Shown here: positions 1 to 64,000 of the stretch, piece by piece
Layout: each line of letters opens with the position of its first letter
Position numbering within the stretch: position 1 is the stretch's first letter
Origin: Salpingoeca rosetta
Taxonomy: Eukaryota > Protista > Choanoflagellata
Direction: 5' to 3'
NCBI GenBank assembly: GCA_033442325.1
Contig: JAWQFM010000035.1
Span: 404,597-468,596 of the forward strand
Length of the DNA: 64,000 nucleotides
Program-made: the position numbers and the translations under genes
Notes under the pieces: generated by a model
Seen by the model: only the letters and a program-made list of their open reading frames with translations
Told to the model about the DNA's origin: nothing
The model's database searches: none

Positions 1-1130
1 ATCGCTGTCCAAGTCCAGACAGTCGAGCAGCTGTTCCGCATGCTCGCGAGATACCGCGAGAAGGCGGGCAGCCTGAGAGACCCCTTGCTGCACAATCTCG
101 TACAGCACGTCCCCTGCGTTGTTCGGCGGCGACTGTACACCCTGTGCGCGAAGGAAGGCCTGTACCTGGTTCGGTGACATGCACAGGAGTTTGTCAACGG
201 TGTGTTGCTGTTTCTGCTTTGGTGTGCAGCGATTTCGCCTGCGCCGTGGGCCGCCCCTCAATCCTCTTCTGCTGCGCTTCAACAAAGCGCGCATCTGTGA
301 GATGGCACTCCTGCTGCGGCGCTTGTGGTGGGTGGGACTATGTACGTGTGCGCAGGATGCTGTGATCGTGTATACCCCAATATTCCCGTGTGTCTTTGTT
401 GGGCGAGCTGGGAATCAACGGCATGAAGGCGTCGGGGGGGGGGGTGCGTGTGTGCTTGTTGTTGTTGCTTGTTGACTTTGGCTGTTGATGCTCCGTGCTG
501 TGTTTTGCTCGTTGGCTGGGGGGGGGCGCTTTGTGTGTTGCTGTGTTGTTGTGGTGGAAAAATGAACACTCAGGATGTGCATTTTGTCTTGGCTGTGGTG
601 AGGCCAGGCTTGCTGTTGGGCGGACACGGTACAGTGTTTGATTGTGCTGTGACGAAGCGGTGACGGCTGCAATTCTCTCATCATGTGATTCTGCACGGCC
701 ATACTTGCTTTGCGCTGAAGAAAGTGATGGGGAACGGTCAATACAGAAGCAATGCAGCCCGGGCGTGTGTAACGGTGAGTTCGAATGGGGTAGGGTCTCA
801 CACAACTGCGGCTGTTGCTCGAGCTGGGGCAGGCTTGATGGGAAACAGTTGCATTTGTGATGTGCGACGACAAGCAGGACTGGGCACCTCTTGCCCAAGT
901 CTCTCAGCCTGGTTGATTCAACACAACTACCACGTGACATACATGCATGCACATGCACATGCACACACATGTACACAGAACCGATCTTGCATCCATTCAG
1001 GCTACCTGAACGAGACGGCGTATTGGATGACGTAGGTGCTGAGTCACAGATTGGCATAACGCAGGGTTCATCGCAGCTGTCGCAAGTAAGGCGACGAAGC
1101 AAACCAAACACACACACACACACGCATGAG
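1..1130 (-). CDS. Possible 5' part of an unknown multi-exon gene running off the left edge
   Basis: A minus-strand frame is open from about 405 to position 1 (…SAISQMRALLKRSRRG…DKLLCMSPNQVQAFLRAQGVQSPPNNAGDVLYEIVQQGVSQAARLLAVSREHAEQLLDCLDLDSD). Microsatellite polarity (plus-strand TG at 445-550, CA at 940-975 and 1106-1124) fits a minus-strand spliced gene. No domain recognised and the start is uncertain. Confidence 0.35.
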
Positions 1131-2052
1131 AAGCGCGCGTGTCTTGTTGATGTGGATGGTTGATTGATGGCAACGACTTTGTTGATTGATCGAAGGCCCT
1201 TCAGGCAAGCACGCATTCATCCCCAGCCAGCCAACCCTCCAACCACTCAAGGCATAGAGCCAAAGTTGGACGCTCTTCGTCGTCGTCATCATCATCATCG
1301 TGTTGAAGCAACCACAAACACAAACATAGCAGCAGCAACAGAGTGATGACTCCTGTTTGCGACTGCAACTCTCCCGTTGTGCAACTGCTTTTGAGTTTTC
1401 GCGGCGTGGTGTCCTCACTGGAGTCGACACCATAAGAAATTTGTTCCTTGGTGGATAGCATGATGCGGATGTGATGGATTCGTTGTGTGTTGTGCTGCTG
1501 ATTATGAACCTAATGCGCACCACTCTGTCGCATGGAAAAATAAACAAACCCCAGCCAGCCAGCCAGCCAGCCAGCAAAAGCGCACACACACGCTTGCACA
1601 CGCAACAGCCCTTGCCTAGCCATTCCAGCAAGCGCCACCAACAACAGCACGCCGCTTTCTCTTTGTGTGTGTGCCAGCCACGCCGCCTCCTCGCTGCACC
1701 GCTCTCCTTCTTCTCTGCCCTTCTTGCTTGTCAACTGCGGTTGCCGTTTCCACCCCTTGTGTGCTCGGTGACCCATCGCCTGCGTGTGCACACGTCGTGT
1801 GTGTGCGAGTGAACGTGTGTGTGGACGAACGCAACCCCTCCCCCTCCATCTTTCACCCAAGCACAGACAGCCAAGGCACCCAAGGAAAGGATCCGTCAAG
1901 TCACATCACGCGAACCAACCAACCAAAGGAACCCACAACAAATCAACGTCCTTTTCCCACCTCTCTTTGTCTCTCTCTCTGTCTCTGCCTCTGTCTCTGC
2001 CTCTCTCTCTCTCTCTGTCTCTCAACCCATCTCGGGATCCGTCGCTCGCGCC

Positions 2053-2652
2053 ATGCCCACGGACGAGCGTGGCCGCGGCCCTGCAAGTGCAGCGGGCATG
2101 GGCGATCCGTCCACGGTTCGTGCCTACGCCAAGCTGCAGGGTGAGGACTTTACCTACTACATCCAGACCTTGAGTGTGACGCTGGGCCGCTACACGCCCA
2201 CGAATCGCGTGGACATCAACCTCGGCACCTCGAGCGCCATCTCGCGCCTCCACGCCAAGATCGAGTACAACTTCAACCTGCAGCAGTTTGTGCTGTTCCC
2301 CTTGGGCAAGAACGGCGTCTACATCAACGGCGACCTCTACAAGCGTGACACCGCTTTCGCCCTCCAATCAAGGTCCGTCTGTCTGTGTGCGTGTGCGTGT
2401 GTGTGGTGTGTGCGTGAGTGTGTGTGTGTGTGTGTGTGCGTGCGTGCGTGCGTGTGTGTGTGTGTGCGTGTGTGTCTGTGTGCGTGTGTGTGTGTCTGTG
2501 TGTGTCTGTGTGTGTGTGTGTGTGTCTGTGTGTGTGTGTCTGTGTCTGTGCATGCCTGTCTATGTGCGGACCAGATGGCGCGTGTCTGCCTGTCCGGTCC
2601 ATCTGTTTTTCTTCTCTCCCTCAATCTGCAAATCCCCGTGTCGTCTCATCTT

Positions 2653-2694
<42 letters not shown>

Positions 2695-3394
2695 CATGCA
2701 CACACTCACACACACACACACGCGCGCGCGCACACACACACGCAAATGCACACCAATCTGGATCTGCACCACACCACAACAGAACCGCCATTCAGATTGG
2801 CGATGTGTGCTTTTACTTCTTGCTCCCTGTGGGGCCCGACTCGCAGACAATGCCACCAGCACCGCAGGCGCCGCAGCTGCACCTCGAGCAGCCCCCATCC
2901 CCAGGCATTGCCGCAAACACCATGACGTGAGCCCACTCTCATGTCTGTGAACGTGGCATTGATGTTGCGTCATGATGAGTGCTTCAACCTCTTCAACTCT
3001 CTCTGTTGCGCCACGCAAATCCTCAACAACTCACCCCTCCTCCTCCCCTTTCAACCACATCCGTGCTTCAGGCAACCGTGTTCCTACCTGGCGACACGCG
3101 ACAACTCGCAATGTACAAGTCCAACACCACAACAGCAGCAGAACGCCCGCTCCCGTAACTTCTTCACGCAGGCCTTGGTGCGTCGATGTGTCGATGCGTC
3201 TGTGTGTGTGTGTCTGATTGGTTGCAGTTGTCGTTGCCAGCGATGCATGTCCACTTGTTAACTGTGCTACCTGTCACAACAACCATTTGTGTCGTCGACC
3301 CCTCGACACCAACACGCCAGCCAACGACCACCCTGCTGCAACAACTAACCACCCATCGCAACAAACGCACACAACAAACGCACACACAACACAC

Positions 3395-3436
<42 letters not shown>

Positions 3437-4946
3437 CACACACACACACATGCACACACACACCCCTGCAGTCTGACCGCCTTGGCAAGTTGAAGGAGCG
3501 AGCACGGCGGTCGCGACGCGGCGGGCACACGGGTCGGGTCGGCTCCACGGGCTCAACAGGCGCTGGCGGTGCGCGCCGCCGCAGTCTTGGGCGCCTTGGG
3601 CGTCGCAAGAGCGCAAGCACGGAGGACGTGTTCTCCGCAGCGTCAGCAGCGACCGGCAGTGGACAGGGCGTCCAGTTTTCCGCCTTGCCCCGCGTGGAAG
3701 GAGGTGGTGATGCCGACGACGACGCACACGCACACGCGCGCGCGCACGCCAGCGGGCCTGGTGATGCCACTGCATCCATGCTGGTGCGGCAAGGCGCAGC
3801 AATGGGCGTGGGCGTGGTGATGGACGACGACGCACATGATTTGCCTGCAGGCAGCCAGCGCGCTCCACTCCCAGGCGCAAACCAAAGCAACGACAGCAAC
3901 AGCAGCAGCGGCAGTGGGGCCGATGGCGGTGACGGCCGCATGCTGGGAACAGGCGTTGTGCCCAACGAGGAGGTGATGGGTGCTGCTACCACAATGGCCA
4001 GTCTTGCCGCCGCCGCCACGCACGCGCACGGGGCTGCGATGATGGACGTTGGTGACGAGGACGGCAACTCGGGTGCGGGCACGGCATTGAAACACCAACG
4101 ACAGGGCGGCGCATCGACAGGTGCTCGGGCCGCCAATGCGGGTGCAACTGCAACAGCCGGTAAACGACAGCGGCGGCAGTCACGCCACAAGCAGCAGCAG
4201 CAACAGCAAATGCAGCAGATGCAGCAGATGCAGTACTCTTATCAGCAGCAGCAGGTGTACACGCAAGCGCAGGCGCAGCAACACCATGCTGCTGCTCTGC
4301 AACTGCATGCATACGCACAACAACAGCATCAACAGCAACAGCAGCAGCAACAGCAACTGGAGTTTGAACAACGGCAGAAGCAGAAGCAGGAGCAGCAGCA
4401 GCGAGCGAAGGATCCCTGGTGCACCGATCCAACCATCAAGCCGCCATACTCCTACGCCGTCATGATTGCACAGGTGTGTGTGTGTGTGTGTGTTTGTGTT
4501 TGTGTGTGTGTGTGTGTGTGCTTGTACATGTTTATGCACTGGCTTTGAGCCAGCTGTGCTTCTATGAAACATCCCGTTCACGTTCACAATCACATTCACA
4601 CACACACACGCACGCACAAACCCCTGTGCGCTTTGCTCAGGCCATTCATAAGCACCCGGAGCGGCGGCAGACGCTGGCTGGCATTTACAAGTACATCATG
4701 GACTCATATCCCTACTTTGCAACACAGGACCCAACGGGCTGGCAGAATTCCATTCGCCACAACCTGTCGCTCAACAAAAACTTTGTGCGCGTGACACGTG
4801 GCCCAAACGAGCCTGGCAAGGGCGCGTTTTGGATCATCGAGCCTACCATGTATGATGACATTGTCAAGGACCTCTTCAAACGCAAGTCCAGAGGCCCCAA
4901 GAGCAAATCCCGCCCAAAGAAGGCATCAAAGTGCGTCACGCTGAGC

Positions 4947-4998
<52 letters not shown>

Positions 4999-6851
4999 TG
5001 TGTACGTCTAAGTTCTGGGCGAATGGATACGCGATGCCACGTGCCATGTTTTGTTGTGGATGACCTCAGTTAACCACGCTCACGCTCACGCTCACCACCA
5101 CCGCCACAGCGACACCTCATCACCACCACCACTCACTCACTCACACTCTCTCACTCACTCAAAATCACACTCTCTCATTCTCTCTCACTCTCATTCTCTT
5201 TCCCTTCCTCAACTTGCATCATGACCCCTGCAGGAAGAAAGCGCCGCGCAAGTTGTCGCGATCGGAAGCACAAAGCGCTCGTGACAGTGCGGGCCCCAGC
5301 CCCTCAAAGACGGTGGCACAGAGCCTTGCACACATGCGCGTAGGCCAAAATAGCAGCGGCAGCGGCGGTGTTGGTGGCAATGGTGGTGGTGGTGGTGGTG
5401 GTGGCAACACATTTGCCACACACTCGACGAATAGCAGTCATGCCACTGCAAGTCAGAGTACCAGTGGTGGTCGTGCCGCCAATGGATTGCCTTCAAGCAC
5501 AATGGGAAGCGGTGGTGGGACGACGACGACGACGATGATGATGCCGGCAACAGCGACGACGGCGGCGAGCGTGGCCACGTCGCAAATGATGAGTGGCGTT
5601 GGCTTCAACGGATATGCCATCAACCCGACTGGCCTCGCCACACACACGACGCTGCCTTCGTCCTCATCTGCAGGGCACACGTCGACAACAGCGACATCAG
5701 CACACTCCCTGCCCATGATGAGTGGCCTCTCGTATCGCATCACTGGTGCGCAGGATATCATCACCACCGCTGCCCCGCCCTCCACCGCCACCTCCACCGC
5801 CACCACATCTGCCAACAGCTTTGCTGTGGGTGCTGCACAGATGCAGCTGCACACGGCGCAGCACCCTGGATTGCCGCACTTTGGCATGGTGGCTGCAACA
5901 GCATCGTCGCCTGCGTCCGCAATGGCAACACCATCAACCAACACGTCGGCACCGACGCCAACGTCAAGCAGCTACCACCACCACCAGCAACATCAGCGTG
6001 CATCCACGCCTGGCAGCGGCAGCAGCGCCGCGCGCGGGTGGGATGCGCAGATGCTGCTCATGCCGCAGGGCCCTGCGTCCACCATCACGACACCTCCACC
6101 AGGCATGATGACCGATGCGGGTCTTCTACACGGCACGACGAGCGGGCCCAACACGGCGCTGGGCACGGGCAGCAACACCCCAGCAGGACAACAGACGCCA
6201 ACACACCTCGGCGGCGTTGTTGGCGGTGGCAGTAGTGGGATGCTTGGACTGCCGCGAATGGGCACGTTTTCGACGCCGTCACCGCTGCCAACGGGCTCGA
6301 TGGAGGGCGTGACGTTTGCACGCGCACAGACGCCTTCAGCAGCGCTGTCGACAGGTCCACCAGCACCACAACAACACCACCACCACCAACAACACTACCA
6401 ACATCAACATCAGCAGCACCATCAACAGCAGCAGCACCATCAACAGCAGCAGCGACAAGCAAGTGCAACCAACGGTGGTGGCGGTCGCGGTGGTGGGCAA
6501 GTTCTGCCACCCCAATCGTCGCACTTTCCATCCATCAACACATCGCACCAGCAGCAACCACAGCATCAACCACAGCAGCAGCGGCAACCGTTGATCGGGT
6601 CCGTGCAGGGTGTGGTTGGTAATGGTACCAGCAGCAGCCGCAGCAGCCGCAGCGGTGGTGGTGGTGGTGGCGACACGCAGAAGCAACCTGCAGATGACAA
6701 TGTCAGTGAGCAGCAGCCCCTCATCACGCTGTCGACGGCCAGCACCACCACTGCCGCACCAGCAGCGAGTACTGCACCCACGTCGCTTGCCTACACAGTC
6801 ACGTCCGCATACAGCGCGACTACACACGACGATAGTGGCCAGACACAATAA
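2053..6851 (+). CDS. FHA + forkhead transcription factor (FOXK1/2 / fungal Fkh1/2-like), about 6 exons
   Basis: FHA domain AYAKLQGEDFTYYIQTLSVTLGR…AISRLHAKIEYN…LGKNGVYING…|TAIQIGDVCFYFLLP. Forkhead KPPYSYAVMIAQ|AIHKHPERRQTLAGIYKYIMDSYPYF…GWQNSIRHNLSLNKNFVRVTR…GKGAFW (about 4438-4850). GT-AG introns; long Q/S/T/G-rich C-terminus; TAA at 6849-6851. Confidence 0.92.
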
Positions 6852-7645
6852 CGCAGAGGGTGTGTCTGTGTCTGATCGTCCATGTACCTGTCCGTATGTA
6901 TGTGTGTGTATGTGTCTGTGTATGTCTATGTGTCTGCGAGGTTTTGTAAACCACACCCTCATTCACACACGCACACGCACACACTCTCTCCCTCGTGCTT
7001 GTGTACATGCTGTTGATGCGAGTGTGTCAGATCTAGTTGTGTATGTTCTTGGTGAAGCACGCGTGCCGGTGCTTTGTCCGCGTTGCTGCTGTTGACCACG
7101 TGGTGGCCGTTCGTTTCTATTTGTCGCCCGCCTCCTTGGTGTGCTTTCGCTTGCACTGTGTATTTGCACTGTGAACGTGCTGTCGTGACTGTAACTGCTC
7201 TTGATAGTGGTTCGCGCCCTCCCCCGCCCCTTTTCTCTCATCATCTTCTTATCTCTTGGTCCTTCTTCCTTCTTGCATCGTGTGCCTGTTTGGTTTGGTG
7301 CAGGGGCTTTGACCGTGCCCCCAATCAATCAATACGCATATACGCTCCTACCTACTCTTGCTCTCTTTCGACTTGCTTTGTGTTGGCTAGATGTTAGCTG
7401 GTGTGTCTCTGCTGTTGCTACAACTTACGCTTCCCCCCCCCCCTCTCTCTCTAAGCTTGAACCCATGTGTGCTGTCCACCTTATCTGGCAGCAGTGATAG
7501 TGGTCTTGTTGGTGTTGTCGTTGTTTGACTTTGTTTGACGTTCTTGTTGCTCTCTGTCTTGAGGAGGGCATGGCCATGCCCCCTTGCTTGCTCCATTACA
7601 CGATCCAAAGTGATTCTGCTGTTCCAGGGCAGGATTGCTGCTGGT

Positions 7646-7718
<73 letters not shown>

Positions 7719-7769
7719 ACAAAGCACGTGTTTGGAAGGACTGCTTGCCTGCTTGTTTGCTTGCTTGAC

Positions 7770-8270
7770 ATGGATGTTGATGAGTTGAGGGGCAGCGTGG
7801 AGGTTGATGGTGGCCAACGTGTGAGCAATGTGGAGCTGCGTGCAGGCGTGGAGAAGTGGGCTGCTACTCTGCAAGAGGTGCTGCGACAACAAGGCCTCGC
7901 TGCTGCCCCGTGCGACGCCCGCGTCCGTGTTGCCGTTGTTGGATCCGTGGACATGAGCGTGATCTTGGCCATCTTGGCGGTGTGGAAGGCTGGCCACTCT
8001 GCGGTTCCCATCGCCGCCTCGACACCTTGGCCGCGTGCCGCGTGCTGCTTGGAGCTGTGCTCCATCGTCCTTGTTGCCGGCAGTGCCGGGGCTCGCTGTG
8101 GGTGGCTCGCCCACATGGACCTGCTGCTGGACGCACTGCCTCAGCAGCTGGGCGCCAGCGCACGCCTCTACTGCAGCAACACAACCGCCTCACCACCGCC
8201 GCCCATCCCTGATGAGCTCCACGTGTACCACACGTCCGGAACCACTGGCAGGTGTGTGTGTGTGTGTGTG

Positions 8271-8301
<31 letters not shown>

Positions 8302-10156
8302 GTGTGTCTGTGTGTGTGTCTGTGTGTGTGTCTGTAGTTGTGTCGAACACTTCCACCCCACCCGCTGTATCCACTCTTCTTCCACTCATGCACTCACACA
8401 CGCACGCCATTCATTGTAACCCTCCTCGCTTTCTCTCTTCGTCCAGGCCAAAGCCTGTTGTGTGCACAGTGGGCGCTATGATGCACTATGTAAACGCACA
8501 CGCGAGTGCGCACGGGTACGACAGCAGTGCCCGCGTCCTCGTGGCTTCTGCTCTCTCCTTTGACCCATTTGTTGGCGAGGTATGCCAGTGTTGCGCATTA
8601 GTGACCTGCTGTGTGTCACTTGGTGGAGTGCGCACACATGCCACACATGCATACAATGTGGCTGTGCACACACACACACACACACACTCAATCACTCACT
8701 CACTCACTCACTCACTCACTCACTCACTCACGCTCACGCAACGGCAGGTCATTACCACGCTGGTGACTGGAGGCACGCTTGTTGTTGTGCCGCGCGATGT
8801 GTTGCTGCAAGACATGCAGGGCGCCATCGCCCGCCACCGCATAACCCACGTCATGACCACACCTTCCATCTGGTCCTTTGTCCAGCCGCCACCAACACCT
8901 CAACACCCAACACGCCAGCCAACACAGCCAACATCACCAACACCAGGACACGCACCACCCACAGCGTCCTGCCCACCGTCATTCCCCCTGCACCTGCGTG
9001 CTGTGATGCTCGGCGGTGAACCCCTATCGCCAGCCATCATCAGCACGTGGTGTGACCAGGTTGCCCTGTACAACGTGTACGGCACCACGGAAGGCACCGT
9101 GTACCAGTTCTCGCACCGCTGCACGCGTACACAGCAGGAAGCAGCTTGCATTGGTCGCCCATTGGACGGCGTGGATGCCTTTCTCCTTCCCACTCAGGCG
9201 GAGGAGTACGACGAGGATGAGCAGGCAGAGGATAGCGACAGCAGTCACGGTGTGTGTGTGTGCATGTGTGTCTGTGCCTGTGTCTGTGTCTGTGTCTGTG
9301 TCTGTGTGTACCCATGTCTGTGTGTACGCCTGTCTGTCTGCCTGTCTGCTTGTCCATCTCCTGCCTGTCTATCGTGCATCTTTACTCTCTCGTGCATTTC
9401 TGCGGCACTGTCCCTTTGTCAGCTTCACCCCCCTCCCTCCCTACTCCCCTAACCGTCCTCGCTTAACCTGCCCTTGCCTCCCCTCTCTCTCTCTCCGTTG
9501 CTCTCTACACCACCAACCATATCGGCTTCTGTAGGCTGCCTGCGTTGGTCACCATACGACCCCTCGGTCACACAGGGCGTGCTGGCTGTGGGCGGCCTGC
9601 AACTTGGCGCCTACCTGTCTCCCACACATCCTACATCATGCACTGACTCTACCCATGACATGATCAGCCCTACTGCTGCTGCTGATCGCACAACAGTTGA
9701 CAGCCATCCTGAGCACGCATTGCGCGGTGGCGTTGCCGCACCTGCCACCTGTACACATGTGAACAGCAGCGACGACAGCGCATCTTCAGCCAAGCACATG
9801 CCTGAACAGGCAATACAGCTTCAACCTGCGTCGTTGCCAACACCACTTCCGCGTCTCCCTGCTCGCGTGCCATCAACGTGCTCTGGCTTCTTCGATCTGC
9901 ATGGCCGCCGCGTGTATGTGACTGGCGATATTGTCCGGCGATCCAAAACGCCAGGGCCAAGCCGTTTTGTCTACGTTGGCCGCAATGACGACCAGGTGCT
10001 GTGTCGGTGTGTGCGTGCGTGCGTGTTTGTATTGTGTGTGTGTGTGTGTGCGTGCGTGCGTGTGTGTGTCTGTTTGTGTGTGTATGTGTGTGCGTGTGCG
10101 TGTGGTTGTGTGTGTATGTGTGTGTGTGTGTGTCTGTTGTGTGTGTGTGTGTGTGT

Positions 10157-10190
<34 letters not shown>

Positions 10191-11489
10191 CTGGCTGTCT
10201 GTCTGTCCGTCCCTCTGGCTGTCTGTCTGTCTGCACTTTGTGCTTTCTGCTGCGATGATAACACTTGATGCACCGCTGTGCCTCACACCTGTGCACCGCA
10301 ACACAGGTTAAAGTGAGTGGGCAACGGGTATCGCTTGTTGACATTGATATGACCATCCGGGCATGTCCTCTCGTCGAATCGTGCAAATGCATCTTTGCCA
10401 ATCGGATGGTGAGACAAACAGCAGCCTGCACACGTATCCTTGGACCTGTGTCTGTGTGTTTGTGTCTGACTGGGTGTCTTTCTTTCTTGCTGTCTCTCCG
10501 TCTGTGATCTCCTTGTGCTCCCGCGTTCTTACATTCATCCACACACGCACACGCACCTTCTCACACGAACACGCACTCACATATACACGCACACGCACAC
10601 TCACATCACCATATGCTTCAGCTTCAGCTGCATGTATGCATCAGGCAAAGTTGCGACGATCCCATCGCCGATGCCAGCAGCAAGGGTGCCGTGTCTTGCT
10701 GGACCAAGGCGACATGGCACGCGCTCGCCGCTCTGCGGCTGTGGATTTCCGCCCACTTGCCTGCACACATGGTGCCTGCAAGCATCCACGCGTGGCCATC
10801 GGCGCTCCCGCGAACACCCAACGACAAGATCGACACCCGTGCACTGCAGCGTCACCACGAGGCGTGCGTCTGGTCGGCGGGGGCAACGCATCTGCACAAG
10901 GAACATATCACGAGGGGCAAGCAACGACACTTGACGGACTTGGAGATGGTTGTGCTCAACACGTGGATGCATGCGCTTCACATTGTACCACTGGCAGCAC
11001 CATCCAGCGCCACCTGCTCATCGTCATCCTCACCATCATCTTCACCACCACCTCTCCCATCATCATCATCATCACCACCACCATCATTGGCGGGTGTGGA
11101 TGAGGTGCTTGCTGCGTCCTTCTTTGAACACGGCGGTGACTCGCTTGCTGCCATGCGCTTCGTGAACAAACTGCGCGCTGAACTCGTGGACAGCGTCGAC
11201 TTTGGGGATGATGACGTCAGGAGAGGAAACGTTCGTGGCTGGCTCAGTCCAGCCCACGTGCTCCAACATCCGGACGTTTTGTCCTATTCGTCCTTTCTTC
11301 TGCGTCGTGGGGTCACATCGGCGCCGCAAGCAGCAGTGAACGCTGCACGTCAACGCCTAGGCCGTCACGTGTGGACCCGCGTTGACACGCATCGTGATGG
11401 TGAAGACAGCACTGGTGATGGTGATGCTGACGGTAACGGTGCTGATGATGATGATGATGATGATGATGATGGTGATGATAATGATGATA

Positions 11490-11581
<92 letters not shown>

Positions 11582-11582
11582 A

Positions 11583-11622
<40 letters not shown>

Positions 11623-12568
11623 CGATGATAATGATGATGGTGATGATGAAGTGGGGTGCCATGGTGATGAGGTGTGGCAGGATTTGCTTCGTGGTCTCCA
11701 GCGACTGTCCCTGCAAGCACCAACAGCACCAACAACACCAACAACAACAACAGCAACAACAACAGCAACGGCAACAGCAACAGCAACAGCGCGTGATGGT
11801 GCTGGTCCGCCTGACACCGAAAGCATGCGCAGTGGCAGCGGAGAGAAGGATGGTGCTACCCCACACCAAGACACGCATCATCATGAACAACAACAGCAGG
11901 TATCACGGCACCATGACCGCACACACGGTCATCGTGACCTTCAGCGTCTTCTGCGTGCGTGTGTGAGTGCTGGTGATGCTGCCGCTCTTGCTGCGTTGAT
12001 GGCCCCGTACGTGGTGGAGCGATATGGGGTGGATGTCCACGATGGTGTGAATGGACGACGGCGAGGTGTTTCTCCCCTGCACAGGGCATGTCAACTCGGC
12101 AGCCCGCACGTGGTCCAGGTGCGTTGTTTTGTGTGTGTCTGTGTGTGTGTCTGTGTGTGTATGTGTCTGTCTGTGTCTGTCTGTGTGCCTGTGTGTGTGT
12201 GTCTGTCTGTCTGTCCGTTAAAGATTTGCAATGCGTCCACATGCCTCTCCCTGCATTCGTGTGCTTCACTTCCACGCGTTCACATACCGCTATCACTCAT
12301 GTCCTAAATTATGCCATCGCTACAGGTGTTGCTTGACGCGGGCGCACGCGTGACCTCGGCCACCCCCGATCGTGTCCTTCCCGCTCACTTTGCGTGCGCA
12401 GCAATACGAGATGAGCACGCACAATGCCTCCAATTGCTCCTGGTACAGCAAACTGCCGCATGTGAATCCGTGTGTCCGTGTGTATTTGCGTGTGTGTATG
12501 TGTGTGTGTATGTGGTGTGTGTGTATGTGTATGTGTGTGTGTGTGTGTCCTGTCATCATCATGACATC

Positions 12569-12623
<55 letters not shown>

Positions 12624-13568
12624 CGTGCGTGTGTGTGTGCGTGCGTGCGTGTGTGAGGTCCAATGCAGGCGGCCTTCCGCCCAACTATTGGTGCCCATAT
12701 GTCCTTGCCTTCATTCTGTCGCACATGTTCCAACATGCATCGCCATCATTGTTTGCTCATGTTCTCAGCGAGTATCAAACCCCGGAAGGAACAACAGTTT
12801 TGCACAGCGCCTGCACACTCTTTCCCGCCGACGAGCTTGCTCACGCCAAGGTGTCTTCTCCCCCTCCTCCTGTCACCGACCTGTGTACCCTCTTGCCTAC
12901 ATTACTGCATGTCGCACGACGTTTTATGCTTCGTTCTCAATAATATTTCGTTGCTTCGCGTCGCATACGCGCATGCACGGAGAACAGACGCTGGAGGACG
13001 CACGTGCAGTGTTCAAGAGCAACGGCTGCATTGCAAACGCCATCATGACTCAACACCCTGCACTCGTCTATAAGCGGGACGCAAGGCATCGAACGCCGTT
13101 CTTCTACGCCTGCAAGTACCTCAACATACATGCTGCCGAAGCCATGTCACAAATGGGTGAGTTGTGTGTATGTCTGTGTGTGTGTGTGCGTGTGCTTGCG
13201 CGTGGGTGGGAAGTGTATTGTGTGTGTGTGTGTGTTTGTTACGTGTGCACACTTTATATGTATCTCCGTCTCTTTGCGCGACATGCCGATACCTGACCTC
13301 TGCTTCACCTGCCTGCTTCGTGCCTTTGCTGGGTGTACACTGCACGCGCTTTGTTCTTCGCCCTACCACCTTTTCTACACTCACCTTCCTCGGCTTTGCT
13401 TTGCTGTGTGATGAAGCGACCCCGCCCTGCCTTGACGTCGACGACATGGAGGCCTTGAAGGAGGTGTGGTCGACAGACGCAAGCGGCCTGTTTCAAGCCC
13501 TTGCCCCAACTCTTGCTTATGTCTTGCAAGCGCATGTGCTAGACCTTGCACGCGTCAACCCCTTGTGA
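7770..13568 (+). CDS. Single-module NRPS-like enzyme: adenylation domain, phosphopantetheine carrier (T), poly-Asp, ankyrin repeats (AASDH/ACSF4-like A-T core)
   Basis: A-domain motifs YHTSGTTGR|PK (8226-8251), SFDPF, LGGE, NVYGTTE, YVTGD, VGRNDDQ|VKVSGQRVSL, LPAHMVP and LPRTPNDKIDTRAL (Lys at 10826). Carrier motif FFEHGGDSLAAM (Ser at 11141). Ankyrin repeats SPLHRACQLGSPHVVQ|VLLDAGA, VLPAHFAC, GTTVLHSAC, RTPFFYAC. The 3' end is uncertain. Confidence 0.85.
11444..11647 (+). repeat. (GAT)n trinucleotide tract encoding about 68 codons of near-pure poly-Asp inside the NRPS-like gene
   Basis: Directly visible and in frame with the carrier and ankyrin regions in ORF 10613..12307. Confidence 0.9.
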
Positions 13569-14731
13569 ATAACTATGGTATCAGGAGACGCACGTGTACC
13601 ATAAACCCCAGACAGCAAGATGGCCCAGTCGACAACTGTGTACAACATCATCTCCACGCGACCAACTCACACACACACATCGACACACACACACACACAA
13701 ACACACACATCTTCGCACACGCACACTCGCACACATACAAACGCAGTCTGCCTATTGATTTTGACTCCACACAAAGTTGGTGGGTTGGCCAGGGATTTTT
13801 GAAGCATGTCCTCTCGACAGAAGAGACATCGTGCTTTTCGTATGTGCTGGAAAGATTGGAGTGAGTGAAGGCAGTGAGGTTTTGCTATCTCTGCAGCTTT
13901 ATTGCTTTCTTTGTCAGAGACGCGTGCTCTCCCTCGTGTCAAACGTTGCTCTGTCGAGAGATCTTTGGTCCGTCTTTCGTGCAGTGTTGTCTTCGCAACG
14001 CAGTGGCACAACCAATGTGAACGTATTCTGGTGCTCTTTGTGCTTGTGCACACAGTTGCAGGAGGCGAGTAGCCAGCACAAAGCAAGCAGTCTGGCAGTT
14101 CGGCAGATGGCTGGTTACCAACGCAACAGAGACGCCACATCAGCCGACATGTTGCGTTGTCAACAGGTGAGCCCAGCAACCCTGAACAGAAGCAGCACCA
14201 ACGCGATGCCCCATTTTCTCCCCAGTTGTCTGTCACTCGTAGCCAATGATTGCTGCCTAACCCGACTTGCCCAGCTCAGCCAGCTTACTACCTCAGTCTT
14301 TCAATCCCTCAGCCCTACAGTCCTTCTCTTATCCACTCCTTCACTCTCTCACGCACTCCCTCACCCTTTCATTTCTTCGTTCACTCTATCCTTTACATCT
14401 TCGCTCCAGTACTCACTCACATCTCCGCTCTTCCTTCTCCCTGGACCAAGTCGACAGGGCACGGGCTTTCTCGCTCCTCTGTCGGTGCTACCCATCAGCC
14501 CATCGGTGGAGGTGCGCGCACGACACAACCCAAGTTCTGAACCCCCTCGTACGGCGACGTCGTGCGCGTGCCTCGCTGATCGACACAAATTGAGTGATCG
14601 ACAAGCCCCAACCCGTCGCTTCTGCTCCCGCTTTACTACGCCACGCATAACCCCTCGGCCTTCGGCCGCTGCCACTGGAGCTACTACAATTCTGGCATTT
14701 CAGGACGCTGCACTCAACGCCGATTGTCGTC

Positions 14732-15616
14732 ATGTCGACACATGGTGAACCCCCCAGCAGAGCGCCACAGCAGCCGACCGCCCAAGACACAGCGCCGAAA
14801 GACACAACGCCCCAACAGCCAGTGGTCCAACACCCAGCGCCCCAAGACACAGCACCACGACAACCAGTGCCACAACAGCCAGTGGTCCAACACCCAGTGC
14901 CCCAAGACACAGTACCACGACAACCACTGCCACAACAGCCAGTGGTCCAACACCCAGCGCCCCAAGACACAGCACCACGACAACCAGTGCCACAACAGCC
15001 AGTGGTCCTACAGCAAGTGTATCAACAGATACGCAGGCAATACTATAATCGGTGGTATGGGCCATGTCCCCCCACCGGCACTGACACCGTTACTGGGGCT
15101 CTGGTGTGTCGCTTGATACAAGCTTCAAGCAAGATGAGCGTCGTTGCTGATGACTCTCCCGATGTCATCCGCCTGGACATTTCAAGAAGGCTGGCAGCAC
15201 AGTCGATCGACGAACAGATTGACGGCTGCTGGTTGCTGCAGACCGCGATTCAGCGGCGAACACTGACTGCAAAGACACTGCCTGTCAACATGTTCCCCGA
15301 TGTGTTCGCCCTCATTCGTCGTCCAAGCAACAACAGCCCTGCACTTGTCTATTCCGCCTTTGGAGTAATGGTCGCATGTTTCAAACTGCCCAACGCCCTC
15401 ATCAGCAAAGACATTGCTGAGTCGTGTCGCATGTCCCAGACTGTCCTTGACGCGTTCGCGAACTTTGGAGACAACCCCGCTGTGGTGTGGGTAGCTGCTG
15501 TGCTTGTTCGTACCGTTTCGGAGCACATGTCGACCGACCTTCTGCGCGTGTGCTTCCAGGACCCTCACACCATGCTGACAGTCTTGAGGGACAAGGCTCT
15601 TTCACACTACAACGGT

Positions 15617-15680
<64 letters not shown>

Positions 15681-17785
15681 GCAACAACAACAGCAACAAC
15701 AACAGCGGCAGCAGCAGCGGCAACAACAACAACAGCGGCAACAACAACAACAGCAGCAGCAGCAACAACAACAGCCGCGCCTTGCTGAAACTTGCCTTCA
15801 GCTTCATGCAAATGGCAGAGAAGCACAAACTCGTGCCCCCACAGGTGTTGACTGCTGCCTGCCCCGCCTTTTTGCTGCAACGTTTGGCACTTCAGCCTCA
15901 CACACTTGCAGACACCCTCGAAACACTGCGGTTGCTGTCGCACATTGCTCAGCTGCCTGTGCACGACGAAAGGTGCCCGAACCTGCGCACCTGGGCCGAC
16001 TCCTTTGTGGCGGCGCTGTCCCCAAATCAAGTGAGGCTTGTGACAGCAGCCATTGTGGCATACGCCGAGACACCCGAGGTGTACGACACAACGAAGCGGG
16101 ATACGCTGTGCGCGCTTCTTCTCATCCGAATCAATGTCACGTCGCGCTGGACCCTGCCGTTCAATGTTCCCAGACCTGCGTACTGGCCCTGGCTCTGTGC
16201 GGAGCTCTCTGACGACACAAACCCAGTCCAGCTGCGGGTGCTGATTTGGCTGACGCTCAAGGACTTGCTGTTGAAGGAAGTGCCCAACGCCGAGAGTGTG
16301 CTCTGCTGTGTGAGAGCTGTTGAACAAATCGTTGCTACGCATGGGCCTGGCACCTCTGGGACCGAAGAGTTGGATGACATGGTGTTCGACATCTCCTGGC
16401 AAGTGCTGAGACTCAGAATCGCAGGCTTGCTGTTGACGCTGAGCACGACGACACGGGAGGCCCTGCTTGATGAGAGCGGCGAGCCCATGAAGCAGACGCA
16501 TGGCGTGATGGTGGCGCTTGAAGTGACTGGCAGAGACAAGAAGCGGATACCGACAGCGGTCGATACAGACTGGGTGGTGTCAAAGCTTGTTCACGCAGTG
16601 CATTTGAGCGGACACTCTGCACAGTGCCAGCTGTTGGTGCTGAAATGTCTTGATCTGGTGCTGCGGCTCCACGCGGGCGCGGTGATATCTCTGCGGCAGA
16701 AACGAGGCGCTGCTGTGCTGCTGAAGCTGATACGCTGCACGCTCCAGCAAGATGGCAAACTGAAGACGTGTTGTGCGGCAATGGATCTGCTCCTACTCAT
16801 GGTCCAGCATCAAAACGGCGTCTGTCAGGACATTGTTGACAGTCGCGGTGTGGCGACGATGCTGTCCTTGATCCGATTGGCCCGGCAGCGTGTAAGCTGC
16901 CGTGATTCGCTCCAGCTGGTCGAAAGTGCCTTGTACACCCTGAACGCCATGCACGCGTCGGACGCCGTGAAAGCCGCCGCCCTACCCACTTTGCAGGAGC
17001 TCGGTGTGGACGCTCTTGACCAGCTCTTATGCGCTGTGGTCTTGCCCGTGTTGGACCTCACCGCTGCTCTTGTTGAGCCAGTCCCGACGAACCCCAAGCT
17101 CGCATCGACACTGGTGTTCACTTTGGCGGCATACGAGCTGGTACGAATTTGTGCACACTTCACGCATGTGAAGAGGAGCATCTTCCCGATGACGGTCTCG
17201 TTTGGGACGTTTGTGGCGCTGATGGCCCTGGCCCAAAATGCCGAGTGGCGAAACAACGTGTTTCGCACAGTGCGGGTTCTGGCGCTCATGCCTCCACCAG
17301 CACCTGTCACCCCCTCCAACGCAAGGCTGTTCGTGGAGCATCGCGGGATCGACGTGTGCTTTGAACTGGCGCACAAGCACAACGCACTGTTGGCAGAGGA
17401 CACCCTGCGGACCCTGGGTCAGCTCATCCGGACGTTGATGGACCAGGCTGATTGCAGAACGGTCACCCAAATCCTGAAGGACCTGCACTGCTGTCGTCCG
17501 GAATATGACCTTCCCACCCTTCTCAGGAAGATGGTCGAAGTGCTGTCCGCCAGCGACAGGCTTTACGCGGACCCGAACACAGCGCCGAGCACGGATCCGA
17601 GCACGGATCTGAGCATGGACCCGGTGAGCGCGGCTGTGTATCTTGACACGCTCACAAGCCTGGCCACCAGGATGGGCGGGGCACCAGATGGAGCAGCCAC
17701 TCAGCTCAGTAGGCGTGAGGAGAGGAAAGGGAGGTTGAAGCGGAAGCTGAAAGGACGAAAGCCGGTGAATTCCATGCACAAGTGA
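14732..17785 (+). CDS. Uncharacterised 1017-aa protein from one long exon: N-terminal 20-aa P/Q repeats, poly-Asn, Leu-rich helical (ARM-like) body, basic C-terminus
   Basis: Long uninterrupted ORF with ARM-like segments (IVDSRGVATMLSLI, LFVEHRGIDVCFELA, QKRGAAVLLKLI). TG-rich tract follows the stop. Upstream exons near 13790-14510 cannot be excluded. Confidence 0.75.
14781..15008 (+). repeat. 60-bp coding tandem repeat, about 3.8 copies (PQDTAPRQPVPQQPVVQHPA)
   Basis: Units start at 14781, 14841, 14901 and 14961, each beginning cccaagacacag. Confidence 0.92.
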
Positions 17786-18335
17786 TGATGTTGTGACATG
17801 AGGATTTGGAGGTTTGTGGTGCAATGGTGTGGTGTTGTGTGGTGTGGTGTGACAGAGTGTGTGTGCGTGCGAGAGTGAGTTGGTGAGAGAGAGTGTGTGT
17901 TAGTGAGTGAGTGCGTACGTGTGTGTGTGCGAGTGCTGTGCGTGTGCTTGTGTGTGTGAGTGTATGAGTGTGTGCGTGCGTGTGCTGTGCGTATGCTTGT
18001 GCGTGTGAGCGTGTATGTGTGTGCTTGTTTGAGCGAATGAATCTGCTCACCAGTAATCGAACTGGTCGTCACCATCAACCAATCCAGAAGTGAACGTACA
18101 GCCAGAGAGCGAAGCCTTCTGTTTGCACAACTTGCGATAACAACAGCATGTAACACACACACAGACACACACACACACACAGATACAGACACACACACAC
18201 ACACACACACAAACATGTAAGCGCGCACACACACCAAGACACCAAGTGCAGAAATCCCTACACCTTAACCCCTACCTAACTAAACGCAACCCCGCACCCT
18301 TATGCATCTCATGCAATGGTCCTCCCAGAGTCCTT

Positions 18336-18349
18336 TGCTGACGTCAGCA
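18336..18349. promoter_or_regulatory. Perfect 14-bp palindrome TGCTGACGTCAGCA (CRE core; exact C-type Maf recognition element)
   Basis: Sequence is directly visible about 630 bp upstream of the ATG at 18968. Function is inferred. Confidence 0.45.
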
Positions 18350-18609
18350 TTCTCTTGGTTTTGCTGTTGAACAAAGACCTGAACAACCAAACCCCTGAAC
18401 AAATCCCTTTGATCAACATTGCCTGCCCCAGTGATGATGATGATATGATGATGATGATGCGACCCTCCTTTGATCACATCTCGACACTGAACAGAACGCC
18501 TGAATGAAGCACATCATGGCACCACTCCTCACAGCACCCAGGCATCTCCCTTGGCGCATTCCAAGGCTTGAACACATGTTCTCGCATCACAAACCATAAG
18601 CGCAAGAAG

Positions 18610-18670
<61 letters not shown>

Positions 18671-18967
18671 ACGAACAACCGGTATGTGTTCACCTCGCTG
18701 GTGTTTGTCGTTGCTGATGTTGGTGTTAGTGTTGTTGTGGGTGGGCTGGGACCGCAGCACGCCCAGCAAATAAGATACCAACAGAAGCTCAATCTGTCAC
18801 GAGACCTGTGCGTATCTGCTGCACCAGCATGGCTCACACCATTTTTTCCTTCCCCGCAATCATCACAGCAACAGGAGCGGCAGCAACAACAACGACCGAA
18901 GCAGATACGACAGCAAACCCCCCCCCTCCCCCTTCATCTCGTTGCTCTGCCCTCCTGGTCAGTCGAT

Positions 18968-19333
18968 ATGGTTCTACCAGAACAAGAGGACGCGACAGAC
19001 CAGGTGAACCAGCAGCCGCGCGAAGAAGAAGCAGAAGCAGAAGCAGAAGACGTGCGCATGGACGTGGGACATGATGGCGCAAGTGGCGAAGATGCAGCTG
19101 CTGAAGAACGCGCCCTGTCTAAAGGCGCGTTGGCATTGGTCGCGGTGCACCTGATTGAGGAGCCTCGGTCGCTGTTCCACCTCATGTTGACATGCAGAGA
19201 GCTGTACACAACCCTGCCACAACAGCTTCCAAAATGGTGTTTGGAAGGCGCATACCTACGTGGGGAAACCGTGGACATCCTGTACACCTCTGGATCAGGA
19301 CGAACGGGTGACGTCAGCTACTCGCGTGACAGT

Positions 19334-19365
<32 letters not shown>

Positions 19366-20447
19366 TGGCGGTGGCGGTGGCGGTGGTGATGGTGGTGATG
19401 GTGGTGATGATGATGATGATGATGATGACGCCGACGCCACCGCCGAAGACGTTGACCGTGGTCCGCGTGGGCTGTTGTGGCTGACCGACTGCGTCGACTG
19501 CATTAACGGTGACGAGGGGGATGCCACCAAGGACGATGCCATCACGAAGACCCTGGCGTACATCAGGAGGCTACACCACAGGACAACTCCACAGCAAGCC
19601 ACGCATTCCCAGCAACATCAGCTGCAGTCTATCCCACGTGCAGCAGATGCAAGTGCCGATGAGGATGACAAGGAACTCGGGCCCAGGAGAGTGACGTGGC
19701 TTGTAGAACGGTTCTTGGTGCATTCGTGGCTCGGGGCATGGTGGTCGGCACGGTGTCGCATGTTTGATGCGGCTGCCGCTTTTGATCCGCGGCAGTTCTG
19801 TGCAAGTGTGCGGGTGTGCTTTGACTTCACGGGCCCCTTCGCAGTGGAGCAAAGAGCGCTGGTTCAAGTGGGCAACAGCGGCTCAGCCGCTCGCCGGCAC
19901 CACCAGTCAGACCAGTACCGGCAGCGTCAACAGCACGAAGCGCATGTGCAGCACGCCCGGCATGCGCCATTCCAACTGCAACCGTCATTCCAACTCCAAC
20001 TGCAACCGCCAGCACAAGACGAGCTGCACACAGTGCGACGCGAGGAGCTGCAGGTTCCGCCAGACCTGAACTGGATGCAAGAGCCACAGGAACAACGCAC
20101 AGAGACGCAGCATCATGTGCAGTCACAGCATGGCCCAGAACAAGAAAGAGAAAGGCAGCAGCAGCAGCAGCAGCAGCCGCAGCAGCAAGGAGAAGAAGAG
20201 CAGGTGCCACCATTTTCGCGACAGAGGTTTTCGCCAGCACCTCTTTGGCAGATACGACGGCAACTGCGGCAAATCCTTCAAGACAGGGACCAGCGACTGC
20301 GGGCAACGAGTGAGCTTGCGGACATTCGCGACTGGACGCGGCAGCAGGAAAACCTGCACCTGCACGCTCGTCCACATCAGTTACAGCAAACCCGCACCCA
20401 CCACCCACAGCAGGTGCATGCTGAAAGACAACATACACAACAGCAAA

Positions 20448-20480
<33 letters not shown>

Positions 20481-22306
20481 GGCAGCAGCGACGGCAGCAG
20501 CAACGCCGTCCATACCGCGCTGGTCGTGTGAGACGTAACGAGGCCAATATGCCACCCATGCATGTGCTCATGGCGAACGCGTTCGCGCTCCTCGGGCCTG
20601 TGGCGCGCGAGCTGACGCCGGCACAGTTCATTGTGGTGGCTCACTTGCGCACTGACGAAGAGGCACGGGCGCTGCGGGCGCTTCTGGATCAGCACCAGGG
20701 CAGGGCGTTTGCGGTGAACGTGAAGGTTGGCAACGCCGTGAAGAAGGTGGGCATCCGCGGCGTGCCTCGCGTGGTCCTCAGACCCAACAGGAAAGCCACC
20801 TACAAGCTGCAGCACATCGATACGCTGCATGTGAACGCAGCGCGACACAGGCACTTCAGCCGCGGGTCCCTGAGCAAGGTCAAGCAGGTGGTGCTGCGGC
20901 ATGGCACCAGCAGTTGGAAGCTGCTGCATGATGCCCGGCACGTGACCATGGTGGAGATGTGCAACACGGTGGATGCGAGCGCCCTGACCAAGAAAGGAAG
21001 CAAGATTCGGCACCTGACGCTGCAGCGGTGCGTGATGAGCAACGCGCCTGCGCTTGCACAGAACAGGGCCCTGCACACGCTTGTGCTGCGCCAAATCACC
21101 CTCCCTGACGGTGGCTGGCATGCGCCGGTATTCAACGCTCGGCACGTGGACTTGAGGTGCATCTGGAACCTGCATGGCGACATCAGCCTCCCCAAGGCAA
21201 AGGAGGTGCGGGTTGAGGACTGCCCCAACGTGACTGGCTTCGACCTTGGAGCGCCTGACGCCAGACTCCATTCCCTGCGCGTGACAGCGAGCGAGGGCTT
21301 ACCGGTGCTACGGCTACCAGAGCTGGCGCACGTGCGCGACGTGAGGCTGGCCGGGGAATGGCCGGCGGAAGTGTTGGAGCTGCTGGCGTCACGAGCCGAC
21401 TGGATGACGGTGACCTTCACCAGCAACGACGCACGGACGCTGCACACGCCGCTGTTGGCGCCGCATGTGACCAAGCACTGGCGCCCGGACAATGTGGACG
21501 TGCCTGCCATTACGGCGGCGTCAGTGCCTGGTGATGTGGCGAGTGTGGAGGTGGCTTTGACGGAGGATGTGCGTGCAGCGAGCGTGCTCCCGCACCTGCA
21601 GGGCGTGCGGCGCGATGTTCGCATCGTTGCCACGAGGGTCAACAAGCACGGCCTGGACCTGAGCCCGCTGATCAACCTGTCTTCCCTGGATGTTGGCGTG
21701 ACGGCCCGCGCAATGATACGGCTATTGAACACGGACGCCCTCCGGTACATCCAGCATGTGTCGCTGTTTCGTGTGGCGTTTCCCTGCGGCTCAACACCGG
21801 GCGCGGGTGATGGTGACAGTGACGGTGATGGTGACAGTGACAGTGACGTGGATGCGGTTGCGCAAGCGCGCGTCACGGTGCTGCAAGCGCGGGCATCCCT
21901 CTTCCTGAACACGTGTAGTGGTTGTGTGGAGGTTGAGGACACGCCCTCTGTGCGGGTGCTGTGCGACAGCTTGACAAGCGATGCGTTCCGTTTGCGAGAG
22001 GTGCGCAACGCGCAGGACCTGGAGCTGTTGAGTGTGAACAAGGTTGGGGCACTGACCAACGTTGGGTCGTGTCTTGTGGCGGGCACGCTGCCGAGCGACG
22101 GGGAGTTTACGCTCAACAACGTGCACCGCCTGACGGTGATGAACCCAGACACGTGTGTGCCGCGGGAGCTTGGTCCGTGTCATGTTGTGCTTGGCAACCT
22201 CGTGGCGCGCAACGACGTGCACATTTTCCGTGTTCGCTCCACCGCACGAAGGCCTCCCAACGACACTCCTGCCGGCAACACCATCGCCTGCTTTATCAAG
22301 AAGTGA
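18968..22306 (+). CDS. Intronless protein of about 1112 aa: F-box-like N-terminal motif, acidic and Q-rich linkers, C-terminal leucine-rich-repeat-like solenoid
   Basis: LSKGALALVAVHLIEEPRSLFHLMLTCRELY resembles an F-box. LxxLxL-type repeats include IRHLTLQRC, LHTLVLRQI, LHSLRVTAS, LINLSSLDV, LRYIQHVSL and LNNVHRLTV. Confidence 0.7.
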
Positions 22307-22765
22307 CATGTGTGTTTGTGTTTGTGTGCGTGTGCGCGCGTGTGTTTGTGTGCGTGTTTGTGTTTGTGTTTGCGTGTGTGCTTGTGGTGCAATCCTATCA
22401 ATTCTTGTATTGCTTCTTGCCTGTGTTCTCTTCTTCCTTGCCTTTGAAGCTTGAATCCCGTTGCCTCTTCGTCTTCATCTCCTTGTCTTGGTGCCAAACA
22501 GCAACAACACAGCACTGCACGCAGTTCAAGAGGCAACAGCACAGCAACCTAGCAACAACAGAAGGAAGAACAGAGAGGACTTCCAGTGAGGTCCTTCCTG
22601 AATGTGCTGATGTCACATCATGTCAGCACAATTTCTCCCAACCTCCCCCAAAAATACACACAAACACACAAACACACACACAAGCACACAAAGCCTCCCT
22701 GGCTTTGCAAGTTTGGTTGCCACCCACCACACACACACACGCCCACTCGCGTCGTCGTGAAGCGC

Positions 22766-22820
22766 GCAAGCAGTGCAAGCAGTGCAAGCAGTGCAAGCAG
22801 CGCAAGCAGTGCAAGCAGTG
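22766..22820 (+). repeat. 9-bp tandem repeat (GCAAGCAGT) x6 upstream of the hydrolase gene
   Basis: Directly visible. Confidence 0.85.
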
Positions 22821-23042
22821 AGGCGCTCAGCTCACTACAGGTTGTTCATTTATCCAACCGAGCACCACCGACTGACCAGCAACAACATCGCAAGGAAGAG
22901 AACCGTGCAACCCTCCTGCGGTCACCTCTCGTATCAATCGCCTGTCTTCATCACCCTCTGCCACTCCCCTTCTCTCTCTCTCTCTGTCTCTGTCCTTCTG
23001 TCTCTGTCCCCCTCCCCCCGCCCACCGTTGATAATTGACACG

Positions 23043-24050
23043 ATGCCTCGCCCACAACGAGCACTTGGGGATCGCCCGCACTTTGTGAACCGGCGCGGCC
23101 AACGGCTGCACTACGTGACACACAACGTTGACGACGCCGCCGCACGGCCGCCGCGAGCGCTGCTCATCGTCGTGCATGGCTTTGGCCACCACATTGAGGC
23201 GTGCATTGAGCAGACGGAGCCCTCCCGCTTCACGTCCAGCGGCATCGCCGTGGCCGGGTTCAGCTTCCACGGCCACGGCTACAGCGACGGGCGGTGGGTG
23301 CACGTGCGGCGGTACGAGCACCTGGTGGAGGACCTGGCAGACTTCCACACGTTCATTGTGGAGCACCTTGGCCTCGGCGACGACGTGCCCGTGTTCATGT
23401 CCGGGGAGTCCATGGGCGGTGCTGTGGTGCTGCTCGCCTCACGCCCCGGTGGCCCCCTCGACGGCAAGGTGGCCGGCTGCATGTATGTCGCGCCCATGTG
23501 CGCCATCTCTCCCGACATGATGATCCCGCAGTGGCAGATCAACGCGCTGCGCGTGCTCATGGCCATGATGCCGATTGCGGCCATCACGCCCATCGAACCA
23601 GTGCTCAACCGCGTGTTCAAGGACCCGAAGAAGCTGGAGGAGGCCCTTGCAGACACGCTCGTGTGGCACAAGCGCCCGCGCCTGCGCACGGCGTGGGAGA
23701 TGCGCGAGGCAACCCTGGACGTGCAGCAGGGCCTGGACGAGTACACGGTGCCGTTCCTTGTCATGCACGGTGGCGCAGACACGGTCACCGACCTCAACAT
23801 CAGCCGCGAGCTGCACACGCGCGCGTCCGCCACGGACAAGACGATCAAGGTGTACGACGGTTACTACCACGCGCTGCTGGCGGAACCAGATGGCGGCGAC
23901 GATGTTGTGCGCGCAGATATGGTGGAGTGGATCCTGGCTCGCGCCGGCGGCAACAGTGATGATGATGGTGCTTCGAAGCGTGTGGGGGAGGCGGGCAGTG
24001 AGTCTGCGGTGAGCGCACAACACGAGCGACCCGAGGCAGTTCTCGTTTGA
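23043..24050 (+). CDS. Alpha/beta hydrolase, monoglyceride lipase / lysophospholipase family (intronless)
   Basis: VHGFG oxyanion motif, GHGYSDG, nucleophile GESMGG, PFLVMHGGADTVT (catalytic Asp) and YDGYYHALL (catalytic His). Confidence 0.92.
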   Translation: MPRPQRALGDRPHFVNRRGQRLHYVTHNVDDAAARPPRALLIVVHGFGHHIEACIEQTEPSRFTSSGIAVAGFSFHGHGYSDGRWVHVRRYEHLVEDLADFHTFIVEHLGLGDDVPVFMSGESMGGAVVLLASRPGGPLDGKVAGCMYVAPMCAISPDMMIPQWQINALRVLMAMMPIAAITPIEPVLNRVFKDPKKLEEALADTLVWHKRPRLRTAWEMREATLDVQQGLDEYTVPFLVMHGGADTVTDLNISRELHTRASATDKTIKVYDGYYHALLAEPDGGDDVVRADMVEWILARAGGNSDDDGASKRVGEAGSESAVSAQHERPEAVLV

Positions 24051-24174
24051 TGATGGGCGATCATGGTAGTTGATGATTGACTGAGGAAGGAGGGATCGTG
24101 CTGCATGCATGCTATTGTGTTACATGAGATGCACCCAGGCTGTGTGTGTTACGTGTGGCTGTGGCTGTGTGTGG

Positions 24175-24274
<100 letters not shown>

Positions 24275-24414
24275 TGTCATAAAAGACCACTGCTGTTGTC
24301 CAACGCGAAGACAAGGGTGGAACAAGGGGAGGTGGGACAGGTTGCAAGGAACAATCGTAATCGTAAACACACCACAAACACAAACATCACCAACAACAAC
24401 AGCAAGCAACGGCG

Positions 24415-25016
24415 ATGGACAGGTGGATTGTGGTGGACGGTGATGGGGCAGGGCGGTTTGTACCGCATGCGAACGAGCAAGTGATGCAGCCGCAATACAC
24501 GGGGTTGCGGCTGTACAACGGCGACGACACCACAGACTGCGATGACGGCCTTCTCACGCTCACCTCGCACCGGCTGGTGTGGGAGGACCGCGAGGGCAAG
24601 CACGGCAGCAGATGGCTGTACATGCCACTCTCGCTCATCTCACACACGGAGTTCATCGAACGCTTCTTCACCCGCAGCCCCAAGGTGAAGCTGCTGCTCT
24701 TCTCCAATCCAAACGGGCACGGCCCTGCCAGCTACAGCGCACCCGGAATGTCGGAGCGGCACTTTGTGCTCCTCTCCTTCCGTCAGAGCAGCTCGTCCGA
24801 GGTGCGCCAGTTCCGGCAGCTGCTCACAAACGTCCTGCACGCCAAGACGTGGCGTGCCCTGCCCGTGCCCTTGGACCCGCCGGCACAGCACCCACAGTCA
24901 GGAGGACATACACAGCAGCAACAGCCAGGACACACACAGCACCAACAACAGCCATCGAGGTCACAGGCGCAAACCCAACCACACCAGGAGCAGCGCGCTG
25001 GTACGTGTGTGTGTGT

Positions 25017-25071
<55 letters not shown>

Positions 25072-25336
25072 GCTTTGCTTGCAGCCATCAGCTCATTGAG
25101 GACTTGAATGTGTACACGTGTGCGTGTAGTTGGCATCGCGGGGATTCTTCAGCGAGATAAGCAACGATTAGAAGCCGCAGAGCGCTCCATCAAGGACGCG
25201 TTCAGCGGAGACTTGAAAGGTGTGCTGTCACCCCTCTGCTTTTGCCTTCTCGTGTGTGTTTGAGGGGGGGGGGGGGGTAGACCGCTATGACTGTCTATTG
25301 TTGCAGGGATCCCATGCACCGCCGCTGACTGTTTCG

Positions 25337-25401
<65 letters not shown>

Positions 25402-25599
25402 ATGAAAGTGCTGGAGGCAAAGGCGAAGCAGCTTGTGGAGTTGGCAGAACGGTACACGCAGACGTTGGCCGCATCAAGCGGTGGCGATGGCAATGGTGAT
25501 GATGGCGGTGGTGATGAGGATCAACGCGCATTGCAGAACGTCATCCTGCAACTAGGCATTGCCAATCCCATCACAAAGAAGCAGTTCAAGTCAGCAACG

Positions 25600-25650
<51 letters not shown>

Positions 25651-26669
25651 ACATTGTTACTCAAGGCACAGCAGATGCCGTGCGCGTTTACACCGCCTTG
25701 ATCTCCAACAACTGCTGTTCCACCCTCCTCAACTCTTGCCTCCCCCCCCCCATTCCTTCCACACCTCTCCCTTTTCCCTCCCCTTTTCATTTGTCTTTCA
25801 AACCGCACGACTCCTCATTCAACCCGCGCCAACGCATCACTTCAATTCACACCTACAGCGCTACCACCAAGAGCTTGCGCGGGAGCTGGCCACCGTATAT
25901 GAAGCCGCACTCAAGGCGGTGCGTGGTGGCGATGTGTGGTGTGAGTGGTGGGCGTTTATGTTGTACTATGCCGGCTCATGTTCTGTGTTGACACACAGAC
26001 ACACAGACACAGGGACACAGACACAGGGACAAAGACAGACAGACAGACAGACACACACACACACACAGACAGACACACACACACACAGACACACACAGAC
26101 AAACACGCACATACAAACACACACTTCCACATACAGACAGACAGACATACACACACCAGCTCACCATCGTGCATCACCTTTACGCCACCCCATTGTGTCC
26201 ATTCCTCCCCCACCTCTCTCTCTCTCTCTGTCTGTCTGTCTCTCTCTGTCTGTGTCACTCCTCCACAATGCAGACGCGTGGCGGGATGCTGCTGCTTGCC
26301 GATGCGTTCTGTGTTGCAAACAGGGTGCGGGGCATTGACCTCGTGTCGCCGCAAGATGTGCTCAAGGCGTGCGAGGCCATGGAGGCGCTGGCCCTGCCCG
26401 TGCGGTTACGAGCGTTCAAGAGCGGCGTGCTTGTGGTGGAGCTTGCCACGCGCTCCGATGAGCAGCTGGTTGCAGAGGTGAAGGAGATGGCGAGCGCTGA
26501 CGGGTTTCTCACGGCGAGCCGCCTGGCCACCCGCAACAACATCAGCGTCGTGCTGGCGGCGGAGCAGCTGCTGCTTGCGGAGGCGGAGGGCGCCCTGTGC
26601 CGTGATGATGCGGTGGAAGGCCTGCGCTTCTATCCAAACCGCTTCCTCCACCCAGACACAGGCTCATAA
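24415..26669 (+). CDS. VPS36: ESCRT-II subunit VPS36 (EAP45): GLUE domain and winged-helix C-terminus, 5 exons
   Basis: LRLYNGDD…[12 protein letters not shown]…SPKVKL…LSFR (GLUE domain); GIAGILQR…SIKDAF; LGIANPITK; YHQELAREL; [26 protein letters not shown]…[17 protein letters not shown]. Confidence 0.92.
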
Positions 26670-26677
26670 CATCTGTT

Positions 26678-26755
<78 letters not shown>

Positions 26756-26799
26756 TTGTGTGTGTGTGTGTGTGTGCGTGTGTGTGTGTGTGTGCGTGC

Positions 26800-26859
<60 letters not shown>

Positions 26860-27123
26860 AAATACCAACCAATACCAACAACAAGCGCCTCCTCTGCCTC
26901 CGAAAAGTGATGGGTATCATAGACACTTTTCAGGAACCACGTTGCTTTGGCAGGCACGTTGTGGAACCTTACACTCACATCATCACCATCAGCATCACCA
27001 TCATCATCATCAGCGTCAGCGCACTCCTCAGACACGCATCACATCACAACACAGCACCGCCGACACACACATACTTTCCCACAAACGCTTCCACGCGATA
27101 GCATACAGACAGACACCACCGCT

Positions 27124-28260
27124 ATGGTTGGCTCGTACGATCTGCCGTATTGGAAGGGGTTTGTGGCGTCATCCCTGGGACCCGCAACAGCTGTGCTGTT
27201 CACAAACCCGTTTGAAGTGGCAAAGGTACACCAGCAGATGCACGGCGAGCTGTCGCAGACGCGCGCACGGCCGTCCCTCGCAACCGTCTTCAGGAACGTG
27301 TACACAAAGGGCGGCATCTCAGGTGTGCGCGTGTTGTGTGTGCGTGCCGTGCATACTATGTGTGGATTATGGTGCCGTGCACGAGCATTGTATGTGCTGT
27401 TCGTGTGCAAGTGTGCATGCATACACACATGTACATCCCATCCCCACTGTACGAGATCCCCCGTGTGTCTTGTATCGTTCTCACCACATATGTTCCCCAC
27501 GTTACCTCCTGTGCCCAAATTCCACCGCATGCCTATCTCTTCATCCCCCCCCCCTTTCCTCTCCAACGCAGGCTTGCAAGCGGGACTTTCGGCAGCCATT
27601 GCGAGGGAAGGCACCAAGAACATTTTTCGAATCGGCGCATACGAGCCAATCCTAGATGGCCTGAAGAAGCTACAAGGCGCAGACAAGGCCACCATCCCCA
27701 CACGCATTGTCGCCGGCGCTGCGAGCGGCATCCTCGCCTCGTACACATGCAACCCACTTGACCTCCTCAAGACGCGCATGCAGGCACGTGACCTCATTGG
27801 CCTGTCCGCCAACCACGGCCCCATCACCGAGGTGCGCGCGCTCATGAAGGAGGGCGGGGTGGCACGGCTATGGCGCGGAAGCCACGTCAGCGCCTTCAGA
27901 AGCGCGCTGGCAACCGGCACCAACCTGCCTGCATACACGGTGGTGAAGGAGTACCTGTTGCAGCAGCGCGGGCTGAAGGACGGGACCGTGGTGCATGTGA
28001 CATCGGCAATGCTGGCAGCGTTCTGCACGTGCGTGGCCAACAACCCTGTCGACGTGCTGCGGAGCCGGCTGTATAACCAGCAGGCGTCGCGCACACTGTA
28101 CACGTCCGCGTGGGACGCGTTTGTGAAGGTGCTTCGCATTGAGGGGCCCACCGCGTTCTACAAGGGGTTTTGGTCCCACTACATCCGCGCAGGGCCCCAC
28201 TACGTGCTGACGTTTGCCTTCCTGGAGAAGATTCGATACGTCATGCACAAGTACACGTGA
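27124..28260 (+). CDS. Mitochondrial carrier (SLC25), OAC1/SLC25A34-35-like, with one intron (about 27323-27570)
   Basis: Three PxD/ExxK/R signatures (NPFEVAK, NPLDLLKTRMQ, NPVDVLRSRLYNQ) and the C-terminal FYKGFWSHYIRAGPHYVLTFAFLE typical of the oxaloacetate-carrier subfamily. Confidence 0.9.
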   Translation: MVGSYDLPYWKGFVASSLGPATAVLFTNPFEVAKVHQQMHGELSQTRARPSLATVFRNVYTKGGISGVRVLCVRAVHTMCGLWCRARALYVLFVCKCACIHTCTSHPHCTRSPVCLVSFSPHMFPTLPPVPKFHRMPISSSPPPFLSNAGLQAGLSAAIAREGTKNIFRIGAYEPILDGLKKLQGADKATIPTRIVAGAASGILASYTCNPLDLLKTRMQARDLIGLSANHGPITEVRALMKEGGVARLWRGSHVSAFRSALATGTNLPAYTVVKEYLLQQRGLKDGTVVHVTSAMLAAFCTCVANNPVDVLRSRLYNQQASRTLYTSAWDAFVKVLRIEGPTAFYKGFWSHYIRAGPHYVLTFAFLEKIRYVMHKYT

Positions 28261-28920
28261 GGCGAGTGGCGACTGGCGAGTGACAGTTGGTGCTTGGTGA
28301 GTGGTGAGTGGTGGAGTGGGCGAGGGATTGCGTGGCGATTGGTAATTGGTGGCTGATTGAGTGGCAATTGGTGCGTGGTGAGTGGTGGCTGTTTGAGGTT
28401 GTGGACATGGAGCCTGTGACCGGTGACAGATGAGCATGTGGACATGGAGCATGTGATTGGTGATTGGTGATCGGTGGATGGTGAGTGGTGGATGGTGGAT
28501 GGTGATTGGTGAGTGGTGGTGATGAATGGTGGTGCAAACATAACCAATCAGCAAGTGACAGTGACTGACTATGATAGCTATTAGTGGAGGTGGGAGTGGG
28601 CATCAGTGTTCCTGCTGACGCACGTGTGCATGCACTCAGGTTGTGCACGTGTTAGATAGGAGCGTGTGTGGGGCGATGTGTGCAGAGGGAGGCGTGCATG
28701 TGCTTTTGCGTGAGGAGGTGGTGATGATGAGCGTTGTTGACCTGATACATAATTTAGCACGTGTGCGTTGCGTCACGTCATGTGACGACACTTTGTGTTC
28801 GTTCCTTCTCTGCCTTTCCTTTGATTTTGCTTCGTTTCGTTTCGTTTGCTATCAGGCTTGCATTGTTGTCACAGCTCCATTACAGACAGTAAACACACAT
28901 TGGGAGTTGAAACAGCCTTT

Positions 28921-28935
28921 GGATGATGCTGATGG

Positions 28936-28977
<42 letters not shown>

Positions 28978-29029
28978 CGATGATGATGATGATGATGATG
29001 ACGATGATGATGATGATGATGATGATGAT
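28921..29029. repeat. Intergenic (GAT)n microsatellite
   Basis: Directly visible between convergent 3' ends. Confidence 0.85.
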
Positions 29030-29299
29030 GGCAGGGTGTAACGCTGTATTTGACAGCAGCTGCACGGGAGTTGGGGACACAACACATCACAACAACAGCA
29101 CAAGAACAAAACCACCGGAGGAGCACATAAAGGGCAGATAGACAGAAACAACAGGAACACGTCCGCGCACGCTTGCAGTGAGTCACATGCGCACGGACAT
29201 ACACAGAGATCGACACATTCCACAACACAAGAGGGAAACCACCAAACGAACAGCACACACGCGCACACTGTGTACGTGTGCGTGCGTGTGTTCATGCAA

Positions 29300-32050
29300 T
29301 CACGGCTCTGCGGAGAGGGAGACGGTGACGAAGAGGTAGTGCGGTTTCTCCGTCAAGAGGTGCAGCTTCCGCCGACGGAAATCCGTTGGTTTCGCATAGC
29401 TGTGTGATAAGGAAGGTGAGTGAGTGCGTGAGTAAGTGAGGTGGTGGAGAGGAAACAAGCACAACTGGAGCGGGCCCACGAGGCATCTACACGAAGACAA
29501 ACAAGAACATCGAGGACAACAAGAACAACGACGAAGAACAAACAACACCAAGGACAAAGAACAAGAACAACAACGCCACGCAATATGCCCTGCCAGGTAA
29601 CTGCAGATTGCACAGCTCGTACATTTCGAGCGGGAAGGAGCCGTTCTTCAACTCGTCCTTCTCCAGAATACAGAAACATTTCACGCTGTTCTTGTGCTTC
29701 TTCGGTTTGTAGTGCTTGAACTCAAGGAAGATTGCGCAATCTGACACGAACACGGGCGGCGAATCAGTGAGTGAGTGTGTGTGTGTGTGTGTGTGAGTGA
29801 GTGTGTGTGTATATGTGTGTTTGTGTGTTTGCATGTGTGTGTGTGTGTGTTTGCATGTGTGTGTGTGTGTGTGCGTGTGCGTGCGTGGAAGAGCGGGAGC
29901 GAGCGCATGCAAGTGCACACGAGTGTGTGTGTGTTTCCACCTTCTGGCATGTCCTCGTACGCCATTGGCATCTCAACCGTCTGCAGGCGCAACAACACAA
30001 CAGCAGCAGTACATGTGTGAGCGCACACGGCAACCAAACTGCTCATCATGCACGTTTATGTGTACGTACACATGTGTTAGTGTGTATGTGTTCACATGAG
30101 GGTTCATGTCGGTGCGTGTGCGGTCATGCGTCCGCGTGTGTTCGCATGAGAGTGTGCGTGTGCATGTGCGTACGGTGTAGAAGTGGATAAAGTCGTCGCG
30201 CCTGTTGGTCGGCGGCGTGTCCTGCGATTCCGCCAAGTCCTTTCCATTCGTATCTGCAGCCCACGGCGGCGGCGGCGGTATGGATGGTGAAGATGGTGTG
30301 TGAGGTAAATGCGTGGTGGGTTCACATAGACAGGCAGACAGACAGAAAGGCAGGCAGGCAGGCAGGCAGACAGACAGACAGACAGACATACACACACACG
30401 CACACACACAGACAGGCAGACAGACAGACAGACATACACGCTCGCACACAGACACACAGACCCTTGATGGAGACGGTGAAGAATGGCTCGATGTACTGGG
30501 AGGGGTCCTTGAGCTTGATCTTGTCGATGCGGATGGTGATGTTCGTCTTCCCGGGGAACGACCGCCGCGGCAGCAGCGAGCCGCCCTTCACCAGCTCTGG
30601 TGATGTGCCATGCCATGCCATGGTGGTGGTGGTGGTGATGACGGTGATGCGTGTGGTGTGGTGTGATGTATGAGTGAGTGAGTGAGTTAGTGAGTGAGTG
30701 TGTGAGTGAGCGAGTGAGTTAATGTGCATGTGCGCATGTGTACATGTGTGTGTGCGTGAGTTAATGTGCATGTGTGCATGTGTGTGTGTGTGCGAGGCAC
30801 TGTGCGCAGGAGGTCGGCGACAACATCACAAACGATAACACCAACACGTGATCGTCACCTGCTGGCCCCTCCTCGTCCTCGTCCTCGTCGTCGTGAATCA
30901 CATCCGCAGCGGCACTCGTCTTGCTGCTCACACACGATGGTGACGGCAGTGGTGGTGATGAAATGGCGTGACATTGTGAGGCAAAGGTGATGCGAAGCGT
31001 GCGGGCAAGTTTGAACCGCTCATACCTACACACATAGACACACACACATACAGACAGACAGACACAGACAGACAGACACAGACAGACACAGACAGACAGA
31101 CAGACAGACAGACAGCCAGACAGACAGACAGACAGACAGACACACACACACACACACGGCACCTTGGCTCTGGGATGAGGTGCTTGAGTTCAGAGACTTC
31201 CTTCAGCGGGAAGAGCGGCACAGAGTCGGGGAGCTCCTTGAGCAGACTCACCACCTGCTTCATCTGGGGCAGCGTGATGCCCGTCGGCGCACCTGTGTGC
31301 AGACGCGCGTGTGGCAGGTGGCGGGAAGGGGGGGGGGGGTTGCAGAGGTGTGCATAGGGGATGATGGTGATGTGTGTGTGTGTGTGTGTGTGTAAGTGTG
31401 TGAGTGAGTGAGCAGGGCAGCCTGCTGTTATCTCGGAGGTTTGTAACGTCCATGTACGTGTTGGTGCAACAGAGAGCTCGTTCACAGACAAGCACAGGAG
31501 CAAGGACAGACAGACAGATACACGGAGATGCACACACATGCACACAGACACACACGTACAAAGACACACGTTCACAGACAAACAGACACGGACACACGTT
31601 TACACACCGCTGAGGTCCTGTGCTGCCTTGGCGCGGAGGCTGGCAGCCACGGCGGTCTTGTTGAGGAACTTGGCTTGCCCTTCGTTGAAGGGCATGTCCT
31701 GTGATGTGAGCGCTTTCTTGATGTCCGACGTCACCTGTACACATGACATGGCACGCAAAAGGGGAAAGAAAGTGAGAAGCATCAATCTGTGAGCTCTAAC
31801 GCAGGTGCGCGCAGTTGTATCGGGACAGCGTGGTCGATACATCTGCTGTTGCATCTGCTGTTTGTGCCGCTGCCGCTGAACCGCTCGCAAGCAGCACACT
31901 ACCCATCAAGCCCTTGGTTCACAACCCAAGGTATTCCATGCATCGCACCTTCTCGTATTCGTTGCAGGCCTCGAGGACCTGGCCCCACGAGTCAAACCCA
32001 CATGCACGATCCAGCGTATCGGACCATTGCGCAACCCTCAGCGCAGCCAT
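29300..32050 (-). CDS. AIDA: AIDA (axin interactor, dorsalization-associated) orthologue: Aida N-domain plus C2-type domain, about 9 exons
   Basis: [26 protein letters not shown]; [38 protein letters not shown]|[14 protein letters not shown]; [31 protein letters not shown]…LEM|[22 protein letters not shown]. These closely parallel vertebrate AIDA as I recall it. Confidence 0.92.
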
Positions 32051-32122
32051 CCTCTTCTCTGTTTGTGTGTGTGTGTGCTTGTGTGTGTGCTTGTGTGTGT
32101 ATGTGTGTGCTTGTGTGTGTGC

Positions 32123-32171
<49 letters not shown>

Positions 32172-32516
32172 CCTGTCTGTCAGTATCGTCCCTGTGTGTG
32201 GTGCGGAGACAGGCGTGGTGAAGCGTGAGTGCAGTTGATGACACTGCTTCCTGCTTCACGAGGAGCAACACAATACTACACAAAGACATCTCGTGGACAT
32301 GCAACAGGCAGACAGACACACAGACACACAGACACACACACACAGACACACACATATACACAGACACACACACACACACAGACACACACACACACACACA
32401 CCTCACAACCAAACAAACCTTCACTCGCTTGCCGAAAAACGAATTCCAAATGCGAAATCTAGCGATATTTTTAACTACTTTTCCTCACTCGCAGCCGCCC
32501 ACAGACAACAGCGAAG

Positions 32517-32916
32517 ATGTGGGTTTGACGATGGAACAGTGACGACCGCACTGCCGCTGTTCGTGCGGCTTGTGTGTGCGATGATGGGTGTCAGTGGCTC
32601 CGGGCGTCGGTGTGGGTTGGTCTTGGCTTCATTTGGCGTGCTCGTTAAGCCACCTGGTTTGCTTGTTTGGTTTGCTTGCTGGCTCACGCCGCCAACCATT
32701 GACCCTCCCTCTTGTCATGTTGTTGTAAGGCCTCGAGGTCGTTCTCGCAGCCGCTCGCCAGTGGGCAGGCGCAGCTACTCCAGGTCCAGGTCAAGGTGTG
32801 TACTGTCTTTGTGATGTTGGGGTTTGCTGTGCTTGTTGTGTGTGTGTTGTGTGTGTTGTGTGTGTTGTGTGTGTTGTGTGTTGTGTGTGTTGTGTGTGTT
32901 GTGTGTGTTGTGTGTG

Positions 32917-32979
<63 letters not shown>

Positions 32980-34867
32980 CTGTTTGTTGAATACGCATCA
33001 ACACTTTGGCGTGTGCGCATCGGAAGCCCCACCAAACTGCAAATGCTGGCTGGTTGTTCACCTGCTACTGCCTGTCTTATGCATGCACGCGCAACACGTG
33101 TCGTTCGTTGCATGGACGATACAGGAGCCCGGTGAGGCGTGGGCGCAGGTCCATCTCCAGGTCACCGCGCCGAGGCCGCCGCGACAGCTACGCCAATCGC
33201 CGCCGTCGCTCGTACTCCCGCTCCACATCCCGCTCTCGCTCCCCATCTCGCTCCATCTCCCGCTCCCGCTCGCGGTCGCGCACGCCGCCCCGCGTTGCCG
33301 AAGAGGTCGGTGTTGGACACGTGCCCCACCTCCTGCTCGTTGAGGATGCGTGCTTGTAGCCGCCGCGCTGTTGCTGCCTTGTGCCAGTGCTTTGCGAACT
33401 TGCCCATGCTGCGCTTGAACACAAAACGTGTTTGTGCTGTCCTTGCATGTCTCACAAGTCTCGCGATCGGGTGTGATTGCCGCCGCATCCACAGGCGAAG
33501 CGGAAGCTGTATGTGGGCAAGCTCACAGGCAACGTGAACTCAGAGCACCTCAAGGAGATCTTCTCCCTCTACGGCCGTGTCGTCAACATCGACATGCCAA
33601 CGGTACAATATTGCTCGCGTTAAGAAGAAGGCCCGGGGTGGAGGTGGAGAGGATGCGAGGGAGTGACCGAGGGCTGCACGCCTCCCACACATCCGGCCAT
33701 CTCCCGTCATCCACTCTCCGCTCTCCTCATGTTCCCACCACCGCTTCCCTCTCTCCCTCTCTCCCGTCACCATCTGCGCCAGAACCGGGGCGGGGGTTCG
33801 CGCCACTTTGCGTATGTTGAGTATGATGTGCCGGAGGATGCTGACAAGGCCCTGGAGCACATGGACGGCGGGCAGATTGATGGCCAGACCATCGAGGTCG
33901 AACACGTCAACATCAACAGGTGACGTTGGCCGTTGTGGTGCTGTGGTGCTGGTGCTGGTGTGTTCGTGTGTTTGGTGGTGGGCTAGACGTGTGTGTTTGC
34001 GTGCGTGCGCGCGTGCGTGCGCGACGTGTGCGTGTGTGTGTTTGTGTTTGTGTTTACTCGAATTCATTTTGCTGTTTGCATCCATTCCATGAACAGGCTG
34101 ATGCAACGCAGAGAGCGTCGAGGTGAGACGAAGACGGGCTGTGTGTGTGAGGGGGGGGGGAATTGCACATGCGCTGCGCTGCCAAAAGCCCAATAGCCCA
34201 CGGTCACCGCTCACAACCTGTACAACGCCCTCGCCCATCACATCACCATCATCATCACCATCATCGTCACCATCATGACCATGACCATCATCACCATCAT
34301 CGTCACCATCATGACCATCATCACCATCACCATCACCATCATCATCATCATCATCATCGTCATCATGACCATCATGACCATCACCATCATCAGGACCGAT
34401 TGGACGGCCGCGCCGGCGGTTCCGGTCGCGATCGCGATCGCCGTTCATGCGCCGCCGCCGCACCCCGCCACGCAGGTACGACCACACATGCACACATGCA
34501 CACATGCACACACATGCACACATGCACACATGTACACACATGCACACACATACGCATATGCACAGATACACACATGCACACACGTACCCATATGCACACA
34601 TGCGCATGGCAGTCGCTCACATCCCACTGATCTCTTCCTTGCCACCACGATGACGGCGGCTGTCACGCTTGTGCTGCACGTGTGTGTGTGTGTGTGTTTG
34701 TGTGTGTGTATGACAGGCGCTCACCACCACGCTACTCCTCCTCTCGTCGCACACCACCACGCCGCACACCACCGCGTCGCTCGCCACCGCGCCGCCGTCG
34801 TGGCTCATCATCGTCATCGTCATCCGCATCGTCGCGATCGCGCTCACGCTCTCCGCGCAGGCGCTAG
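32517..34867 (+). CDS. RNPS1: RNPS1-like SR/RRM splicing and exon-junction-complex-associated protein
   Basis: RS-rich N-terminus; RRM KLYVGKLTGNVNSEHLKEIFSLYGRVVNIDMPT|…HFAYVEYDVPEDADKALEHMDGGQIDGQTI with the RNPS1-type HMDGGQIDGQ; RRSPPR-rich tail. The start codon appears split by an intron (AT|gt…ag|G). Confidence 0.88.
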
Positions 34868-35448
34868 GCGGCACCGTGATGGCTGCACAGATTGCATGAT
34901 GATGACATTGTGACGGTTGATGGCTGCACAGTTGAGATGGTGACGGCTGTGATGGCTGATAGTTGTGATGCTCACGCTCGTGATGGGATGGATGATGATG
35001 GCTGAAGGAATGACATGGCGATGTCTGATGGCTGTGTGTGTGTGTGCGTGCTGTGTTCGTGGTGTCTGTGGTGGTTATTGTTGTCGCGTGTACGCTTCGG
35101 TTTTGTTGTGCAGCGTTGTGTCGTTGCCATGAGCAAGTGGCATGTGTTCATGTGCATGGCGACAATTGTGGCGTGCAGTGTGAAGTGAGTTGTATTGTGG
35201 TGTCGCTCTGTTTTGTGTACACCGCATGAGTGGCTGTTGCTTCTGTGCTGCCAAGTAAACAGCAGGGAGCATTACATGTATTGTATCGATTGCTTGTTAT
35301 TGTCATCATCACAGCGCGACAAGCACACATCAGCGCAGTCAACGAATAGAGAGAGGGGAAGAGGGCAAAGACCGTTAACAACAAAATGCCACCTCATGGG
35401 CCCAACTTACACAAAGCCTCAGCATCATCATAATACACACACGCACAT

Positions 35449-35528
<80 letters not shown>

Positions 35529-35537
35529 CATGCTGCG

Positions 35538-41789
<6,252 letters not shown>

Positions 41790-42145
41790 CGTCGTGCACT
41801 GCTGTGTGCGTTGGAAGGAAGCAAGCAAGGAAGGTGTGTTGTGTTGTTTGTGCTTTGTGTTTGTGCGTTCGCATGCATGCATTGATGACAGATAGAGGAA
41901 GATTTGCATAAACTTTCGGCAATCACCGGCAGTGTTTGACTGGATGACATGAAACTGCTTCTGCTTTGGTGCCGTTCAACTCTTTGTACTATAACGACGT
42001 GACGTTACACACGACAACGTACCAAAACACACGCACATATACACGCGCGCACACTCAAGCATGAAACGAAGCAAAAGACAGCGCTTTCTGGAACAGGGAA
42101 ATGAATCGACACACGCAGACACAGACATTGGACAAAACTTCCTCC

Positions 42146-42311
42146 TCACCAGTAGAAGGTCTTGGCCAGATAGCCTGAGACGCGTAAGTGCACGCACATG
42201 TGTGAGTGTGTGTGAGTGCGCGATCATGGTGAGAAAACCAAGCTGAGGCAACGACATACAGAACACTACAGCATAGCACAACACACACACACACACATCG
42301 CAGCACAGCAC

Positions 42312-42344
<33 letters not shown>

Positions 42345-42627
42345 CGCAGCACACAACTCCTCCTCCCCGTCCCCTGCCACACGAACCCACCACCGATAGC
42401 GCCGAGCCAGCCTGCGCCCTGCGTATCGCCCTGCTTTGTGATGGCGTGCTTGCCGACTTCGGGCTGAAACATATTCTCGTCGTCCTCATCGAGATACTCC
42501 GGCACAGGCGGGCGGGCACGGTCACCGTCCTAGCAATGGTGGTGATGGCGATGGCAGTGAGGTGATAATGACGGTGGTGACACGGCATAGTTGCAAAGGG
42601 AAACCCCAGCCAGAGCATATCCATCCA

Positions 42628-42673
<46 letters not shown>

Positions 42674-43045
42674 CGGCGTGTATGTGCAAGTACATCACAA
42701 CCCCCAACATGCATGCACACACATAAATTATGTATACCCATGGCCCACGTACGGCGTCGAGTTTGACTGGGGAAGAGCCAAAGGAGAGCATGACCTCCTG
42801 TCCAAGATCGTTGCGAACAACTTGGCGCGCAGTCATTGTCTTTGTCATGCCAATCGCCTCGCACAGCTCCTGCATGGCCAACGGGAGTGAGCCGGGTGGT
42901 TGGCAGCGTTGCATCGTGTGTTGTTTGTGAGCACGCCCGGCTTCAAGCACAACACAGCGCAGATGAACATGCTGCAACTGAATCGTTTAGCACACACGCG
43001 CGCGAAGCCACAGGCACATAGCATATGCAGACAAACAGCCAGCCA

Positions 43046-43101
<56 letters not shown>

Positions 43102-44224
43102 CGCACACATATAATCACACACATGCATATTGGTGCTCACCTCTGTCTTGACCCAATCGCGGACGCGGATGGTGACGCGTGCAGACCGCATATCAAAGGT
43201 GAAGCTGACAACGCCCTTGATGGCCAGCAATTCCTCCTCCACAGCGCGGCGCCCGTCAAGGTCGTTCATGCCCATCACCTGCAGCACCACCGTTCGCGCC
43301 ATGCGGGCTGTGTGTGTCTGCAGCATGTGTGGGCCGGGCGTCTGGATGGTTGACAGCGGCACGCGCGTGCTCTTCAGCGCGGGTTGCTGTTGCTTCTTTC
43401 CGCTCCCTTGTCGAATGACAGCCAGGACGCGTGACGCTGTCTCTGCAGTTGCCCCATCCTTGATTGATGTTCACATGTGTGTGTGTGTGTATGTGAGTAT
43501 GCGCATGAGGGAGAGAGAGAGTGTGTGTGTGTGCGCGCATGTGTATGTGTGTATGAGCGGGTGTGGCTGTGGGCGAGTGTGCTTGTGAGCGAGGGTGCTT
43601 GTGCACATGTGCAAGTGTCGCCAGTGTTGTTAGATATACTGTAGCGTGCTGTGGTAATGTATGTGCTTGATTATGGCGACACACCAAGCATCAGCTTGTT
43701 GGCTACCTGCTTGCTGATTGTTTTGAGGGAATCCACGAGGCCAAGCTCCGTCCGCATGCGCTTATGGTTGGATTCACACGTCGCCAACAGCTTCAGCGTC
43801 TACACAATTGTATGTATTGAAACAGCAACCACGATACAGCACATTGCAAGTGAGCGTCGTTTTGCATGGAGGCTGGCTGCTGCTATCGGGACTCTCGACC
43901 GTGGATCCCGAGGTCACAACTACATCGACACTGTCACAAAGGCACACTCACGTCCAACGCCGTCTGCACGACGCGTGTATCTGAGTTATCGAGAAAGAGC
44001 ACGAGGCCTGGCAGGCACCCACGATCCTGTGCGTATGTGTGTGTGTGTGTGTGGTTATGCGAATCGTGGTGGTGAGCAAGGAAAGGGTATCGTGTCCAAC
44101 GCAGCAAACTGCATGTACACTCATTCCACGTTCCACGTTCACCACGGACCTCGACGATGGTTGCTCTGTTGGTGGCGTCCTCTGCCAGTCGCTTCAGCGA
44201 CGACACAATCTCCAGTACGCTCAT
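42146..44224 (-). CDS. ARMC1: ARMC1 orthologue (armadillo repeat plus HMA-like domain), about 7 exons
   Basis: LKRLAEDATNRATIVE|DRGCLPGLVLFLDN; ARTVVLQVMGMNDLDGRRAVEEELLAIKGVVSFTFDM; TKTMTARQVVRND; PEYLDED; C-terminus GWLGAIG|YLAKTFYW* parallels the human end WLSTAANFLSRSFYW. Confidence 0.92.
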
Positions 44225-44228
44225 GACA

Positions 44229-44283
<55 letters not shown>

Positions 44284-44328
44284 CTGTGTTGTATCCGTTG
44301 GTGTCACTGTTTTTGAATTTCCCGGCGG

Positions 44329-44346
44329 AATGTCAAATTTGACATT
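44329..44346. promoter_or_regulatory. Perfect 18-bp palindrome AATGTCAAATTTGACATT in the divergent ARMC1 / RA-FHA-EF promoter
   Basis: Self-complementary sequence within a 333-bp head-to-head intergenic region. Confidence 0.45.
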
Positions 44347-44557
44347 TTCAACAGATCCGTTTATGTTTTCAAGTACTTTTCTGCAACCTCGATTTAGGCC
44401 AGCGAAAGCGAAGCAAGAAGCGAACAAGCGACGCCCAACAATACAGAACACCTTTTGTTGGAGTCGTGTTTGAGTGCAATCACACCGTGCCACAGCGTCA
44501 TCTCTCCTCCCTCTTTCCTGCGCCCCTCACCCCTCACCTACACAAAGCTCACCAAGA

Positions 44558-49349
<4,792 letters not shown>

Positions 49350-49637
49350 GCAATGGCACCTGCCGGTCATGCATATGTGCGCGTGCGTGCGTGTGTGTGT
49401 GTGGGGGGGGGGCGTAGTTTTAGTTTAGCAGGATGTGCTTTTGATCTTAGTCGCTTGTGGATGGCGCTTGTTGATTGCGTCTCTTGTTCTTCCTTCAGTT
49501 TAGGCATTGTTGCTTCTTCCTCTTGTGCTTCTTCTGGCGCATGTGCATTGTTATTGTACTCAGCCTGCACATCTCCTCCCACGTGCTGTTGATCGCCACT
49601 TCTTTTGTGCATTTCCGTGTCCATGCTTTATGTGGTC

Positions 49638-49671
<34 letters not shown>

Positions 49672-49675
49672 GTGT

Positions 49676-49709
<34 letters not shown>

Positions 49710-49973
49710 GTGTGTGTGAGGTTGGCATGTGAGTTGTGGTTTGCGTGTTTCTTGTTCTGGTACAGCAATAATCAACAGCAGACAGGGTGTTGTTTCATTC
49801 AGAGAAGCAAACAAAGCCTAACCAGCAAAATGCGAAGGACACGAAATCGAGGGGAGGGAACGCAAAGAACATGCAGGCTGGTGGACAGCTCGGCAGGCAG
49901 GTTGGCAGTAAGACAAGCAGGCAGAGCACAAAGACACACAGTACACACGCACACAGACACAGACACAGACACA

Positions 49974-50018
<45 letters not shown>

Positions 50019-50124
50019 ACTCATACGCATACGCGCACACACATACACACACACACAGTACACAAAGACACACATTAACGCACGCACGACTCGTTCATGT
50101 GTTCATGTCATGCCATTGCCGTGA

Positions 50125-55243
<5,119 letters not shown>

Positions 55244-55397
55244 CACGGGTCGTCGACTCTGTGGTGGTGAGAAGACGGCAGGGTGATGATGGTTGGTGAT
55301 GATGTGATGACGATTAGGGGTGGCTGTTGCTGTTTGTTGTGTGTTGTGTGTGTTTGAATCCGCCGCGCAATTTGCGTGAAATCATCGGCGGCGAGAT

Positions 55398-55431
55398 TGC
55401 CGAGTCAGCACATGGCTTTGCTGAGTCAGCA
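55398..55431. promoter_or_regulatory. Two tandem T-type Maf/AP-1-like elements (TGCCGAGTCAGCA 55398-55410; perfect TGCTGAGTCAGCA 55419-55431) in the ADCK/Ro60 divergent promoter
   Basis: Directly visible, with 21-bp spacing and an AT-rich flank. Function is inferred. Confidence 0.45.
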
Positions 55432-55656
55432 GTATTTTGTTTGTGTTGTTTGTAACAAGCAAGCAACAAGAAGGCAAGCGACTCAGTGCGGTGATGAAGC
55501 AAGCAAGCAAGAGACGGTGCAGTGGACGGCACTGCTTGCTCAGCTCCATTCATCCCTTCTTCCTTCCGGTGTTCGCTCGCCCGCACGTGATCTCAGCTTC
55601 CCTTCCTCTCGTCTTCTTCTCCTTCTCACTCCCTCCTGCCCAAACGATCAAGAATC

Positions 55657-57576
55657 ATGGCGAGCCGTCCTGGGCAGATGCAGAAGCAGCATGCGCACGA
55701 GGTGGAGAACAGCGCGGGCGGGTTTGTGTTCAAGGTGAGCGACATGACGCGTGCGCTGCGGTTCCTCATCCTGGGCTCGGACTCTGGCACGTACTACGCG
55801 TCCGCGCGGAAACTGACGCGCGACAACGCGCAGTGCCTGCAGCGGCTGCTGGATGGCGGGCAGGGCGCGGAGCTGGTGGACCTCGTGCGCACCGTGTCCG
55901 TGGAAGGCCGCGCCGCCAAGCAGGACCCGACCCTGTTCGCGCTTGCGCTGTGTGCAAAGCAGGGCGACACTGCGACGCGCCAGCGCGCGTTCGCCGTGCT
56001 GAGCGAGGTGTGCCGCATCCCAACGCACCTGTTCATGTTCCTGGAGTTTTGCCGCCTGTTTGTGGACGGCAAGGGCTTTGGCCGCGCGCAGCAGCGGGCG
56101 GTTGCGGCCTGGTACAACGGCAAGCCCGCGGACAAGCTGGCCCACGCCATGACCAAATACAAGCAGCGCAACAAGTGGCGCCACGGCGACGTGCTGCGCC
56201 TGGCGCACGCCAAGCCCGCGGACGCCGCGCACAACGCCCTGTACGCGTACGCGACCAAAGGCAAGGATGCCCTCGCGCAGGCGGCGCTATGGACGGAGGA
56301 CGAGACGACGCGCGAGCTGCACGCGTTCCTCACGGCGCTGCACGGCCTCGCTGCCGAGGAGGACGTGGGCAACGTGGTCGCCGCCATTGGCGAGCACGCC
56401 CTCGTCCGCGAGCACATCCCCACGCGCTTCCTGTCCTGCAAGCGGGTGTGGCTTGCCATGCTGCCGGGCATGCCGTTCACGGCGCTGGTGCGCAACCTGG
56501 CAACCATGTCCCGCATCGGGCTGTTCCCCACGCCGCCGGAGGACGAAGACGGCGAGCCAGAGCAGGCGGAGAGCAGCGTGCTGCCTTTGCAGAGGCGCCT
56601 GGCAGGCCTGCGCGTGTCCCCACGCTACAACGTGCGGCGCAACCCGCGCCGCAAGTGCGCCAAGCTGGGCAGCGTCGGTGACGATGGGCGCCGGCGCCAC
56701 GAGTCGATGGACGACGACGAGGACGAGGACGAGGAGGCGCGCACGAAGCGGGAGGAGAAGCAGAGGAAGGAGGAGGCAAGGCGAAAGCGCAGGGAGGCCG
56801 CGGAGGTGCGTGACCGCATCACCGCTGAGGATCAGCAGCGCGCCCTGGACCTGGTGTGCGAGAAGCTGGGGGACGAGGCTGCTCTGCGTCGCGCGCGCGT
56901 GCACCCGTTCAGCGTGCTGCTTGCGCTCTCCACGTATGCGCAGGGGCAGGGCTTCCGCTCGTCTGCGGGCGAGTGGACCCCACATCCGCGCGTGATTGCG
57001 TCACTGGACCGCGCGTTTGACGCCAGCTTCGCCAACGTGGCGCCCACCAACGAGCGGTACCTGCTGGCGCTGGACGTGTCCGGGTCCATGAGCGTGCCCA
57101 TCATGAACTCGCCGCTGACCGCACGTGATGCAACCGCGGCGCTTGCCTGCGTGACGCTGCGCACGGAGGAGCACGTGGACGTGGTTGCCTTCTGCCACGA
57201 GCTGACACGGCTGGACATTCCGCGCACGGCGCCACTGCAGGAGGTGGTGGAGACGATACAGCACCGCAGCTTTGGGCGCACCGACTGCGCCCTGCCCATG
57301 CTGTACGCCACGCAGCACAAGATGGACGTGGACGTGTTTGTCGTGTACACGGACAGCGAGACGTGGTACGGTGGCACGCACCCGTGCGACGCCCTCCGAC
57401 AGTACCGCGCCACGATGAACAAGCCCAACGCCAAGCTGATTGTGGTTGGCATGACGTCCACGGGTTTCACCATTGCGGATCCGCGCGACCCGAACATGCT
57501 GGACGTGGTTGGCTTTGATGCAAACGCCCCGCTCCTCATGGCTGCTTTTGCTCGCGGCGACCTGGCGGCGCGCTAA
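55657..57576 (+). CDS. RO60: Ro60 / TROVE-vWA RNA-binding protein, intronless, 639 aa, with an insertion of about 100 charged residues
   Basis: ENSAGGFVFKVSD…RFLILGSDSGTYY; VCRIPTHLF; KYKQRNKWRHGDVLRLAH; LVREHIPT; MPFTALVRNL; ARVHPFSVL; MIDAS DVSGSM; TDCALPM; DVFVVYTDSETW; FTIADPRDPNMLDVVGFD. Confidence 0.95.
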   Translation: MASRPGQMQKQHAHEVENSAGGFVFKVSDMTRALRFLILGSDSGTYYASARKLTRDNAQCLQRLLDGGQGAELVDLVRTVSVEGRAAKQDPTLFALALCAKQGDTATRQRAFAVLSEVCRIPTHLFMFLEFCRLFVDGKGFGRAQQRAVAAWYNGKPADKLAHAMTKYKQRNKWRHGDVLRLAHAKPADAAHNALYAYATKGKDALAQAALWTEDETTRELHAFLTALHGLAAEEDVGNVVAAIGEHALVREHIPTRFLSCKRVWLAMLPGMPFTALVRNLATMSRIGLFPTPPEDEDGEPEQAESSVLPLQRRLAGLRVSPRYNVRRNPRRKCAKLGSVGDDGRRRHESMDDDEDEDEEARTKREEKQRKEEARRKRREAAEVRDRITAEDQQRALDLVCEKLGDEAALRRARVHPFSVLLALSTYAQGQGFRSSAGEWTPHPRVIASLDRAFDASFANVAPTNERYLLALDVSGSMSVPIMNSPLTARDATAALACVTLRTEEHVDVVAFCHELTRLDIPRTAPLQEVVETIQHRSFGRTDCALPMLYATQHKMDVDVFVVYTDSETWYGGTHPCDALRQYRATMNKPNAKLIVVGMTSTGFTIADPRDPNMLDVVGFDANAPLLMAAFARGDLAAR

Positions 57577-57605
57577 GGGGCATGTGCTGGTGTGTTTTGG
57601 TGTGT

Positions 57606-57669
<64 letters not shown>

Positions 57670-57700
57670 GTGTGTGTGAATGTAAATTGCGTGCGTGTGA

Positions 57701-57845
<145 letters not shown>

Positions 57846-58209
57846 GGTTGTGAACATCCATGGGTGGGCATTGTAATAGCTGAACCGTCCCTCCCCTCCC
57901 CCCCCTCTCCTTGTCCCCCTCCTATATCCTTGTGCTTGCACCGTGTTGCTGGCGCTTATGTATTTCTGTGACTGGTGTGTCTTGTGCGTTGCCACGTTGC
58001 CACTTAAATTTGCATTGTCCAATGTGTGATGATGATGATAACTGTAGCCACACGATGCAATTCGACTCCAACTTAAAACAGACCCAGCGAGACAAGCAAG
58101 AAACATGCAAGAGCATAAACAACAACAATAGTGATGATGACAATCGAGACAAACGATTGAGTTCTCTGCCCCCTCCCGCCACACACACAAACACACACAC
58201 ACACACAAC

Positions 58210-59571
58210 CTATGTGCGGGATCGCAGAAGCCGTGTGTAGGTGTCCTTGAAGTCGCGCGAGACATAGTACTTGGGCCGCTCGTCCACGCGCACATGGAGA
58301 TAGCTCACACCAAGCCTGTGGTGGTGGCGACAGTGTGGGGCGAGGATGAGCCACGGTGAGTCAACCTTTGACTTCCAGTCGCCAAACACGGGATCATCGA
58401 CAGCCCTCGCTAATATCACACACACACACAGTTGCACACACAAAACCACACACAAGCACACAGTTACACACATACACACACACGCACAGTTGCACACACA
58501 CATACACACACATACACACAAGCACACGCACACACACACACACACAAGCACACGCACGCAAGCACAAGCGCACACGCACCCTGATGTCGAGAGACAGATG
58601 ACAGGCTGGCGATGGAGGCGAGCAAGGGCTTGGTCCGCAGCGACACGGAGCACATCAAGCCGCTGCTGTTGCAAGGCCGACAAGACGTTGCTCGAATCCT
58701 GGTCGCCGTCTGCCGCCACAGCGACGCGGTCTTGCAGCCCATAGTATGTGCCAATGTGCGCATACGCGCGAGTATCCACCCCTTGCAGCGGAACAGGCAC
58801 AGTGAGCTCTGCGTCGCCGCCCAGGTTGCTGAAGTGCACCACGCGCGGCTGCGGCTGGCCGTCCGTGCCGCCAAAGTGTTCGCTGAAGGCGTCCACGTCT
58901 GTGCTGATGGCGTCCAGCGCAGGCGCGGGCACGAGCCGCATCCGAAATGTGTCGTCGAGTGTGTGCAAGGTCATTGGCTCGCACTCCCAGAAGAACCCGG
59001 CGCCAGTGCGGCCATTGTCGTCCACCCCGTGCTGCAGCACATCCACAAACAGCCGTCGCAGGGCGTCCGATTCCGTCTGACTGGACAACAACCCCAGCAC
59101 CCGCCTTGCTGTTAACCTCTCCCTGTGGCCCTGCGGGTGTTGCTGTTGGTGCGTGTGCTGCTGTTGCTGTTTCTGTTGTTTTTGCTGTTTATGTTGCTGT
59201 TTATGTTGCTGTTGCTGTTGCTGTTGCTGTTGCACATGCTGCTGCACATGTTGTGCACTTTTCCTCGTGTCGTCCCCCTCCTTCTTCCCCACATGGAGTT
59301 CTTCCTCCTTCTCAACTACACTTGCCACGGTCAAGATGCCATTGCGGTGCTTCTCGATGAGAAACCTCGTGTGTTGTGTGCCCTCTTGCCGTGTGGCGCT
59401 CCTCGCCAGCTCCCCATCCGCCGCCATCGCCTCCCCCGTCACCCCCGCCATCGCGCCAGTCATTGTCTCTGTCATCGTCTCAGAGGTGTCCTTCCACCAC
59501 ACCACACAACAAGTGCCAACGACAACAAACAGCACAGTCAGCACGGCGATGGTGATTGTCGGGTGCGACAT
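58210..59571 (-). CDS. Uncharacterised protein with an N-terminal signal anchor, Q-rich linker and a conserved domain resembling a mostly bacterial family (recalled as DUF6940-like); one intron 58316-58579
   Basis: Hydrophobic [21 protein letters not shown]; motifs [32 protein letters not shown] and LSTSG|[17 protein letters not shown]. The 264-nt GT-AG intron is frame-preserving, which explains the read-through ORF. Confidence 0.75.
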
Positions 59572-59983
59572 GATGATTATGAGCTCAATCCTGATTTCAG
59601 GTACACATTCTGGCGCACGTCAAAGTTGATCGGCGGGAATAGCACCGTAAATCGTCCGCCAACATTCCGCAAAACCCACGTGCATGCGCGTCAGCGAAAA
59701 CCAACAGAAATCGTCAACGAATGATCGTCAACACAAAAGCCGTGCGCAATCACTGCACACCCACCCACAGCAGCAGACAAAAAAATTTGCCAGCCACGCG
59801 CGCAACCGCTTGCTCTCACCTTTCTTTCTTGCTTGCTTTCTTGCTCTCTCTCTCTCTTGTGTGCGCGTGTGTCTCTTGATTCTGCCTTTTTCCCTTTGGT
59901 CGCATCCGCGTGCACATCACCCTTCATCCACCTGCCGGTCACCCACCCTCCCTTTTCACCCCTCCCACGAGACAACCGCCACC

Positions 59984-62900
59984 ATGGTAAGTGCACCTGC
60001 CTGTGCCTGTGCCTCTGTGCGTGCACACGAGAGCGTGCTTGGGTTTGTGTGGGTGTGTGCAAGCGAGTGCATCCACAAGCATCCCGCTCTTCTTTATGGG
60101 AGGGCGATCTCAAAGACATGTGCATGCACACATGCATATGTGCACATGTGCACATGTGCACATATGCGTTTTCCTCGCGTCGACGATTCTACTGCCACCT
60201 TCGGCGGACTTGTGTGCATGCTCGTTTTCCTCCTCTTCCCTTGCCACCAATGTTGATCCTCTCCTCCACGATTGCACACTCTTCCCTCGTTGTTTTTTTC
60301 GCCTTTGCGTCTGCCAACTTGTCTTCATCTGCGATCGCTTTTATGCGCACGCACGTGGTCCACCACCACCCAATATGGCATCTGAAAACCGATTTCCTTT
60401 TCGTCCCCCTCTTTTCTCTCACCATCCTTCTCTTCTTGACCGTTCCCCTTCTTCGCTCCAACGCACACACAAACATGCATCAATGGCTGAATCCATCCAC
60501 CACACCACCCACTCACTCACACACACACTCACACACGCTCGACCCCTACCCCTGCCCCCTTTCTCTTTCCAAACTCAGGTGCATTTCACAGTGAGCCAGA
60601 TCCGTGAGATCATGGACAAGCGTCACAACATCCGTAACATGTCTGTGATTGCCCACGTCGATCACGGCAAGTCCACCCTCACGGACTCGCTCGTGTCCAA
60701 GGCCGGTATCATCGCCGGTGCCAAGGCCGGTGAGACCCGCTTCACGGATACCCGTGCCGATGAGCAGGAGCGCTGCATCACCATCAAGTCCACCGCCATC
60801 TCCCTGTACTACGAGCTTGACGAGAAGGACATGGTCTTCGTCAAGCAGGAGAGCCAGGGCAACGCCTTCCTCATCAACCTCATCGACTCCCCCGGGCACG
60901 TCGATTTCTCGTCCGAGGTGACGGCCGCCCTCCGCGTCACCGATGGCGCCCTCGTCGTCGTTGACTGCGTCTCCGGCGTGTGCGTGCAGACCGAGACTGT
61001 GCTTCGCCAGGCCATTGCCGAGCGCATCAAGCCCATCCTCTTCATGAACAAGATGGACCGCGCTCTCCTCGAGCTCCAGCTGGAGAAGGAGGACCTCTAC
61101 CAGACGTTCCAGCGCATCGTCGAGAGCGTCAACGTCATCATCGCCACCTACGGTGACGACGACGGTCCCATGGGCCCCATCCAGGTCGACGTCGCCAAGG
61201 GCACCGTCGGCTTTGGCTCCGGCCTCCACGGCTGGGCCTTCACCCTCAAGCAGTTTGCCGAGATGTACTCTGCCAAGTTTGGCATTGACATTGAGAAGAT
61301 GATGTCCCGCCTCTGGGGCAACCAGTTCTTCAACGCCAAGACCAAGAAGTGGCGCAAGTCCGAGGGCGACGGCTTCCAGCGTGGCTTCAACATGTTCGTG
61401 CTCGACCCCATCTACAAGCTCTTCGACGCCGTCATGAACTTCAAGAAGGACATGACCGCCAAGCTCATCGAGAAGCTCGACATCAAGCTCCAGGGTGACG
61501 AGAAGAGCCTCGAGGGCAAGCCCCTCATGAAGGTCATGATGCGCCGCTGGCTCCCCGCCGGTGAGGCTCTCCTGCAGATGATTGCCATCCACCTTCCCTC
61601 CCCCGTCACCGCCCAGGCCTACCGTATGGAGATGCTCTACGAAGGCCCCCACGACGACGAGGCCGCCCTTGGCATCAAGAACTGCGACCCCGAGGCCCCT
61701 CTGATGATGTACATCTCCAAGATGGTCCCCACCTCCGACAAGGGCCGCTTCTACGCCTTCGGCCGTGTCTACTCTGGCAAGGTCGCCACCGGCCTCAAGT
61801 GCCGCATCATGGGGCCCAACTACGTGCCCGGCAAGAAGGACGATCTCTTCATCAAGAACATCCAGCGCACCATCCTCATGATGGGCCGCTACATTGAGCC
61901 CATTGAGGACGTCCCCGCCGGTAACATTGTCGGTCTCGTCGGCGTCGACCAGTTCCTCGTCAAGACCGGTACCATCACCACCTCCGATGCCGCCCACAAC
62001 ATGAAGGTCATGAAGTTCTCCGTCTCCCCCGTCGTCCGCGTCGCCGTCGAGGCCAAGAACCCCTCGGACCTCCCCAAGCTCGTCGAGGGTCTCAAGCGCC
62101 TTGCCAAGTCCGACCCCATGGTCCAGTGCATCATCGAGGAGTCTGGCGAGCACATTGTTGCCGGTGCCGGTGAGCTCCATCTCGAGATTTGCCTCAAGGA
62201 TCTCGAGGAGGACCACGCCCAGATCCCCATCAAGAAGTCCGAGCCCGTCGTGTCCTACCGCGAGACCGTCTCCGAGATGTCCAACATCATGTGCCTCTCC
62301 AAGTCCCCCAACAAGCACAACCGTCTCTTCATGAAGGCCGAGCCTCTCGCCGAGGGTCTCGCTGAGGCCATTGAGGACGAGAAGGTCACCTCCAGGCAGG
62401 ACCCTAAGGAGCGCGCCCGCTACCTCGCCGACAACTTTGAGTGGGACCTCACCGATGCCCGTAAGATCTGGTGCTTCGGCCCTGAGGGCACTGGCCCCAA
62501 CGTCGTCGTCGATGTCTCCAAGGGTGTCCAGGTGAGCGCGACTGTGCTATTATTGTTGGATTTTTTTTTTCGTCAATGCTGTTGTTTGTCTTGCGGCCAG
62601 GCCTTCGACTTCACAGTGGTTTCCCTCTCCTCCTGATGATGCACATCATTGATTTACATCTGACGTGCGCCTTGTATGGCGTATGGTGATGCTTTATTCA
62701 ATGTTAAACACTCTAATTTTTTGCTGAGGGGTTGTTGTTATCCGCCATGTTCCTCCACCTCTTGTTGTTCGGCACTCACACGCGGCATCATCATCCCGCT
62801 CATTTGCACTGCAATTTCACTCACTCAAAACCCCATCTCCTTTCTCCCGCTCCCTCTCATTCACACAGTACCTGAACGAGATCAAGGACAGCGTCGTCGC

Positions 62901-63435
62901 TGGTTTCCAGTGGGCCACCAAGGAGGGTGTGCTCGCCGACGAGAACATGCGCGGCATCCGCTTCAACATCTACGATGTCACCCTGCACACCGATGCCATC
63001 CACCGCGGTGGCGGCCAGATCATCCCCACCGCCCGCCGCTGCATGTACGCGTGCTGCCTCACCGCCTCTCCCCGCCTCATGGAGCCCGTCTTCCTTGTCG
63101 AGATTCAGTGCCCAGAGAACGCCATTGGTGGCATCTACGGTGTCCTCACCCGCCGTCGTGGTCACGTCTTCGAGGAGAACCGCGTTGCCGGTACCCCCAT
63201 GTACAACGTCAAGGCTTACCTGCCCGTCATGGAGTCCTTTGGCTTCGACTCTGCCCTCCGCGCCGGTACCGGTGGCCAGGCCTTCCCCCAGTGCGTCTTC
63301 GATCACTGGCAGGTGCTCACCGCCGATCCTCTCGACCCATCCTCCATTGCCGGTCAGATTGTCAACAAGTCCCGTACCCGCAAGGGTCTCTCCCCCGAGC
63401 CCTTCCCTCTGGACAAGTACTACGACAAGCTCTAA
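59984..63435 (+). CDS. EEF2: Eukaryotic elongation factor 2; exons 59984-59986, 60579-62531, 62869-63435
   Basis: M|[38 protein letters not shown]; [12 protein letters not shown]; NKMD; diphthamide loop [18 protein letters not shown] (His codon at 63001). Strong C-ending codon bias typical of a highly expressed gene. Confidence 0.98.
62628..62732 (+). ncRNA. Intron-encoded box C/D snoRNA with an 18S rRNA guide
   Basis: Box C TGATGA 62634-62639; D' CTGA 62660-62663; internal hairpin gtgcgcc/ggcgtat; C'-like GTGATGC 62686-62692; box D CTGA 62724-62727; short terminal CC/GG stem. Guide AAACACTCTAATTTTTT (62706-62722) is complementary to the conserved 18S segment AAAAAAUUAGAGUGUUY. Confidence 0.82.
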
Positions 63436-63792
63436 GCTCCCCCGTGCTGTTTTGTTTGTGGATAGTCTTGGTCCTTTCGGGTGTCGTGTTGTGCATCCAT
63501 GTTGGTGTCGTCTTCCCCTTCTTTACGTTGCGCTCCTACTATACTCTGCCCTTTCTTCCTTCTTCTCCACGCTGTTCTGTCTGTGTTTTGTGTTGCTCTA
63601 TGCGACTCTTTACGACCAAACCAGCAATGTTCGGTCGGTGACGTGTCTTGTGCGTGTGCGTCATTTGCGTCATTTGTGCTGCCGCTGTGCTCGTTCTCTG
63701 CTGTCTTCGTCGCTCTCCATGCTCTCTCGTTTGGTATGTGAAGGAAGTCATCTCAGGCGACCAGCTCACCACTGATGATGTTTTAAAGGCTT

Positions 63793-64000
63793 TCACGCCT
63801 TGTCAAGTACACGGGCAGCCCTCGGCAAATCCTCCGCAATTGAGAATGTGGAAGACACAGTGCGAAGAGAGAGAGAGAGCAGAGGCACGGCGCTTGCGTG
63901 TTGTGTGTGTGTGTGTGTGTGCGCGCGCTCTGAAGGTGCTGTACCGATGTGACATGAGGATTTCAAAAGTGTACTCAAGAGTTTGTGCACACAGGACAGC
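63793..64000 (-). CDS. Possible 3' end of a minus-strand gene entering from the right edge
   Basis: Open minus frame AVLCAQTLEYTFEILMSH followed by a GT donor, a CA tract and a short terminal …DLPRAARVLDKA*. No homology recognised. Confidence 0.3.
   Translation of the reverse strand, partial: LSCVHKLLSTLLKSSCHIGTAPSERAHTHTHTQHASAVPLLSLSLRTVSSTFSIAEDLPRAARVLDKA

Follow-up and report, generated by a model that had tools for sequence, protein, structure and literature searches.

Vertebrate EEF2, the elongation factor 2 gene, hosts the intronic box C/D snoRNA SNORD37. A second described system is Afu-298 (AM921940), a box C/D snoRNA of ~90–100 nt that was cloned from A. fumigatus, where it is intergenic; it gave a northern blot signal and was classed as an orphan when first published (PMC2377427). 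In "The fungal snoRNAome", Afu_298 is assigned to family CD_41, which is reported throughout fungi apart from Saccharomycotina ("no trace") and has paralogs in Leotiomycetes (PMC5824354). Here, our analysis of the window (the whole 64,000-nucleotide stretch of Salpingoeca rosetta DNA under study) indicates that nucleotides 62630–62731 probably encode a genuine, apparently unannotated and ordinary box C/D snoRNA, which would serve as a guide for 18S A868 and as the counterpart of Afu_298/CD_41.

The host of this candidate is the S. rosetta EF2 gene. Exon 2, used alone as query in a protein search (651 codons), is 100% identical to the NCBI entry "elongation factor 2 [Salpingoeca rosetta]", in agreement with the EEF2 intron named as host in the earlier note. 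The reading frame stops after VDVSKGVQ and picks up at 62869 in exon 3 (Table 1). The host intron is the last of the gene, and it is "intron 2" provided that exon 1 holds just the ATG. It contains no tandem repeats, by comparison with the CACA arrays of EF2 intron 1, so the observation that it is free of microsatellites was correct. In addition, the intron is GC-poorer than its surroundings, with a GC content of 0.47 for the intron and 0.41 for the snoRNA against 0.61–0.62 for the exons.

Table 1. Features of the EF2 locus and of the predicted snoRNA, in window coordinates.
Feature	Position	Strand	Description and basis
EF2 exon 2	60579–62531	+	651 codons, C-terminal letters VDVSKGVQ; open reading frame and splice sites read
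Host intron, last of EF2	62532–62868	+	337 nt, GT...AG; donor GTGAGC, acceptor CACAG
Conserved block, 5' part of host intron	62539–62587	+	may be separate from the snoRNA
Predicted mature box C/D snoRNA	62630–62731	+	~102 nt; boxes, fold, sub-threshold Rfam match
Terminal stem, 5' strand CUCC	62630–62633	+	partner GGGG 62728–62731; three G-C and one G·U
Box C UGAUGA	62634–62639	+	sequence
D' antisense element UGCACAUCAUUGAUUUACAU, orphan	62640–62659	+	20 nt; best match 9 bp, chance level
Box D' CUGA	62660–62663	+	sequence
Internal hairpin between D' and C'	62664–62685	+	8 bp, 6-nt loop; MFE and centroid structures
Box C' UGAUGC	62687–62692	+	sequence
D antisense element	62704–62722	+	62707–62722 pairs with 18S 865–880; 62704–62705 pair with A882–A883
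D+5 nucleotide T62719	62719	+	partner 18S A868, the predicted 2'-O-methylated base
Box D CUGA	62724–62727	+	sequence
Terminal stem, 3' strand GGGG	62728–62731	+	partner CUCC
EF2 exon 3	62869–63435	+	translation ends DKYYDKL, stop

The candidate displays the features of the box C/D class, namely C and D boxes with a terminal stem, internal D' and C' boxes, and an antisense element of at least 10 bp, and each of the four boxes lies where the earlier note had placed it. Box C carries a C at the R position of the RUGAUGA consensus. The predicted fold has a minimum free energy of −31 kcal/mol and is more stable than shuffled sequences (z = −2.5). Two features count against the assignment as a snoRNA: the terminal stem adjoining the boxes comprises just 4 bp, and the distance from C' to D is 31 nt, which leaves a long spacer before the guide.

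The guide upstream of box D was compared with the rDNA of the species' own genome (18S of 2100 nt). Nucleotides 62707–62722 form a perfect 16-nt Watson–Crick complement of 18S nucleotides 865–880, AAAAAAUUAGAGUGUU, with a duplex energy of −18.6 kcal/mol, and the target sequence is the same in four of four sampled rDNA copies. The complementary 18S segment anticipated from the letters alone is therefore present, and it is the conserved A-run segment that had been named. The pairing length that had been proposed holds only in part. Because the S. rosetta 18S reads GUGUUCAA and not GUGUUUAA, A62706 faces C881 in an A·C mismatch followed by two more base pairs, instead of a clean 19-bp duplex. G62723, adjoining box D, is unpaired, and the antisense element begins at the second nucleotide upstream of D. 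T62719, as the fifth base upstream of D, pairs with A868, the fourth A of the A6 run in the 18S, which makes this nucleotide the predicted methylation site, as had been claimed.

Among CTGA-anchored rRNA complements of at least 12 nt on both strands of the 64-kb window, the match described here spans 16 nt, and all the others are CA/GT microsatellites of 12–13 nt. Furthermore, the pattern of guide plus D box is single-copy in the 55-Mb assembly, where the other matches carry two mismatches. Since the genome holds no second exact match and the window no rival anchored complement except microsatellites, the guide can hardly be explained by chance.

In the EF2 gene of Monosiga brevicollis (CH991569.1), an intron occupies the same codon position, after VDVSKGVQ, and it contains an ortholog of the predicted snoRNA (positions 5894–5980 of our extract L010) that is, as far as can be told, unannotated. 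Read 5' to 3', this RNA consists of AACGUAUC, A, AUGACGA, 11 nt, GUGA, 10 nt and UGAUGA and then, beyond an intervening stretch, of CACUCUAAUUUUUUU, C, UUGA and GAUGCGUU. The two RNAs share the host gene, the intron position, the guide core CACUCUAAUUUUUU and the C' box, which in M. brevicollis is UGAUGA; M. brevicollis also keeps an 8-bp terminal stem, a C box with one mismatch and a box resembling D. By contrast, the M. brevicollis RNA is 87 nt long, has non-canonical boxes (AUGACGA as C, UUGA as D), and carries an unrelated D' region. Its guide has seven U instead of six, and the formal D+5 position counted from UUGA falls on the third A rather than the fourth; together with the non-canonical boxes, this counts against the favored assignment. 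When the two introns are aligned, no stretch of identity is longer than the guide. As judged from these sequences, retention of guide, boxes and stem while the rest has diverged is the classic pattern of snoRNA conservation, and it provides the conservation in a relative that the earlier note had proposed as a check. Plant snoZ182 and human SNORD99 and SNORD74 gave weak matches to the M. brevicollis RNA, which arise from boxes and U runs and not from the guide, and were rejected.

These data bear on the notion that the locus is a chance combination of motifs or a decayed, unexpressed relic. The weak 4-bp terminal stem of the S. rosetta RNA speaks for it, whereas the retention of guide, boxes and stem in the orthologous intron of so distant a choanoflagellate, together with the lack of any comparable anchored complement elsewhere in the window, speaks against it and leaves it scarcely credible.

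We next consider the relation of the snoRNA to described families. At the gathering threshold, Rfam returns no match anywhere in the window, and a permissive scan gives one relevant match, a full-length alignment of 62632–62729 to RF01507 (Afu_298) with E = 1.9 and a score of 20.7 bits, which lies below the gathering threshold of 40 and likewise counts against the assignment. The Afu_298 consensus ends with AAACACUCUAAUUUUUUGaUGA, which presents the guide in the same register as in S. rosetta. The D guide ACACUCUAAUUUUUU, separated from box D by one spacer base, amounts to 18 nt identical to this consensus, and the shared guide AAACACUCUAAUUUUUUG selects the same 18S adenosine, so that the A-run site is predicted to be guided in fungi as well. 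No guide for the A-run site appears in the snoRNA tables of N. crassa and T. rubrum.

The fungal members and the S. rosetta RNA also differ. Fungal Afu_298 members contain the D' element UUUUUAACC-CUGA, a box C of GAUUAAU and a box D of AUGA, none of which is found in S. rosetta. All 12 fungal-type sequences have UUUUUAACC followed by CUGA, and S. rosetta has GCACAUCAUUGAUUUACAU there. Moreover, Afu-298 of A. fumigatus is intergenic, whereas the S. rosetta snoRNA is intronic. On this comparison, the S. rosetta RNA is best described as a new entry in a known class, a predicted functional equivalent of Afu_298/CD_41 that scores below the Rfam threshold and lacks its D' element. It would thus be the Afu_298/CD_41 counterpart in function and possibly by descent; the identical guides could also reflect convergence on the same conserved target.

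The likeness to SNORD37 is confined to the location of an intronic box C/D snoRNA inside an elongation factor 2 gene. The SNORD37 model does not match the S. rosetta snoRNA even at E ≤ 10, and SNORD37 has a 28S guide, whereas neither guide of the S. rosetta RNA pairs with 28S. EF2 thus appears to have hosted a guide RNA already in choanoflagellates, one other than the vertebrate EEF2 snoRNA. Three animals were examined in this respect, the sponge Oscarella, the coral Acropora and the acorn worm Saccoglossus, and their EF2 genes contain neither the A-run guide nor an Rfam snoRNA at threshold. The EF2 gene on a TARA contig, 87% identical, has no introns.

Environmental sequences supply further homologues or analogues. 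A metagenome search with the pattern CACTCTAATTTTTT N{1,4} TGA yielded at least 120 stretches, 111 of them non-redundant among the matches listed. Among these 111, the guide is accompanied in 14 by a terminal stem of 5–10 bp and a C box containing no more than one mismatch, by comparison with one in a control using reversed upstream sequence. The same listed matches include 12 of Afu_298 type, two of which overlap the strict 14 and 10 of which are additional, and the three of this type that were tested pass the Rfam threshold with 44–75 bits. Altogether, snoRNA-like genes with the same guide number at least 24 on metagenome contigs of diverse eukaryotes. On one contig (L087), a plant-type snoZ43 lies 400 nt downstream of the guide-bearing snoRNA. 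On five contigs from large genomes, the ~80-nt snoRNA is the sole block common to all five, the other blastn matches being short shared repeats. Other copies lie in or beside the genes for RPLP0, WDR12/Ytm1 and RNA polymerase II; the WDR12/Ytm1 protein, encoded on a GC-rich marine contig (L025), is no more than 44% identical to any named protein.

The register of these sequences is informative about function. A real RNA might deposit no methyl group and serve chiefly to chaperone pre-rRNA, or as a base-pairing factor, at the junction of h21/ES6 and h22. The long guide (16 + 2 bp) and the degenerate C and D boxes of the fungal members would suit such a role, as would the outcome of our search of the accessible literature, which contained no experimental mapping of a methyl group at the A868 equivalent. 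However, T6 plus 1 nt plus (C/A)TGA is the register in all 14 strict metagenome sequences, and T6 plus 1 nt plus NTGA is likewise fixed in 12 of 12 fungal-type sequences, which is expected of a methylation ruler and not of simple pairing. Because the distance from guide to box D is invariant in about two dozen independent sequences, we favor a methylation ruler and regard a pure chaperone as quite improbable.

The same sequences address whether the site is peculiar to S. rosetta. To our knowledge, budding yeast 18S carries no 2'-O-methylated nucleotide between A619 and A796, which fits the lack of CD_41 in Saccharomycotina, and in human 18S we know only of Cm797 and Um799, shortly before the A run. 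The idea of a lineage-specific guide, confined to S. rosetta or its close relatives and directing an 18S methylation not known before, could draw on these maps as we know them and on the Arabidopsis map, from which the site is also missing, as well as on the searchable literature, where "snoRNA" together with "Salpingoeca rosetta" retrieves nothing relevant and no snoRNA survey of this species. A full-text search with the guide sequence itself retrieved only 18S PCR primers. The Arabidopsis RiboMeth-seq list gives A623, then A780, followed by A796 and A801 (PMC8053127). In the S. rosetta sequence, the A run lies ~45–52 nt upstream of the snR53-type site UUA*GCAUGG, which places Arabidopsis A780 outside the run. 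Against lineage specificity stand Afu_298, with the same guide and register, the occurrence of CD_41 across fungi except Saccharomycotina in the survey cited above, and the many unrelated environmental eukaryotes that carry the guide in different host genes, one of them with snoZ43 nearby. The suggestion of a possibly unreported, lineage-specific site was thus not upheld, given the same guide and register in Afu_298, in CD_41 across fungi and in at least 24 metagenome genes, and we give it very little credence.

The D' element behaves differently from the D guide. Scans of 18S, ITS, 5.8S, 28S, U1, U2, U4 and U6, run with and without G·U pairs and with one mismatch allowed, returned only chance-level matches of 9–10 bp. 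The best of them comprise 9 bp at 18S 107–115 and a 5.8S match, GUGUGAAUUG, with four G·U pairs; the best matches contain several G·U pairs or are off-register. For either guide, a 28S complement of at least 10 bp that is free of multiple G·U pairs is absent. The corresponding region of M. brevicollis is 11 nt of different sequence. In view of these chance-level matches and the non-conservation, we treat the D' element as an orphan, probably inactive or directed at a target specific to this lineage, which agrees with the earlier finding that this guide has no recognizable target, now extended over rRNA, ITS, U1, U2, U4 and U6. A double guide, in which D' (62640–62659) would also methylate a target outside rRNA, U1, U2, U4 and U6, such as a tRNA, U5, a snoRNA or an mRNA, derives some plausibility from the perfect CUGA of D' at a normal 20-nt distance from box C, the good C' box, and the hairpin that joins D' and C'. 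This possibility seems unlikely, as nothing above 9 bp is found in the RNAs scanned and the M. brevicollis RNA does not share the element.

For the favored reading, a guide for A868, the established box C/D mechanism suggests the following course. The RNA would be released from the spliced EF2 intron through exonucleolytic trimming, shielded by Snu13, Nop56, Nop58 and fibrillarin assembled at the C/D and C'/D' kink-turns. In the pre-ribosome, the D guide would anneal to 18S nucleotides 865–883, and fibrillarin, the gene for which is present in the S. rosetta genome, would methylate the 2'-OH of A868, the fourth A of the conserved GAAAAAAUUAGAGUG run. EF2 being a translation-factor gene, the guide may be co-expressed with ribosome demand.

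If confirmed, 18S Am868 would provide experimental support for the target of Afu_298/CD_41, a family first published as an orphan, and would represent a widespread rRNA methylation that the standard maps of yeast, human and Arabidopsis lack. Tentatively, the fourth A of the universally conserved 18S GAAAAAAUUAGAG run may even be an ancient 2'-O-methylation site, served by one snoRNA lineage in fungi (budding yeasts excepted), choanoflagellates, plant-like organisms and several uncultured protists, and unmapped because S. cerevisiae, human and Arabidopsis have lost it. In that event, S. rosetta, which is genetically editable, would be the nearest relative of animals in which to test the role of the site. 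The general understanding of how snoRNAs work is unchanged. Choanoflagellate snoRNAs are almost unexplored, and the predicted RNA contributes one well-supported example from this sister group of animals.

The host intron also contains similarity outside the snoRNA. Downstream of the snoRNA, the intron is no more similar to the M. brevicollis intron than shuffled sequence is. In the 5' part, by comparison, the conserved block listed in Table 1 aligns locally to the M. brevicollis intron with a score of 30, against 17.3 ± 2.9 for shuffled sequences, none of 300 of which scored as high.

The box C/D snoRNA predicted in the last EF2 intron of S. rosetta has an ortholog in the same intron of Monosiga brevicollis. 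Its boxes are non-canonical (C AUGACGA, D' GUGA and D UUGA), and its guide carries U7, by which the formal target moves one base, to the third A of the 18S A run. The D' region of the M. brevicollis snoRNA weakly resembles SNORD74 and SNORD99 (GGACAUC). Our comparison of the two introns reveals a further similar block 5' of the snoRNA, with a local alignment score of 30 against 17.3 ± 2.9 for shuffles, none of 300 of which reaches 30. Words common to both blocks include CGACTGTG, CAATG and TTTGTCTT. This block may serve in splicing, regulation or processing. In their 3' parts, the introns of the two species are not similar.

Corresponding choanoflagellate features and environmental metagenome contigs with the same 18S A6-run guide
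Feature	Sequence	Positions
5' intron block, S. rosetta	Window	62539-62587
5' intron block, M. brevicollis	L010 (CH991569.1)	~5804-5852
Orthologous snoRNA, M. brevicollis	L010 (CH991569.1)	5894-5980
Environmental locus, snoRNA in or adjoining host gene	L078	2748-3740
Environmental locus, snoRNA in or adjoining host gene	L025	3724-4830
Environmental locus, snoRNA in or adjoining host gene	L054	340-1921
Environmental locus, snoRNA in or adjoining host gene	L053	

The environmental snoRNAs lie in or beside differing genes, namely those for ribosomal protein P0, WDR12/Ytm1 (in two related, GC-rich marine contigs) and the largest subunit of RNA polymerase II, indicating that the guide either changed hosts or arose repeatedly. 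Among the matches listed, L030, L044, L052, L061, L068, L070, L074, L075, L079, L099, L121 and L123 are of the type of Afu_298 (RF01507), a fungal family with an identical D guide; all of these also conserve another antisense element, UUUUUAACC, which precedes CUGA. Their box C is GAUUAAU or UGAUUAU and their box D is AUGA; these atypical boxes may explain why the founder, from Aspergillus fumigatus, was published as an orphan. Among the environmental snoRNAs, a compact version of 72-76 nt, with the stem ugcaacc ... ggttgca, is the only block common to all five of the metagenome contigs L048, L081, L086, L103 and L107, which are AT-rich and full of repeats and may derive from animals or other large-genome eukaryotes. 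One of the five contains an ORF that, by eye, resembles a Tc1/mariner-type transposase fragment.

In a quick search of the S. rosetta assembly, U5 snRNA (RF00020) gave no match and the U6 match spans model positions 1-68 only, both probably reflecting the limited sensitivity of that search. The 18S of this species is long (2100 nt), and its genes lie ~2-20 kb from the contig start in at least eight contigs (C23, C35, C36, C4, C7, C19, C24 and C9), including the window's own, C35, with fragmented copies in C7, C19 and C24. These positions suggest that the rDNA units are dispersed and possibly subtelomeric.
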